This document shows positions 1 through 64,000 of a stretch of 64,000 nucleotides of DNA, one piece after another (within the stretch, counting starts at the first letter, position 1; each line of letters starts with the position of its first letter). This DNA comes from an uncultured bacterium (GTDB lineage: Bacteria > UBP4 > UBA4092), in assembly GCA_964644695.1 (NCBI GenBank), contig CAZXWN010000003.1:186001-250000 (forward strand), read 5' to 3'. Position numbers and translations under genes: made by a program. The notes below the pieces were generated by a model. It ran no database searches, had not been told where the DNA came from, and worked only from the letters and a program-made list of their open reading frames with translations.

Positions 1-1
1 G

Positions 2-763
2 TTGGGTGTGCCGGGTTCTGCGTTGGCGACCTGTTTATCCTACCTGTCCGGAGTAATGTATCTGGCCTTCAAGCTCAATAGGCTGCATCATCGGGAAGGG
101 ACCTCTCTCAAAAATCCCAAACAGGGGCCCTGGAGACAGTTCCTCCGGATGGGGTCTGAAGTCGGATTTTATACGGGGACTTTGAATATTGCCATGTGTC
201 TGTTTATCGGATTTATAAAGCAGTTAGGTCCGGATTCACTGGCAGCACATCAAGTCAGTTTTCAGATATTCCTGTTGACCTATCTCCCGGCAACGGGATT
301 CCTGGTGTCGGCAACGATTCTCATTCCGGCACTGGAAACGACAGGTAAGCCTGAACTGGTCAGACAGGGTATATGGCAAATCCTTAAACTCAGTGTATTA
401 GTGGGTTTTGTTATTTCTCTGGTGTTGGAATCAACGGCGCCCCTGATAGCACGGTTCTTCCTTCCGGGAAATCCGGATGCGGTTCAGCTGGCCCTTCAGG
501 CTCTCCGCATTGTGGGAATGACTCCCCTCTTTTCCTCAATCTATATGGTACTCCGAGGGGCTTTGACCGGACTGCGAGATACCAGATATATTGCTCTGGA
601 AGGTTTGGCGAGTAGTTACCTGGTTTTTATTCCCTTAACATTTCTGTTTACGGTTGTTTTGAAATGGGGACTCACGGGAGGATATCTGGCGTTTATGAGT
701 TGGATCCTGGCTGATTTTATCCTGTTGGGGTCAAGGACCTGGTGGAGGGTTTACAAAAAGTAA
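2..763 (+). CDS. MATE family efflux transporter, C-terminal part (5' truncated by window)
   Basis: Multiple TM segments; MATE-like motifs GVPGSALAT, LGPDSLAAHQV and LRGALTGLRDTR. Confidence 0.85.
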   Translation: MGVPGSALATCLSYLSGVMYLAFKLNRLHHREGTSLKNPKQGPWRQFLRMGSEVGFYTGTLNIAMCLFIGFIKQLGPDSLAAHQVSFQIFLLTYLPATGFLVSATILIPALETTGKPELVRQGIWQILKLSVLVGFVISLVLESTAPLIARFFLPGNPDAVQLALQALRIVGMTPLFSSIYMVLRGALTGLRDTRYIALEGLASSYLVFIPLTFLFTVVLKWGLTGGYLAFMSWILADFILLGSRTWWRVYKK

Positions 764-770
764 TCCCCTT

Positions 771-808
771 ATTATCCCCCCTCATATCTTTTTGTGAGGG
801 GGGATAAT
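771..808. terminator. 14-bp stem-loop after the MATE gene
   Basis: ATTATCCCCCCTCA / TGAGGGGGGATAAT inverted repeat; no clear U-tract. Confidence 0.5.
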
Positions 809-1257
809 CACGAATGGGAAACTTTATTGTTAATGAGTGGTCGCGGTGGATAAAGTTGTTGCCGTGGACTGAGTTTTGACCATCAGTTTGTTGGTATCCT
901 ATATGACAAAACCTCAAACCTAATAAAGAAAATGTTTATTAAAACAGCTTCCTCCTGAAACAGTATTTTCTCTCTGTACCTATTATACTCAACCTTTCTT
1001 GATACTCAAGCGATACCGAGTTTTCATATTTTTAGAATAAATGGATATTTTTATAATATATTATATGAATAATTAAAAAAGCTATAAATGAAAGCGTATT
1101 AATATAATGTATTATATAGGAAAATATATTATATATTAATGCAAATATTTGTGAAAAATTTTACATTATATGAATGATATGATAGGGTTATATGTAAAGT
1201 AAATAAGCATTTTGTTATGAAGTTAATTAAAGGCAAAACGAAATTAAGGAGTATGCT

Positions 1258-1617
1258 ATGAAGATGACTGATTTTGAGTGGTCAAAACCATCAAGCGGTG
1301 GAGAGTTTGTTACTATTGCAAAATATGGGATTTCCTTCAACAAAAAGGCAATTGAAACTCTTGGTACACCAAACTATGTGATGATTGGCTATAACAGAGA
1401 GAAGAAGGTTATTGGAATTGCGCCTGTAGATGAAAAAAGCGGTTTGAACGATGTTTATGCTTTTAAGGAAAAACTAAAACATTCCTATATAAGGATAGGA
1501 AATACTGAGTTTATTGCGAATGTAGTGGCTGATTCAGGTATTGATATTGAAAAGCCAAAAAGGTTTAATGCTGAATGGTTAGAAGACGAAAAATTAATGA
1601 TTGTGAAACTGAAATAA
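1258..1617 (+). CDS. hypothetical protein (119 aa) in an AT-rich islet
   Basis: Open frame with TAAGGAG SD upstream; visibly more AT-rich than the flanks. Confidence 0.8.
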   Translation: MKMTDFEWSKPSSGGEFVTIAKYGISFNKKAIETLGTPNYVMIGYNREKKVIGIAPVDEKSGLNDVYAFKEKLKHSYIRIGNTEFIANVVADSGIDIEKPKRFNAEWLEDEKLMIVKLK

Positions 1618-1738
1618 CAAGAGCCCATGTGTTCGAGCACATGGACTCTTTAAAAGGCATTGATTGGTGTATAGACAGAAGAGTTGTGGATAATCTTTTT
1701 TCTAAAATCAATACCTTTCTACGAAAGGAGAAAAAAAC

Positions 1739-1870
1739 ATGAAGAATTATCACTATATTTTTACAAAAAGTATTACTTGTAAAAATGGTCGTGTAATTTA
1801 TGCTCATCAATACGGGCTAAAAGCGTTTTACATAAAAGTAAAACGACGCAAAGACCTAGTTTTGACCTAG
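1739..1870 (+). CDS. small basic protein (43 aa), below the ORF-track cutoff
   Basis: AAGGAG SD; translates MKNYHYIFTKSITCKNGRVIYAHQYGLKAFYIKVKRRKDLVLT; followed by a terminator hairpin. Confidence 0.7.
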   Translation: MKNYHYIFTKSITCKNGRVIYAHQYGLKAFYIKVKRRKDLVLT

Positions 1871-1885
1871 TAATCCAATTAACTG

Positions 1886-1922
1886 AAGATAAAGAGGCTC
1901 CACACCTCTTTATCTTTATTTT
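1886..1922 (+). terminator. intrinsic terminator
   Basis: AAGATAAAGAGG / CCTCTTTATCTT stem followed by a T-rich tract. Confidence 0.65.
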
Positions 1923-2087
1923 ATACCAAATTATCAAACATGACCTGATTTATGTCAATAGGATAATACCCTCCAAAATAAATTTTGTTTAATTATTACC
2001 CCCCTAAATCACCTCTACTTTAGTTACAACTTTCATTCGTGTATCGAACGATGTGGACACCTCCCAGTAACGAGGCAGAAACGAAGG

Positions 2088-2120
2088 GGGTACGGAATAT
2101 CTCCGAGCAGGTCCGTGGAT
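2088..2120. repeat. 33-bp REP-like palindrome, copy 1
   Basis: GGGTACGGA-N15-TCCGTGGAT; related copies at 19969, 28999, 45304 and 58507. Confidence 0.75.
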
Positions 2121-2278
2121 GAGTCCTTACCTCTAAGGATAAAAATCAAACGAAAATCAGATAAATCAGACGGGAGGGGCAGGGGTGATTTTTATGTGAA
2201 TTTTTTGACAGGTAACGCCGGGACAGGTAATATGGAAAAGTTAATTTTCATTAAACAGGAAAGCTGTCAGATACTCAC

Positions 2279-3022
2279 ATGTTATCCATATTGATTCCGG
2301 CACATAATGAAGAAGGCTGTATCGAATCCACGGTTCAATCCCTGGTGGACCGGTTGGCCTCTGAAAATATCGATTATGAGATTCTGGTTGTGAATGATTC
2401 TTCCACGGACAAGACGGAAGACTGTCTGAAGAAACTTACACAACAATACCCCGCCCAATTCCGATATGTGAATAATCCTCCTCCTAATGGTTTTGGAAGA
2501 GCCATCCGTTATGGGTTGGAACAATTCAAGGGGGATGTGGTCGCGGTGTATATGGCGGATGCTTCGGATTCTCCCGATGACCTGGTTCGGTTCTATCGGA
2601 AATATGAGGAAGGATATGACTGTGTCTTTGGCACTCGGTGGAGTAACGGCGGCCAGACCTATGATTATCCTCTCCTGAAACGGGTCATTAACCGGATGGC
2701 AAACTATTTCATCCGAATCATCATGCAGTTAAAATATGATGACCTGACCAATGCTTTCAAGATGTACAGCCGGGAGACCCTGCAGGGTATCCAACCTGTC
2801 CTGAGTAAACATTTCAACATCACCGTGGAGTTACCTCTGAAGGCCATTATCCGCGGATACAGTTATGCCGTTCTCCCCAACAGTTGGCACAATCGGAAAC
2901 AGGGCGAGTCCAAACTCAAAATCAAAGAAATGGGTTCCCGGTATATGTTCATTCTCCTGTATTGTTTCCTGGAGAAGTGGCTCTCCCGTGGTGACTATCA
3001 CCGCAAAACCGGCCCCCGGTAA
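2279..3022 (+). CDS. glycosyltransferase family 2 (DPM/polyprenol-phosphate glycosyltransferase-like)
   Basis: LSILIPAHNEE, VVNDSSTDKT, GFGRA and MADAS (DxD-like) motifs. Confidence 0.9.
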   Translation: MLSILIPAHNEEGCIESTVQSLVDRLASENIDYEILVVNDSSTDKTEDCLKKLTQQYPAQFRYVNNPPPNGFGRAIRYGLEQFKGDVVAVYMADASDSPDDLVRFYRKYEEGYDCVFGTRWSNGGQTYDYPLLKRVINRMANYFIRIIMQLKYDDLTNAFKMYSRETLQGIQPVLSKHFNITVELPLKAIIRGYSYAVLPNSWHNRKQGESKLKIKEMGSRYMFILLYCFLEKWLSRGDYHRKTGPR

Positions 3023-3034
3023 TCGGCATATAAA

Positions 3035-3067
3035 AAAAGGAGACGCTCATGTCGAGCGTCTCCTTTT
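3035..3067. terminator. bidirectional intrinsic terminator between convergent genes
   Basis: AAAAGGAGACGCTC / GAGCGTCTCCTTTT. Confidence 0.85.
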
Positions 3068-3071
3068 CATT

Positions 3072-4529
3072 TTATAATTCCCAGCGTTGATTTGTGACCG
3101 CTGATAAAAACCGTTCATCGTGACTCACTACAATTAAAGCACAGGGACTTTCCTTCAGTGCGGCTTCCAGCAATTCCACAGTCGGTAAATCCAGATGATT
3201 AGTGGGTTCATCCAGAATAATTAACCAGGGTTGCCGGGATATTCCCAAAGCCAACAGCAGTTTCCGAACCTCTCCCGGACTGGGTGTCTCCGAAACCAGT
3301 AACCGATCCGGTCGAGACCCCAGGCAGCTGACGATGGTCATCACCCGGCCCCGGTCTGTTTCTGACAATGTTCGGATAGATTCCAGGATTTCTGAAGACT
3401 CCGCTGCGGTTATTTCCTGCGGAAGATAGACGACCCTCTCCAATGGGATGGAAAGGTGTTCCAGGATGTATCGTAATAGAGTTGTTTTCCCGGCTCCATT
3501 GGGTCCTGTAATGGCCACCCGGTCCGTAGGTGTGAGTATCCTTTCCGGGACCTCCAGATACAGATTCTCTCCCATCGGGATTCTCCCCGGTGGAATAATG
3601 GACAGCCTGTCACCCGGATATTGTTCCGTTTCCATCCAGAAGTGAGACTTGTATTCCTTTTTAACGCGGGCCTTTTCCAGTGTATCCAGAGCCTGATTCA
3701 TTCTGCTTTTTATCTGATTTGAGAGTTGCCCGGCCTTTGCGTCTCGTCCTGTCAATCGGGCTCCATCGATCCTTGCCCTGCCGTCACTGTCATGTCGGTC
3801 CAGGTTCTTTTTTGAAAACCCCTTGGCATACTTTCGGGATTTTGCCTCCCGCTTTTTGAATTCTTTTTCCAACCGTTCCACTTCCAGTTTTGCCCGGGTC
3901 CGGGTGGTTTCCATTTCGGATAACCGGGCCTGATAGGTCGCTGCTGCCTCTGTATATCCTCCGGGTATCAACACGACATCCGGCGGATCGACCACTACCA
4001 TCCTCTGACACAATTCATCCAGTAAATCCCGGTCATGGCTCACTATTAATCCGATACCCCGGAACTCATGTAAGGCTTGAATGATTTGGTTTCGCGCCTT
4101 CCTGTCCAGATGGTTGGTAGGTTCATCAATCGCCAACACTTCCGGATTTGACCAGAGTGCCACAGCGATTTGTGCCCGTTTGCGTTCCCCATGACTCAGA
4201 GTATCCCATCGGTCGGGCCAGTCGGGTTTCAAACCCAAAAGTCCCCGCCAGTGCCAGGCTTCCCCATCCGCCGCCATCATAAACTCTCTGAACTGTTCCG
4301 GAGGGTCATCCGTCCTCTGGGGACAATACACGGAACTCCCGGCTCCAATCAAAGTCCCAGACAAAGGCGTCAGGTGTCCTGTCGCCAGGCAGAGCAGGGT
4401 GGTTTTCCCTGTGCCGTTGGCCCCCATCACTCCGGTCCATCCTGTCATGAAAGACACTCGTACAGGATTCCATAAGGGACCCGGTGAGGATTCATATTGA
4501 AATGTGATATTTTCTAAACTTAAAGTCAT
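3072..4529 (-). CDS. ABC-F family ATP-binding protein (two ATPase domains, no TM segments)
   Basis: Walker A GANGTGKTT and GPNGAGKTT; signatures LSHGE and PSPGE; two DEPTNHLD and VSHD motifs; helical linker. Start placed at MTLSLE. Confidence 0.9.
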   Translation of the reverse strand: MTLSLENITFQYESSPGPLWNPVRVSFMTGWTGVMGANGTGKTTLLCLATGHLTPLSGTLIGAGSSVYCPQRTDDPPEQFREFMMAADGEAWHWRGLLGLKPDWPDRWDTLSHGERKRAQIAVALWSNPEVLAIDEPTNHLDRKARNQIIQALHEFRGIGLIVSHDRDLLDELCQRMVVVDPPDVVLIPGGYTEAAATYQARLSEMETTRTRAKLEVERLEKEFKKREAKSRKYAKGFSKKNLDRHDSDGRARIDGARLTGRDAKAGQLSNQIKSRMNQALDTLEKARVKKEYKSHFWMETEQYPGDRLSIIPPGRIPMGENLYLEVPERILTPTDRVAITGPNGAGKTTLLRYILEHLSIPLERVVYLPQEITAAESSEILESIRTLSETDRGRVMTIVSCLGSRPDRLLVSETPSPGEVRKLLLALGISRQPWLIILDEPTNHLDLPTVELLEAALKESPCALIVVSHDERFLSAVTNQRWEL

Positions 4530-4792
4530 CCAGATATTCTTCTCCATAATTGAAAACATGATGATGGATGAGTCGTTTCTAATGGAGATAATCTATCCGA
4601 TTATATGACGGGTGGGTAGGATTTTAGACAAAATAAAACCACCGGCATCCCGGAAGATATCGCGAAACGAACTCACCATGGCCAGGTATTTATTCCATAC
4701 CTGATTCCCTCTGATTCACTTTGGAATCAGAATCATTACTTTAGTGATGTTCGATTCGTTACTTCCTCACGCCCGTGGTATCCTTATTTTTT
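4530..4792 (-). promoter_or_regulatory. structured 5' leader / putative ribosome-dependent attenuator with ATG-GAA-TAA mini-ORF (4698-4690)
   Basis: Long nested stems, two internal hairpins, SD-like GAGGGA before the mini-ORF, and a CTCC anti-SD able to pair with the GGAG before the CDS. Confidence 0.55.
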
Positions 4793-4835
4793 CTTGAATT
4801 GTTTTTATAGTGATTAAATCTTAAAAGCTATTATA

Positions 4836-5489
4836 TCATTTTGTTTTCGGGGTTGATTCGCCCAGGCCTGACATCAGAATATCCACTGAGCTGAAATAGA
4901 TATCCTTCGGCTTGAATCCCATCTCCTCATCAAGTAAGTGGTCTTTGATTTGCAGGTTGTTTAATAAAGACCACATCATCTTAAATAATATCAATGAGGT
5001 TTTAATGGGGTCCTTTACCTTGTTCACCGACCCGTCTTCCTGCGCCAGAATCAGAGCATCCAGGACCCATTGGAAGATTTCCCTTTCCATCTGATGGCAT
5101 ACAGCCTCATTCGGACTGGGTTGAGACAGGAATTGGCCAATCGTGTCTTGATATCGGAAGGTGTTGAAGTAGTCAGGGTATTCCAGGCTGAAGTCATAAC
5201 CGGCTTTCCCCAGAGCACGGATTCTTTCAGCTCCAAGCTTTTTTTTAGAGGCAACATCCTGGAACTTTTTTATCAATAATTTGTATCCGCGCCCAATGAC
5301 CGCAAAATACAAATCTTCCTTGCTCTTGAAATAAAGATAAAGGGTCCCTTTGGCTAATTGGGATGCTTCGGCTATCTGGTCAAGGGTACTTTTGACATAA
5401 CCATGTTTAAAAAATATTTCTTCAGCTGCCTGGATGATCTCTTCCCGCCGCAGTTCCTTTTCCCTCTGCCGCCGCTCTGCCGTTCCCAT
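4836..5489 (-). CDS. TetR/AcrR family transcriptional regulator
   Basis: N-terminal HTH TLDQIAEASQLAKGTLYLYFKSKEDL. Confidence 0.93.
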   Translation of the reverse strand: MGTAERRQREKELRREEIIQAAEEIFFKHGYVKSTLDQIAEASQLAKGTLYLYFKSKEDLYFAVIGRGYKLLIKKFQDVASKKKLGAERIRALGKAGYDFSLEYPDYFNTFRYQDTIGQFLSQPSPNEAVCHQMEREIFQWVLDALILAQEDGSVNKVKDPIKTSLILFKMMWSLLNNLQIKDHLLDEEMGFKPKDIYFSSVDILMSGLGESTPKTK

Positions 5490-5545
5490 GGATCCTCTTC
5501 CTCCTGCCTTTTTCTTCCTTTTCTGAACAGAGTCAGTACATTATC

Positions 5546-5577
5546 TGACCAAAAGTCATTCTTGTGACCTTAAGTCA
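5546..5577. promoter_or_regulatory. two TGAC-N5-GTCA palindromes, probable TetR autoregulatory operators
   Basis: TGACCAAAAGTCA (5546-5558) and TGACCTTAAGTCA (5565-5577) upstream of the TetR start. Confidence 0.55.
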
Positions 5578-5619
5578 TCATATCAAATTGAAGGCGATGT
5601 GAAAAGATTGAAGGTTTTA

Positions 5620-6390
5620 TCAGGAGCGAGTTTGACGGTAATAGTGTTCGTAGTACCGGGAAACCGCATGGCTGTATGAATGGGGATTCCCGATATCCAG
5701 CCGCTCTTCAGAGATGATGCAGGCTTCTACCGGTTCCTTTTGACATAAGGTCCGGACTCCATCCGTTAATTGGATTTCTCCTTTTTTGTCTGGAGCCACC
5801 TTTGCCAGTTCATCAAATAAGGAGGGATTAAACAAGGCTCTGGCAACGAAACCCAGATTGGATGGAGCGTCTTCCACCCGTGGCTTCTCCACCATTCCCC
5901 GGAGTATCTTCCGGCCATCGGGAGATTCTGTAACATCCATGATTCCCCGGCGGGGAATATCATCGGGAGGGACAGGTTGAACGGCTAACAGGGATTCACC
6001 GTATCGCTCATATTGTTGGGCCAGAATTTGTGTGGGATTTGTTTCGAGAAAAACCGAATCTCCAAAAAGGACGCAGAAAGGTTCATTCCCCACCCATTCC
6101 CGGCCGCAGTATATGGCATGGCCCAGTCCTTTGGGTTTCGGTTGAACAATAAACTCAAGGACACCGGTCCAGGGACCTTTCAGTTTTGAAAAATAATCGC
6201 GAATCAGATTAGAATCGGGGCTGACAATAACGGCTACCTTCTCCATTCCCGCCTGAAGAGCTTCCTCTATGACAAGTTGGAGTACCGGAGTGTTTATTAA
6301 TGGGAGTAGAACTTTAGGGATGATTTCTGTGGCAGGACGAAGTCGAGTCCCCATCCCGGCGGCAGTGATTAATGCTTTTCGGACTTTCAT
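5620..6390 (-). CDS. galU: UTP--glucose-1-phosphate uridylyltransferase-like sugar-phosphate nucleotidyltransferase
   Basis: KALITAAGMGTRLRPAT..IPK, GLGHA, VEKP, GEIQLTD and DIGN motifs. Confidence 0.8.
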   Translation of the reverse strand: MKVRKALITAAGMGTRLRPATEIIPKVLLPLINTPVLQLVIEEALQAGMEKVAVIVSPDSNLIRDYFSKLKGPWTGVLEFIVQPKPKGLGHAIYCGREWVGNEPFCVLFGDSVFLETNPTQILAQQYERYGESLLAVQPVPPDDIPRRGIMDVTESPDGRKILRGMVEKPRVEDAPSNLGFVARALFNPSLFDELAKVAPDKKGEIQLTDGVRTLCQKEPVEACIISEERLDIGNPHSYSHAVSRYYEHYYRQTRS

Positions 6391-7391
6391 TGCACAGCTT
6401 CCTTTACCGTGAGGGGAAATACCTGGTACCCATGCTGTCGGAGAGCTTCCAGCACTCTACCCAATTGGTCTTTGGCACAGGTGCCGACAATAGCGCCTCC
6501 TGAACCTGCAAACTTCGCATGTGCTCCGGCCTGGCGGGCTCGCTCCACCATCGCCGAATGTCTTGGGTTTAGATGGACCAGCCGTTGCCGGATGTTGAAG
6601 TTCTCATCCATCAAGAGTCCCAGTTGCTGTCCATTGCCGGATTTTATTAAGTCTCTGGCTTCCCGGGCCAGTCCATCCAGCTCCTTGAGACCCTGTAACA
6701 CCACAGGGTCTCCTTCCAGGAATCGTTCCCGTAAGTTGGAATGAAATACTTCAGTCCCTTCCCCGGAAGATCCATCAATGGCCACAAACAAAGTCGGAAG
6801 GGTTTTGGTGTCCAGTGATTCCACTTTTAAATCGCTGTTTTTACCTTGTTCCAGAAAAACTAATCCCTCGAATACTTGGGCCACCCGGTCTTGTGGTCCG
6901 GCTGGGATACCCAGATTTTCCTTTTCTGTTTTCCAGACAATATCGACCTGGTCCAGTTTGGAAACGGAATATTGAGAATAGTCTAAAATAGCGCGCAGAG
7001 ATGCGGTAAGAAGGGCACTCGAACCTGCCAGGCCCACTCGATTGGGGATGGTGCTGTGCCAGGTCAAGGTGAAATTGGGACATTTGAAAGGCCGGCCATT
7101 GGCGCGTCCATATTGAATCAATCGCTCTAAAAGCGCGATCATGAGACGCCGCCCGCCATAATAACCCCGGTCTTGAATGTGTTGGTGGAAATCATGCAGG
7201 CTTTCCCAGTCCGAGACCTCAATGCCCGGCTCAATAAATCGTAATCGATCAGATGGCGATAAAGTCGCCTCCGCCCATAAATCAGACAGGGTCAGGGCGA
7301 CAGCCGCACCGCCAAAAGCATCGCCAGGATTCCCCATCAATCCGACACGGGAATAAGCCCGTCGTATAATCAAATCATTTGATGATGTCAT
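6387..7391 (-). CDS. GHMP kinase, glucuronokinase family
   Basis: AYSRVGLMGNPGD, GYYGGRRL, IPxxxGLAGSSA, AGPQDRVAQVFEG and AKFAGSGGA recall plant glucuronokinase; ATGA overlap with the galU-like gene. Confidence 0.8.
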   Translation of the reverse strand: MTSSNDLIIRRAYSRVGLMGNPGDAFGGAAVALTLSDLWAEATLSPSDRLRFIEPGIEVSDWESLHDFHQHIQDRGYYGGRRLMIALLERLIQYGRANGRPFKCPNFTLTWHSTIPNRVGLAGSSALLTASLRAILDYSQYSVSKLDQVDIVWKTEKENLGIPAGPQDRVAQVFEGLVFLEQGKNSDLKVESLDTKTLPTLFVAIDGSSGEGTEVFHSNLRERFLEGDPVVLQGLKELDGLAREARDLIKSGNGQQLGLLMDENFNIRQRLVHLNPRHSAMVERARQAGAHAKFAGSGGAIVGTCAKDQLGRVLEALRQHGYQVFPLTVKEAVQ

Positions 7392-7431
7392 TTCTTCTAC
7401 TCTCGAAAAATATCTTTCCATCATACCAAAT

Positions 7432-7463
7432 AAAAAAGCAGGCAAGTGGACTTGCCTGCTTTT
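7432..7463 (-). terminator. intrinsic terminator after aspS
   Basis: AAAAGCAGGCAAGT / ACTTGCCTGCTTTT with flanking A/T tracts. Confidence 0.8.
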
Positions 7464-7482
7464 ATTTTTACTTTTTTATGAG

Positions 7483-9267
7483 TTAGGACTGGGGTTGCAC
7501 TGTGGACTTGATGTGAAGTTCTCTCATCAGTTTCAGGGCTACCGGACTGGGTGCATCGGACATAACACATTGAGCCTTCTGATTTTTCGGGAAGGCGATG
7601 ACGTCTCGGATGCTCTGGCTTCCTGTTAACAGCATAACGAACCTGTCTAGACCGATGGCCATTCCACCATGCGGCGGCGCACCAAATTTAAGGGCCTCAA
7701 TAAAGAATCCGAATTTGGTTGCGGCTTCTTCCTCAGTCACGCCAAAGATACTGAACATCTTCTTCTGTAATTCTGCATCATGGATACGGATCGAACCTCC
7801 ACCCAATTCCGTTCCGTTCAACACCAAATCATAAGCATTGGCTCTGGCGTTAGTGGGGTCGGAATCAAGCAATGGCACATCTTCTTCCCTCGGGGAAGTA
7901 AACGGATGGTGCCGTGCTTTGAACATCTTGTCTTCTTCACGGTATTCCAGAAGGGGCATATCCGTAATCCACAGATAATTGAAGACGCCGGGGGTCCGAA
8001 GTTTAAGTTCATCGCCAAAGTGTAGTCTCAGACGACCACAAACATCGGCAGTCGTGTCTGCCTTGTCAGCAATAAAACAAATCAAATCGCCGGGCTTGGC
8101 ATCAAAGACAGATAAAATAGCTTTCACTTCTTCATCTTTGAAGAACTTGGCAATCGGAGTCTCAATACCTGTTTCGGTGACCTTCATCCAGGCCATACCT
8201 TTTGCGCCCATCTGTTTGGCAAAGTCCGTTAATTTATCCAGCTGGCTGCGAGTATATCCCGCACATCCGGGGGCACATACCCCACGAACCACTCCACCCG
8301 CTTCGACGGTCTTGGCAAACACACTGAACTCAACCGTCTTGGCGATATCACTGATGTCTTTGATTTCAAGGCCGAATCGAGTATCCGGTTTGTCATTACC
8401 ATACCGGAGCATTGATTCCGCATAAGTCATGCGGGGGAACGGGCTGGGAATATCCATGCCCAAGACTTGTTTCATGACGCGGCACACTGCGGGTTCAACC
8501 AGGTTAAAAATATCTTCCTGATCGATAAATGACATCTCGAAGTCCAATTGTGTAAACTCAGGTTGACGGTCCGCTCTTAAATCTTCATCACGGAAACATC
8601 GGGCAACCTGAAAATACCGTTCAACACCGGAAATCATCAGTGTTTGTTTTAATTGCTGAGGGGATTGGGGCAGAGCATAAAACTGTCCCGGATTGACTCG
8701 GCTGGGAACTACATATTCCCGGGCACCGGTTTCAGGGGTACTCTTATAAAGAACGGGAGTTTCTATTTCCAGGAACCCTTGTTCATCGTAATAATCCCGC
8801 AGGACCTTGATGACCTTATGGCGTAATTCCAAATTTTTATACATTTTGGGACGCCGCAGGTCCAGATAACGATACTTCATCCGTAAATCTTCGGATGTAT
8901 CCATATCATCTTCTACCAGGAACGGAGGCACTTCCGATTTGTTCAATAATTGAAGGCCGGTTGCCCGTACTTCGACTTCACCGGTGGCCAGATTTGTATT
9001 GACTGTGCCTTCAGGGCGGGCAGAGACCGTACCTTTAATGGCGATGACATATTCTGATCGGAGTCTTTGTGCCAGCTTGTGGGTATCATCTCCTTCGGCC
9101 GGGTCAAACACGACTTGAACCAGTCCGGTCCGGTCGCGTAGATCAATAAAAGTCAATCCACCATGGTCACGGCTTCTTTGTACCCAACCCAGCAGAGATA
9201 CTTCCTGTCCTACATGGGCTTTGCGTAAATCGTTACATTTGTGTGTGCGTTTCCAAAATGACGCCAT
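7483..9267 (-). CDS. aspS: aspartate--tRNA ligase
   Basis: RDHGGLTFIDLRD, FYALPQSPQ, CFRDEDLRADRQPEFTQLD, GGGSIRIH and PPHGGMAIGLDR. Confidence 0.98.
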   Translation of the reverse strand: MASFWKRTHKCNDLRKAHVGQEVSLLGWVQRSRDHGGLTFIDLRDRTGLVQVVFDPAEGDDTHKLAQRLRSEYVIAIKGTVSARPEGTVNTNLATGEVEVRATGLQLLNKSEVPPFLVEDDMDTSEDLRMKYRYLDLRRPKMYKNLELRHKVIKVLRDYYDEQGFLEIETPVLYKSTPETGAREYVVPSRVNPGQFYALPQSPQQLKQTLMISGVERYFQVARCFRDEDLRADRQPEFTQLDFEMSFIDQEDIFNLVEPAVCRVMKQVLGMDIPSPFPRMTYAESMLRYGNDKPDTRFGLEIKDISDIAKTVEFSVFAKTVEAGGVVRGVCAPGCAGYTRSQLDKLTDFAKQMGAKGMAWMKVTETGIETPIAKFFKDEEVKAILSVFDAKPGDLICFIADKADTTADVCGRLRLHFGDELKLRTPGVFNYLWITDMPLLEYREEDKMFKARHHPFTSPREEDVPLLDSDPTNARANAYDLVLNGTELGGGSIRIHDAELQKKMFSIFGVTEEEAATKFGFFIEALKFGAPPHGGMAIGLDRFVMLLTGSQSIRDVIAFPKNQKAQCVMSDAPSPVALKLMRELHIKSTVQPQS

Positions 9268-9295
9268 ATATAAATACCTTTTTCGTTAATGTTCT

Positions 9296-10426
9296 TTATG
9301 TGGTCAGGCCGCGGCTTTCGAGTTCTTTGCGTGCCTTTTCGAATCCATCTTCAGCGGTTTGGCTGGCGACCCATTGAGTCAGTCCAACCATACCGTCTTC
9401 AAATTTCACTTTTGGTTCAAAGCCAAGTTTGGTTTTGATTTTTGTAATATCTGCGTAGCAGTACCGGATATCACCTTTACGGAATTTCTCGACGCAGACT
9501 GGCTTACAAACATTCTGTTTACCGAGTTTCTCAATCAGGACTTCCGCAACATACTTGATGGGTTGGGGAATACCGGAACCGACATTGAAAACTTCATAAT
9601 TGGCTTCTGATTTTTCCAAAGCCAGCATATTAGCCTGAACAATATCTGATACATGGATAAAGTCACGGCTCTGCATCCCATCTTCATAGATAACGGGACT
9701 GTTGTTGTTTAGAATTCGGGATGAGAAGATAGCTGCCACACCGGTATACGGGTTGGAGAGGGCTTGACGGTCACCATACACATTGAAATACCGAAGAGCT
9801 ACGGTTGGTACACGATAGGCGACGCCAAATGACAGGAACATTTCTTCATGGTCCCGTTTTCCAATGGCATATATGGAGGTGGGCATTAAAGGCTTTGTTT
9901 CATCGGTGGGGACTTTCTCTAATTCAGCACCGCACTGGGGACAGAAGACTTCCCACTGGCCTTTGGCCAATTGTTCATCGGGGCGGAGACGAGGATAAAT
10001 GGTCCCGCAATTTTTGCAGTTGTATTTTCCTTCACCATAAATCGACATGGAGGACGCTACAACCAGTTTTTCAACAGAATTCTTTTCGTTGGCCAGAATA
10101 TCCAGAAGCGTTGCGCCTCCCATGGTATTCACATCCATGTAATGACGGATCTGATACATGGACTGACCCACACCTACCGCGGCGGCTTTGTGATACACCA
10201 CTTCAATTCCATCCAATGCTTTCTGGAGTGAATCCCGATCACGAACATCGCCTTTGATAAACTCAACATTCTTGTTCAGGTATTCAGGAATACCCGCATT
10301 TGGACCATGAACCTGGGGTTCCAGATTGTCATAAACACGGACAGTATGACCTCTCCGAACGAGTTCATCCACAATATGAGAACCGATAAAACCGGCTCCA
10401 CCTGTTACTAATACTTTCTTAGGCAT
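9296..10426 (-). CDS. NAD-dependent nucleotide-sugar epimerase/dehydratase (extended SDR)
   Basis: VLVTGGAGFIGSH, YAIGK, LRYFNVYG, SNPYTGV and RDFIHVSD; insert with two CxxC motifs. Confidence 0.9.
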   Translation of the reverse strand: MPKKVLVTGGAGFIGSHIVDELVRRGHTVRVYDNLEPQVHGPNAGIPEYLNKNVEFIKGDVRDRDSLQKALDGIEVVYHKAAAVGVGQSMYQIRHYMDVNTMGGATLLDILANEKNSVEKLVVASSMSIYGEGKYNCKNCGTIYPRLRPDEQLAKGQWEVFCPQCGAELEKVPTDETKPLMPTSIYAIGKRDHEEMFLSFGVAYRVPTVALRYFNVYGDRQALSNPYTGVAAIFSSRILNNNSPVIYEDGMQSRDFIHVSDIVQANMLALEKSEANYEVFNVGSGIPQPIKYVAEVLIEKLGKQNVCKPVCVEKFRKGDIRYCYADITKIKTKLGFEPKVKFEDGMVGLTQWVASQTAEDGFEKARKELESRGLTT

Positions 10427-10500
10427 TATATCCACCTCGTAATTAAAGAAATGTCGGGGTACTCCCGACCATTACGCTGTTTTATGATTATCAGAGTGAT

Positions 10501-10791
10501 TTATAAATCGAAATTCTTTTTGGCTGCGATACGTTCCTTAGCCTGTAAATACATGGCTTCCCACTGGGGGGAACCGGGGGCATATTTCTTGGTCAATGGT
10601 TCCAACTGCTTGATAGCTTCCTGCTCAATCTGTGTTTCCATTACCTGATCTTCGAAGATGGCCCTGTTGATTTTCTGAATCATTTTGGGCCGATGAATCA
10701 TAGTAGTCCGGATGAGATCATTCTCATCCAACTGGTCTGCAATCTTTGCTGCAAGACTCTCTATTCTTTCTTCACTGAATTTAGCTGCCAT
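10501..10791 (-). CDS. DUF507-like protein
   Basis: Short helical protein, paralogous to the adjacent ORF (N-terminal S(E)ExI, C-terminal IA(R/A)xKxF). Confidence 0.7.
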   Translation of the reverse strand: MAAKFSEERIESLAAKIADQLDENDLIRTTMIHRPKMIQKINRAIFEDQVMETQIEQEAIKQLEPLTKKYAPGSPQWEAMYLQAKERIAAKKNFDL

Positions 10792-10863
10792 AATCGCTTT
10801 TATGGGAAGGACCCCATCCTCCCCATATTTTGGGGATTCCGGTTTCCAGTCCTTATCCCCCTC

Positions 10864-11151
10864 CTAAATGGTGAATTTTTTCTCCCGGGCAATCAATTGA
10901 ATCGTTTTCCTCAAGAGATGCTGATAGTCCATTGAATTGCGGTTAAGGATACTGTTATTGAGTTTATCATCCAATCGCTGTCGGGCCTCTTCTTCAATGG
11001 CATCTTCCATTTTCAGGTCGGCGACTATCACCGCCTTGATTTCCGCTTCAATCGTTGCCGAATCACCCAGTTTCCGCACATTTTCATCTTTCATAATGGC
11101 GTCAAGGATATTTCGGGTCATTCGATTAATTTTTTTCTCTGAAATTCGCAT
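10864..11151 (-). CDS. DUF507-like protein
   Basis: MRISEKKI...IEEEARQRL...IAREKKFTI. Confidence 0.75.
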   Translation of the reverse strand: MRISEKKINRMTRNILDAIMKDENVRKLGDSATIEAEIKAVIVADLKMEDAIEEEARQRLDDKLNNSILNRNSMDYQHLLRKTIQLIAREKKFTI

Positions 11152-11277
11152 AATTTTACCAACTTGTTGGTTGAATCTATTGATTATACCTTAAGTTTTA
11201 CTGATTCAGACCGTTTATACCTTGAAACGGGTCCTGTAAAGAGGTTACATAAATAATAATGGAAAACCAATCCATCT

Positions 11278-11823
<546 letters not shown>

Positions 11824-11831
11824 CTATATAT

Positions 11832-13052
11832 TTATTGAAATGCTTGATCTTGGGGACCAGCCCACTGACCAAAAGATATGGGTATCCACCCCGGAGTGGT
11901 AATTTTGAAAGGCCGTTTGGGCCATCCAGACCGAACCAGGGCAACTGTCTCGTCCCAGGACATGATTCCCGACAGAGTGTCAGGGGCCATCACATTACAG
12001 GCACCGGCAGCAGCGGCAAACCTGAGGGCATAATCCACAGAATACCCCCGGATGAAGGCTGCCAGGAATCCGGCAATCGCGGCATCTCCCGCACCAGTGG
12101 CATTTACAAAGTCTTCCACCAGATATACGGGTTCCCATCGTTCTTTGTTGGCCCACTCATTAGGGTTCCAGGTTCCTGGCCGTTTAATTTTATTTATCTC
12201 CGACAGGGGAGCTGTCCTGACATATATCCCCCGTGTGCCACATTTGATCCCTGCGATTTTTACACCCATTTCCAAAAGGGTGGAACCTAACCCGATAATA
12301 TCCGATTCGGTCATGGCTTCCAGAAGTCCTCCGGGTTTGGAGTTTTTCCATAATTCATGATGTCGGGCTGGATTTAGCATGAATAATATTTCTTCGGCAC
12401 TGGGAAGAAAAATGTCCACATAAGGCAGAGTTTTCGACAAAATGAGTTTCCAGTCAATCTTTCCTGAGGGACTGTTGGGGTCTGGACAAGCCATATCCAG
12501 AGAGGTCGTGACATGAAGGTCTTTTACCCTTTTGAACATATCTACCAGTTCCCGGCCATCATTTTTCCATAGAGCTTCCATTAATGGAGGATACCCAAAA
12601 TGGAACAGAGAGGCATCAGAAACAACATCATATCGAATGTCATCGGATACAAAAGTATTATTGGCTCCAGGATAATGCAGAAACATCCGGTCATAATCTC
12701 CAGGCGTCAGAACGATTGAATAAGATGTCCCTTCACCCGGTGTAATAATCATCCCTTGATTGATTTTCCATCGGTCTTTCAGTATTTTCAAAATGACGTC
12801 ACCGAAAGGGTCTTTCCCGATTTTACCCATCAGGATCGACGAGATCCCCAGCCGGAGTAAAGCCAGTCCCGTATTGGACACTGCCCCTCCGGTGGATAGG
12901 GAGGGACTATCTACCTGACGAAGTTGCCCGGGGTGTAGAAAGTCTTCCGGACTGTCGATTTTCATCTGACTCATGTCCGGTGTGATATCCAGACAGATAT
13001 GTCCAGCGACTACGACCTGGGGTTTTGTGACTTTCCGAACATCTGACTCCAT
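11832..13052 (-). CDS. PfkB family carbohydrate kinase
   Basis: GHICLDI, GGAVSNTG and NATGAGDA motifs. Confidence 0.9.
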   Translation of the reverse strand: MESDVRKVTKPQVVVAGHICLDITPDMSQMKIDSPEDFLHPGQLRQVDSPSLSTGGAVSNTGLALLRLGISSILMGKIGKDPFGDVILKILKDRWKINQGMIITPGEGTSYSIVLTPGDYDRMFLHYPGANNTFVSDDIRYDVVSDASLFHFGYPPLMEALWKNDGRELVDMFKRVKDLHVTTSLDMACPDPNSPSGKIDWKLILSKTLPYVDIFLPSAEEILFMLNPARHHELWKNSKPGGLLEAMTESDIIGLGSTLLEMGVKIAGIKCGTRGIYVRTAPLSEINKIKRPGTWNPNEWANKERWEPVYLVEDFVNATGAGDAAIAGFLAAFIRGYSVDYALRFAAAAGACNVMAPDTLSGIMSWDETVALVRSGWPKRPFKITTPGWIPISFGQWAGPQDQAFQ

Positions 13053-13132
13053 TCCATCGTATCCTTTTCAAATATTCATAACAGGGACACTCAACCGATA
13101 AACAGGGTCAAGCCATGCCAATATGTCAAATA

Positions 13133-13164
13133 TTTGTGAAAATTGCAAGCGTAACCTTCACAAA
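13133..13164. promoter_or_regulatory. palindrome upstream of the kinase/isomerase operon, possible operator
   Basis: TTTGTGAA-N16-TTCACAAA with central TGCAAGCGTAAC (LacI-like). Confidence 0.35.
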
Positions 13165-13387
13165 ACCTCCAGACGATACAAATCCATAACAATCAGCAGG
13201 TAGACATGATTCGATATACAGGCATTCTATTCTGATTCAATTGTCAATGAACAATCAGGCACTGAGGCCTGTCGTGAGAGTATCTTTTCACATAAAACCT
13301 AATCAGGGTGTCCACACCTCCGGAACAATGGCGACACCCTTGAGAATTCAATGCGATTTGATTCGGAATTACCTGAGAACGATTTGA

Positions 13388-14929
13388 TTAGGGATGGCTG
13401 GAGGGGTTCGAAAGAGTTGAAGCCAGAGTAAAAACATCATTGAATCGCGTGGAAGGACAATCAAACACCAGAACATTTTGGGATTGATACAAAGGGGGCA
13501 AATCAAGCGCCAGAATTTGCTCATAATAAACCGGGGTCTTATACATAGCTCCCAGTGTGGCTGCTCTTTCCTTATGGACAAATACCCTCAGGTCATCAGG
13601 GAATGGTTTAATTTTTTCAACGGAATCAAACTCCATTACAGCGAGATTTTCAGGATACTGATATCCAAAATAAAACGATAATGAATCCGGACTTCGAACA
13701 TCCGAGCAAAGGAGGAGGTATCGTTTGTCAGGATGGGTCAATACATCCTGTTTTATGACGGTGAGAGCTTTTGACTCATCACTCCCCCTGGTTCTCCAGG
13801 AATAGAAGTATTGAGAAAAGGGTAATCCCATGAGGGCAAGCAGGAGAATCAGAACTACGGTAGATGAAAACTTCATAATTCGAGATATTTGCCGGGTTAA
13901 ATAGGACAGGCCCTCTGTGGCCAGAATATATATCCCCGGTAACAGGGGAAGAGACATTCTTTCAACCAGAGGCATCGGCTCATACTGACTGAAACTGGTT
14001 GACCCAAACCAGAAAAACAGGAGGCAGGACATTGTATAAAACTTCCAGGGTTTAGAGGCGGATGAATCGAAGAACAGGCCCAGGATAAATAAGATGATGA
14101 TAAAAGGATTGTAAGTTTTCAGTAACAGGTCTGCCGGAGCGATAGTTAACCGTTTCAGCAAACTTGCTGAGGAATCTAAATGCCATGACCAGAGATGATG
14201 TCCGGTGAGTGCTTCTATGGCTTTGAACCTGGCCAGAGGATCGCTCCATATTTGATTGCAGAATATCAGATATCCTGTTCCAAGAACACCTCCAGTGATA
14301 AACGCTGTCAGATAAAAGGTTTTAATCGACTCTTTCTGGAAAGGATGGGTAAGGTCTTTCCAGGCATAATAAATCCAGAGTGGAATTATCCAGTAAGCGC
14401 TTTCCTTTGCCAAAAAGGCTATAAACAGGAAAAGGACTGTGGCCACAGGTTTGAGAACCCGACCAATCGTTCCGGCATAATTATCCCTGCGGAACAGTAT
14501 CCATGTGGAAATCCCCATGAAGGCCGTGGCAATGATGTCCGGGTACAAAGTCGTGGAGGCCTTCATCAATGGGATACTGAATAAACACAGGAATATTCCA
14601 ATGACTTTCTTTTCGGGTTTGGAGTGAGCCATCCATATTGTCAACATGACCAGGAGTGAACAAATCAGGGGCCAGAGATGAGTGGAACGGATGGTTATCC
14701 CGCAAAGTGAGTAGAGCATCGAAACAGGGAGAGTCACTGCCAGCCGGTGATTGAAAACATCACTATCGCCCCAGTTGAAACTTTTGGAAAACTGGCTTGC
14801 CTGTTGGGAATAGGTCCACGGGTCTGATGCAATAAATTCCTGAGGATAAATGAACCACAACCCGGAAAAAACCAACAAACATAATAGAAAGAAAACCGTG
14901 GGCGTTTTTATGTTTGTTATGTTCATCAT
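13388..14929 (-). CDS. GT-C fold integral membrane glycosyltransferase (PMT/ArnT-like)
   Basis: Many TM helices; SDPWTY in first loop; YPD and AFLAKES motifs; soluble C-terminal domain. Confidence 0.7.
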   Translation of the reverse strand: MMNITNIKTPTVFFLLCLLVFSGLWFIYPQEFIASDPWTYSQQASQFSKSFNWGDSDVFNHRLAVTLPVSMLYSLCGITIRSTHLWPLICSLLVMLTIWMAHSKPEKKVIGIFLCLFSIPLMKASTTLYPDIIATAFMGISTWILFRRDNYAGTIGRVLKPVATVLFLFIAFLAKESAYWIIPLWIYYAWKDLTHPFQKESIKTFYLTAFITGGVLGTGYLIFCNQIWSDPLARFKAIEALTGHHLWSWHLDSSASLLKRLTIAPADLLLKTYNPFIIILFILGLFFDSSASKPWKFYTMSCLLFFWFGSTSFSQYEPMPLVERMSLPLLPGIYILATEGLSYLTRQISRIMKFSSTVVLILLLALMGLPFSQYFYSWRTRGSDESKALTVIKQDVLTHPDKRYLLLCSDVRSPDSLSFYFGYQYPENLAVMEFDSVEKIKPFPDDLRVFVHKERAATLGAMYKTPVYYEQILALDLPPLYQSQNVLVFDCPSTRFNDVFTLASTLSNPSSHP

Positions 14930-14970
14930 AAAGTCTTCTTCTGACTTGCCATAGAGCTACCTCTGATTAT

Positions 14971-14998
14971 CAACATTTACGGTTTTGAATTCAAGTTG
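14971..14998 (+). repeat. 28-bp direct repeat, left copy flanking the AraC gene
   Basis: CAACATTTACGGTTTTGAATTCAAGTTG; 27/28 identical to 16179-16206. Confidence 0.9.
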
Positions 14999-15163
14999 GC
15001 AGGGGGATTTGTGAGGGATTTCCAGAGAGCATTGCGTCTTGCTCGTCAAAAGGTTGAAAACGTGTAAACTAAAACATCTGGCTTATCGCAAGTAAAATCA
15101 AGTAATGCGATTTCCATTACCATATAATGACGATAGAGTGGTTGAAATGAGGTGTGAAGGCGA

Positions 15164-16132
15164 ATGTACGAGTGGCACAAACAAATCCAGATAATCGTTG
15201 ATGAAATTGATGAATGTATTAAACATCGTGATGATGAAGCACTTACGCTGAGGTTTCTTTCTCGCAAGTTGGGGTATTCCGAATTTTATACTACGAGGAA
15301 ATTTAAGGAAATTTCGGGTATGCAATTCAAAGATTATCTGAGGCTTAGAAAGTTGGCTTTTGCTCTGATAGATGTACGCGACAGCAAACGAGGAATTTTG
15401 GATATTGCCCTTGATTATGGTTTTTCATCACATGAAGCCTTTACACGAGCTTTCAAGGCAACCTACAGCATAACTCCAAGCGAATACCGTAAAAACCCCA
15501 CACCTGTTGTGCTTCGTACCAAAATAATACCCTTTGACCGCTACTTTTTAGGAATCGGAGAAATTGGCATGATCAAATCCACAGAGGACATCAAAATATA
15601 TTTTGTGACCATTCCAGCCCACAAGTTTTTACACATTAAAAACTATGAAAGTAATGGGTATTGGGATTTTTGGCAAAAGCAAAGCCTCATTCCGGGGCAG
15701 GACTGTGAAACAATTTGCGGCTTGCTTGATAGTATCAAGGGCAAGCTGGACGATGAGGGCGGAAGCGAGTCTAACAGCGGCAGCGGACATATTATGGCGT
15801 ACATTAATGATCCGGCCGGTAGCCTCTGCGGTTGGGGTATTCCACATACAGAGTGTTATGGCGCACGGCTTCCTTTTGATTATAAGGGCGAAATACCACC
15901 ACAGATGCTTATGATTGATGTTCCCGAAGCTGAGTATATTGTTTTTGAACATGGGCCATTCGATTATGAGCAGGAAAATCGTAGTGTGGAGGAAAAAATA
16001 GAAAAGGCAATGGCAACCTTTGATTATGCAGGCACGGGTTACTGCTTTGATGCTTCCCCCGGTAGAATCATTTACCTATATCATGATCCGACGCGGTTTT
16101 GGAAGTATATCAGGCCGGTACGCAAGTCATAA
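15164..16132 (+). CDS. AraC family transcriptional regulator with C-terminal GyrI-like effector domain
   Basis: N-terminal double HTH (LGYSEFY..RKFK; ILDIALDYGFSSHEAFTRAFK); C-terminal YIVFEHGPF. Confidence 0.93.
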   Translation: MYEWHKQIQIIVDEIDECIKHRDDEALTLRFLSRKLGYSEFYTTRKFKEISGMQFKDYLRLRKLAFALIDVRDSKRGILDIALDYGFSSHEAFTRAFKATYSITPSEYRKNPTPVVLRTKIIPFDRYFLGIGEIGMIKSTEDIKIYFVTIPAHKFLHIKNYESNGYWDFWQKQSLIPGQDCETICGLLDSIKGKLDDEGGSESNSGSGHIMAYINDPAGSLCGWGIPHTECYGARLPFDYKGEIPPQMLMIDVPEAEYIVFEHGPFDYEQENRSVEEKIEKAMATFDYAGTGYCFDASPGRIIYLYHDPTRFWKYIRPVRKS

Positions 16133-16178
16133 CTGAGGATAAAGGTGGCGCAATATTATGAAGTATGAGAAACCGATG

Positions 16179-16206
16179 CAACATTTACGGTTTTAAATTC
16201 AAGTTG
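16179..16206 (+). repeat. 28-bp direct repeat, right copy flanking the AraC gene
   Basis: CAACATTTACGGTTTTAAATTCAAGTTG. Confidence 0.9.
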
Positions 16207-16227
16207 CACCAGAGGAATAAATAAGAA

Positions 16228-16261
16228 AACCCGGGGTTATCCATGAAGATAGCCCCGGGTT
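16228..16261. terminator. bidirectional terminator
   Basis: AACCCGGGGTTATC / GATAGCCCCGGGTT between convergent genes. Confidence 0.75.
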
Positions 16262-16284
16262 ATTTATTTCAAAAAAGGAAACAA

Positions 16285-17274
16285 TCAGGGAACCAGTTTT
16301 TTCCGGTATTCACGATAATCCATGTGGAGTTGCCGAGCCTCTGCTTTTGTGGATAGCTGGCTCATGTAATGCAGATAATCAAAAGTAATGAGTTTATCCC
16401 CATACATACTGGCAATCTTCAGTGACGGTATCAATTCTTCCAGGGTAAAAGAGTGGTTATTACAGTCAAATGACATGTGGGCATTTTCTACATCTACCCA
16501 GAACGATTTGCCATATTCCTGACAAATAGATTTACCCCAGGCTTGAGAGGTTTTGGTATGATCCAGGAAGGATAGTTCGGTCCCGATGCCATCCAGTAAT
16601 ATCCATGTATCAATTTCCGGGATATCTTTGATCCAGGGTCTCCAGAAGGTGTCCAGAAAATCAGGTTTTGGGGGGAGAGGATACCCAAACTCTGAGGATT
16701 GACCGTAAAGTCCGATGGAATGGACAATGCTTAAGGCTGGATTAGTTTCCTTGATGGTGGCCGCCGCGGTTCGAGTTGCATTGATCCATAAATCCCTGAC
16801 ATTCTTGTCCAATATGTTGGTCGGATTGGGTTGGTTGGGGAGATAAACGCCCGCAAAAGAGGGATGGTTGGAGAATTCCCGGACGAAATCCTGTCTAAAC
16901 TTTGTATGACTACTGTCGTTCCACCAGGCTGTCCATCGGGCAGGGTCATCCAGCCAATTCCGGGGAATAGTGAAATCACCCAGATAAACTTGAACATTCA
17001 ACTGGTCTGCAGCCTTCAAAATATCTCGAATGGTATCTCTGTCAATGAATGATGTTTCGGTCGGGATACTGGTTGAGGGATAAAGAGACCTCAGGGTCCA
17101 TTCATCCTTGTCCCACCAGGCTCCATATTGGATTATCAGGATATTCATCCCAAGATCCACCATATGACCGACTTCGGCAATGTAGGCATTATCAGACCAG
17201 TCTTTTTGCAGCAATGGTCCCATTTGCCAGAAACCGCCGTCTAACAGGGGTAATTTGGAGTCTGTAGTATTCAT
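16285..17274 (-). CDS. DUF4434-like TIM-barrel glycoside hydrolase
   Basis: GGFWQ, MVDLGMNILIIQ, HPSFAGVYLPNQ, DGIG, FWVDVE and ITFDYLHY pattern. Confidence 0.65.
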   Translation of the reverse strand: MNTTDSKLPLLDGGFWQMGPLLQKDWSDNAYIAEVGHMVDLGMNILIIQYGAWWDKDEWTLRSLYPSTSIPTETSFIDRDTIRDILKAADQLNVQVYLGDFTIPRNWLDDPARWTAWWNDSSHTKFRQDFVREFSNHPSFAGVYLPNQPNPTNILDKNVRDLWINATRTAAATIKETNPALSIVHSIGLYGQSSEFGYPLPPKPDFLDTFWRPWIKDIPEIDTWILLDGIGTELSFLDHTKTSQAWGKSICQEYGKSFWVDVENAHMSFDCNNHSFTLEELIPSLKIASMYGDKLITFDYLHYMSQLSTKAEARQLHMDYREYRKKLVP

Positions 17275-17380
17275 ATTTTTATATCCCTCGCTCAATAATT
17301 CCTTTCGGAAATTAACCTGTCATGCTAGCATGATTTTGTAAAATTAAACAGGGGCATTCCTCTGTAAAGGATGAGATTTT

Positions 17381-17827
17381 ATGAAAATATATCTGTCAGG
17401 TTCCATTGCTGCGGGTCGTGAACGACTGGAAGTCTATCAGAAAATTCAAAAAATCCTTGAATCTCTGGGGCATACAATCACCAGTCCACAAACGACTGAC
17501 CCGAATGTGGGAGAAAAAGGGGAAGGTGAGGCCGGCCTGACGCCCAGAGCTATCTATTTGAGAGATATGAGCCAATTGCGGATTTCTGAGGCCATGGTGG
17601 CCGAAGTGACTATCCCCAGTCTGGGAGTAGGGTATGAAGTAGCGCGGGCTTTGGAACGCAACCTTCCAGTCTTATGCTTGTTTGACAAAAAAACAGCTCG
17701 CCATATTCCTTCGGCGATGATGGCGGGTAATCCTCACCCTAAAATGACTTTCGTGGAATATGAGGACCCGGAATTATTGCGTCCAATCATAGAGGCGTTT
17801 ATTGATACTTTATCAATATTGTCCTGA
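17381..17827 (+). CDS. nucleoside 2-deoxyribosyltransferase / DNPH1(Rcl)-like N-glycosidase
   Basis: KIYLSGSI, IYLRD and AEVTIPSLGVGYE motifs. Confidence 0.85.
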   Translation: MKIYLSGSIAAGRERLEVYQKIQKILESLGHTITSPQTTDPNVGEKGEGEAGLTPRAIYLRDMSQLRISEAMVAEVTIPSLGVGYEVARALERNLPVLCLFDKKTARHIPSAMMAGNPHPKMTFVEYEDPELLRPIIEAFIDTLSILS

Positions 17828-17862
17828 AACAGATTGTCTGACCGTTGTATAATGACAAGACC

Positions 17863-19881
17863 ATGCCTGAAGTTCATGTATTACCAGAATTTATAGCCAA
17901 TCAAATTGCCGCCGGAGAAGTCGTCCAGCGGCCTTCCTCTGTTGTTAAAGAACTGGTAGAAAATTCCATCGATGCCGGTGCAACTCAAATTACTATTGAA
18001 ATCCGAGGTGCCGGGAAAACCAGTATCCGGATTTTAGATAACGGTTGCGGGATGACTCCCAATGATGCCCGGTTATCTTTTGAACGGCATGCCACATCTA
18101 AAATCACTTCTGCGGAAGATTTGTATTCCATCCGAACCCTTGGATTCCGTGGGGAAGCTCTTCCCAGTATTGCCTCTGTATCCCGGGTGGAATTGATTAC
18201 TCGAACGGCTGACGCTCTTTCTGGATTCCGATTGGAACTGGAAGGAGGAAGGATTGTCGGTGAATCTGAAACTGGAGCACCGGTAGGGACTTCTTTTACG
18301 GTTCAGCAACTGTTTTACAATACTCCCGCCAGACTGAAGTTTTTGAAATCGGATTCGACCGAATCGACCCACATCACAACCACGGTGACACATCTGGCAC
18401 TGGCTTACCCGAATATCTCGTTCCGGCTTATGAATGATGGACGGGAAGTCTTACATCTTCCGGCGGCAACTGACCCGCGAGAACGAATCATTGGTGTTTT
18501 GGGCCGGGAAATTGATCGGGATTTATTGACATTGACGGATGAAATCCCGGAGATGAAACTTCGAGGATATATCTGTCGTCCTGCCTATACCCGATTGAAC
18601 TGGTCTCATTGGATGGTGTTTGTGAATGGACGGTTCGTAATTCATCGTCCTCTCAATAATGCGGCTTTAGAAGGGTATCATGGGTTCCTGATGACAGGTC
18701 GTTATCCGGTCGGGGTGTTGTTTGTAGAGATAGACCCGGCACGGGTGGATGTGAATGTTCATCCTACTAAACTGGAAGTGAAATTCGTCAAAGAACGAGA
18801 TGTCCAACAAGCGGTGATCCTGGCTATTCAAAGGACTTTACGGCAACAGTCTGTGATTCCTGAATTCCAGAGCCGGATAGAATCTTATGACAATCTTTCG
18901 GGTGCTAATGCGTTCCCTTCTGATGAAACATTAAAGGACCCTCTCTTACAATCAGACCCCAGACCCATCCAGACCCCAGGATACAAGCCTGTTTCATCGG
19001 ACAACAGTTATCCCGGTTCTGTTGCAACTCCGAAGTTCCCGGATTACCGAAGAATGGATTTTTATAATCAGGTCCAAAAAACATTGTCTGACCGGTCCGT
19101 ATTAAAAGACTGGTATATGGCGTGTGAACCGGTCACCGGGGATTTATTGGCGACGGTTCAACCTGTCAGTGAAATCCCAAATGACCCTCCGGCTGGAATC
19201 AATCCGGAAAGCCGTCCGTTCCAACGGCCTTCATGTGCCGCTGAAGCTGGGGCTGAGGAAGGGTTGCCTGCCGAACCAGAATTATTCACCGACATGTTTC
19301 CAGAGTTGGAACCTTTGGCCCAGTTGGATGAGACTTACATTATCTGCCGGCAGGGGACTGACCTGATGATTGTGGACCAGCATGCCGCCCATGAACGGAT
19401 TTTGTTTGAGCGATTATTACCCAAAATGGAGAGTCAGGCGCCTGCGATTCAACCTTTGTTGATTCCTGTCACCATAGACCTCACTCCACGAGAGACCTCT
19501 CTATTGGAGGAATATCAGGAAGATATTCGGGCGATGGGGATTGACATTGAACCTCTGACACGGAATACCTGGGCTGTCCGGGCAGTTCCGGAATTACTTG
19601 ATGGAATCAATGTTCAGGAAATCATTCGGGATTTACTGGATTCTTTTACATCTTATGCGGACCGGCTGGCTACCGACCAATTGCGCTACCAAATCGCCTC
19701 TGTCATGTCCTGTCGTGCCGCAATCAAGGCCGGTGATTCCCAGACCCAACAGGAATGGCAATCCCTGATCAATCGTCTTCGGGATTGTTCTAACCCTTAT
19801 ACCTGTCCTCATGGTCGTCCTACTGTCATCCGACTGAGTAAAACGGAGTTGGAAAAGAAATTCAAACGAACGGGTGCTTGA
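17863..19881 (+). CDS. mutL: DNA mismatch repair endonuclease MutL
   Basis: NQIAAGEVVQRP, KELVENSIDAG, HATSK, GFRGEAL, VDVNVHPTK, DQHAAHER, SCRAAIK and CPHGRP. Confidence 0.98.
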   Translation: MPEVHVLPEFIANQIAAGEVVQRPSSVVKELVENSIDAGATQITIEIRGAGKTSIRILDNGCGMTPNDARLSFERHATSKITSAEDLYSIRTLGFRGEALPSIASVSRVELITRTADALSGFRLELEGGRIVGESETGAPVGTSFTVQQLFYNTPARLKFLKSDSTESTHITTTVTHLALAYPNISFRLMNDGREVLHLPAATDPRERIIGVLGREIDRDLLTLTDEIPEMKLRGYICRPAYTRLNWSHWMVFVNGRFVIHRPLNNAALEGYHGFLMTGRYPVGVLFVEIDPARVDVNVHPTKLEVKFVKERDVQQAVILAIQRTLRQQSVIPEFQSRIESYDNLSGANAFPSDETLKDPLLQSDPRPIQTPGYKPVSSDNSYPGSVATPKFPDYRRMDFYNQVQKTLSDRSVLKDWYMACEPVTGDLLATVQPVSEIPNDPPAGINPESRPFQRPSCAAEAGAEEGLPAEPELFTDMFPELEPLAQLDETYIICRQGTDLMIVDQHAAHERILFERLLPKMESQAPAIQPLLIPVTIDLTPRETSLLEEYQEDIRAMGIDIEPLTRNTWAVRAVPELLDGINVQEIIRDLLDSFTSYADRLATDQLRYQIASVMSCRAAIKAGDSQTQQEWQSLINRLRDCSNPYTCPHGRPTVIRLSKTELEKKFKRTGA

Positions 19882-19968
19882 TTTCCCTTCCCCTCTTAAG
19901 TTATCCCCTTTTCTCCTCTCATTTCTAATTATTGCCCCTGTCTTTCTCTCTCTTTTTTCCTTCGACTC

Positions 19969-20001
19969 ATCCACGGACCTGCTCGGACTCACTCCGTGGA
20001 T
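19969..20001. repeat. 33-bp REP-like palindrome, copy 2
   Basis: ATCCACGGA-CCTGCTCGGACTCAC-TCCGTGGAT. Confidence 0.8.
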
Positions 20002-20146
20002 TCTTCGTTCATCTGACGAAGCAGAAACGAAGAGGGTGGAAGTAGAAATTACAGTTTGAGGGAGAGATTGTTTTCTCTGTGGATGATAATCTTTTTGACA
20101 CAAAAGAAGTTGAAACAGAAATAGTCCCATAAATTTACTTGCGTTC

Positions 20147-20178
20147 AAAGGAGCGGGGAGAAATCTCAGCTCCTTTTT
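20147..20178 (+). terminator. probable terminator
   Basis: AAAGGAGC...GCTCCTTT plus T-tract. Confidence 0.55.
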
Positions 20179-20255
20179 TATGGTGTTGGAAAGGGTTTTT
20201 ATATCTCATTAATAGGGTGGGAGATACCCGTTTTGTTGGGGTTGAATAAATAGAG

Positions 20256-20284
20256 TTGACAAATATATATTAGAATTGTAAATT
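20256..20284 (+). promoter_or_regulatory. sigma70-type promoter of the five-gene secreted-protein operon
   Basis: TTGACA-N17-TAAAAT. Confidence 0.65.
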
Positions 20285-20317
20285 AGGGGACAATATCATA
20301 AAAGGGAGGCCTGGATA

Positions 20318-20920
20318 TTGTCTTGGATCATAAAGTTCATCACATTCATTTTCTGTGTGTTGTTAGTCGCTTCTTCCTGGTGTCTGGATGTCTCATCATC
20401 CTATCGTTATGACTTAACTTCACAGCTGCCATCAAAAGGAACCTTTTCTGCGGGAACGGCAGGATGTTATACGGTATGTTCCGCCGGCGGGTCTATCCTC
20501 AGTCGTCCGGGTAGTGTCCAGCTCACTGTGTCCAGTACCGGAGGGTACAGTGAAATCAATCTGCTACATGGGCAACCTATTGACCTGGCTCCCGTTAATT
20601 TCCCCGTAGATTTGGTGGGTGTTCTGATTCGATACGAAGCCTCAAACCCAGTCTGTCCCGGTGGAGAATTTGAAGTCTTTGTGTCGGGTGATACCTCTGC
20701 CTTCCGAATACCTGTCCGGTCCTCTCTGGTCTTTGGTTCAGAACAGTCATACCTTCAGTCCTCCGATACAACGGGTTCTATTTCCTTTGTCTTAAATGTC
20801 ATTCCCCAGGATTATACTCTTCTGAATGAACTGGTACTCCGGTACACCACTCCGGGAGGAGTGGAAAGTTATATCAACTTGAAACAAGTCCTTCTTTGGG
20901 TGGAAAGGCGGCACCTATGA
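20318..20920 (+). CDS. secreted hypothetical protein, beta-rich (paralogue family A)
   Basis: GGGAGG SD, TTG start, signal peptide; C-terminal LVLRYTTPGG...INLKQVLL. Confidence 0.75.
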   Translation: MSWIIKFITFIFCVLLVASSWCLDVSSSYRYDLTSQLPSKGTFSAGTAGCYTVCSAGGSILSRPGSVQLTVSSTGGYSEINLLHGQPIDLAPVNFPVDLVGVLIRYEASNPVCPGGEFEVFVSGDTSAFRIPVRSSLVFGSEQSYLQSSDTTGSISFVLNVIPQDYTLLNELVLRYTTPGGVESYINLKQVLLWVERRHL

Positions 20921-21672
20921 CCTGGAGAATCATCATACTATTTACCCTGGTTCTGTTACTGTCCGTGATGTCGGGTGTAGAAGCTGTAACTTATACGACC
21001 CAGGACTACACCTTCTGTTTATTTAATCCCAATTTCAATGATTTAACAGGTTGGGAATCTTACTGTACTCCCGGACAAACTAGTGCATCTATTACCACGG
21101 TGAATGGAGTAACGGGTGTTTATCTGAAAGCCGAATCCAACGCGACGACGTCTGCTGTGATTCAGATCTGCCCCTCGAACTTAACGACCTATAATTCCGG
21201 AGGTTCGATGATAACGAATTATTACTATTCCGGAACAACTGTATTATTCCAACCGATTACTTTTATCAATGATTCCGACAATTCAATAGGCCCTTACCAG
21301 TATGTAACGGATGGTTTGATGATTAAAATCCGTCTTCGGGGACTCACTCAAAATACCTATGGTTTGTACAGTTCAGGATTGATTCCCGGCACCTTCTCTG
21401 TCCTGATGGAAAACAGCCTCAGCCATAGCCCCGGTGCGAGTGCTACTCCACCCACTTTATACAATGTCGGACAATTGATGGATTATACTCAATCTGGGGT
21501 TTCCATGCCGGACTGGAATATCCTGACCTTTACGCTGCTACCCGAAAATCCTTGTGACTGGTGGCAGATTCGTAACCTGCGACTCTCTTATACTCCTGCC
21601 GGTGTGGATTATGTCTCAGGGGTTATGGTCGATAAGATTGAACTGTACGGAATTTCAGTGGATGCGGAATAG
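20917..21672 (+). CDS. secreted hypothetical protein, beta-rich (paralogue family A)
   Basis: ATGA overlap with previous gene; signal peptide ending VEA; C-terminal WNILTF..P..W..IRNLRLSYTP...VDKIELYG. Confidence 0.8.
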   Translation: MTWRIIILFTLVLLLSVMSGVEAVTYTTQDYTFCLFNPNFNDLTGWESYCTPGQTSASITTVNGVTGVYLKAESNATTSAVIQICPSNLTTYNSGGSMITNYYYSGTTVLFQPITFINDSDNSIGPYQYVTDGLMIKIRLRGLTQNTYGLYSSGLIPGTFSVLMENSLSHSPGASATPPTLYNVGQLMDYTQSGVSMPDWNILTFTLLPENPCDWWQIRNLRLSYTPAGVDYVSGVMVDKIELYGISVDAE

Positions 21673-21684
21673 GAGCCTGAAGCC

Positions 21685-22512
21685 ATGAGATATATTCGAT
21701 GGATACTTCTTTCAATACTGATTTTGTGTGCCCAGTGTGTTTTTTCATGGACCGTAACAACAACAGACTTTAGTTATTTGTTGCCGCATAACGGACAGAT
21801 GATTCGTACTTCCAGTGATGTGACCGTCTGGGCCACACAGGATGGTTTCTTTCGAGGAGATTCTTCTGCGTATTTTGATGATGTGGGGCAATATCTGGTC
21901 CTGAAATGTTTTGCTACGGATAGTGGATTTATCTATAGTCCTCCCATGGTGGGAGTGGGACCTAACCTTCAAAACATTCCTCTGGATATGTCCACCAGCA
22001 AACGGATGGACTTTCTGGTTCAGGTCACCTTCAGGGGAGGTACCTATTGCGGCGGAACCATCTTTGGACAGTTCCAACCCTCTATTAATTCTGCTTACCT
22101 GGGACCTTACGGTTTGCGGACTCCCATGGTCAGTCCCGGATATCTGGAAGCGGTTACTTTGAAGTGTATCGAAGACAGGGGATTCAATGTTTATAAATAT
22201 GATACTGACACTGCTTATCCTGGAGGGATTAACCGGTACAGTTATGAACGAGCCTTCACGTATGGCACTTTTGCTGTCTCAACGGAATGGATTACCTTTA
22301 ACTGGAGATTTTGTCCAACTCAGGAAAACTATTACAAGTTAGGATATGTGGGATTGACCTATGTTCCTAATCCTCCCCCGTTTGATTACTTCAATAATGA
22401 ATACTATATAAATGATACGACCCGGTGTAACTCAATTCCTCTGCCTTTTACAACAGAAGTTCAAGTCAAAGAAATCAAACTGTATGGACTGAGTTATGAC
22501 TATGGCCACTAA
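21685..22512 (+). CDS. secreted hypothetical protein, beta-rich (paralogue family A)
   Basis: AGGAG SD, signal peptide; C-terminal WITFNWRFCP...LTYVP...VKEIKLYG. Confidence 0.8.
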   Translation: MRYIRWILLSILILCAQCVFSWTVTTTDFSYLLPHNGQMIRTSSDVTVWATQDGFFRGDSSAYFDDVGQYLVLKCFATDSGFIYSPPMVGVGPNLQNIPLDMSTSKRMDFLVQVTFRGGTYCGGTIFGQFQPSINSAYLGPYGLRTPMVSPGYLEAVTLKCIEDRGFNVYKYDTDTAYPGGINRYSYERAFTYGTFAVSTEWITFNWRFCPTQENYYKLGYVGLTYVPNPPPFDYFNNEYYINDTTRCNSIPLPFTTEVQVKEIKLYGLSYDYGH

Positions 22513-22522
22513 GGAGACTCCC

Positions 22523-23557
22523 ATGAAGAAGATGACTATTCTTATATTTCTTATCCTTTTGTGCCTGTATCAGTGGTCCGTCGCTGGTCCGGGTGGATGG
22601 CGCACTGTTCCTGATCGGGGAAGTATGAACTCCCTGGGGTATCCGATACTATCTACTCCGAAAGCCATGTTTATGCCAACGGATTTTGGGATTGCCCGGG
22701 CTGTTATTACACCAGATAAGGAAATCGTCTGGAGACGTTATGCCAAAACAGATGTCTGGCCCAACATGGCTGTCTGTGCCTCTGATCAGTATATTTATTT
22801 TTCGGGTGGACATCAGACTCTCCAGAAAGAGTATCAAATTATAGATACGATCAAGGTCTTTACCTTGAAGGATAAACTTCGGGGGCGGTTGGTGAAAACC
22901 GGGCAGATGAAAACGCCGCGGGAATTTCATGAGACCCTGGTTATTAAGGATAAACTTTATGTTTTCGGTGGCATAGGTAAGTGGAATACGTATTATTCAT
23001 CCGTAGAATTTACCTCCAGTGATCCTCAATCAACGACTTTTGGAGTATGGGATTCTGCGCCCTCGTTTAAGAAAATCATGGGGCCAGTGGTTGCGGTATC
23101 CAGAGAAAAAAACAAAGTGATTTGTCTGGGTGTGAGGCTGGACCGGAGTACAGGTGAAAGATTAGTTTATCTGGAATCATCAGATATTCATTCCGATGGG
23201 ACACTGGGTGAATGGTCTGTACTGGGCGGGCCCTATGATATTGATTTCCCCGTGGGTGCCGTATTCCGTCCGGATAGGACATTGTTTGTGGTGGGTGAAT
23301 ACAAAGATAACATGAACAAGTGTTACATCATGGATTTAAAGAAACGGAACAAGGGTGCTCCTGCGTTTGTACCTGTTGCACCGCTTGACCCGGGTGTCAG
23401 TGTGTTCCGAGGCGATGACTTGGGGGTTGGGTGTTGGGACCGATTTGTCTGCTTCGTCACAGATGCCTGTTATATTTATGACCCCAATCAGAAAAACTTG
23501 AAAGTCTTTAGAAGTTTGAAGAATCCTTATTTGGTACCCATGGGTGATAAAAAATGA
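22523..23557 (+). CDS. secreted Kelch-like beta-propeller protein
   Basis: Signal peptide; YIYFSGG and MKTPREFH..LVIKDKLYVFGG Kelch-like repeats. Confidence 0.7.
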   Translation: MKKMTILIFLILLCLYQWSVAGPGGWRTVPDRGSMNSLGYPILSTPKAMFMPTDFGIARAVITPDKEIVWRRYAKTDVWPNMAVCASDQYIYFSGGHQTLQKEYQIIDTIKVFTLKDKLRGRLVKTGQMKTPREFHETLVIKDKLYVFGGIGKWNTYYSSVEFTSSDPQSTTFGVWDSAPSFKKIMGPVVAVSREKNKVICLGVRLDRSTGERLVYLESSDIHSDGTLGEWSVLGGPYDIDFPVGAVFRPDRTLFVVGEYKDNMNKCYIMDLKKRNKGAPAFVPVAPLDPGVSVFRGDDLGVGCWDRFVCFVTDACYIYDPNQKNLKVFRSLKNPYLVPMGDKK

Positions 23558-24333
23558 AGCTCATAAATCGCATCTTGATTTTGGCCGGGACACTTCTGCT
23601 GACCGGAGTTGGATTTTGTCTGTCAGTTGAGGATGATGAGTTTTCAGCGACGACCAGTAATAACTTTGGTTTTATGAAAGGGGATGGATTGTGTTTCATT
23701 CTTCCCAATGATGGCCTGTTCAGCTCATTAACAGACGCATCCAAAGGGATTTTCTGGAGTAGCGCCGGGTGTTCGGGAAGCGGGACTGTTGAAGTCACTT
23801 CTACCGGATGGGTGAATTTGAAATGTACCGGACCCGGAACGGCCTCTATTGAGCTGTCTGAACCTGTGATTCTCTCCCTGATGACGACTTTCCCCAGGAA
23901 GTCATATGCCTGGGATCAACTGGCACCCGTAATGCATTACAGGGGAGTCCCTGATGTTGGATATGACAGCAAGGTGGCAGGGTTATTCCAACTGGAATTG
24001 TTTGATGCTGCTGGCAGGGAGTCTCATCCTCTGGTGGGCCTGGACTTTTCGGCGAGTGCTCTCGGGGGCTATTATCCAAAGATTGGATTAGACCGGTTTG
24101 GTCAAACCACCTCAGGCAGGGTTTGGGCCTCTATTGCCTGGCAATTTACTCCGCCTCATGCCAGCTGGAATAAAATATCTAAAATCCGTATCAGTTATAC
24201 AGTTCCTGCGGGAGTCGCTGCTGATTTGAAAAGCGGTATTCAGGTGGGACAGCTTTACCTGTGTTCCATGTGGTGCCGAAATGAGAACTGGTATCCACCC
24301 GCTGACGCGGCCAAACTGTTACAGGATAATTGA
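23554..24333 (+). CDS. secreted hypothetical protein, beta-rich (paralogue family A)
   Basis: ATGA overlap; signal peptide; C-terminal WASIAWQFTP..W.KISKIRISYTVP...IQVGQLYL. Confidence 0.8.
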   Translation: MKLINRILILAGTLLLTGVGFCLSVEDDEFSATTSNNFGFMKGDGLCFILPNDGLFSSLTDASKGIFWSSAGCSGSGTVEVTSTGWVNLKCTGPGTASIELSEPVILSLMTTFPRKSYAWDQLAPVMHYRGVPDVGYDSKVAGLFQLELFDAAGRESHPLVGLDFSASALGGYYPKIGLDRFGQTTSGRVWASIAWQFTPPHASWNKISKIRISYTVPAGVAADLKSGIQVGQLYLCSMWCRNENWYPPADAAKLLQDN

Positions 24334-24543
24334 GCTGAGTATCCAGTATCCATGAGGACTGGAGATGATTGTTTGGGGTAACCTCAAGCCTTTGAATTTA
24401 CTGTGGCTTAAAAAAATCCTTTAGGAAACAGGGCTTTCAATGGGATAATATTAAAAAGAAGAGGTATGAAGGGATTTTGACTACCCCCTCCGCAAAATGG
24501 TCGTCTGCCTGAATACCCATCCATTCCTGGAGGTACCCCCAGC

Positions 24544-25851
24544 ATGAGTGAGACAAACCAGAAAGCAAAACTAATCATCGAGGGACAGGAATATGAATTT
24601 CCTATCGTTATTGGTACGGAAGGTGAGAAGGGGATTGATATCACCAGCCTGCGATCCCAGACGGGCTTTATTACCCTGGACCCCGGATATGCCAATACTG
24701 GAAGTTGTAATTCCAGTATCACCTTTATTGATGGTGAAAAGGGAATTCTTCGTTACCGGGGAATTCCAGTAGAACAGTTTGCTGATGTTCCCCATCCAAA
24801 CTTTGTAGAAGTGGCCTATTTGTTAATATTTGGTCATTTGCCTTCCAAACAGCAGTTAAAAGATTATTCAGAACGCCTCACAGAAAATGCGACCCTGAAA
24901 GAGGATATGAAACACCATTATCAGGGGTTCCCGATCGGTGCTCCTCCAATGGCAATTCTGTCAGCCATGATCAACACTCTGGCCTGTTTCCATTCCACTT
25001 ATTTACAGCTGGGTGATGAGGGTCTGTTTGAAGAGGCTTCTGCGCGCCTGATATCCAAAATTAGAACGATTGCTTCCTATTCCTACCGGTCCAGCAAAGG
25101 ATTGCCGTTCATCTATCCCAATCCAAAACTCCGGTATGCTGCCAATTTCCTCCACATGATGTTCTCGATGCCTTATGATGAGTATCGGGTGGATCCAGAT
25201 ATTGAGGATGCGTTAAACCTGTTTTTAATTCTGCATGCTGACCATGAACAAAACTGTTCCACATCGACTGTCAGGATGGTCGGTTCATCCCGCGCTAATC
25301 TTTATACCAGCTGTGCTGCGGGTGTGTGCGCCCTCTGGGGCCCGCTGCATGGGGGGGCTAATGTGGCTGTGATGGAAATGCTGGATAATATCCGGACGGG
25401 AAATGTAACTCCGGAAGAATATCTGAAGCTGGCCAAAGATAAAAATTCCAGTGTCCGGCTGATGGGTTTTGGACATCGGATTTATAAGAATTTCGATCCT
25501 CGTGCAAATATCCTGAAGCGTGCCTGCGACAAGGTTCTGGATAAAATGGGACGACATGACCCCTTGTTGGATATTGCGCGGAAACTGGAAGAAGTTGCGT
25601 TATCGGATCCTTATTTTGTGGAACGGAAATTGTATCCGAATGTGGACTTCTATTCTGGAATACTCCTGAGAGCCATCGGGATCCCGACGAATATGTTTAC
25701 GGTTATGTTTGCGATTGGCCGTCTGCCGGGGTGGATTGCCCAATGGAAAGAAATGCATGATGAAACCAACAACAAAATTGCCCGGCCGCGGCAAATTTAC
25801 ACAGGTCTGAACAAAACGGATTATGTGGCCATGAAAAACAGACCGGAATAA
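24544..25851 (+). CDS. gltA: citrate synthase (hexameric type II-like)
   Basis: DPGYANTGSC, ILHADHEQN, LWGPLHGGAN, RLMGFGHR and YPNVDFYSG. Confidence 0.97.
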   Translation: MSETNQKAKLIIEGQEYEFPIVIGTEGEKGIDITSLRSQTGFITLDPGYANTGSCNSSITFIDGEKGILRYRGIPVEQFADVPHPNFVEVAYLLIFGHLPSKQQLKDYSERLTENATLKEDMKHHYQGFPIGAPPMAILSAMINTLACFHSTYLQLGDEGLFEEASARLISKIRTIASYSYRSSKGLPFIYPNPKLRYAANFLHMMFSMPYDEYRVDPDIEDALNLFLILHADHEQNCSTSTVRMVGSSRANLYTSCAAGVCALWGPLHGGANVAVMEMLDNIRTGNVTPEEYLKLAKDKNSSVRLMGFGHRIYKNFDPRANILKRACDKVLDKMGRHDPLLDIARKLEEVALSDPYFVERKLYPNVDFYSGILLRAIGIPTNMFTVMFAIGRLPGWIAQWKEMHDETNNKIARPRQIYTGLNKTDYVAMKNRPE

Positions 25852-25871
25852 CTCTGATAAATTGTACTATT

Positions 25872-25906
25872 AAACCGGTTCACACTTGTCTGTGAACCGG
25901 TTTTTT
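25872..25906 (+). terminator. intrinsic terminator
   Basis: AAACCGGTTCACA / TGTGAACCGGTTT plus T-tract. Confidence 0.85.
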
Positions 25907-25990
25907 CATGATAATGAAGAAAGTTTGGTGTTAAGGCGAGAGACTGATACACTACTTATAAATGAATATGATTTCGGGTGAATTTATACA

Positions 25991-26455
25991 ATGAAACAAG
26001 TCACAATTTATACTGACGGTGCCTGCCGAGGGAACGGAAAAGAATCTTCCATTGGTGCTTATGGGATCGTTATGATGTTCAATAATCGTAAGAAGGAAGT
26101 GAAGAAAGCGTTTCCCAATACCACCAATAATATTATGGAAATGAGCGCTGTTATTGTTGCCCTGTCCTTATTGAAGGAACCCTGTGCTGTGAAGTTGTAT
26201 AGTGATTCGGCTTATGTTGTCAATGCCATCAACCAAAGATGGATTGCAAACTGGCAGCGAAATGGATGGAAAAATGCCAGTAAAGAACCGGTCAAAAATA
26301 AAGAGCTGTGGCTTCAACTGGTGGAACTCCTGAAAATCCATCAAGTTGAGTTTATCAAGGTCAAAGGTCACTCCGATAATGAGTACAATAACCGCTGTGA
26401 TGAACTGGCGAACCTCGCCATGGATGAATATCTGCAAACCAATCCAGGCCAGTAA
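25991..26455 (+). CDS. rnhA: ribonuclease HI
   Basis: [32 protein letters not shown] and NNRCDELA. Confidence 0.96.
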
Positions 26456-26574
26456 TTCCCTCCTTCCCTCCATTCTTTGAATTAGTAAGATAAAGTTGAC
26501 TATTCAAAGTGATTGGACTATCCTGTCAGCATAGCCCGATGCTATGGACTCTAATTAATTTCGAGGGAAAATCA

Positions 26575-28920
26575 ATGAGAGTACGATTATTTACTGCCGT
26601 TTTAGTGTCAGTGATAGCTTTTACTTATTGTTGTGCAGCAATCAGTGGAATTGAGAACAAGGCCATTACCTCCCCACCATCAGGAACCCCACCCGTTACG
26701 GTTACCAACACCTCAGAGAATCATGCGACTCTGACTCCCAGTATCTCTCAATACATTGAAACAAGTACGGAGAATTCTTTTAGTCCCCTGTATGTCTTAA
26801 TTGGAGCTGGGGACCGTGTCTCATACACCTTCCACTTCGATAGTACTGCCACCGAATGGAGATTTTCTTCCCCAATACTGGATACAGACTGGACCCCTGT
26901 TCTTTCATCACAGACTACTATTCTATCTTCAGAGCATTACTTTTCTTATGCGTACCTGGTGGAGATAGATGTTTATCTTTATGTCAGATCTGCCTATGGT
27001 GAAGAAACAATTGCTGGGAAAATTAAAGTAAATGGCGGGTTTCCCACGATTCGTGGATCATTTAGCTACCAAAATGAAGGCTATGCACCTTTGAACCCAT
27101 TCCTATTTAATACTAACAATCCAGCGACGAGAGATATCGTTTCTCAAGCTTATGCTTTTAGTACTTCTGAATTGTATTGCGGGGAGTTGGTTTCTTTTGA
27201 CATTCCAGGGACATATACACTGCACCACTATGGGATAGCTAAAATACCTTTCTTTGGACATGAATACGCATTTTATTGTCGAAAACCTGGTTATTTTAGA
27301 GTTCATTCCCGGAGTGAGGCTGATGAATATTTGTTGCCGGGAGTGAAGGCTTTTCCGGGGCAAACATTGACGGCCTATGACCTGAAAGACTATAAACCCT
27401 ATAACCAGGAATATGGATATGTTCTTACCCACAATCCCCTAAATATGGTGACCTTGAATGGGACCACGGTTGTTTGTCAGGGGTTTGGAATCCCAACGAC
27501 AGCAATGGCTCAATTTGCGATGACTTATGAAGGAGATACCATCCGTACCTTGTATGGAAAAGTGAATGTCTCTTCATACCAATTACGAAGACTTCCTGAG
27601 ATATCACTGGCTCCCGGCGAAACCAAATATGTAAATGTCGGGGACTACTGTTATAACTCACAAGGTTTGAAGCTGGCCCCTTCCTTTGGAAAAGCAGGTT
27701 CTTTGGTTGTCAGTCCTTCCTCCCAATTAAAAGCGGAATGGATAGGAAACATTCTGGTTGGGTATGGCCAGATAAAGATTACTGCAAGTTCTGATTATAC
27801 CGGGGATGGATATGTTGAAGTGATTGCTTCTTCCTCCGATAAATCGCCATGGCCGGATTCTGACCGTGAACGGATCGTAGTACATGCTAACCCTCAGATG
27901 GGAACCGCCTTAAAGAGTAGCAGCGAGATGCAGAAAGTGTTGGTCTTCCAACCTTTGGAAGGGTCCAATTCACAGCCTCAGGTAACGGTCCCGATATCAG
28001 GGATAATGCGGGTGAAATTTACCAGTCAGAATCAGGGAATAAAAATCATGCCAGCATTAAACCTGTTCCGAAATTATGAAAAAGGGAAATGGTACATTGC
28101 TCGGATGAAGGTGAGAACAGACAACAAAGACAGTCTGGTTAATACTCAGCTTGTTCATCTGAAAGGGGTTATTCCCAATGATGTACACATCGAAGCTGCA
28201 GTAAATTGTATCAGTGGTCTTACAACGGATTGGACTTTAGTCGAAACTCCAATATATACTCACCAATCTGGTTCGGGGTACTTCCAGATTATGCTGGAGA
28301 ATCAGGGTGATGCGTGTAATGTGTATGTAAAAGATTTGGAATGGATAGAAGCTAAACCCGGTGTGATGAGTCTTCGGGGAAAGAGTCCTGAAGTGAAAAA
28401 AGAAGTTGTAACTGATTATTATGTGTTGGACCCACTGTGGAATACTGCTAATGGAAATCCATATGGAATATACGACTACAACGGGTTTATCATCACTCCC
28501 AGATACGATGAATATACTGATATTACTCTAACCTCTGTTAATGGAAATGATTCCATTATGACTCCCGGAGTGCCTCTCGGCAATTCCTTTGGGATGAAGT
28601 CACAAATTAGAAATATAACGGGTTCCGCGGACCAATTTACTTTCCTGATGGCCTGTATGGGAGTGCCTGAGGAAGGTCTCTATGACATTTCGAGTAAGGG
28701 AACTCAAATTGTTGCTTCTGCAGAATGGGGACAGTTAACTGATAATGATGACCCTGTCAGTCAGGGGTATCATTATCTGGCGGGAAATGCACTTCAACCC
28801 TGGTACCAGTTCCAGGTAAAAGCGTCAGGAACAACCTATGGGGATTTCTTCTACTTGTATGATGTCCGGTTTATGCCCGGTGAAGATAAGTCGTTTTATA
28901 TGGACTCCTCTTTGATGTGA
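26575..28920 (+). CDS. large secreted multidomain protein (PKD/Ig-like and CBM-like beta modules)
   Basis: Signal peptide; GYAPL...PGTYT PKD-like segment; C-terminal beta-sandwich-like segments. Confidence 0.75.
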   Translation: MRVRLFTAVLVSVIAFTYCCAAISGIENKAITSPPSGTPPVTVTNTSENHATLTPSISQYIETSTENSFSPLYVLIGAGDRVSYTFHFDSTATEWRFSSPILDTDWTPVLSSQTTILSSEHYFSYAYLVEIDVYLYVRSAYGEETIAGKIKVNGGFPTIRGSFSYQNEGYAPLNPFLFNTNNPATRDIVSQAYAFSTSELYCGELVSFDIPGTYTLHHYGIAKIPFFGHEYAFYCRKPGYFRVHSRSEADEYLLPGVKAFPGQTLTAYDLKDYKPYNQEYGYVLTHNPLNMVTLNGTTVVCQGFGIPTTAMAQFAMTYEGDTIRTLYGKVNVSSYQLRRLPEISLAPGETKYVNVGDYCYNSQGLKLAPSFGKAGSLVVSPSSQLKAEWIGNILVGYGQIKITASSDYTGDGYVEVIASSSDKSPWPDSDRERIVVHANPQMGTALKSSSEMQKVLVFQPLEGSNSQPQVTVPISGIMRVKFTSQNQGIKIMPALNLFRNYEKGKWYIARMKVRTDNKDSLVNTQLVHLKGVIPNDVHIEAAVNCISGLTTDWTLVETPIYTHQSGSGYFQIMLENQGDACNVYVKDLEWIEAKPGVMSLRGKSPEVKKEVVTDYYVLDPLWNTANGNPYGIYDYNGFIITPRYDEYTDITLTSVNGNDSIMTPGVPLGNSFGMKSQIRNITGSADQFTFLMACMGVPEEGLYDISSKGTQIVASAEWGQLTDNDDPVSQGYHYLAGNALQPWYQFQVKASGTTYGDFFYLYDVRFMPGEDKSFYMDSSLM

Positions 28921-28998
28921 CATAACACGGTTTGGAGAAAATCTATCTGCCAGATTAAGGGTTGATTTTCAATCACACATTGATTTTATGATGGAATG

Positions 28999-29031
28999 AT
29001 CCACGGAGTTGTTCCGAGCTGCTCCGTGGAT
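28999..29031. repeat. 33-bp REP-like palindrome, copy 3
   Basis: ATCCACGGA-GTTGTTCCGAGCTGC-TCCGTGGAT, core reversed relative to copies 2 and 4. Confidence 0.8.
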
Positions 29032-29075
29032 CCTTCGTTATGAGGTGAAGAGTTGTTTTGATGCCGGAGGATGGG

Positions 29076-30698
29076 TCAGGATTTGGGGTCTGTATCTTCT
29101 TGTTGAAGGAAAAGAATCCTTACCGGTGTGGTGTTGTTTCCAGCACGGTCATAGGTCCACCGTAGATGGATTCGGACGGGAAGTTTTTTCTCATCTCTCA
29201 GATAAGTTTCCAAATCCCGGGCCAATTGTTCGACTGTCAGATTAGGTCGAAGGACGATATCTCCCGGACATCTCATTTGAAGCCACTGAGCCGGTCCCTC
29301 AATTCGACATCCAGCAATCCCCAAATCAACAGGTAATCCTGCCAGTTCCAATTTAGCGGATTGTCTGGATTGCATGAAACTCCATTGATATTCAGCTGTT
29401 TGCAGAAGGACCATGGTTTGATTTTTTTGTGGTTCCAGTCCAACCTCGCTTTGCATGGACATCCGAATCGCCGTATCTTTTGAAACAACAAACTTGAAGG
29501 TTTGACCAGGGTTCAATCGGTATAATTCCCGGGCGGTTTGAATAATGGGAGTCGTTTCTCCGGGGTTCGTTGATACTTTGGGAGGGGAAGATTTGCCAGT
29601 AGTTGTGGATGTCAAGTTTAATCGGGAAACAATCTCGTTTGACCAGGACGGACCCTGGTATTCCCCCATGAGTTTTCCTGTACTGTCCAGTACTAGAACT
29701 GTGGGAAGTTTTTGGAAATTCCACTGATTCCGATATACGGCATCACCCAATAACCGAGGCCATGTTTCCGGTGTTGATTTTGGTGTCTGACTGAAAACGA
29801 TTTCCGCAATGACGATTCCAGAATTCCGGTACTGGTCGAGAAGTTTCTGGATTTGTTCTTTCTCCTCAGGTGGAAGGAAACCCGCCGCCCGGACATAAAG
29901 GAGTTTCCATTTTCCCGGCCAGGTCTGACTGTCCAGAGTTCCTCCTCCGACAGCCGGCAGGTTGAAGTCCATCTGGACAGGGTTCCCTGTCAGCCTGCCC
30001 CAGGCCGACCGACTCCATAATGCCAGTGTGGTATCTTCTGCGACCGTGCACTCAGCAAACAGCCGTATTTTTCGGTCTTTCCAGTCAGATTCCGGATAGG
30101 CTGAAGCGACCTGCCATAATAACCAGTACCCCTTTTGAACATCTTTATATCGTTCGGAGTAATATCGGGCCTGTACTTCTAACCGAACTACCGTTTCTAA
30201 TGACCAGGTACTTGTCTTCTCGACGGTGTTCAGAGCCCGCTGCAGATTCATGATGGTGAGGGGATATGCGGGTGCCGCTTCCAGCCGGGAATCAGAAAGT
30301 AATCCTTCCAGAATTTCATCGGTACCTGTTGGAAAAGGTTCCTGACTTGCCCACCATTGAGACAGAGTGCTGGAGATCCGGGTCATGTTAAGGGCTTGTC
30401 TGGAATCCAGAGGATAGACTTTGTAAAATTGCCACGACATATCCAGATATTTCTGGAACAAGGAACGGTTCTCAGGTGTAATTTTCGGATACCGTTGTGT
30501 TATCTGGGCGATTGAATCCATCGCGAGCCATAAGTTATTCGCGGAAGGGATGAGGGGAGGAGCGGGTTTGGTTTCTTTTATGACTTTTCGGACAGGGGTT
30601 TTATTTTTGGGTGCAGCCATACTACTGTCCGGACATAATAAGACTCCGGTCACCAATAAAGTCATCAATATCCGAATGGACAGTAATAACGGTCTCAT
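29076..30698 (-). CDS. secreted protein with central TlpA/redoxin-like segment lacking CxxC
   Basis: Signal peptide; FNLPAVGG..LDS..WPGKWKLLY and LPTVLVLDSTGK resemble the TlpA fold. Confidence 0.6.
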   Translation of the reverse strand: MRPLLLSIRILMTLLVTGVLLCPDSSMAAPKNKTPVRKVIKETKPAPPLIPSANNLWLAMDSIAQITQRYPKITPENRSLFQKYLDMSWQFYKVYPLDSRQALNMTRISSTLSQWWASQEPFPTGTDEILEGLLSDSRLEAAPAYPLTIMNLQRALNTVEKTSTWSLETVVRLEVQARYYSERYKDVQKGYWLLWQVASAYPESDWKDRKIRLFAECTVAEDTTLALWSRSAWGRLTGNPVQMDFNLPAVGGGTLDSQTWPGKWKLLYVRAAGFLPPEEKEQIQKLLDQYRNSGIVIAEIVFSQTPKSTPETWPRLLGDAVYRNQWNFQKLPTVLVLDSTGKLMGEYQGPSWSNEIVSRLNLTSTTTGKSSPPKVSTNPGETTPIIQTARELYRLNPGQTFKFVVSKDTAIRMSMQSEVGLEPQKNQTMVLLQTAEYQWSFMQSRQSAKLELAGLPVDLGIAGCRIEGPAQWLQMRCPGDIVLRPNLTVEQLARDLETYLRDEKKLPVRIHLRWTYDRAGNNTTPVRILFLQQEDTDPKS

Positions 30699-30757
30699 AG
30701 TTTTATTAAACCATAATTAATACAACCCTGTAAGAAAATTGGGGCTGTCGAATTATA

Positions 30758-33079
30758 TTACTTTGTGAGTGTAATCCGGCGTTGACTGAGGACCTTATCA
30801 CCCGATTGTGTGTTTGTCAGTAAGACCACCAGATAATAAGTCCCGGGCACCACTTTTTTTCCTTTGAGTGAGACCGGAAGTTGTCCGGGGATGACGGTGT
30901 TGCCTGTAACCGTGGTACTGGAAGATGAATAATAGACAGCAGATTTTATGTTTTTACTGGCTGCCACAGTTCCAAACCATGGATTCTGTTTCAACAACAT
31001 GACTTCCAGTTTTACGGGGACAGCGGCCGGGGTGTCATTGGCAACTTTAATGGGGACATTAACCGTCTGTCCGATTGTAAAGGTTTTCTGATGCAAATCA
31101 ATCAGGGGAGCGACAGGTGCAAAGGCGTTTTTGATAGCACCCTGGGTTGGTTTGGGCAATGGATACTTATCGTCTTCCATATTTTTCAACCAGCCATTGA
31201 TATTAATGATGTCTCCGTACCATGCGGGGAAAATACCATCAAACTTGTTCATTCGCAGGATTTCCGTTTGAGTGGCGGCAATCTCCGCATGCAGATAGGA
31301 CTGATCCTCCAGGGTTCCCGGTGCTGTTCCATAATTAAGTTTTAAGGCACGGAGGTCGGTCCAGCCTGTATCTGGATTATGAGAGTTTTCGACATATTTC
31401 GTGTTCATTAAAACTCTCTTATTCCTGCTTTTGACAGCTTGTTCGGTTTTTTGCTGGAAGGTGTCCATACTACCTTCAGTCATTCCGTCATTGTAATGAA
31501 GGGAGGCGACGCTATCTGTCAGGTCACCGGCCCGAATGATGGGACGGGTAGGGTCAAGGTGTTGGATGGCTGGCATCAGGTATTGTAATTCCACGGCGCG
31601 TTGAGTTGCGTCCCAGCCTTCTTCAGATAAAGACCACATTATAATGGACGGGTGATTGACAAGGGAAGTCACTAAGTCCTGAGACTCTTTTAATGCGGAT
31701 ACCCCAAAGGTGGTATCCTGCCAGGAATTAGACCCGGGAACAATCGGGAGCCCCACAATAGCCATGGTCCCGGACATATCACAGAGGTCCAGCCATTCTG
31801 GTGTCGGAGGACCATAGGCAAACCGTAAGGTGTTTGCGTGAGTTGCTTTGGGAACAGTAGATAAGAACTTATAAGCGAATTTGGGTGTCAATGTGGTTGC
31901 ATTCCCTAAAACAAACTCACCTTCTTCACCCATTGTAAGACCGCGGAGGTAAATAGGTTCGTTATTCAACAGGAAATGGCCATCTTTAATGACGAATTTT
32001 TTGAGACCAAAGGAGGAATCTTCCAAGTCCAGCGGCACGCCTTTTTCATCGACAACAACTGCCGATATCGTATATAAATAAGGTCTCCAGGGCCACCAGG
32101 GTTTAGCTTCAGGGATTGAGACAGTCATCTCAGCACCGGCCAATCCAGTGGTGGAGTCAATACTCACCGGAACAGAGTACTGGGAGAGAGGGATTCGAGA
32201 TTCTGGACCGGACAAATAAATATCAACCTTGTCTTCTGGTTTTACTTTACTGCTGTCCCTCAATGTTATTTGGACTTTGACCGATTTATCATCAAAGTTC
32301 GGTTCGCAATAAAGGGATTTAAGGGAAAGTCTCTTAAAATATCGGACAGATACAGGTCCCGGGATTCCTCCCCCTCGGAGCGGAAGGGTCTTTGGATTAC
32401 CAATCATCTGAGCCGCCCGGGAATCCTTTGTACGGGGGATAGAAGGCCATCCCCATACCATAACTAATAATTCATTGTTTTCACCGGCTTTGAGAGTGTC
32501 CTTTAAGTCGAAATCAAAGGGAGCATACCCGCCTTTGTGTCCTCCAATGTACTTGCCATTCAGCCATACATCACAGTTCCATGCGACTCGATTAAATACC
32601 AGCCGTGAATCGAAAGCCTTTAAACTCGCATTGGGTTTGAAATTATACCGGTACCATCCCCATTTCAGAGTGTAGGGCCTATTCCAAGTCATTGGATTTC
32701 CAATAAATTCCGTTTGTTTGGCCCAGTTTTTTGTTGTACTGGTGGAGGGAAGTTTGGCCTCAGCCCAATAGCCGGGAACAGGAGCTACGCCCCATTGATC
32801 GTTTAATGCTTTTGAATTGACCTGGTCCAATCCTACTTCCAGGGGTAAAAAGTCCCATAACCCATCCAGGGGCTGTAATGCAGGTGTGTTGATTGTGGAT
32901 TCTTCGGGGATGGATGGTTTTGTGGTTATTGAATCCAGGTTGATTGCGGGTGTATCGGAAGGAATAGGTGAAGCCTTGGGGAGGGTATCCTTTGTGGGTT
33001 GATTTGCCAAGGCATAACTGAGACATAAGGCGGTAATGGCAATCAATATTGCCTGAAAACGGGATGAGCGGTAAGTCAT
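30758..33079 (-). CDS. secreted glycoside hydrolase family 2-like protein
   Basis: LDGLWDF, VWLNGKYIGGHKGGYAPFDFD, WWPWRPYLY, FLLNNEPIYLRG, NHPSIIMW and LDPTRP. Confidence 0.85.
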   Translation of the reverse strand: MTYRSSRFQAILIAITALCLSYALANQPTKDTLPKASPIPSDTPAINLDSITTKPSIPEESTINTPALQPLDGLWDFLPLEVGLDQVNSKALNDQWGVAPVPGYWAEAKLPSTSTTKNWAKQTEFIGNPMTWNRPYTLKWGWYRYNFKPNASLKAFDSRLVFNRVAWNCDVWLNGKYIGGHKGGYAPFDFDLKDTLKAGENNELLVMVWGWPSIPRTKDSRAAQMIGNPKTLPLRGGGIPGPVSVRYFKRLSLKSLYCEPNFDDKSVKVQITLRDSSKVKPEDKVDIYLSGPESRIPLSQYSVPVSIDSTTGLAGAEMTVSIPEAKPWWPWRPYLYTISAVVVDEKGVPLDLEDSSFGLKKFVIKDGHFLLNNEPIYLRGLTMGEEGEFVLGNATTLTPKFAYKFLSTVPKATHANTLRFAYGPPTPEWLDLCDMSGTMAIVGLPIVPGSNSWQDTTFGVSALKESQDLVTSLVNHPSIIMWSLSEEGWDATQRAVELQYLMPAIQHLDPTRPIIRAGDLTDSVASLHYNDGMTEGSMDTFQQKTEQAVKSRNKRVLMNTKYVENSHNPDTGWTDLRALKLNYGTAPGTLEDQSYLHAEIAATQTEILRMNKFDGIFPAWYGDIININGWLKNMEDDKYPLPKPTQGAIKNAFAPVAPLIDLHQKTFTIGQTVNVPIKVANDTPAAVPVKLEVMLLKQNPWFGTVAASKNIKSAVYYSSSSTTVTGNTVIPGQLPVSLKGKKVVPGTYYLVVLLTNTQSGDKVLSQRRITLTK

Positions 33080-33262
33080 AATTAAATTCACTCCAGCAAA
33101 AATAAGCCATTTAATGACAAGGACCAATGCAGGTATCTTAACATGACATTACCCCTGTTTTAGTCTTTTCGTTGACCAAGACCACCCTCCGTCCATGTCG
33201 ACATTTGCCTGTCCATGGTCTGATGAAATCCTGATTTAGACAGAAAGGAGGTGAATCTAACA

Positions 33263-33565
33263 ATGAATACCTTTAAGTTTAAGGATTTCCTCAGTTCCGA
33301 AGAGCTGGCAGCCATGGAACTATTGAGAGAGAAACTGGGTGGCAGGAGAATCTATATCCGTTATCCAGAGGATTTTCGCGAGAAGCAATATCATAACAAG
33401 CGGAATCGGAGAATGGTCAGGATGTATCAGGTCTGTAAACAGGCAGGCATGTCAGATCGGCAGGCTTTTGCTGAAGTAAGTATCAGAGTTCCAGGCGCTT
33501 ATTGTTTGTCCATGTCGAGGGTACGCCATATTGTGAAAGGGCACCATCGATATGGTAAAAGATAG
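33263..33565 (+). CDS. Mor transcription activator-like small protein
   Basis: AAGGAGGTG SD; LxEKLGGRRIYI..P, RNRRM and C-terminal HTH-like LSMSRVRHIV. Confidence 0.6.
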   Translation: MNTFKFKDFLSSEELAAMELLREKLGGRRIYIRYPEDFREKQYHNKRNRRMVRMYQVCKQAGMSDRQAFAEVSIRVPGAYCLSMSRVRHIVKGHHRYGKR

Positions 33566-33621
33566 CTAAATGATTGTTTATAAGCATCTTGTCTCTAAGT
33601 CTGGGTAAACCCGCTGACAAT

Positions 33622-33656
33622 AAAAAATTGGCGGCGGGTCTGCTACCCACCGCCAA
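33622..33656 (-). terminator. intrinsic terminator on the minus strand
   Basis: Minus strand TTGGCGGTGGGT-AGCAG-ACCCGCCGCCAA-TTTTTT. Confidence 0.5.
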
Positions 33657-33877
33657 GATAAAGGATTTACCCTCATGATCGTTTTATATTCGTTTGATCA
33701 TGTATTTACTATTTATATAGAGGGGCTCGACCCCCGTTTGCCCTACAAATATTTTTCAGAGAACAGAAATTATTTTCTTGGGGTACTGAAAGAAGACGCA
33801 TAAATTGATGACTGAGGAGGGTTTGATAATGAGAGATGGGTCAACTCTTTGTGGAGTGATATATAATTAAAAACATT

Positions 33878-34597
33878 ATGTCAGAGATATATGTATATCC
33901 ATTTCCTTTACACGAAAATCGTGAATTACTTCGGGATTCAGCCGTGGTTGTGATTGATGTGTTACGGGCAACCACCACCCTTATTGCGGGTTTACAAGCG
34001 GGTGCCCACCGAATTGTCCCGGTCGCGGAGCCGGAGATGGCTTTGCGCCTGAAAAACGAGTACTTACCTGAACCAGTGGTTCTCTCTGGAGAACGTAATG
34101 GACTCACCATCCCGGGTTTTGATTTAGGCAATTCTCCCTGGGATTTTACCGCGGAAAAAGTCGGTGAACGCAATATCATCATGTGTACGACGAATGGGAC
34201 CAAAGCCATTAACTTTGCTTCATCGGCGGCCCATGTGGTGACAGGCTCTTTTTGGAATTTATCTGCTGTGGTGAGTCACCTGCAAGCCTGTGAGACCCGT
34301 ATTATTCTGGTTTGCTCAGGCCAAATGGGACAGTTTTGCATGGAAGACATGGCATGTGCAGGGGCTATTGTGGACGGGCTTGTTTCAAAGGGTAATAACT
34401 CCTGGGAATTAAAAGACAGTGCCCAGGCCGCCCAACTGATTTATCAAAAACATGCCCATGATCTTTCTGGATTATTAAAATCCTGTGACCATGGCCGATA
34501 CCTGGCCTCTTTGGGAATGGGTAGTGATTTGGATTATTGTGCACAAGTCGATGTCAGTGACCGGGTTCCCGTTCTGATGAATGGCATTCTACAATAA
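33878..34597 (+). CDS. comB: 2-phosphosulfolactate phosphatase family
   Basis: VVIDVLRATTT, GERNG..IPGFDLGNSP, TTNGT and EDMACAG. Confidence 0.92.
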   Translation: MSEIYVYPFPLHENRELLRDSAVVVIDVLRATTTLIAGLQAGAHRIVPVAEPEMALRLKNEYLPEPVVLSGERNGLTIPGFDLGNSPWDFTAEKVGERNIIMCTTNGTKAINFASSAAHVVTGSFWNLSAVVSHLQACETRIILVCSGQMGQFCMEDMACAGAIVDGLVSKGNNSWELKDSAQAAQLIYQKHAHDLSGLLKSCDHGRYLASLGMGSDLDYCAQVDVSDRVPVLMNGILQ

Positions 34598-34671
34598 CTC
34601 CGAAACAGGTCTTTTCTTCTGCCAAGTTCGCTATAATAGCAACATAATGCCGGATAAGAGCTGGTCAATTA

Positions 34672-35487
34672 ATGAAATTAACATTTAAAGAACTGCCTGT
34701 GATAAGTGATTTGTCGGAACTGTATCGTTACCGGCAACTCCTTGCTGCATTGGTGGTTCGTCAGCTGAAAGAGCGTTATCGGGGTTCTTTTCTCGGATTT
34801 TTCTGGACATTGATGAATCCTCTCCTGCTCATGGTGGTTTATAATTTGGTTTTTTCCGTTTACATGAGGACTCCAATGCCGGAGGGAAAGAGCTATGCAG
34901 TGTTTCTGATGTGCGGCCTTCTTCCGTGGATATGGCTGGCGCAGTCCCTTACGGAAGGAACTAATTCGATTCTTGCGGGCGGGAATTTGGTGACTAAATC
35001 CATGTTTCCTGCCAGATTATTACCGACCGTGACCGTCACTTCCAGTTTAGTTAATTTTATGGTGAGTCTTCCGGTGCTCATCGTTTTCCTTCTTTTTAAG
35101 AAGGTGGATATTCATTTAGAATATTATCCGTTTGTATTATTGGCTTTCGTTGTTCAATTTATGTTTATTGAAGGACTGGTCCTGATGTCCAGTGCCTTAA
35201 ATGTTTTTTATCGGGATATTCAACATCTGGTGGGTAATTTGATGACTTTATGGTTTTTCTTAACGCCGGTTTTGTATCCCATAGAAAATGTTCCAGTGGC
35301 TTATCGCTGGATGGTTTACTTGAATCCAGTGACGCCTATTATTCGTGTTTATCAACAGGTGTGGTTCGATAATCAGATGCCGGACTTTAATCATCTGGGT
35401 TTAGTTGCTCTTTTATCACTTGGTTTATGGATAACAGGTTCCATAATATTTGATCGGCATCGCGACCGATTTGCGGAGATTATATAA
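34672..35487 (+). CDS. wzm: ABC-2 polysaccharide export permease (Wzm/RfbA/TagG-like)
   Basis: RYRGSFLGFFWTLMNPLL, YRDIQH, FFLTPVLYP and LNPVT. Confidence 0.92.
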   Translation: MKLTFKELPVISDLSELYRYRQLLAALVVRQLKERYRGSFLGFFWTLMNPLLLMVVYNLVFSVYMRTPMPEGKSYAVFLMCGLLPWIWLAQSLTEGTNSILAGGNLVTKSMFPARLLPTVTVTSSLVNFMVSLPVLIVFLLFKKVDIHLEYYPFVLLAFVVQFMFIEGLVLMSSALNVFYRDIQHLVGNLMTLWFFLTPVLYPIENVPVAYRWMVYLNPVTPIIRVYQQVWFDNQMPDFNHLGLVALLSLGLWITGSIIFDRHRDRFAEII

Positions 35488-35490
35488 GTG

Positions 35491-37047
35491 ATGCCTGAAA
35501 AATATAGTATCCAGGTAGAAGACCTTTCCAAGACGTATGGTCGAAAATATCGGCGTGGCGAGTATTCTACTATTAAGCAGGCTCTTACCCGGATGTTTCG
35601 TGCTCCTGATCAACAAGGTGCTGTTTCGCACCCGCCAGCTTTGCAAGGAATTAGTTTTAATGTTAATCCTGGGCAATTTATGGGAGTGGTTGGTAAGAAT
35701 GGTTCAGGTAAGAGTACTCTCCTGAAATTACTGGCAGGTGTTTTGAAGCCAGATACTGGAAGCGTTCATGTTAATGGAAGGGTTGCTGCCCTCTTAGAAC
35801 TGGGTGCCGGATTTCATCCTGAATTTTCCGGGCGTGAAAACATTTTTATTAATGCGGCCATTTTTGGTCTTAGTCGTCAGGAAATCAAAACCAAGTTTGA
35901 TGAGATTGTAGAGTTTTCTGAACTGGCCGACTATATTGATGAACCTGTCCGGACCTATTCCTCGGGTATGTATATGCGGCTGGCCTTTTCTGTCGCAACG
36001 CATGTAGATGCCGATGTGTTGCTGATTGATGAAGTTCTGGCGGTGGGGGATACCCGATTTGTCCAGAAATGTGAAGAACGGATGAGGCAATTCCGGCAAC
36101 AGGGAAAGACGATTATTTTAGTGACCCATGATATGGGGGCTGTGGAAAAATGGTGTGACTCTGCCCTTTTGTTATCTGGGGGACATTTGGTGTTGCAGGA
36201 TACACCCCAGAAAGTTATTGAACGATATATGGAGGAGATGGAAATTCTCCCGGAAGGTGTCTCTGCTTCAGATTTGACTCACCTGGACCAGACCATGCAG
36301 TTTAAAGCTGTGCCGGGTGACCGAAGTGTGTCACTCTCGTGGATTAATCCACCTATGAAGGATTTCCTGGCGGTAAAGATTCTCCGCCGGAACGATCGTT
36401 ATCCTCAACACCGGGAAGACGGATACCCTGTTTACTGGTATAACGGCAATACCTGTATTGATGGTAATCTGGATAATCAAGTCCCCTGTTATTATGCGGC
36501 ATTTGCGCATGACAAATATTTTCATTTCCTTCCTTCGGTTTGTGCGGAAGCTACTCCTGATAAACAGGAAAATCCCGTCACAGTCATGGAGCCTCAGGTG
36601 ACTCGATGGGGGAGTCGAGATGTTGTGATTGATTCAGTCCAGATGATAAGTGGGGGTAATGATATAGCGCAAGTTCCCATTAAAAGTGGAGATCCTGTCC
36701 GGATTATCATAAATTATTCAATTAAATCGAAGCTGACTCAGCGGCCCATATTTGGGTTTGGGCTTTTTCGGGCGGATGGCCTGGAATGTTGGGGAACTAA
36801 TACAGACTTGGATAAGGTGGAATATTCTGACATCCCGGAAACAGGAATTGTCTCTGTGGAAATATCAAGACTTGCTCTGTTGCCGGGAAATTACTGGTTG
36901 AATGTTGCAACCCATGACCCTGATCACCGGCCTTTTGATTATTGGACAAGGGCACTCACTTTTTCTGTTATCTCAGACCATAGGGATGCTGGAGTCTTTT
37001 GGGAACAGCATCAATGGATGATTAATCCAGGGACTGGTAAGAAATGA
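35491..37047 (+). CDS. wzt: ABC polysaccharide export ATPase (Wzt) with C-terminal carbohydrate-binding domain and an extra inserted domain
   Basis: GKNGSGKST, LELGAGFHPE, YSSGMYMRLAF, IDEVLAVGD; Wzt_C-like RWGS...LLPGNYWLNVA. Confidence 0.92.
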   Translation: MPEKYSIQVEDLSKTYGRKYRRGEYSTIKQALTRMFRAPDQQGAVSHPPALQGISFNVNPGQFMGVVGKNGSGKSTLLKLLAGVLKPDTGSVHVNGRVAALLELGAGFHPEFSGRENIFINAAIFGLSRQEIKTKFDEIVEFSELADYIDEPVRTYSSGMYMRLAFSVATHVDADVLLIDEVLAVGDTRFVQKCEERMRQFRQQGKTIILVTHDMGAVEKWCDSALLLSGGHLVLQDTPQKVIERYMEEMEILPEGVSASDLTHLDQTMQFKAVPGDRSVSLSWINPPMKDFLAVKILRRNDRYPQHREDGYPVYWYNGNTCIDGNLDNQVPCYYAAFAHDKYFHFLPSVCAEATPDKQENPVTVMEPQVTRWGSRDVVIDSVQMISGGNDIAQVPIKSGDPVRIIINYSIKSKLTQRPIFGFGLFRADGLECWGTNTDLDKVEYSDIPETGIVSVEISRLALLPGNYWLNVATHDPDHRPFDYWTRALTFSVISDHRDAGVFWEQHQWMINPGTGKK

Positions 37048-37751
37048 TGAAGTATCAAATAAAGAGCAAATATGTAATTTTCATTATTTTACTTTGTTCT
37101 ATCGTTTTTCTTTACGGGTGTGTATCAAAGAGTGAGAAGGCTCGGTATGAACTGGGTCGTCTAAAGATTCAGTACAGTTCAGAATCACTGGTAAAGTGTG
37201 TTCAATCTAATGATTATCAGGGTGTTCGTTTGTTACTAAAATCGGGGATTCATCCCAATACAAAAGATGTATCAGGCACCCCTGTATTGGTATTAGCCTG
37301 CCGACAAAAGGGATTAAAGTCTGTTCAAGCCCTTTTATCATTTGGAGCGGACCCGAACCAACCGGATTCCCAAGGAAATACTCCTCTGCATACTGCGGTT
37401 GAGAAAGATGACTTGGAAATCATACAGAACTTGCTAAATGCAGGCGCAAAACTGGATATTAAGAACTTAAACAATGAGACACCTCTTTATTCGGCATCTT
37501 GGAGAGGTAATCCTTTAGTTGTTCGTGAATTAGTAGATTGGAACGCTGGTGTGAATATTCCTAATGGGCAGGGTACGACTCCTCTGATGGTGGCTGCCTA
37601 TTTTGGAAGGAAAGACCCGGTAGTTATTCTATTAGAAAAAAATGCGGTACTACTGGCAAAAGACAGTTCCGGTAAATCGGCTTTGGACTATGCGATAGCC
37701 TCCAATTCTAAAGAAATTGCCAATATTCTGATGTTAGCAGGTGCAAAATAA
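37044..37751 (+). CDS. ankyrin-repeat lipoprotein
   Basis: Lipobox LYGC; GNTPLHTA, ETPLYSA and GTTPLMVA repeats. Confidence 0.9.
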   Translation: MMKYQIKSKYVIFIILLCSIVFLYGCVSKSEKARYELGRLKIQYSSESLVKCVQSNDYQGVRLLLKSGIHPNTKDVSGTPVLVLACRQKGLKSVQALLSFGADPNQPDSQGNTPLHTAVEKDDLEIIQNLLNAGAKLDIKNLNNETPLYSASWRGNPLVVRELVDWNAGVNIPNGQGTTPLMVAAYFGRKDPVVILLEKNAVLLAKDSSGKSALDYAIASNSKEIANILMLAGAK

Positions 37752-37789
37752 AGTCCGTAAAAGAAACTCTATTGGTTAGGAGAGATAAG

Positions 37790-38389
37790 ATGATGGGTCC
37801 AGAACATGAATTAACTCCTGAACAAATAATAGACCAGATACGAACAGTTCTGGAAAGCCAGTCTGTATCAACCTCTTCTGCTTCATCTTCACTGAGCAAT
37901 CTTCAGCAAAGTTGGGAACGGTTGATGCAGGTTTGGGGTCAGGGACAGGAAAGACCTTTCATGTCTCATCGAGGTGGCCTGGGTATTCTGATTGTTCTCT
38001 ATAAGAAACTAACCCATCCTTTTATAAAACCTCCTTTGTCTGGACATCTGGATGCACAGAAAGAGATGAATCAGGTCTTTTTTGACTTCATGGTAAATGT
38101 TAAAGGAACCCTTGAATCTTTTGATCGTGAAAATAAAGAGTTGAAATCTATTCTGTTGGACATTTCCGGGCAGATAGAGAAACTGGAACTTCAGTACAGT
38201 GCCAGGGAGAAATCTTTAGATGACAAACTGGCGATGGTTTCAGGTGAAGTGATGAATAATGCAACAATTACTGCAACTCAGATGAATGACATGCAATACC
38301 GAGTGGATCATCTTTATAACCATTTGGATCATAAGTTAACGGATTTAGAACAGCGTGTTGTCCAAGAATCTCAAGAGAAGGAACGGTAA
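37790..38389 (+). CDS. hypothetical coiled-coil protein in glycan locus
   Basis: AGGAG SD; SHR..LG..IV..KK and Q.EMN segment followed by heptad-rich region. Confidence 0.75.
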   Translation: MMGPEHELTPEQIIDQIRTVLESQSVSTSSASSSLSNLQQSWERLMQVWGQGQERPFMSHRGGLGILIVLYKKLTHPFIKPPLSGHLDAQKEMNQVFFDFMVNVKGTLESFDRENKELKSILLDISGQIEKLELQYSAREKSLDDKLAMVSGEVMNNATITATQMNDMQYRVDHLYNHLDHKLTDLEQRVVQESQEKER

Positions 38390-38392
38390 GAG

Positions 38393-41300
38393 ATGCGAAT
38401 TTATCAGATGGTTCCTGCTCTTGATTACGGAGATGCTGTCAGCAACGATGCCATACAGCTGCATCGTTATTTTCAGGCATTAGGACATGAATCTAAAATT
38501 TGTGCCATGTATCATGATCGACGGGTCAAAAAATATGTATCTCCCCTGAGTGATGCTGTTAAAGCTGGTCCTTCTGATATTCTTTTGTTTCACTTCCATT
38601 ATGATAATGACTTGATTCCCTATGCCGAAAGATTTCCGGGTCGGCGGATTGTTATTTACCATAACATTACGCCCGCGGAGTATTTCAAAGGTATTAATAA
38701 GGATGCTGTTTATCACTGCACACGGGGTCGGGAACAACTTTCGACGCTGGCACGAATCTTTGAGGTAGGGCTGGGAGATTCAGACTATAACCGTCAGGAA
38801 CTCCAACAGGTTGGGTTTCGGAAAACAAGCGTTCTGCCTATTGCTATGGATTTGGATGAGCTGTTAAACCGTACTCCGGATGCCGAAATGTTGCAGCAGT
38901 TCAAAGATGGGACGACCAACTTTCTTTTTATTGGACGGATAGCACCAAACAAAAAGCAAGATGAATTGATTCGATATTTTGCCGAATATCATCGGTTGAT
39001 AAATGGTTCTTCCCGTTTGATACTGGCGGGTAAGTTTCTTCAAGATGACCCCTATTATCTGAGTCTTCAGTCCATGATTCGTAAACTGGATTTAGAGAAA
39101 TTAGTTGTTTTCACGAATCAGGTGACGGATGAACAAATCGCCGCATTATATGCAAGTGCGCATGCTTTTATATGTTTGAGTGAACATGAAGGGTTCTGCG
39201 TCCCAATTGTAGAAAGTTTTGCTTTCAATATCCCCGTATTAGCTTTTGCTGCGGGTGGAATCCCGGAAGTCATGGGGCAGGGTGGAGTTCTGATTCAGGA
39301 TAAATCAACAGAATTAATTATTCACCAAATGCATGCCTTGGCAACAGATGAGAATGTTCGTAAGCAAGTAATTGAATTGCAGAAAAAAGAACTGCTCCGT
39401 TACCAGCCTGATTCCATACGAAAACAAGTTACCCAGGCGCTTGAATTTGCCATTCAACCGGTCACAGATGCAGATTTCAGTCAGAATGAAGACTTAAAGG
39501 TTTCTGTTGTGGTTTGTTCTGTGAAACGCCCGGAATTGTTACGGTTTACTCTCCGTGGATTAGCTTCCCAAACCTATTCTTACCTGGAAGTGATTATCGT
39601 TCATGACCCGGATGATTATGAAACATTAGAGGTCTTGGATGAATTTCCAACGGCCATACGAATCCCCACAAAAGCATTAAATCTTTCAGTCTCTCGTAAC
39701 CTTGGTTTAATGAATGCGACGGGGGATATTGTTGCATTTCAGGATGATGATGCTGTTGCCCATGAGTACTGGGTTTCTGACTTGGTAGAAGGATATCGGA
39801 ATCCCAAAGTGGGAGCGGTCGGCGGAATTGTTTATCTGGGTACAGATTACAGTCGGATTCAGTTTGCCAATGGATATATCAACCGGTATGGTCAGTCATT
39901 TCCTGTAAACGAAGTGTCCACACCTCGGCCTGATCCAGAAGGTGAGACCTTTAATTATCTAATGGGGACAAACTGTTCTTTCCGGAAAAGTCTTCTCATC
40001 CGATTAGGCGGTTTTGATGAGAATATTCATTTCTTTGCCGATGATGGGGATATGTGTATTCGGATTCTCCGACTGGGTTATGAGGTGTATCAACATCCTC
40101 GCGCTGTCATGCTGCATCATTTCGCCAAAGGTTTTATCCGTGAAGGAAAACATGACTGGCGTTGGGACATCATTATTCATGACAACCTGTATTTTGGAAT
40201 GAAACACCGAAACCAGAGTGCTTCTCGATCAATGATGTTTTTATTGCATCGGGTCATTCTAAGGTTTTGGATGAAAATATTTTTACAGCGTATGGATGCT
40301 CCGCCGGCTTCGGGCCAACCGGCTCGATTCAAAATTGCGGGTTTGAATCTGGGCGCGGTTAAACGATTTATGGGTGTGAAGCCCAAGTCTGTCTTATTCA
40401 AATTTTTCTACCGGCTGATAAAAGGTATTCTCTGGGGATTCCGGGATGGTCTCTGGAAAGGGCCTGTTCTTCATTCCATGGAGGAATTGACACCCAAGGG
40501 ACTGGCCTTCCATCCTTTCCATCGAGAGGGTCATTCACCGTTGATTCAGGTCGGAGAGAAACCTCTCCGTATTGTCATGGTCAGCCAGGATTATCCGCCT
40601 GCGGGTTTTGGGGGGATTGCTACTTACAGTCAGCAGCTGGCTCGTGAAATGGTAAGGCAAGGTCATGAAGTTCATGTGGTGACGCGGAGTTATGATGCGG
40701 ACTGGGATAAGGGCGTTCATGTCCATCCTCTGGATGCTGACCGGTCTATTCCTTTCTCAATAGCGCCAGGTTATACCGTGACAACAAAAAATCTCGGACA
40801 TGGTTTTGCGGTGAACCGATGTTTGAATAATTTATTTGGAAATAATCCCCCTGACATTGTGGAAGGTCCTATCTGGGATTATGAAGCCCTGGTTTATTCA
40901 CAAAAGAAAAGAGTTCCTCTGGTGACCCGGTTATCAACCCCCCTGCGGAAAATGATGAGTACCCACCAATGGCAGGCGGACCCAGATTTATTGCTCTCTG
41001 CAGGACTGGAGAAGAAACTTCTGGAACATTCGGATGGGATCATTGCGATTAGCCACAGTATTTTGGACACGATTGAATCTCTCTACTCTCCCGATTGGTC
41101 TTTGATTCCCCGCCAAATCCTGCCTCTGGGAGTCCCCGTCCCATCCGCTTCCAGATTAAAACCCGTTCGGCATGAAGAACGAATTAGAGTCCTTTTTGTA
41201 GGTAGATTGGAAAGAAGAAAAGGGTTGCACACTCTATTGGAAGCTTTACCGGAAATCTTTGCGGAATGTCCGAATATCGAAGTCATCCTGGCGGGTAAAG

Positions 41301-41755
41301 ATACCCCCGATTTTGTGACCGGTGAGTATTATGGAGACCAGTTCCGACGGGCGTATAGTCGAGAGCCTTGGGCTAACCAGGTCCAATTCCGGGGTGAAGT
41401 GGATGAGTTGACGAAATGGCAGCTATATGAAGATTGCGATATCTTTGTGGGGCCTTCCCTCTATGAGTCCTTTGGAATAATATTCCTTGAAGCCCAGGGA
41501 TTAGGAAAACCTGTGATTGCCTGCCGGGCTGGGGCTATGCCGGAAGTGGTTAAAGAGGGTGAAACAGGATTGCTGATTGAGCCGGAAAATGTGAAAGAAT
41601 TAGCCCAGGCTGTGATTCGATTGGCGAAAAATCCGGAATTACGGGAACAATTTGGGAAACAAGGCCGTCAGGCGGTGGAAGGATTTTTCTCTATCACGGC
41701 GGCTGCTGAGCGAACTATTGAATTCTACAAAACAATTATCCGAAAAACATCCTGA
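38393..41755 (+). CDS. three-domain glycosyltransferase GT4-GT2-GT4
   Basis: SEHEGFCVPIVE (GT4); VSVVV, SRNLG and FQDDDA (GT2); YPP..GGIATY and PSLYESFGIIFLEA (GT4). Confidence 0.92.
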   Translation: MRIYQMVPALDYGDAVSNDAIQLHRYFQALGHESKICAMYHDRRVKKYVSPLSDAVKAGPSDILLFHFHYDNDLIPYAERFPGRRIVIYHNITPAEYFKGINKDAVYHCTRGREQLSTLARIFEVGLGDSDYNRQELQQVGFRKTSVLPIAMDLDELLNRTPDAEMLQQFKDGTTNFLFIGRIAPNKKQDELIRYFAEYHRLINGSSRLILAGKFLQDDPYYLSLQSMIRKLDLEKLVVFTNQVTDEQIAALYASAHAFICLSEHEGFCVPIVESFAFNIPVLAFAAGGIPEVMGQGGVLIQDKSTELIIHQMHALATDENVRKQVIELQKKELLRYQPDSIRKQVTQALEFAIQPVTDADFSQNEDLKVSVVVCSVKRPELLRFTLRGLASQTYSYLEVIIVHDPDDYETLEVLDEFPTAIRIPTKALNLSVSRNLGLMNATGDIVAFQDDDAVAHEYWVSDLVEGYRNPKVGAVGGIVYLGTDYSRIQFANGYINRYGQSFPVNEVSTPRPDPEGETFNYLMGTNCSFRKSLLIRLGGFDENIHFFADDGDMCIRILRLGYEVYQHPRAVMLHHFAKGFIREGKHDWRWDIIIHDNLYFGMKHRNQSASRSMMFLLHRVILRFWMKIFLQRMDAPPASGQPARFKIAGLNLGAVKRFMGVKPKSVLFKFFYRLIKGILWGFRDGLWKGPVLHSMEELTPKGLAFHPFHREGHSPLIQVGEKPLRIVMVSQDYPPAGFGGIATYSQQLAREMVRQGHEVHVVTRSYDADWDKGVHVHPLDADRSIPFSIAPGYTVTTKNLGHGFAVNRCLNNLFGNNPPDIVEGPIWDYEALVYSQKKRVPLVTRLSTPLRKMMSTHQWQADPDLLLSAGLEKKLLEHSDGIIAISHSILDTIESLYSPDWSLIPRQILPLGVPVPSASRLKPVRHEERIRVLFVGRLERRKGLHTLLEALPEIFAECPNIEVILAGKDTPDFVTGEYYGDQFRRAYSREPWANQVQFRGEVDELTKWQLYEDCDIFVGPSLYESFGIIFLEAQGLGKPVIACRAGAMPEVVKEGETGLLIEPENVKELAQAVIRLAKNPELREQFGKQGRQAVEGFFSITAAAERTIEFYKTIIRKTS

Positions 41756-41892
41756 TGGATGGCATGGTCTTGATGGTTGTTTTTAATGTGGGTTAATAAA
41801 TAAAAAGGTCTATACTATTCACAATGTCTTTTGTATATTATGAGATTTAGCAATGTAAATTGACAAAAAAGATGCAGAAAGGAAATTGAAAA

Positions 41893-42588
41893 GTGAGAAA
41901 ACGTAGGTGGATTTTAGTGTCTTTATTAGCGGTAACGGTGTTACTGGGGGGGTGCAAGAATAAAAAAGAAGTCGCTCGCTATGAGTTGGGGAAACTCGGT
42001 GTTGAGTATAGTCCTGAATCACTCATGAAATGCGCCCGTTATGATGATTATTTACCCATCAAGTTCATGTTAAAAGCGGGTATTAATCCAAATCAAAAAG
42101 ATGCAGAAGGTAACTCCGCTTTAATGATTGCTATCAATAATCGTTGTTCACGCGCTGTCGTTCAGTTGGTGAAAGGTGGCGTTGATATTAAACAGGTGGA
42201 TAATGCGGGCAACACTCCGCTTCATTTGGCGGTGAATACTGAATCTGTTGACATGGTCCAAGTGCTTTTGAATGCGGGTGCCCCAATTGATGTTCGAAAT
42301 AATGAAGGTGCTACCCCTCTATACTGTGCATCGTGGAGAGGTCAGGATTCTATTGTTAAAGAATTATTGAATCGTAATGCCAGTGTGAATATCGCCAATA
42401 ATAACGGCACGACTCCTTTGATGGCGGCGGCTTATTTCGGCCGGACACAAACAGTGAAGTACTTGATCGTTAAAAATGCAGACTTGGTGGCGAGAGACAG
42501 TACCGGCAAAACCGCTCTTGGGTATGCTACGGAATCTAAAGCTGAAGATATTGTTCGGATACTTGAAGCCTCCAACGCTAAGATGTAA
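41893..42588 (+). CDS. ankyrin-repeat lipoprotein (paralogue of 37044..37751)
   Basis: Lipobox LGGC; shared ARYELG.L...YS.ESL.KC; TPLH, TPLY and TPLM repeats. Confidence 0.9.
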   Translation: MRKRRWILVSLLAVTVLLGGCKNKKEVARYELGKLGVEYSPESLMKCARYDDYLPIKFMLKAGINPNQKDAEGNSALMIAINNRCSRAVVQLVKGGVDIKQVDNAGNTPLHLAVNTESVDMVQVLLNAGAPIDVRNNEGATPLYCASWRGQDSIVKELLNRNASVNIANNNGTTPLMAAAYFGRTQTVKYLIVKNADLVARDSTGKTALGYATESKAEDIVRILEASNAKM

Positions 42589-42665
42589 CAGATTATTAGT
42601 TTATTTTGACCCCATTATCTTGTAGTATAGGTAATGGGGTTAATTTATTTATAAAGGCAGGTTGT

Positions 42666-44324
42666 ATGGTTGCTAATAGTAATGAGAATAATACAGATAA
42701 AGGGAATGCAGCTTGGCTATGGCCAATCGGTTTGGTCTTTATTGCATTTATTGTATTAGGTTTTCAGTTAGGCCAATTACCCTTATTAGACCGCGATGAG
42801 ACCCGGTACACCTGGATGGCGAAGGTGATGTTGGAAAAAAGCGATTGGGTGGTCACCTGGTTAAATCATCAACCCCATTTGGCAAAGCCGCCTTTATTTG
42901 TCTGGTTATTAACCGGTGTTTTTAAAGTATTTGGTATTTCAGCCTGGTCAGCTCGATTGGTTCCATTAGCGGCTGGTGTCGGAACGGTGTTACTGACCTA
43001 TGCGGCAGGGACATTGCTTTGGAATCGGAGAACGGGCTTTATGGCAGGACTGATTTTAATATTCAGTCCATTATTCTGGGGATTATCCCGATTTGTTGTC
43101 ACCGATATGACTCTGACACTTTGGACAACCTTAGGGATTGTCAGTTTTCTGTATGCCATTCATCGGCAGCAATACAATCTTTGTTATCTGGCGTATGCCG
43201 CATGGGGGTTGGCTTTTTTGACCAAAGGTCCGGTCGGAGTGGCAATTCCACTTTTCATTATTATTGCCTATATGGTGAGGTTGGGTATTTGGCGTCAATG
43301 GCGATTATATAAGCCTTTTACCGGTTTATTGGTTTTCCTTGCGGTGGCGATTCCGTGGTACATTCTGGTTGAATTCAGAATCCCCGGATATTTGAAATAT
43401 TTCTTTATAGAAGAAAACCTGCTTCGTTTTGCAACGAAGATGCACAAGCGATATGAACCCTTCTGGTTCTTTGTACCCGTCGTGATATTAGGGATGTTCC
43501 CCTGGACATTGTTATTGTGGCAGGCCATTCGACCCAAAGACGGAAAAACCTGGCTGCAGCATTTACTTCAACCCACTCTGTTTCTATGCCTGTTCTGGTT
43601 TGGTGTGGGATTTGTTTTGTTTTCTATGTCTGGCTCAAAATTACCGACTTACATCCTTCCTTATTTGATACCCTTGGCATTACTCCTTGGCGCTGTCATA
43701 GATCAGGGATGGTCGGGAAGAAAAATATCCTATTGGGGAATTATCAGTATATGCCTGGTCGTATCTGTGGGTTTATTGGCGGCAGGCTATCTGATTCCCG
43801 TCGCAAAATTAGGAAAAAATGCCGCGAATACTGTCAGTTGGCCTATGACTCCAGAAGCCGTGATATTAGGGGTTATGGGGGTGTTTCTGAGTGTATTGGT
43901 CTATATTCGGAAATCTCACTGGGGTGTTCTGGTTATGGCGGTGGGGATATTCCTTTTGATAGTTCATGCGGCACTGCTTGATGAGGGAATGAAGTTTGCA
44001 CAAAGTAATTCGGCTCGGAAAACGGGAGCCTATCTTCGCTCAACCCTAAAAAGAGGTGATACGATTCTGGTTTATCATCCTCACCGATGGTCTATGTCTG
44101 TGGAAGTTCCCTCAATTTATCCTGTCACTTATGAACCAGACCTTTTTGTGATTAATAGTCAGTTAAGGTCCATTCATGGCCGGGTTTTTGTCTGGTTACG
44201 AAAACCGAAAGATTTATCTGATTTGAACCGGATATATGACGGTCCACTGACGACTCTCGTACAGGAAGGCAACCAGCTGTTAGTCATGAAACCGGCGGTG
44301 TACTCTCAGGATTTGACAAACTAA
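42666..44324 (+). CDS. ArnT-like GT-C glycosyltransferase
   Basis: LDRDETRY, KPPLFVW, AFLTKGPVG and SKLPTYILP; many TM helices. Confidence 0.88.
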   Translation: MVANSNENNTDKGNAAWLWPIGLVFIAFIVLGFQLGQLPLLDRDETRYTWMAKVMLEKSDWVVTWLNHQPHLAKPPLFVWLLTGVFKVFGISAWSARLVPLAAGVGTVLLTYAAGTLLWNRRTGFMAGLILIFSPLFWGLSRFVVTDMTLTLWTTLGIVSFLYAIHRQQYNLCYLAYAAWGLAFLTKGPVGVAIPLFIIIAYMVRLGIWRQWRLYKPFTGLLVFLAVAIPWYILVEFRIPGYLKYFFIEENLLRFATKMHKRYEPFWFFVPVVILGMFPWTLLLWQAIRPKDGKTWLQHLLQPTLFLCLFWFGVGFVLFSMSGSKLPTYILPYLIPLALLLGAVIDQGWSGRKISYWGIISICLVVSVGLLAAGYLIPVAKLGKNAANTVSWPMTPEAVILGVMGVFLSVLVYIRKSHWGVLVMAVGIFLLIVHAALLDEGMKFAQSNSARKTGAYLRSTLKRGDTILVYHPHRWSMSVEVPSIYPVTYEPDLFVINSQLRSIHGRVFVWLRKPKDLSDLNRIYDGPLTTLVQEGNQLLVMKPAVYSQDLTN

Positions 44325-44384
44325 CTCCCCGAGATGGGTAATGAGTAATCCAGAGTGGGAGAATTCTTGTATATAATTAAAGAT

Positions 44385-45221
44385 ATGAATAAGAAAAATA
44401 AAATGTATTTTTTCAGGGTAGGGCTTTTTTTATCGGTGTTATTGCTATGCATATTTCCCGCTATCGCAGAAACCCTTTCAAATGACATTGGTAAATATTA
44501 TGAATCTGAAAAATTGCCTTACCGGGTCAGTATTTTCCCCATCTTTAATGCGGCCGATGCGGATTTTACCTTTGTTAAAGACAATTCGGTAAAAAATGGC
44601 TATGTTGCCAGGCTGGATGCCCGAACCAGCGGTTTGTTAAAAGCTCTTCCTTTTGGACAGGTGCGGCAGGTCCTGACTTCCCATATGATTCTTTCTCCAG
44701 ACCATAAACGGTTGATTTCGCGTCGGTTTGAAAATGTCATTTATCGTAATGGTCGTGAATCCCGCCGGATCATCTCTGAATTTGATTATCAGAAAAAGAC
44801 CTCATCATGGACCAAATACAAAGAAGGAAAACTAAACAGTCAGGGAACGAAAGAGTTTCCCAAAGAGAAGTACTATGACGATCCGCTATGTGCCTTTTAT
44901 AATCTTCGATTTGGAGTCTATGGAGATTTTGAGAAGGGTAAAAAGATGACAGTCAGTGTGTTACCGCAAAATAAGGAAAAAACAATCACCTTAAATTTTG
45001 CTTCTCAGAAAGAACTCAATGAACGGAAACGGACCGAGAGAGAGTATGCGGCCCGGGAATACATGGTCATTGTGAATGCCTCGGATGAAGTGTTTCAGAA
45101 TCGTTCCGGAAAAATTGAGATTTGGTTTTCCAAGGATAGAATTCCACTGGAGGCCTCTGTTCGAGGTGTCTTGTATGTGGGAAATGTCCGGGGATATTTA
45201 CAGCAGGATAAATTAAAATAA
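44385..45221 (+). CDS. DUF3108-like secreted beta-sheet protein
   Basis: Signal peptide; EKLPYRVS, DPLCAFYNLR and IEIWFSKDRIP. Confidence 0.7.
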   Translation: MNKKNKMYFFRVGLFLSVLLLCIFPAIAETLSNDIGKYYESEKLPYRVSIFPIFNAADADFTFVKDNSVKNGYVARLDARTSGLLKALPFGQVRQVLTSHMILSPDHKRLISRRFENVIYRNGRESRRIISEFDYQKKTSSWTKYKEGKLNSQGTKEFPKEKYYDDPLCAFYNLRFGVYGDFEKGKKMTVSVLPQNKEKTITLNFASQKELNERKRTEREYAAREYMVIVNASDEVFQNRSGKIEIWFSKDRIPLEASVRGVLYVGNVRGYLQQDKLK

Positions 45222-45303
45222 TTTTTTCACCTCTTTTTTGCCCCTCCAGCTTCAGTTAAAACTACTACTTTGTAATATCTTTCTTGTATCTTCTCTTCGA
45301 AGC

Positions 45304-45336
45304 ATCCACGGACTTGCTCGGAATAGCTCCGTGGAT
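45304..45336. repeat. 33-bp REP-like palindrome, copy 4
   Basis: ATCCACGGA-CTTGCTCGGAATAGC-TCCGTGGAT; stem extends with AAGC/GCTT. Confidence 0.8.
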
Positions 45337-45447
45337 GCTTTGATATCCAATGAGAGTTGTATTCATTCCATTCTTATATTGTATTGTTGCTTTGGAAGGG
45401 TTGTGGAAAATGAGATTTGTGCAATCGGGTTATTTTTATAATAATAA

Positions 45448-45477
45448 TTGACACTTTCGTTGGAAAATGATTATACT
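45448..45477 (+). promoter_or_regulatory. sigma70-type promoter of pilin-like gene 1
   Basis: TTGACA-N18-TATACT. Confidence 0.55.
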
Positions 45478-45529
45478 TTAAGCGTTAATCGTATTGGTGT
45501 AAGTTTTGATGAGAACGGAGGTGACTTTT

Positions 45530-46120
45530 GTGAAAAAAGGTTTTACGTTGATTGAATTATTGATCGTCGTCGCAATCATTGCAATTTTGGCAGCGATTGC
45601 CATTCCTAATTTCCTGGCTGCTCAAGTCCGAGCCAAAGTTTCCCGAGTAAAAGGTGAAATGGCATCATTGAATACAGCAATGGAAAGTTATTTTGTTGAT
45701 AACAATGCTTATCCAGGATGTGTCGTGGGTTATCCTGGTGTTGCAGCTGCAATGTACATTCCTGACAGCATTTCTACTCCTATTTCTTATATTTCCAGTA
45801 ACGCGATAAATGATCCTTTCCGAGCCGCTGCTGCACAGCCGCCGTATACCCGGTATCGTTATTTACACCCTCGGAGCTTATATGATCCGGCAACTCAGCA
45901 GAGTGTAATTGATACCTATGAGTCCATTTATGGACAGTGGCGTATTTCTTCTTCCGGACCGGACAGAACTGCAGGACCGTTCAGCTATATCATGGTGGGT
46001 GGAAGTGCCGTTTGGAACACAATGCCATTATATGATCCGACCAATGGTACTGTATCTGATGGTGATATCATCCGAAGTCAGATGAGTGCTGATGGACAGT
46101 ATCCATTCTTGGTTAAGTAA
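45530..46120 (+). CDS. prepilin-type N-terminal cleavage/methylation protein (GspG/pilin-like) 1
   Basis: GGAGGTGA SD plus GTG; KKG|FTLIELLIVVAIIAILAAIAIPNF; C-terminal YDPTNGTVSDGDI. Confidence 0.92.
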   Translation: MKKGFTLIELLIVVAIIAILAAIAIPNFLAAQVRAKVSRVKGEMASLNTAMESYFVDNNAYPGCVVGYPGVAAAMYIPDSISTPISYISSNAINDPFRAAAAQPPYTRYRYLHPRSLYDPATQQSVIDTYESIYGQWRISSSGPDRTAGPFSYIMVGGSAVWNTMPLYDPTNGTVSDGDIIRSQMSADGQYPFLVK

Positions 46121-46166
46121 TTGTGTAATAGTACGGATAGAAAATTATTGTGAATCAAATATGTTG

Positions 46167-46208
46167 ATTTAAACGGTTTTCTGTGTTTTTTCGGGAAACC
46201 GTTTAAAT
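46167..46208. terminator. stem-loop after pilin-like gene 1
   Basis: ATTTAAACGGTTT / AAACCGTTTAAAT. Confidence 0.6.
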
Positions 46209-46254
46209 TGTATTAAATTAATTTCCAGTACTTTATTTTATTTCTAAAAATCAC

Positions 46255-46283
46255 TTGACGATTTTTGTCTACCGTATTAGTAT
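46255..46283 (+). promoter_or_regulatory. sigma70-type promoter of pilin-like gene 2
   Basis: TTGACG-N17-TAGTAT; same hexamers at 47283-47311. Confidence 0.75.
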
Positions 46284-46289
46284 TTCACT

Positions 46290-46564
46290 AGCAAATAATA
46301 TGTCTGAGATGAAAACGCTTTGATAAAGACAATAGAAGTTGGGAGGTGAGAGTTTTAAGCTTCAAACAAAGGGATGTTTTATGGAGGATTGTAACACTGG
46401 GCCCGATGAGAATTATCTATTATTCGAGTCGAAAATAATGGCAATCGTTTATAGGGCAGAACTTATTTGAATAAAGTCTTTGTTAAGTAAACCGTTATGA
46501 GAAATATTTGTATAAATAAAGTGTTAGCCCAGTAAATCGTCACAAATATATGAGGAATTTTATA
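46290..46564 (+). promoter_or_regulatory. conserved structured 5' leader, copy 1
   Basis: Aligns with 47317-47603; ACTGGGC/GCCCAGT long-range pair; compensatory substitutions. Confidence 0.65.
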
Positions 46565-47197
46565 ATGAAGTCTCGTGTTGTTAAAGGTTTTACATTAATT
46601 GAATTATTGATTGTCGTCGCTATTATCGCAATTTTGGCTGCTATAGCCATCCCCAACTTCCTGGCTGCCCAAGTCCGAGCCAAAATCTCTCGTAGTAAAG
46701 GTGAATTACGGACTATTGCAACAGGCTTAGAATCTTATTATGTGGATAACAATGTTTATCCGAATGATGGAACAGAAGCCTGGGTAACTGTTTCTCCAGA
46801 ACCGACTCAAAAGTATTGGTATGTTCCAAATTCATTAACAACTCCAATATCCTATGTAACTAACGCCAGTGCTATGAAAGATCCATTCCGTGGAACTCGT
46901 TCCAATGGCGATCCTGAATATACTCGTTATCGTTACAGCAGATTAGGTGCGGGTTCAGTCATCGGTGGTTTACAACAATCAGCTCCTTCTGCCTTCGCAA
47001 ATTATAGCGATGCTTATGGTGATTGGCGTTTGGTAGGTCTTGGTCCAGATCAGGCATATAGTCCCGATCAATATACTCCAAGAGCAACTCCATGGGGTTC
47101 TTATGATGTTGTTGTCGCGTATGACCCAACCAATGGAACAGTATCCTATGGTGATTTAATTCGTTCTTCGAAATGTTCTGATGGATATACTAGATAA
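46565..47197 (+). CDS. prepilin-type N-terminal cleavage/methylation protein (GspG/pilin-like) 2
   Basis: KG|FTLIELLIVVAIIAILAAIAIPNF; GPD; YDPTNGTVSYGDL. Confidence 0.92.
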   Translation: MKSRVVKGFTLIELLIVVAIIAILAAIAIPNFLAAQVRAKISRSKGELRTIATGLESYYVDNNVYPNDGTEAWVTVSPEPTQKYWYVPNSLTTPISYVTNASAMKDPFRGTRSNGDPEYTRYRYSRLGAGSVIGGLQQSAPSAFANYSDAYGDWRLVGLGPDQAYSPDQYTPRATPWGSYDVVVAYDPTNGTVSYGDLIRSSKCSDGYTR

Positions 47198-47217
47198 TAT
47201 TTAGAAAATATTTCTTT

Positions 47218-47252
47218 AAAAGCAGGGGCGCTGAAGCGCCCCTGCTTTTTTT
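47218..47252 (+). terminator. intrinsic terminator
   Basis: AAAAGCAGGGGCGC / GCGCCCCTGCTTTT plus T-tract. Confidence 0.88.
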
Positions 47253-47282
47253 ATAGGGTAAGCAATATTTAACAATAAAATG

Positions 47283-47311
47283 TTGACGATAAATGTAAAT
47301 GGGCTTAGTAT
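47283..47311 (+). promoter_or_regulatory. sigma70-type promoter of pilin-like gene 3
   Basis: TTGACG-N17-TAGTAT. Confidence 0.75.
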
Positions 47312-47316
47312 GGCAC

Positions 47317-47603
47317 TATCAAATACCAGGTTTGAGATTAAAATGATTTGATATAAACTGAGAATATAAGGAGGTGAGGGTTACTGACTTCAAATAAAGG
47401 GATGTTTTATGGAGGATTGTAACACTGGGCCCGGTGAAAATTGTAAATTATTCGAACCGGAAATAATGGCAATCATTTGTAGGGCAGAACTTGTTTGAAC
47501 AAAGTCTTTGTTAATTAAACCGTTATGAGAACCTGTTTTTATTCTTAATTGTATTAATAAAGTGTTAGCCCAGTAAATTGTGCATTTTATGAGGTGCATT
47601 TAT
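47317..47603 (+). promoter_or_regulatory. conserved structured 5' leader, copy 2
   Basis: Aligns with 46290-46564. Confidence 0.65.
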
Positions 47604-48212
47604 ATGAAGTCTCGTATGCAAAAAGGTTTTACCCTGATTGAATTATTAATCGTCGTTGCTATTATTGCCATTTTGGCGGCTATAGCCATCCCGAACTTCC
47701 TGGCTGCTCAGACGAGAGCTAAAATTTCACGAGCCAAAAGTGAGTTAAGAACCTTGGCAACCGCGCTTGAATCTTACTATGTTGATAATACTGCGTATCC
47801 TGATGATGTTGATCCTCAGCTTTGGCCGTGGTACCTTCCCTCTGTTGTTTCTACACCAATTGCCTACATTTCCTCAGGATTGGTTAGTGATCCCTTCCGT
47901 TTAAGTATCCCCTCTGCGATTCCGGGAACTCCGGGGGTCCGGTATCGGTATGTAAATTATGATGCAGAATTGAAAGGACACTATACCTCACAGGCGGAAT
48001 CGGCGTTCCCCCATCCGGGTGATACCGCAAATGTCCAAGCTGGGATTCGTAAATATGGTGTCTGGCGGTTGACTTCCGCAGGACCTGATCGGAATGCTTC
48101 TCCTTTTGGAACCGATTTCTTTAATGATATCCGTGTATATGACCCGACGAATGGTACCATTTCAAATGGTGACATTATTCGAGGTGCTAATGGCGAAGTA
48201 ACGATTGAGTAG
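47604..48212 (+). CDS. prepilin-type N-terminal cleavage/methylation protein (GspG/pilin-like) 3
   Basis: KG|FTLIELLIVVAIIAILAAIAIPNF; SAGPD; YDPTNGTISNGDI. Confidence 0.92.
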   Translation: MKSRMQKGFTLIELLIVVAIIAILAAIAIPNFLAAQTRAKISRAKSELRTLATALESYYVDNTAYPDDVDPQLWPWYLPSVVSTPIAYISSGLVSDPFRLSIPSAIPGTPGVRYRYVNYDAELKGHYTSQAESAFPHPGDTANVQAGIRKYGVWRLTSAGPDRNASPFGTDFFNDIRVYDPTNGTISNGDIIRGANGEVTIE

Positions 48213-48231
48213 TATTTAGTTAGACAATGAG

Positions 48232-48271
48232 GCGATAGCGCACACCAAAGGTATGCGCTATCGTTTTTTTT
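48232..48271 (+). terminator. intrinsic terminator
   Basis: CGATAGCGCA..ACC / GGT..TGCGCTATCG plus T8. Confidence 0.85.
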
Positions 48272-48475
48272 GGGAAGAAAATTGTTCCCTAAATGGATGT
48301 TAATTTATTTTTTGGAACTTACATGGAATGTAAGTAAAGAGTGTGACCTGAGTGGAGATCTTATATATGCATCTGCCGTCCACTTTTTTGAAGAGAACTA
48401 ACTATTTATAAATCAAATGCCTAACAACAATACTGTTGCAGAAATTACCAGCCTGTTCATATTCGAAAAAAGATA

Positions 48476-48565
48476 TTGACAGAAATGTCAGAAACAGATA
48501 TATTTCACACATCGGCAAAATTGAGGGCCTAAGGAGGTGAATCCATAAATTGGATGTGCCGATGT
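48476..48565 (+). promoter_or_regulatory. promoter plus 5' hairpin carrying AAGGAGGTGA, copy 1
   Basis: TTGACA-N17-TATATT; CATCGGCA/TGCCGATG outer stem and ATCCA/TGGAT inner stem. Confidence 0.7.
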
Positions 48566-48604
48566 TCGTATAATGTTTTAAATTTCTAATTATTGGAGAC
48601 CAAT

Positions 48605-50395
48605 ATGAAAAAAATTATAGTTTTATTTGCAATGCTTTTGCTGGCGTTTTCGCTGTCAAATGCTAAAAACCCGGTTTTAGTGGCGGCTGATTCGACGGGT
48701 GATTATGTCAATATCCAGGATGCAATCAAGTCTTGGTGTGTGGGTGGTGCAAATGCCTCTGAAACCGCACCTTTCACGATTAATATCAAGCCTGGGACCT
48801 ATGATGAAGTATTGACTTTAAATGATGCTTCAACCGGTTTTGGTAATATTGCTGGAAATCTTATTATTCAGTCCTCTGATTCCACGGCTAAACCCATCAT
48901 CAAACTTAAAAGAAATCCAGATACAGCCACTTCTGCTGGAAATTATGATGGACTTTGGATTTATCAGTCCACATATGATGTTTCATTCTATAACTTAGTC
49001 TTTTGTCCTTCCACAACCGTAAATGGGGGTGGGGTTATTGATGATGACATGCTCAAAATCGATGAAAATGGACCTAATGCTGTTGCAAACTGGATTAGTT
49101 TTTACAACTGCGTGATTACCGACATTAATACTACGGGTAATCCAATGGTTCTGACTAAAGATGATGCATTGAATCCTCCTCCAACCCGTGGTTCACAAAT
49201 GGGAGCAGGCGATTTGTTATTGAAGTCTTGGGGTGACACTGGTGAAAACATCAATGTTCGTTTAGTGAACTGTTTATTCTATGGTGGAGCATCCTATGAT
49301 GCACAGTTGATGACTGATGGTACACCTGGTGAACAAATCTATATCAAAGATTCTATGTTTGCTTATGGTGGATATGGTAACCTCAACATTGCTGGTACCA
49401 AGGCTGGTGTTGTTACTATTACCGGTACTAAACCTGCAAAAGATGGTGATTGGAAGAACTGCTCTTTCATATATAATCCTCGCGGTGCTTTCCACGCCTT
49501 GTATTTCAATGCAAGTTTAGCCAGTGCCACTACAGGTGGTGCTAACATGTACAAGTACAATGTTAGCAATACTATTGTTAGTGCCATGGATACCTCTTCT
49601 TTTGCGTCACGAGCTATCTCTGGCGGTGCTTATTCCAATATTAATATTAGCGACTCAATTATGCAGTCTCTAACTGTTAATGTGGTCTATGGCTCCTTTG
49701 GTATTCAGTCTGTTGTTCGTTGTACATTTAATACTGCAAGTGCAACAAACTTCTGGTATGGTGTAGGTGGAAACAGAAGCTATACACCCGATACAACCTT
49801 ATTTGAAACAGGTAAGATTGTTATTCGGGATAGTATCATCAGTGGTCCTGGTACAAAATTTGCTTTGGTGAATACTTCAAGCTTCTGGCCAACCGGTGGA
49901 GTGGATATTAACAATACTGCTTTACCCACCTTGGGTGCTAACTCAATCACTGACATAATGACCTCTACTGACAGTGCTTCGTTTATTTTGGGGTCAAATA
50001 TTGTGACTGCTGATCCAATGTATGCTTCCTTTAGTCCGACCTCTACCGCATTTTATGATGTAACCAACGCCTCTTATGCTGGTAAAGCCAGTGATGGTGG
50101 TGTCTTGGTTGGTGGTGCGAACTTTATATCTGCGGTATATCTGATTGGACCAGCCAATGTAACTTTAGGCGCAACAGATACCATCGTTGCCAATAATGGT
50201 GTGGCACCGTATACCTGGCAGAGCAGTAACACTACGGTTGGTACTATTACCGGAACCGGTGCTACTGTAACCTTCAATGCACTGGCTCTTGGTTCTACCG
50301 ACGTGACCGTGACAGACGGTGCGGGTGGTACGAGTAAGATAACGGTTAATGTTATCGCTACGTCTGCACCTTTAGCCTCTGAAATGATGGAATAA
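48605..50395 (+). CDS. secreted pectin-lyase-like (parallel beta-helix) protein with C-terminal Ig-like module
   Basis: Signal peptide ending SNA; VAADSTGDY..IQDAI...IKPGTYDE pectinesterase-like cap; GVAPYTWQSSNTTVGTI Ig-like tail. Confidence 0.8.
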   Translation: MKKIIVLFAMLLLAFSLSNAKNPVLVAADSTGDYVNIQDAIKSWCVGGANASETAPFTINIKPGTYDEVLTLNDASTGFGNIAGNLIIQSSDSTAKPIIKLKRNPDTATSAGNYDGLWIYQSTYDVSFYNLVFCPSTTVNGGGVIDDDMLKIDENGPNAVANWISFYNCVITDINTTGNPMVLTKDDALNPPPTRGSQMGAGDLLLKSWGDTGENINVRLVNCLFYGGASYDAQLMTDGTPGEQIYIKDSMFAYGGYGNLNIAGTKAGVVTITGTKPAKDGDWKNCSFIYNPRGAFHALYFNASLASATTGGANMYKYNVSNTIVSAMDTSSFASRAISGGAYSNINISDSIMQSLTVNVVYGSFGIQSVVRCTFNTASATNFWYGVGGNRSYTPDTTLFETGKIVIRDSIISGPGTKFALVNTSSFWPTGGVDINNTALPTLGANSITDIMTSTDSASFILGSNIVTADPMYASFSPTSTAFYDVTNASYAGKASDGGVLVGGANFISAVYLIGPANVTLGATDTIVANNGVAPYTWQSSNTTVGTITGTGATVTFNALALGSTDVTVTDGAGGTSKITVNVIATSAPLASEMME

Positions 50396-50448
50396 CATCC
50401 GTTCTTCGGATTATTCGAACCCGCTCAGGCAACTGGGCGGGTTTTTTT
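50132..50448 (+). repeat. ~317-bp near-identical repeat (C-terminal module plus terminator), copy 1
   Basis: 50246-50403 is identical to 52351-52508. Confidence 0.92.
50418..50448 (+). terminator. intrinsic terminator
   Basis: AACCCGCTCAG / CTGGGCGGGTT plus T-tract. Confidence 0.85.
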
Positions 50449-50607
50449 ATTTAAACTTCGTGTGACTCATATGCTGCGTTTCTGAATTACTATTGTTTTT
50501 GTTTGGTATAAGCGATATCTTATGGTTACTTTAAACAATTATGATTTTCCTGTCTGGATTTAAAATGATAATTACATTATTGGGTTGATTGTTTAACAAA
50601 ATAGATA

Positions 50608-50695
50608 TTGACAGACCTTTAAGAAACGGATATATTTCACTCATCGGCAAGTTTATGTATAAAGGAGGTGAATCCAATGGATGGATATGCCGATG
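50608..50695 (+). promoter_or_regulatory. promoter plus 5' hairpin carrying AAGGAGGTGA, copy 2
   Basis: TTGACA-N17-TATATT; CATCGGCA/TGCCGATG and ATCCA/TGGAT stems. Confidence 0.7.
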
Positions 50696-50736
50696 TAATA
50701 TCCTATGAAATTCTTTGCAAATTACTGGAGGACAAC

Positions 50737-52500
50737 ATGAAAAAAATTATAGTATTATTGACTACCTTTGTCTTGGCTTTCTCTTTAGCTAATGCAAAAA
50801 ATCCCGTTGTCGTTGCTGCAGACTCTACGGGTGACTTTACTTCTATTCAGGCAGCCATTAGTTCATGGTGCGCTGGTGGTGCTAATGCTTCTGCAACGGC
50901 TCCATTCGTTATTCAAATCAAAGGTGGCACTTACAAAGAAAAGCTTTCTTTGAATGATGCACGAATTGGTTTAGGTGATATTGTCGGCGATATTAAAATT
51001 ATGGCCTATGACACAACCAATATCCCCATCATTAAGATCCCTGTTAGTGATACAACCATGTCCAATCCATCAACAGCTACACGGCAAGGTCTTATGATTC
51101 ATCAAAACGTTGCAAACGTTGAGTTAAGAGACTTGGTATTTACTTATGCTCTGGAAACTTCAACTGAGTATGGCGTTTACAATGGAATGTTGAATGGTAA
51201 CCTCATTAAAATTGATGAAAACAGTGCCAATGTATCTATTAACACTGTAAAAATGATTAATTGTGTGGTTACTGCCGTGTCAGCCGCTGGAGAACCTTTG
51301 GTTAAATCCAAAACTGAGGCTCTCTCAGGAAACTTCTATTCTCTGAAGACTACCGGGTTAGCGGGTGGTGTCATGGTTTCTCACTATAATGACCTTGGTG
51401 AGTCTCTGTGCAGTGAGTTTATTAATTGTACTTTCTATGGTTCTGCCAGCTATGGTCTTCGGACCCGGTTAGAAGGTAGTGTTCCAGAAAGAGCCCTGAT
51501 TAAGGATTGCTTATTCAAAGACTTTGGTTATTATCCCGCTGAATTTGATGGCAATAACTCTCAGGGAACAGTCGTTATCACTGGTACTAAACCCGCAAAA
51601 GATGGCGATTTGTATAACAGCACAGTCATGCTGAATACAGGTATTGCTGCTGGTGGTGGTCACTTTGTTTATTCAGCAACCACTGGAGCCGTCCTCGACC
51701 TTTCCAATATGATTTGCCATACTAGAAATGTCAGTGCTCGTATGATTTCTATTGGCAACACTTCTGCTAAGATCACGGATTCCATCTTCTTTGCTACCAA
51801 TTATGGTATCGTCCACAATAACGCTGCAGGTCGGTATTTAGATATTCAGCGTTGCACCTTTGTTACAGATACCCAGGCAGCTTCTTTCTTCCTGCCTTCT
51901 GGCACGCAAAATGGTGGATTTGGTGAAACTTCAACTCATGGTGCAATCAGCTTTGTTGATACTATCATTGCTGGTCGTGGCAATAAGTTCAATGGATTAA
52001 CTGCTATTGACGGGAAAGTATCTTTAAGTAATGTACTATTACCGACTTTGGGTGATTACAGTGTATATTCATTCACTACAACTGGCATAGCTTTAGTCCA
52101 GAATTATTACACTGATGACCCGGGTTTTGCTTCAGCCGATCCGACCAGTGTTGATTTCTTTGACGTCACCAATACTGTTTTGATAGGTAAATCCAGCACC
52201 GGTACCGTTCTCGCTGGTGGAGCAAACTTCAAGTCCGCGGTATATCTGATTGGCCCAACCAATGTAACTTTAGGCGCAACAGATACTATTGTCGCCAACA
52301 ATGGTGTGGCACCGTATACCTGGCAGAGCAGTAACACTACCGTGGGTACGATTACCGGAACCGGTGCTACTGTAACCTTCAATGCACTGGCTCTTGGTTC
52401 TACCGACGTGACCGTGACAGACGGTGCGGGTGGTACGAGTAAGATAACGGTTAATGTTATCGCTACGTCTGCACCTTTAGCCTCTGAAATGATGGAATAA
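50737..52500 (+). CDS. secreted pectin-lyase-like protein with C-terminal Ig-like module (paralogue of 48605..50395)
   Basis: GGAGG SD; MKKII signal peptide; VAADSTGDF..IQAAI; ITGTKPAKDGD; near-identical C-terminus ending TSAPLASEMME. Confidence 0.8.
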   Translation: MKKIIVLLTTFVLAFSLANAKNPVVVAADSTGDFTSIQAAISSWCAGGANASATAPFVIQIKGGTYKEKLSLNDARIGLGDIVGDIKIMAYDTTNIPIIKIPVSDTTMSNPSTATRQGLMIHQNVANVELRDLVFTYALETSTEYGVYNGMLNGNLIKIDENSANVSINTVKMINCVVTAVSAAGEPLVKSKTEALSGNFYSLKTTGLAGGVMVSHYNDLGESLCSEFINCTFYGSASYGLRTRLEGSVPERALIKDCLFKDFGYYPAEFDGNNSQGTVVITGTKPAKDGDLYNSTVMLNTGIAAGGGHFVYSATTGAVLDLSNMICHTRNVSARMISIGNTSAKITDSIFFATNYGIVHNNAAGRYLDIQRCTFVTDTQAASFFLPSGTQNGGFGETSTHGAISFVDTIIAGRGNKFNGLTAIDGKVSLSNVLLPTLGDYSVYSFTTTGIALVQNYYTDDPGFASADPTSVDFFDVTNTVLIGKSSTGTVLAGGANFKSAVYLIGPTNVTLGATDTIVANNGVAPYTWQSSNTTVGTITGTGATVTFNALALGSTDVTVTDGAGGTSKITVNVIATSAPLASEMME

Positions 52501-52552
52501 CATCCGTTTTTCGGATTATTCAAACCCGCTCAGGAAACTGAGCGGGTTTTTT
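52237..52552 (+). repeat. ~317-bp near-identical repeat, copy 2
   Basis: Matches 50132-50448. Confidence 0.92.
52522..52552 (+). terminator. intrinsic terminator
   Basis: AAACCCGCTCAG / CTGAGCGGGTTT plus T-tract. Confidence 0.88.
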
Positions 52553-52706
52553 CTTTTTGTGTAATAGACCTGCTACAAATCGTTTGCATAAATCAGTTGA
52601 CAAAAGCATCTATTTCGGGAAATAAGTATATGTAGAGGGTTCGTTAATGCGGGGAGTGCAGGTGGTAATTCCCCGTTAATAAAAGGCTCGTATGGGAGGG
52701 GACCCT

Positions 52707-54077
52707 ATGCGAAGAATGATGTGGGTATCAGGGCTGTTATTGTTTATTTCGTTAACAGGATGGGTATCAGCAAATCCTGAGTTTCAAACTGTGGTGCGAC
52801 ATACAACACTTCGGTTCCCAGACATGAATGGAATGGCTCTGAATCCCCATACAGGCCATTTGTTTCTTTCCAGTAGTACAAAAGGTGCTCTTGCGATTAT
52901 CGACCCTATTCGAGGTATTCAAGTCACTGAGACGATTCCCTGGCCCGATAATGCGATTCTGAAGAGCACCTCAATGCCCAATTTCAGTATTACTGTGGAT
53001 GAAGAATCCGGAGCGATATATGGTTGGGGCAACTCCAATGCGACAACGGTCAATGGAGCTTCTACCACAATCAACAAAGGTGTGATTTATAGATGGGAGA
53101 ACGAAGGGGCGCCGCCCCAGATTGCGGCTCCATTGAGTAATGGTTTCTCCCGTACGATGAAAGTGTATGGACAGGGTACGGTTAAATTTATTTATATGAC
53201 CGGTTCCTACGACAAAGGTCCCATCCATATCATGCGGAGCACTGATGCCGGTAAGACTTTTATTCCCTTCGATATAATCCCCGGGCCGGCTGGCAAAAGT
53301 GGGGTCAGTATTGATTCACGCACTTTGAATACGGCCTCGGGTGCCACCATCGTCTGGGGCCATGAACATGCGCTGTCGGGGGGTAATCCTGTTGCCATCC
53401 GTTTAATCAAAACAAATCCCGGATTTACAAATCCAACCGATACGGCGAACCGAACTGATTGGCAGGTAGATAATTCCAGTTTGTATTGGCAGACCAGCGG
53501 AGTAGATACTTCCATCCCGGGATTTAGTCCTGACATATCCGCCATTCGGATTGTGGATTCTGTGTTTGATGCCCGATGGAATTGCCTGGTTTTGGCGGGT
53601 CGAAATCAATCCAGTTATCTTTATCTTGCCCATCCTGTGACAGGGAAAATCTATGGGGCTTATCCTTTGACCCGGTCCAATGGTCTCCGGACTCAAGTCG
53701 AAATCCAATATGTAACTGCCTCGACTCACAGGGCCTTTATCACCAATCGTGGACCTGAAGATTACAGCCCCTGGGTATATCTGGATGTGATTGATTACGG
53801 ACCTCCGACATTTCCTGTCGCTCAACCTTCTGAAATCCTGCTGAAACCCGGCAGTTCCCCCATTTATATTCGTGTATCTGATGGAGTTCCTCCCTATAAC
53901 TGGAGTTTATCGGGCATCGGTGACTTGAAGTATGACACTAACGATGTGGTTCTATTTACCCCCGGGAATAAGGCCGGAACAGGTAAATTGATTTTGATGG
54001 ACAGTGCCATGCAGAAATTGATTATCCCCATCACCATAACACCCAATATCGCACCGATGCTGACGAATCGGAATTGA
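52707..54077 (+). CDS. secreted beta-propeller-like protein with diverged C-terminal Ig-like module
   Basis: GGAGG SD; signal peptide ending VSA; NGMALNPHTGHLFL; C-terminal VSDGVPPYNW...IPITITPNIAPML. Confidence 0.75.
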   Translation: MRRMMWVSGLLLFISLTGWVSANPEFQTVVRHTTLRFPDMNGMALNPHTGHLFLSSSTKGALAIIDPIRGIQVTETIPWPDNAILKSTSMPNFSITVDEESGAIYGWGNSNATTVNGASTTINKGVIYRWENEGAPPQIAAPLSNGFSRTMKVYGQGTVKFIYMTGSYDKGPIHIMRSTDAGKTFIPFDIIPGPAGKSGVSIDSRTLNTASGATIVWGHEHALSGGNPVAIRLIKTNPGFTNPTDTANRTDWQVDNSSLYWQTSGVDTSIPGFSPDISAIRIVDSVFDARWNCLVLAGRNQSSYLYLAHPVTGKIYGAYPLTRSNGLRTQVEIQYVTASTHRAFITNRGPEDYSPWVYLDVIDYGPPTFPVAQPSEILLKPGSSPIYIRVSDGVPPYNWSLSGIGDLKYDTNDVVLFTPGNKAGTGKLILMDSAMQKLIIPITITPNIAPMLTNRN

Positions 54078-54103
54078 CACTCTCATATCCCTCACTTGGA
54101 CCG

Positions 54104-54135
54104 CCGCCTGGATGTCATTTGTCCAGGCGGTTTTT
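54104..54135 (+). terminator. intrinsic terminator
   Basis: CCGCCTGGA / TCCAGGCGG plus T5. Confidence 0.75.
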
Positions 54136-54196
54136 ATGAAACACTTTAAGATTAAATTGCCATAAATACCGGAATTAAGGTAACATTTTAATTCTT

Positions 54197-54997
54197 ATGC
54201 CGGACGATAAATTACAGTCACCTCTTGATGAAGCCCGAAGTGTTCAGGGCGAATACTGGGACAGTGTGATCGATCCCCAGAATTTAGAGGATGAAGAAGA
54301 AGTTGCCTTCAATCTGTTAGCTGAAATGGAATTTTACCGGACCCCATCACAGGAGTTTGCATGGTCGATGATGGACAATCCTGTCGGTAAGAAAATTCTG
54401 GAAATCGGCTGCGGATTGGGTGTGAATGCCATTATTATGGGATTATCGGGTGCAGAAGTCGTCGGTATTGATGTGGCTCCCCGCCGCCTTGAAACTGTTT
54501 CGGAGATTGTAGAAGTCAATGAGATTGAACATATCTCACTTCTTTGTGCCTCGGGTGAAGATCTTCCTTTTGCGGATGAATCCTTTGATATTGTCTATGC
54601 CAATGCGGTGACGATCCACATGAACAAAGAAAAAGCCATTCAGGAATTTTATCGGGTGTTGAAACCGGGTGGAAAAGTCATTCTTTGTGAACCTATGAAA
54701 TATCATCCACTGGTCAATCTCTATCGTTTTACATTAGCCCCTCGTGAATGGCGGGATATTACCGAATATTATAATTTCAAACAATTAAAACAATTAGGTA
54801 GTCATTTTAAAATCTGGGGTCATAAGGAATATTATCTTTTATCGTTCCTTGCTTTTTATTGGGAATTTGCGGACCGGAATTTGCCCTGGTTCCTCAAAAC
54901 CCTGGACTGGTTGATTCCTATTGATGAATGGATCATGGACAACATCCCATGGTCAAGGAAACTTGCCTGGTTCACTGTTTTCTGGGCTGAAAAATAA
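54197..54997 (+). CDS. class I SAM-dependent methyltransferase
   Basis: ILEIGCGLG, VVGIDV, LPFADESFDIV and RVLKPGG. Confidence 0.9.
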   Translation: MPDDKLQSPLDEARSVQGEYWDSVIDPQNLEDEEEVAFNLLAEMEFYRTPSQEFAWSMMDNPVGKKILEIGCGLGVNAIIMGLSGAEVVGIDVAPRRLETVSEIVEVNEIEHISLLCASGEDLPFADESFDIVYANAVTIHMNKEKAIQEFYRVLKPGGKVILCEPMKYHPLVNLYRFTLAPREWRDITEYYNFKQLKQLGSHFKIWGHKEYYLLSFLAFYWEFADRNLPWFLKTLDWLIPIDEWIMDNIPWSRKLAWFTVFWAEK

Positions 54998-55034
54998 AAA
55001 GAACCCCGGTTGGATTCAACCGGGGTTCTTTTTT
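54996..55034. terminator. bidirectional terminator
   Basis: AAAAAGAACCCCGGTTG / CAACCGGGGTTCTTTTT. Confidence 0.88.
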
Positions 55035-55050
55035 GTCGTCTGTAAGTTAT

Positions 55051-55623
55051 TTATTTCTTGCTGCCAGGTTTTACCAACGGCAGTCCTTCTTTACACAACG
55101 GGCAATCCTCTTTATCGTAAGCAGGAACGGTTATTTCCATCAATGAGAACAAAGGAACTTGAGGATTAAATCTGCCGGAGGACCGATTGACTACAACGGC
55201 ACATCCTACATTGATTCCACCCAGAGCCGTCACTTCATCCATAACCTCCAGAGGTGAACCCCCGGTGGTGATAACACTGTCCACTGTAAACACTTTCTCT
55301 CCGGGCTTGATTTCAAACCCGCGGCGGAAAACCATTTTCCCTTCCACCCGTTCAGTGTAAACAAATCGAACTCCAAACGCCTTGGCAACTTCATGCCCTA
55401 TAATCAATCCACCCACCGCCGGAGCTGCGACGACATCCGGTTTACAGTCTTTGGCGCGTTCAGCCAGTTCCTTTCCGAATTTCTCCGCTAAATCGGGGTA
55501 TTGCAGTAATAAGGCGGTCTGTAAATATCGGGGACTGTGGAGGCCGGACGATAATAAAAAATGTCCGCTCAAAAAGGCTTCTTTTTCTTCAAATAATCGA
55601 ATCACTTCATCTTGAGTCAACAT
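55051..55623 (-). CDS. pyrE: orotate phosphoribosyltransferase
   Basis: GHFLLSSGLHS..YLQ and VDSVITTGGS (PRPP loop); in pyr cluster. Confidence 0.95.
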   Translation of the reverse strand: MLTQDEVIRLFEEKEAFLSGHFLLSSGLHSPRYLQTALLLQYPDLAEKFGKELAERAKDCKPDVVAAPAVGGLIIGHEVAKAFGVRFVYTERVEGKMVFRRGFEIKPGEKVFTVDSVITTGGSPLEVMDEVTALGGINVGCAVVVNRSSGRFNPQVPLFSLMEITVPAYDKEDCPLCKEGLPLVKPGSKK

Positions 55624-55673
55624 CAGGTTTATTCCTTTCAGGGCATCTATTTCAGATAAATGGAGTTCTCTAT

Positions 55674-56387
55674 TTATTGGTTTCTAATTTCAGCATTGAT
55701 GGCATCTGCTGCCTCACCGGGATTTTGTGCCCGTGTGATGGGGCGGCCAATCACCAGATAATCCGCACCCAGTGACACAGCCTGAGCCGGTGTCATGACT
55801 CGCTTCTGGTCTCCCACATCTGCACTGGCGGGTCGGATTCCGGGAACCACGAGTTTAAACTCTTTTCCTAATTCTTTTTTTAGTAATTCAATTTCATGTC
55901 CGGAGCAGACGACTCCGTCTAACTTGGCTTTCCGTGCCAGTGAAGCCCATCGCAATACTGTGTCACTGACCTGACCTTTGACTCCTATTTCATCGTTCAG
56001 AACAAAGGGAGAAATACTGGTCAATACGGTCACACCGATGACTAATGGTGGCCGGGTTCCCATTTCCGCCGCGGTTTGGTCGGCTGCATCCCGGGCCGCC
56101 TGCATCATTTCCAGACCACCGGAACAATGGACATTCACCATCCAGACTCCCATCCGGGTGGCAGCATTTACTGCCCCTTTGACGGTGTTGGGAATATCAT
56201 GGAATTTGGCATCATAAAAGACCCTGCCGCCCTGGGCCTGTAATTCATCAATGATGGAGACTCCCAGGGTATTAAATAATTCAAGGCCTACCTTCCATGC
56301 CGCAATCTTACCCGTCAACTGGGTGGCCAGAGCGTGTGCTGATTCACGGTTAGAGACATCCAGTGCCACAATGATTTTAGATTCCAT
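55674..56387 (-). CDS. pyrF: orotidine-5'-phosphate decarboxylase
   Basis: IIVALD, DAKFHDIPNTV, VTVLTS, PGIRP, DQKR and VIGRPI. Confidence 0.97.
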   Translation of the reverse strand: MESKIIVALDVSNRESAHALATQLTGKIAAWKVGLELFNTLGVSIIDELQAQGGRVFYDAKFHDIPNTVKGAVNAATRMGVWMVNVHCSGGLEMMQAARDAADQTAAEMGTRPPLVIGVTVLTSISPFVLNDEIGVKGQVSDTVLRWASLARKAKLDGVVCSGHEIELLKKELGKEFKLVVPGIRPASADVGDQKRVMTPAQAVSLGADYLVIGRPITRAQNPGEAADAINAEIRNQ

Positions 56388-56437
56388 CTCGACTCCTGAA
56401 AGATATGGTTAATGACTTATCCGGGGTACCGCAATAT

Positions 56438-57388
56438 TTATCCGATTTTGAATTGTCCCACCAACTGAGACAACTTTTCTATGTTGTGTTTACTGCAATA
56501 GGATTCCAAACCCTTGACGACCTTGATAGATGTTTTCGGCTCAATCAGATTTCCGGTTCCAACCGATACCGCCGACGCTCCGGCCAGTAAAAACTCAACA
56601 GCATCACTGTATTTGAGGATACCCCCCATTCCAATGACCGGGACTTTCACGGACTTGGCTGTCTGATAAACCTGATATAACGCCAGTGATTTAATGGCAG
56701 GGCCGGAAACTCCACCCTTCCATGTTCCTAATCGGGACTGGCGGGTCTCAATATCAATACTGAGGCCATTAAAGGTATTAACGGCGACAATGGCATCTGC
56801 GCCCGCATTTTCAACCGCCTTGGCTATCATGCCGATGTCGGTCACATTCGGGGTCAATTTAGCAAAAACAGGGTAATCACTCACGGCTTTAACAGCACTG
56901 ACGACACTGGCTGCCGCCATCGGATCGATTCCGAAGCTGACGCCTCCTGCCTTCACATTGGGACAGGACAAATTTAGTTCCAGAGCAGATATCCCCGTCA
57001 GTCCTTTCAACCGGGAGGCTAACTCGGCAAACTGTTCCGGTGTTTCCCCCATGATACTGACAATCAGCGGTATTTTAAGGAATGACTGGAGTTCGGGAAG
57101 TTTGTGGGAAACAAATTCCTCAATACCGATATTTTGAAGTCCGACAGAATTCATCATGCCCGATGTGACAGGAATAACTCGTGGGGCTGGATTTCCGGGG
57201 CGGGGTTTTAATGTCAGGGTCTTGGTGACCACTCCCCCTAATCGGTTTACTTCCATGACTTCGGCAAACTCATTTCCATATCCAAAGGTACCTGCTGATA
57301 CAAGGACCGGGTTTGAAAAGGGTATCCCGGCAATATGGAAACTTAAATCGGGTGTCATCACGATATCTATTTTATCATCACTGTTCAT
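56438..57388 (-). CDS. pyrD: dihydroorotate dehydrogenase family 1B catalytic subunit
   Basis: SAGTFGYG, NSVGLQN, ELNLSCPNV, KLTPN, GGVSGPAIK and IGMGGI. Confidence 0.95.
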   Translation of the reverse strand: MNSDDKIDIVMTPDLSFHIAGIPFSNPVLVSAGTFGYGNEFAEVMEVNRLGGVVTKTLTLKPRPGNPAPRVIPVTSGMMNSVGLQNIGIEEFVSHKLPELQSFLKIPLIVSIMGETPEQFAELASRLKGLTGISALELNLSCPNVKAGGVSFGIDPMAAASVVSAVKAVSDYPVFAKLTPNVTDIGMIAKAVENAGADAIVAVNTFNGLSIDIETRQSRLGTWKGGVSGPAIKSLALYQVYQTAKSVKVPVIGMGGILKYSDAVEFLLAGASAVSVGTGNLIEPKTSIKVVKGLESYCSKHNIEKLSQLVGQFKIG

Positions 57389-57476
57389 TGTGTCATCCAG
57401 AAAGGTTTTCCCATGATATACTGTTACTTATCTGAGCAAGGATAATTTTCCTCTTCACAAATGAAAAGGAGTCATT

Positions 57477-57689
57477 ATGAAAAAGATGTACAGATGGGTC
57501 TTGGTAACAACAGTGGTCGTCATGTCTCTGGCCTTGTCGGGTTGTTCGACAGTCAAAGGAATGGGTGATGATTTGGATACACTCGGTCGAGGTATCCGTG
57601 GTAATCGTCCTTCTTCCAAGGCTGAAAAATCTACCCAGACAGTAAGCCAGAATGCTACTGTAACACCGGTCTCTGATACCTCCAAATAA
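57477..57689 (+). CDS. small entericidin (EcnA/B)-like lipoprotein
   Basis: AAGGAG SD; LSGC lipobox followed by STVKGMGDD. Confidence 0.75.
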   Translation: MKKMYRWVLVTTVVVMSLALSGCSTVKGMGDDLDTLGRGIRGNRPSSKAEKSTQTVSQNATVTPVSDTSK

Positions 57690-57721
57690 CGGCCGGAATT
57701 ACAACGCATCCCATTAAACTT

Positions 57722-57759
57722 AAAAGCCGAATCGATGATATTTTATCGATTCGGCTTTT
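57722..57759. terminator. bidirectional terminator
   Basis: AAAAGCCGAATCGAT / ATCGATTCGGCTTTT. Confidence 0.85.
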
Positions 57760-57779
57760 CATTTTTTGAAATCGTCTGA

Positions 57780-57992
57780 TTACTTCGTGGGCTTGGCAGG
57801 TTCCTGGACAGGAGCTTCTTTTTTCGTTGTCTCCGGGGCTTTCTGAGTGGAAGCGTCCTGATTCTTCAAGACCCGGCCTTTGTGGTAATAATACCCACCG
57901 GCAGCGCCCATTCCTAATATTACCGGAGCACATCCGGTCAAACTCAGGAGCAGCCAGGCTCCAATTACTAAAGTCACGATTCTTAATGTCAT
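57780..57992 (-). CDS. small lipoprotein
   Basis: LTGC lipobox then APVILGMGAAGGYYY; start at MTLRIV preferred over the longer ORF. Confidence 0.65.
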   Translation of the reverse strand: MTLRIVTLVIGAWLLLSLTGCAPVILGMGAAGGYYYHKGRVLKNQDASTQKAPETTKKEAPVQEPAKPTK

Positions 57993-58234
57993 TTTCTTCA
58001 AGGTACCGTCTCCTCCTAAAGGGTCTGGTTTTCCTTTAGTATACCATTTCAACCCCCTTTCAGGTAGACAACACCCCTCTTTTCCTTTCATTTCCCCCTG
58101 AAATTCGACTTTTAACCCCCTTTTTTACCTGATGAACAAATTTTGGTCAAAAAGTGTTAATTAAGTAAAAAAATGTAAATCCTTTTCCGTTGACGGTTCT
58201 TACCCACTAAAGGAAACTAGATAATAGCAATGGG

Positions 58235-58400
58235 GCTTTATTAAGATGTAAAGAGGAATTCCCGGATTAGTAAGATCCCCGAAATTGGTCACCGGGGGGT
58301 GACCCGGGCTAAACCGCCACTCAAAGTAGAGTGGCGGAGTTCATCAGAAATCGCGTTTTGATATGGGCAGGACGGAAATGTAACCGCCCTGTTTTTTCTT
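58235..58400 (+). ncRNA. candidate structured non-coding RNA, family not recognised
   Basis: TTGACG upstream (58190); closing stem 58235-58249/58353-58368; internal hairpins; terminal hairpin plus T-tract. Confidence 0.45.
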
Positions 58401-58506
58401 TTTAATCACTATCTCCCCAAAATCTTTCCAGAAATATCTCTCCTTAACTTCATCTCCCTTTTTTAGTCGTGTCATATTGGCATTAATAACGAACCGGAAA
58501 CGAATC

Positions 58507-58539
58507 GGGTACGGACTTACTCGGACCAGCTCCGTGGAT
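58507..58539. repeat. 33-bp REP-like palindrome, copy 5
   Basis: GGGTACGGA-CTTACTCGGACCAGC-TCCGTGGAT inside an AAACGAATC/GATTCGTTT stem. Confidence 0.7.
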
Positions 58540-58722
58540 GATTCGTTTAATAAAAGGATTGTCTGGAGGGTTGCTCTTTATCTGAATCGTGACGAAATAT
58601 CCTCTGAAATAAGATATAATTGAGGATGATTAGGTTTGGAAGTCTCCCCAAATAACGGCTGATGCCATAATACCGGGTGCCTTCAAGGAACCAGAGTCCA
58701 ATTAAGGAAGGAAACCATTATT

Positions 58723-59151
58723 ATGGCCCAGGCAACAAAAGGCGATGTCGTTAAAGTTCATTACAAAGGCAGTCTGAATGATGGATCTGTATTTGATTCT
58801 TCTGAAGGGCGTGACCCACTTGAATTCACCGTTGGTTCTGGACAGGTGATTGCCGGTTTTGATGAAGCTGTTACCGGAATGTCAATCAACGAAACCCGTA
58901 CCGTAAAGATTCCCGCAGAAAATGCCTATGGTACTTATCAGGATGATATGCGAGTCACCGTCAAAAAAACCGACTTTCCTCCGGGTGTTGAACCCGCTGT
59001 TGGTCATATGCTGCAGATTCGGTCCGCTGATGGACAGTCTTTCCGGGTGCAGGTGCTCTCCATGACTGATACCGAAGTGGTGCTTGATGGAAATCATCCT
59101 CTGGCCGGTAAAGATTTGACCTTCGACATTACCTTAGTCGAAATTGCTTAA
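58723..59151 (+). CDS. FKBP-type peptidyl-prolyl cis-trans isomerase (SlyD/SlpA-like, no His-rich tail)
   Basis: VKVHYKG, VFDSSEGRDPLEF, AYG and DGNHPLAGKDLTF. Confidence 0.93.
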   Translation: MAQATKGDVVKVHYKGSLNDGSVFDSSEGRDPLEFTVGSGQVIAGFDEAVTGMSINETRTVKIPAENAYGTYQDDMRVTVKKTDFPPGVEPAVGHMLQIRSADGQSFRVQVLSMTDTEVVLDGNHPLAGKDLTFDITLVEIA

Positions 59152-59160
59152 CTGAAAAAT

Positions 59161-59198
59161 AAAACCGGAGACTCCCTGATGGGTGTCTCCGGTTTTTT
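59161..59198. terminator. bidirectional terminator
   Basis: AAAACCGGAGAC / GTCTCCGGTTTT. Confidence 0.82.
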
Positions 59199-59214
59199 AT
59201 TGTCTGATTCTAAT

Positions 59215-59841
59215 TTACTTTTTGACGGGAGTGGTGGCAGGTTTGACGGGTGAAGGTTTGATTTTGACCAGATTTTCCCGATTATTGACTACGGTATCTT
59301 TCCCCATCCAAATCGTCCATAAAGCCCGGACTAAGTCTGGATCCTTCCATGTCCCCAAAACTTTGTCATTCTGGATGGCGGATAATTGACCATCAGCCGT
59401 GGCTTCAAACTTCAGAACGGAACCCTTGGGTAAATCCTGTTTGAACGATTCCAACAAGGCCGTTTTATGAGCGCCCTTATACTGGGCTTTGGCTAACCCT
59501 TCACTCCAGGCCTCTTTGATTTGTTTACTGCTCACATTGTAGGTGAATTTCAAAACGAAGGCCTTGGCAACTTTGGCATTAGTCCAATAAGACAGTTGTT
59601 TTTCTGCATTGGATTCTGCCGGGACAGCCTCTTTCTCCCCATAATGACCGACAGCATACACCTTGATGATGAACTTGGACCGGACATCGGTCCCCGTACA
59701 AGCCAGTGTCTTGTTGCCGGACTTCATCTCTGCCGCAAACTCCTGACCTGTTGCTGCCTCTTTGACTACCGCACTCCATCCGGCGATCGCCAGACTTGTT
59801 ACCAGGATCACAGATAATACAAGACGAATCATTTGACGCAT
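59215..59841 (-). CDS. chalcone-isomerase-like fold secreted protein
   Basis: Signal peptide; GTDVRSKFIIKVYAVGHY and ALWTIWMG. Confidence 0.75.
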   Translation of the reverse strand: MRQMIRLVLSVILVTSLAIAGWSAVVKEAATGQEFAAEMKSGNKTLACTGTDVRSKFIIKVYAVGHYGEKEAVPAESNAEKQLSYWTNAKVAKAFVLKFTYNVSSKQIKEAWSEGLAKAQYKGAHKTALLESFKQDLPKGSVLKFEATADGQLSAIQNDKVLGTWKDPDLVRALWTIWMGKDTVVNNRENLVKIKPSPVKPATTPVKK

Positions 59842-59938
59842 TTGTTTGATTATCCTCCTATAAGATTTGCCTTTATGGCTTTTCAGATTCTATCAAGTTC
59901 TATTTCCCTGAACAACCTGACCTGATTTAGAAGGATAT

Positions 59939-60679
59939 CTATCGAGACGTGTGCCATTCCCGTTTCAAGTATTTTTCTTCCATTAATACCCGGATTTCCT
60001 GCTCCGGGATTGAATACCCCGGTTCTCCGGTGTTCCATGTACGGCACAGGGATTCTTTTATCTGATTTCGGGTGACGGGGATATTGGTTAAAAATTCCAA
60101 ATGGGAACAATCTTTCCGATATTCGGGTTTTAATTTTGGAAGTTGTAATGTTTTTTCTATCAATGGAATATCAAAATCCAGAAGGAAGGTACCGTGAAAC
60201 AGCAGATGACTCTTTTTCCTGCGTTGGGAATTACCCGAGAATTTTTTACCCTTCCAGGTAAGGTCGGTGTATCCCTCGACCTTTACCGTTCCTGTCAGGC
60301 AGGGTTGCAGCGCTTCCTGGAGTCGGGTCATGACCAGATGGTTTGTACCGGTGACTGTGGACAGTGGCCCCTGGTCTTCAATGGGCATAATCAGGCTGTA
60401 ATTCAAACATCCTGGCCCCTGGAGAACCGTTCCACCCCCCGATACTCGACGCAGGACAGGGATTCCCAGTTCACGGCAGGCCTCCAGATGAACCTCTTCC
60501 GATATCCGGTTGGCATACCCCAGAACGACGAAATAAACCGGAGATTCCCAGAATCGAAGAACGGGTCCGGATGAGCCTGACTCACACCGATCCAGTAAGG
60601 CTTCATCACAGGCCAGATTCTCTTCTGGAACCGTAAAACTACAGTCCAGTAAATCGTATTGAGGTAATGAAATTTTCAT
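59939..60679 (-). CDS. lipoate--protein ligase A family protein
   Basis: NLACDEALL, RRVSGGGTV, KKFSGNSQ and HGT; divergent from the PDH operon. Confidence 0.9.
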   Translation of the reverse strand: MKISLPQYDLLDCSFTVPEENLACDEALLDRCESGSSGPVLRFWESPVYFVVLGYANRISEEVHLEACRELGIPVLRRVSGGGTVLQGPGCLNYSLIMPIEDQGPLSTVTGTNHLVMTRLQEALQPCLTGTVKVEGYTDLTWKGKKFSGNSQRRKKSHLLFHGTFLLDFDIPLIEKTLQLPKLKPEYRKDCSHLEFLTNIPVTRNQIKESLCRTWNTGEPGYSIPEQEIRVLMEEKYLKREWHTSR

Positions 60680-60800
60680 ATAAATCAACTGTGTTACAAT
60701 GAGGAAAAATGAGTTCGTTCCTCCTCATTTTACACCGGTTACACAATCCGGTGGGAGCTATTTCCCGGAAGATTGTTTTTGAAAGCGAGAGGGGAAACCC

Positions 60801-63503
60801 ATGACATCAGATAAAGATAAATTACTCAAAGCCGCACTCCCGATAGAGGGCCAATTTGATGCCGAAACCAGCAAATGGCTCATATCCATGGATTTTGATT
60901 TGGATGAATTAAAAGACAAAGGGCCGGAACGGCTGCAACTGTTATATAAACTCTTAACTCAGAAGAAACTCCAATACGGATTATCCGACCCTTATCCCAA
61001 CACAACTCCCTATGTGAATACGATTCCTGCTGACCAGGAACCTGAATATCCCGGCGACCGGGAATTGGAAAGAAAAATTAAAAGTTACATCCGCTGGAAT
61101 GCCATGGCAATGGTGGTAAATGCCAACAGCCGGAATAAAGGTATCGGTGGACATATCTCCTCCTTTTCCTCCAGTGCCACTCTCTACGAAGTAGGTTTTA
61201 ATCATTTTTTCCGTGGGGGTGATGGAGACCGGCCGGCAGACATGATTTTCTTCCAGGGCCACTCTTCACCGGGTATTTATGCCCGCGCGTTTCTGGAAGG
61301 CAGGCTTCAGAAAGAAAATCTGTATCATTTCCGGCAGGATTGTGTCCTTGATGGGACCAGTCTTACTTCCTATCCCCATCCGTACATCATGCCGACCTTC
61401 TGGCAGTTTCCTACGGTCTCCATGGGGCTGGGTCCGATCATGTCTATTTATCAGGCCCGGTTTAATAAATATTTGAAGGCGCGGGGCCTTATCAAAGAAG
61501 AACCCCGAGTTTGGTGTTTTGCCGGAGACGGTGAATCCGATGAGCCGGAAACTCTCGGTGCCCTTTCCATGACCTCACGGGAAAACCTCAACAACCTGGT
61601 CTGGGTCATTAATTGTAATCTCCAGCGGTTAGATGGACCGGTACGGGGCAATGGCAAAATCATTCAGGAATTGGAAGGTGTTTTCCGGGGTGCCGGATGG
61701 AATGTTATTAAAGTTATCTGGGGCTCCGATTGGGATGAGCTTCTGAAAAAAGACCAGTCCGGACTTCTCTTAAAACGCATGGAAGAAGTCGTGGATGGTG
61801 ATTATCAAAAATATACAGTCGAACCCGGTTCCTATACGCGGAAACATTTCTTCGGGAAATATCCTGAATTACTGGAACTGGTCAACGACATGACGGATGA
61901 ACAAATCCATAAACTGGTCCGGGGTGGACATGACCCACTTAAGGTTTATGCTGCCTACAAAGCCGCCACTGAATATCAGGATGGACCTACCGTTATCCTG
62001 GCGAAAACCATTAAGGGTTATGGGTTAGGTGAAGCCGGTGAGGGTCGAAATATCACCCATCAACAGAAGAAACTCAATGAGCGGGAACTCCGGGAATTTA
62101 GAGAACGGTTCAAAGTCCCCATCTCTGATGAAGAAATTGTTGATGCGCCATTCTATCGGCCTCCTGCGGATTCCCCCGAAATGGTATATCTCCTGAATCA
62201 ACGGAAAAAGCTTGGAGGTTCACTCCCGAAACGGGAAAATAAATCTCTCCCGCTGGATGTTCCGAAACTGGATGTCTTTAATGAATTTCTGAAAGGTTCA
62301 GAGCCGTTCACGGTTTCGACCACAATGGCTTTTGTCCGGTTAATTAGTAATCTCCTGCGGAATCCGAAAATCAGTAAAAATATTGTTCCGATAATTCCAG
62401 ACGAAGCCCGTACTTTTGGTTTGGACCCTCTCTTCCGGGAAATAGGAATTTATTCTCCCAAGGGTCAGCTCTACCAACCTGTGGATAGTTCCACTCTCCT
62501 GTATTACCGGGAAGCTAAAGATGGCCAAATCCTCGAGGAAGGTATCACTGAGGCGGGGGCTATGAGTTCCTTTATTGCCGCCGGGACTGCCTATGCCAAT
62601 CATGGCGTAAATATGATTCCGTTCTTCATTTACTACTCCATGTTTGGATTCCAGCGTGTGGGTGATCTGGCCTGGGCGGCGGCGGATATGCGAGCGAAAG
62701 GCTTCATGCTGGGTGCGACTGCCGGTCGGACTACTCTTGCCGGTGAAGGACTTCAGCATCAGGATGGCCACAGTCTGCTGCTGGCCTCTACCATTCCTAC
62801 CTTGTTGGTCTATGACCCAGCCTTCGCTTATGAAATGGCTGTGATTATTGCTGATGGCATGAAGCGGATGTATCAGGAACAGGAAGATGTCTTTTATTAT
62901 CTGACTCTCTACAATGAAAATTATGTGATGCCTCCCATGCCGGAAGGTGTGACGGAGGGTATCATTAAAGGCCTCTATAAATTCCGGCAGGGTCCGGAAG
63001 GTCTCCGTTACAAAGCCCATCTGATTGGCAGTGGGCCGTTGATGAAAGAGGTCTTTAAGGCGGCTCAGATCCTCGCTGAAAAATATGAGGTCTCTACGGA
63101 TATTTGGAGTGCGACCAGTTATAAACAGCTCCGGTCTGAGGCGATGAAGGTTCGGCGGTGGAATATGCTTCATCCAACCGAATCACCTCGGAAATCTTAT
63201 GTGGAATCTCTCCTGGAACATGAAGCGGGCGTATTTGTGGCGGTGTCCGATTATATGCGGATTGTTCCGGAACAGATTGCTCCCTGGGTGCCTGGCGGAT
63301 TGATGACGCTGGGTACAGATGGTTTTGGCCGCAGTGATACACGAGAGGCTCTCCGCCGCTACTTTGAGGTTGATGCCGAATCTATCGTGCTGGCGACCTT
63401 ATACCAACTGGCTGAGACCGGTCATCTGGATTTCCAGGTTGTCGCCAAGGCAATGAAAGATATGGACTATGACCCTGATAAGATGTCTCCCTACTGGGTC
63501 TAA
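60801..63503 (+). CDS. aceE: pyruvate dehydrogenase E1 component, homodimeric type
   Basis: IRWNAMAMV, QGHSSPG, WQFPTVSMGLG, GDGE..E (TPP motif), NCNLQRLDGPV and GEGLQHQDGH. Confidence 0.98.
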   Translation: MTSDKDKLLKAALPIEGQFDAETSKWLISMDFDLDELKDKGPERLQLLYKLLTQKKLQYGLSDPYPNTTPYVNTIPADQEPEYPGDRELERKIKSYIRWNAMAMVVNANSRNKGIGGHISSFSSSATLYEVGFNHFFRGGDGDRPADMIFFQGHSSPGIYARAFLEGRLQKENLYHFRQDCVLDGTSLTSYPHPYIMPTFWQFPTVSMGLGPIMSIYQARFNKYLKARGLIKEEPRVWCFAGDGESDEPETLGALSMTSRENLNNLVWVINCNLQRLDGPVRGNGKIIQELEGVFRGAGWNVIKVIWGSDWDELLKKDQSGLLLKRMEEVVDGDYQKYTVEPGSYTRKHFFGKYPELLELVNDMTDEQIHKLVRGGHDPLKVYAAYKAATEYQDGPTVILAKTIKGYGLGEAGEGRNITHQQKKLNERELREFRERFKVPISDEEIVDAPFYRPPADSPEMVYLLNQRKKLGGSLPKRENKSLPLDVPKLDVFNEFLKGSEPFTVSTTMAFVRLISNLLRNPKISKNIVPIIPDEARTFGLDPLFREIGIYSPKGQLYQPVDSSTLLYYREAKDGQILEEGITEAGAMSSFIAAGTAYANHGVNMIPFFIYYSMFGFQRVGDLAWAAADMRAKGFMLGATAGRTTLAGEGLQHQDGHSLLLASTIPTLLVYDPAFAYEMAVIIADGMKRMYQEQEDVFYYLTLYNENYVMPPMPEGVTEGIIKGLYKFRQGPEGLRYKAHLIGSGPLMKEVFKAAQILAEKYEVSTDIWSATSYKQLRSEAMKVRRWNMLHPTESPRKSYVESLLEHEAGVFVAVSDYMRIVPEQIAPWVPGGLMTLGTDGFGRSDTREALRRYFEVDAESIVLATLYQLAETGHLDFQVVAKAMKDMDYDPDKMSPYWV

Positions 63504-63589
63504 AGGGTGGACACCTGTTCAGGTGCATTGAATGTCAGAATAACGGTACATTGAAAAGATATTAAACACGAGTGAAGTGAGGAATAGAT

Positions 63590-64000
63590 ATGGATGTAAA
63601 ACTGCCTAATCTCGGTGAAGGTGCTGACAGCGGAACGGTGGTCGGCGTCCTTGTTAATGTGGGAGATATGGTTTCAGAAGGACAAACCATTCTGGAACTG
63701 GAGAATGAGAAAGCTATTGCTCCCATTCCTGCTCCGGTCTCAGGAAAAGTCGCGAAAGTACTGGTTAAGGAAGGCCAGAAACTTTCTGTGGGACAGGTCA
63801 TATTGACCCTTGAAGGCGATGGCGCTGCTGCTCCCAAAGAACCCGCTCCTGCTCCAGCAGCCAAGCTCACTGCTGCGCCGGTCGTTCCGGTTAACACGGC
63901 TCCAGCATCAATACCGGTTATCCCTCAGGGCGTTCCCCTGTATCAACCGATTGAGACGGGATTGCCTCCCGCTGCGGCTCCTTCTATCCGCAAGATGGCT
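63590..64000 (+). CDS. aceF: pyruvate dehydrogenase E2 dihydrolipoamide acetyltransferase, N-terminal part (3' truncated)
   Basis: MDVKLPNLGEG...ELENEKA lipoyl domain, Ala/Pro linker and start of the E3-binding AAPSIRK; directly after aceE; absent from the ORF track. Confidence 0.92.
   Translation, partial: MDVKLPNLGEGADSGTVVGVLVNVGDMVSEGQTILELENEKAIAPIPAPVSGKVAKVLVKEGQKLSVGQVILTLEGDGAAAPKEPAPAPAAKLTAAPVVPVNTAPASIPVIPQGVPLYQPIETGLPPAAAPSIRKMA

Follow-up and report, generated by a model that had tools for sequence, protein, structure and literature searches.

A long leader with a conserved core shared by two tandem type IV pilin-like genes of an uncultured UBP4 bacterium

One kind of leader that controls translation is built of a ribosome-binding site, an anti-site and an anti-anti-site. 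Correia- and ERIC-type repeats are transcribed intergenic insertion elements that are found in many copies per genome, carry terminal inverted repeats and are accompanied by a target-site duplication. For pilin genes, two described cases lie closest to the locus reported here: a class II c-di-GMP riboswitch, Cdi-2-4, is located upstream of pilA1 in Clostridioides difficile (PMC6366702), and the small RNA Arp is reported to repress pilin translation in Acinetobacter baumannii (bioRxiv 10.1101/2025.07.19.665661).

The window (the whole stretch of 64,000 nt that was analyzed) carries three tandem pilin genes, here called pilins 1 to 3, and the second and third of these are preceded by long leaders that resemble each other (Table 1). 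An initial reading of the sequence, referred to below as the original prediction, proposed that the leaders are a riboswitch-like or protein-binding switch for pilin choice. All three genes encode type IV pilin/GspG-like prepilins, with PF07963 and TIGR02532 scoring above their cut-offs in 3/3 proteins. Each has the prepilin cleavage/methylation motif at its N terminus and, next to it, a hydrophobic helix. The host, a sludge bacterium, has about 35 pilin-like genes in its genome (29 matches in another count). Its aspartyl-tRNA synthetase has as closest named relative that of 'bacterium UBP4_UBA6127' (81% identity), a member of a candidate phylum with very few genomes. The promoter-like motif TTGACG-N17-TAGTAT was found ahead of both leaders, as had been claimed, and no conserved promoter could be found closer to the ATG of pilin 2 or pilin 3. 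Since each of these genes has a conserved promoter and its own terminator, they appear to be separate transcription units. Pilin 1 does lack the leader: its promoter match is stronger, its leader is just ~46 nt long, and GGAGGTGA is found at 45517, only 5 nt 5' of the GTG start at 45530.

Table 1. Positions of the pilin genes, their leaders and the elements discussed in the text (numbered from the first nucleotide of the window)
Feature	Position	Strand	Remarks
Pilin 1	45530..46120	+	prepilin, GTG start; comparison case, short leader
Promoter-like site of pilin 2, TTGACG-N17-TAGTAT	46255..46283	+	
Leader 2, putative 5' UTR of pilin 2	46290..46564	+	275 nt, A+T rich, C-poor (29 C)
Orphan Shine-Dalgarno motif GGAGGTGA, leader 2	46342..46349	+	223 nt upstream of the start codon
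Conserved core, leader 2	46360..46536	+	~180 nt
Mini-ORF MFYGGL-stop	46374..46394 (leader 2); 47402..47422 (leader 3)	+	identical in both leaders
Upstream ORF of 29 codons (MEDCNTGP...)	46381..46470	+	frame uninterrupted and equally long in leaders 2 and 3; AAAGGG 7 nt upstream
TAACAC	46392 (leader 2); 47420 (leader 3)	+	alternative pairing with GTGTTA
ACTGGGC, 5' arm of the proposed long-range helix	46396..46402 (leader 2); 47424 (leader 3)	+	
GTGTTA	46521 (leader 2); 47562 (leader 3)	+	alternative pairing with TAACAC
GCCCAGT, 3' arm of the proposed long-range helix	46527..46533 (leader 2); 47568 (leader 3)	+	
Working ribosome-binding site GAGGAA, pilin 2	46551..46556	+	
Pilin 2	46565..47197	+	type IV pilin/GspG-like prepilin, 210 aa
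Intrinsic terminator, pilin 2	47222..47252	+	GC-rich hairpin, then T run
Promoter-like site of pilin 3, TTGACG-N17-TAGTAT	47283..47311	+	
Leader 3, putative 5' UTR of pilin 3	47318..47603	+	286 nt
Orphan Shine-Dalgarno motif GGAGGTGA, leader 3	47370..47377	+	position -235
Conserved core, leader 3	47388..47577	+	extra 13 nt at 47532..47544
Pilin 3	47604..48212	+	type IV pilin/GspG-like prepilin, 202 aa
Intrinsic terminator, pilin 3	48232..48271	+	GC-rich hairpin, then T run

The two leaders align with an overall identity of 86-88% and are low in C (29-31 C per 275-286 nt), a composition that in an untranslated leader would disfavor Rho loading, going by what is known of rut sites. Identity is highest in the core (90-91%), where a 13-nt indel is the sole length difference, and where 130/144 positions agree in the segment 46360-46503 and 30/33 in 46504-46536. 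Outside the core, short identical elements alternate with diverged sequence. Both promoter hexamers are unchanged (-35, 6/6; -10, 6/6) but the 17-nt spacer agrees at just 8/17 positions, and the orphan GGAGGTGA is identical (8/8) while the 10 nt that follow it, the loop of a predicted hairpin, agree at 4/10. In leader 2 this orphan site can pair with CUUC at 46360-46363, the intervening loop being the part that has diverged. The first 52 nt of the leader agree at 33/52 positions, the last 28 nt 5' of the ATG (the 3' spacer) at 14/26, and four-fold sites within the opening 62 codons of pilins 2 and 3 at 11/23. Tested against each flank class, the core is set apart with Fisher p values of 7e-6 to 6e-5. 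The promoter spacer, the leader flanks (54-63%) and the coding four-fold sites are all close to saturation. A core that is far better kept than the neighboring neutral sites means that the similarity is not simply that of a recent whole-gene duplication, and the claim that the leaders are more alike than the variable parts of the coding sequences is borne out by the same comparison (core 90%, against the four-fold sites). To judge from the alignment, the shared long leader of pilins 2 and 3 is clearly being preserved. All motifs and coordinates given in the original prediction proved to be right, including the identical block (38 nt, present in 2/2 leaders against 0 expected by chance), the TAACAC and GTGTTA motifs, the orphan GGAGGTGA and the MFYGGL mini-ORF. 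The ribosome-binding site beside the ATG of pilin 3 is GAGGTG.

Corresponding pilin clusters are present in a genome of the same family, belonging to the sister genus (G001), and in a genome of the same class (G004). In the variable domain, pilin 3 shares 69% identity with its G001 ortholog and 40% with pilin 2; between pilin 2 and the G001 gene that corresponds to it the value is 51%, and a tree groups pilin 3 with the G001 gene (support 93/85). The orthologs in both genomes have a promoter, a short leader, and (A)GGAGGTG directly 5' of the ATG. Within the host genome, a strict GGAGGT/AGGAGG motif lies 13-18 nt upstream of the start in 10/35 pilin-like genes; pilins 2 and 3 carry the strict motif at -223 and -235, and a weaker site (GAGGAA and GAGGTG, respectively) beside the ATG. 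These comparisons indicate that pilins 2 and 3 are old paralogs that predate the genus split, and that the leader is younger. As the orthologs in relatives are all short-leadered, the leader is best read as a lineage-specific insertion of ~215 nt that moved the start codon away from the ancestral ribosome-binding site. A derivation of the insert from a decayed pilin 5' end was rejected, as local alignment to the three pilin coding sequences was not above that of shuffled sequences (z -1.4 to 2.0) and no similarity to pilin coding regions was detectable.

The insertion would have occurred after the split from the sister genus, in the lineage of the present species, when ~215 nt lodged between the ancestral GGAGGTGA and the start codon. 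The ancestral site would thereby have been orphaned, and would now lie ~50 nt into the transcript; later, a second and weaker ribosome-binding site would have arisen beside the ATG. The novel 5' region, including the first four codons (MKSR), would next have been copied between the old paralogs, probably by gene conversion. The alignment shows that the promoter hexamers, the orphan ribosome-binding site and the ~180-nt core have since changed very little, and that the sequence separating them has diverged almost to saturation.

The leader belongs to none of the known families of riboswitches or leaders. A cmscan search of positions 44000-51000 against Rfam, with E values up to 10, returned 16 weak matches. 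No riboswitch family was among them, and on the plus strand both leaders were free of matches. The whole window gave 0 matches to Rfam 15 at gathering scores. The only Rfam overlap with the leaders was a minus-strand match to SraG (19.8 bits, against a gathering score of 50) that touches 47318-47336. The c-di-GMP-I (RF01051), c-di-GMP-II (RF01786) and SAM-I riboswitches, and the other Rfam 15 families, were rejected for want of a cmscan match, in agreement with the original prediction, which had matched the leaders to none of these three riboswitches and had named them a candidate for a new cis-regulatory RNA.

Further copies were sought widely. The host's own genome holds two copies of the leader, by BLAST, by pattern search and by covariance model. 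A BLAST search with leader 2 against 60 other genomes, four of them class-level relatives, gave only two chance matches of 27-29 nt, and an nhmmer profile of both leaders had no match among 29 pilin loci of relatives. The best score of a covariance model of the leader in 20 other genomes was 25 bits, for a sequence that lacks most of the helices and lies upstream of an ORF that is NuoF-like by eye. Metagenomes searched for the pilin 2 variable domain gave 141 pattern matches with no relative among them, and an 18-mer from the core was found at 5 loci in metagenome contigs, each matching just around the word. There were 0 occurrences of a 22-mer in genome contigs and of the same 18-mer in viral contigs, and plasmid and phage records queried by blastn with the 275-nt leader held no copy. 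Roughly 16 studies have data in which this stretch of DNA is present. Related strains in sludge metagenomes of other studies do carry leader 2, at ~97% identity, and contigs of runs X6 and X12 that cover it differ by 9, 9 and 6 variant letters.

At the transcript level, a contig from RNA-library run X17 spans 46437-46665 and so extends from leader 2 into the coding region of pilin 2. The small metatranscriptome X7 has contigs on the three pilin coding sequences and none on the leaders, which is no evidence of absence. The leader 3 region at 47282-47509 is uncovered in all four runs, and uncovered parts prove nothing.

The consensus fold of the two leaders computed with RNAalifold has 60 pairs and is multi-branched. 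Four pairs are changed on both sides and four on one side, with none broken, so that 8/8 variable pairs still pair. Its elements are a hairpin in which CUUC pairs with the orphan GGAGGU, a long-range helix of ACUGGGC with GCCCAGU, which closes 17 and 14 nt 5' of the ribosome-binding site in the two leaders, and inner hairpins of CGAU with GUCG and of AUAAUGG with CCGUUAU, the latter extended by a 12-pair stem. The compensatory changes that had been put forward as evidence of structure (A46465/T46472 to G47493/C47500, and A46406/T46429 to G47434/C47457) are present in the letters. RNAalifold rewards compensatory changes, however, and at least four double changes arise in 23% of 300 column-shuffled alignments folded identically; in a separate test on these two sequences only, 24/500 shuffles match the observed value. 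The covariation expected of a structured RNA is therefore not significant. Likewise, both arms of the long-range pair are in place, but by partition function the probability that the helix forms in the ensemble is 0.25-0.32 for leader 2 and 0.0 for leader 3, and the predicted partners of both ribosome-binding sites differ between the two leaders. Against dinucleotide-preserving shuffles, single-sequence z values are weak, and inconsistent between the copies (full leaders, -0.6 and -1.8; cores, -2.6 and -1.2). Alignment-fold z values are -2.85 on the plus strand versus -3.57 on the minus strand for the full leader, and -1.62 versus -2.22 for the core only. From these folding models, the evidence for a structured RNA in the leader is weak, and it is at present not to be called a riboswitch or a structured RNA.

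Both leaders carry small open reading frames. The 29-codon ORF shows 11 differences between the copies, spread 5/4/2 over the codon positions. Of the codons concerned, 8 are changed and 2 silent, unlike the substitution pattern of a coding region. Neither it nor the other leader ORFs match Pfam. A leader-peptide attenuator would call for a translated short ORF with a coding-type pattern or with conserved regulatory codons; the 29-codon ORF lacks such a pattern, and there is no terminator after it. The MFYGGL mini-ORF has no ribosome-binding site at a usable distance, and a 69-codon ORF on the minus strand is found in leader 3 only. The leader is unlikely to be protein-coding.

A leader bound by CsrA would have GGA motifs in hairpin loops, one of them overlapping the ribosome-binding site. 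The GGA motifs that were likened to CsrA sites are indeed present, but whether they are predicted to fall in a loop or in a stem is not the same for leader 2 as for leader 3, and a CsrA gene (PF02599) gave 0 matches in this 98.67% complete genome; a control search was positive in 3/14 reference genomes. Hfq is encoded, and there are 13 GGDEF-domain matches, from which it follows that c-di-GMP signaling exists in the organism. Given the presence of Hfq and GGDEF domains, inputs from small RNAs or from c-di-GMP are conceivable. A search of the genome for a complementary partner acting in trans gave chance-level matches only, the best antisense match common to both leaders being 14 nt (E ~2).

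The reading we prefer, and to which we would give about an even chance of being right, is that the leader core is a constrained cis-acting 5' UTR of pilins 2 and 3. Its main rival, possible though not what we would expect, is concerted evolution without function, in which a neutral insert had its core re-homogenized by a shorter gene-conversion tract at a later time. Traces of gene conversion are indeed seen close by, in the next two genes of the locus. These genes (gene 4, 48605-50395; gene 5, 50737-52500) are ~45% identical in mid-gene and 90-100% identical over the last 250-300 nt and the terminators, with 100% identity over 50266-50385 and 90-95% from 50146. With conversion active so close by, a younger patch confined to the core could mimic constraint. 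Also in favor of this rival, a transfer of the leader from one old paralog to the other is needed under any reading, and the structure signal is not significant and shows no strand preference. Against this, the conserved patches follow function, as they comprise the hexamers (6/6), the orphan site (8/8), the working site ATGAGG, and the stem but not the loop, and the loops and spacers between conserved units are just 40-54% identical, so that several separate tracts would be needed. The core is moreover 90% rather than 100% identical, and any conversion would have to be old. The conserved segment might instead act as DNA, as regulator sites downstream of the promoter, as an invertible or mobile segment, or as an antisense or small-RNA gene, and we consider this unlikely. 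It would suit the minus-strand fold signal, which is equally strong and fits palindromic DNA, the short inverted repeats, and the same relative insert site in both genes. However, operator sites are far shorter than the ~180 nt of continuous conservation, the two copies do not have the longer inverted repeats in common, and a search for a conserved promoter on the minus strand was negative. Four runs showed no strand-changing joints, in contigs that drop rare variants, and beyond the two genomic copies there were none elsewhere in metagenome, viral or genome contigs or in plasmid and phage records. As for a miniature inverted-repeat (MITE), Correia or ERIC element, the two copies have no shared terminal inverted repeats and no target duplication.

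Two further readings place the function in the RNA. In one, which we hold to be decidedly improbable, pilin translation is controlled from an upstream ORF, either the 29-codon ORF or the MFYGGL mini-ORF, the translation of which would remodel the leader. Both frames are intact and of equal length in the two leaders, AAAGGG is placed 7 nt 5' of the ATG of the longer one, and this ORF crosses the 5' arm of the long-range helix. The distribution of its differences and the excess of changed over silent codons speak against it, as do the lack of a Pfam match and the missing ribosome-binding site of the mini-ORF, and a frame would stay open over 28 codons by chance in ~6% of cases (per frame, estimated from base composition), with copies that are not independent. 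The other reading, akin to the riboswitch-like switch of the original prediction, is a ligand-binding riboswitch in which an aptamer closed by ACUGGGC/GCCCAGU, for example one for a cyclic dinucleotide, gates pilin translation. The long leader, the multi-branched consensus fold with a closing helix near the ribosome-binding site, and the alternative TAACAC/GTGTTA pairings are all in its favor, as are the GGDEF-domain matches and the precedent of Cdi-2-4 ahead of pilA1 (PMC6366702). It nonetheless appears highly improbable. There is no plus-strand Rfam match in either leader at E values up to 10, and two copies in one species are unlike a riboswitch class; the closing helix is not predicted in leader 3, the folds of the copies are inconsistent and have no plus-strand preference, the covariation is not significant, and nothing resembling a terminator-like expression platform is present.

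Under the preferred reading of a constrained 5' UTR, the core would serve as a cis-acting part of the mRNA that sets the translation or the stability of both pilins alike. The most concrete idea is a competition for CUUCA, with which the core begins: its partner would be the orphan ribosome-binding site in one state and the AUGAAGU start region in the other. The complementarity to the start region extends to 12/13 in leader 3 and, read by eye, to ~6 pairs in leader 2. Because CUUCA could pair with either site, the orphan site could serve as a decoy and so leave the true start accessible, and Hfq-dependent small RNAs or another protein are possible inputs. A more specific version, which we regard as rather doubtful, is that the core is a young, lineage-specific regulatory RNA domain that switches two otherwise unrelated pilin paralogs together, with CUUCA shuttling between the decoy site and the true start in response to a ligand, a protein or an Hfq-dependent small RNA. 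If that were true, the locus would represent the birth of a cis-regulatory RNA caught in the act, spreading between paralogs by gene conversion. Even the broader reading, that the core is functional, would show that a long regulatory 5' UTR can be born within a single lineage, by an insertion that orphans the old ribosome-binding site and a later sharing of the novel 5' region by old paralogs, and it would provide a handle on the choice among many pilins in such bacteria, which belong to a candidate phylum without cultured members and have dozens of pilin-like genes per genome. If the core is a conversion patch only, it is a warning that noncoding sequence more conserved than coding sequence in tandem paralogs does not on its own amount to evidence for a structured RNA.

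In comparison with the known systems, the leaders share with Correia- and ERIC-type repeats the form of a short, hairpin-rich insert (here 180-215 nt), placed downstream of the promoter and ahead of the start codon, and transcribed together with the gene, but differ in being two copies in the same context, with neither shared terminal inverted repeats nor a target duplication. The likeness to Arp is that of post-transcriptional control on a pilin mRNA leader, which for the present locus is a proposal, in an organism that encodes Hfq; the organisms are unrelated, and no complementary partner beyond chance was found here (14 nt, E ~2). Cdi-2-4 is likewise part of a long leader ahead of a major type IV pilin gene and decides its expression in C. 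difficile, and the present organism too encodes c-di-GMP enzymes. In contrast to it, the leaders described here match neither c-di-GMP class (E up to 10), lack a terminator/antiterminator platform and are limited to two copies in one species. Leaders made of a site, an anti-site and an anti-anti-site differ from the present ones in that the alternative pairing is strong in leader 3 only and the fold predictions disagree between copies, but the parts are alike, since the leaders of pilins 2 and 3 have an upstream GGAGGU, a CUUC(A) segment, and an AUGAAGU start region with which CUUC(A) could pair.

Downstream of the pilins lie genes 4 and 5, two large paralogs encoding secreted proteins, and their promoters and leaders are conserved between them. 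Both leaders carry an orphan AAGGAGGTGAATCC, a Shine-Dalgarno motif, and this is surrounded by an invariant 8-bp stem, CATCGGCA/TGCCGATG (table below). In gene 5 the motif is followed by an in-frame ATG at 50677, which gene 4 lacks. Leaders with a strong but orphaned ribosome-binding site, as in pilins 2 and 3 and in this pair, may be a recurrent feature of the locus.

Conserved leader features of genes 4 and 5 (window coordinates)
Feature	Gene	Position	Remark
Promoter and leader region	4	48476-48604	conserved vs gene 5
Promoter and leader region	5	50610-50736	conserved vs gene 4
Stem CATCGGCA/TGCCGATG	4	48510-48517/48557-48564	
Stem CATCGGCA/TGCCGATG	5	50642-50649/50688-50695	

The stretches 50146-50445 and 52250-52560, which hold the 3'-terminal 250-300 nt of gene 4 and gene 5 respectively together with their terminators, are 90-100% identical, against about 45% in mid-gene, a clear case of gene conversion between these tandem paralogs.

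Of the two pilin leaders, only leader 3 (upstream of pilin 3) has a 13-nt segment at 47532-47544; for a CCU within it, pairing with the orphan ribosome-binding site is predicted at a probability of about 0.99, and this alters the entire predicted fold compared with leader 2 (upstream of pilin 2). Leader 2 is flanked by a perfect 9-nt inverted repeat, TGACGATTT/AAATCGTCA, running from the -35 box (46256-46264) to just 3' of the leader core (46534-46542); since leader 3 lacks it, it is probably due to chance. In one contig of the DNA run X6, 46239 is joined to 46337, and the promoter and first 47 nt of leader 2 are skipped or replaced; a second contig joins 46068 to 46583. Either strain variation or chimerism with other paralogs could account for these joints.

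No Rfam family reached its gathering score in window positions 1-64000. Across the whole genome to which the window belongs, about 35 genes encode a prepilin N-terminus of the GFTLIELL type, several of them in tandem arrays on contig C2, and the four class-level relatives have 30-56 matches per genome.
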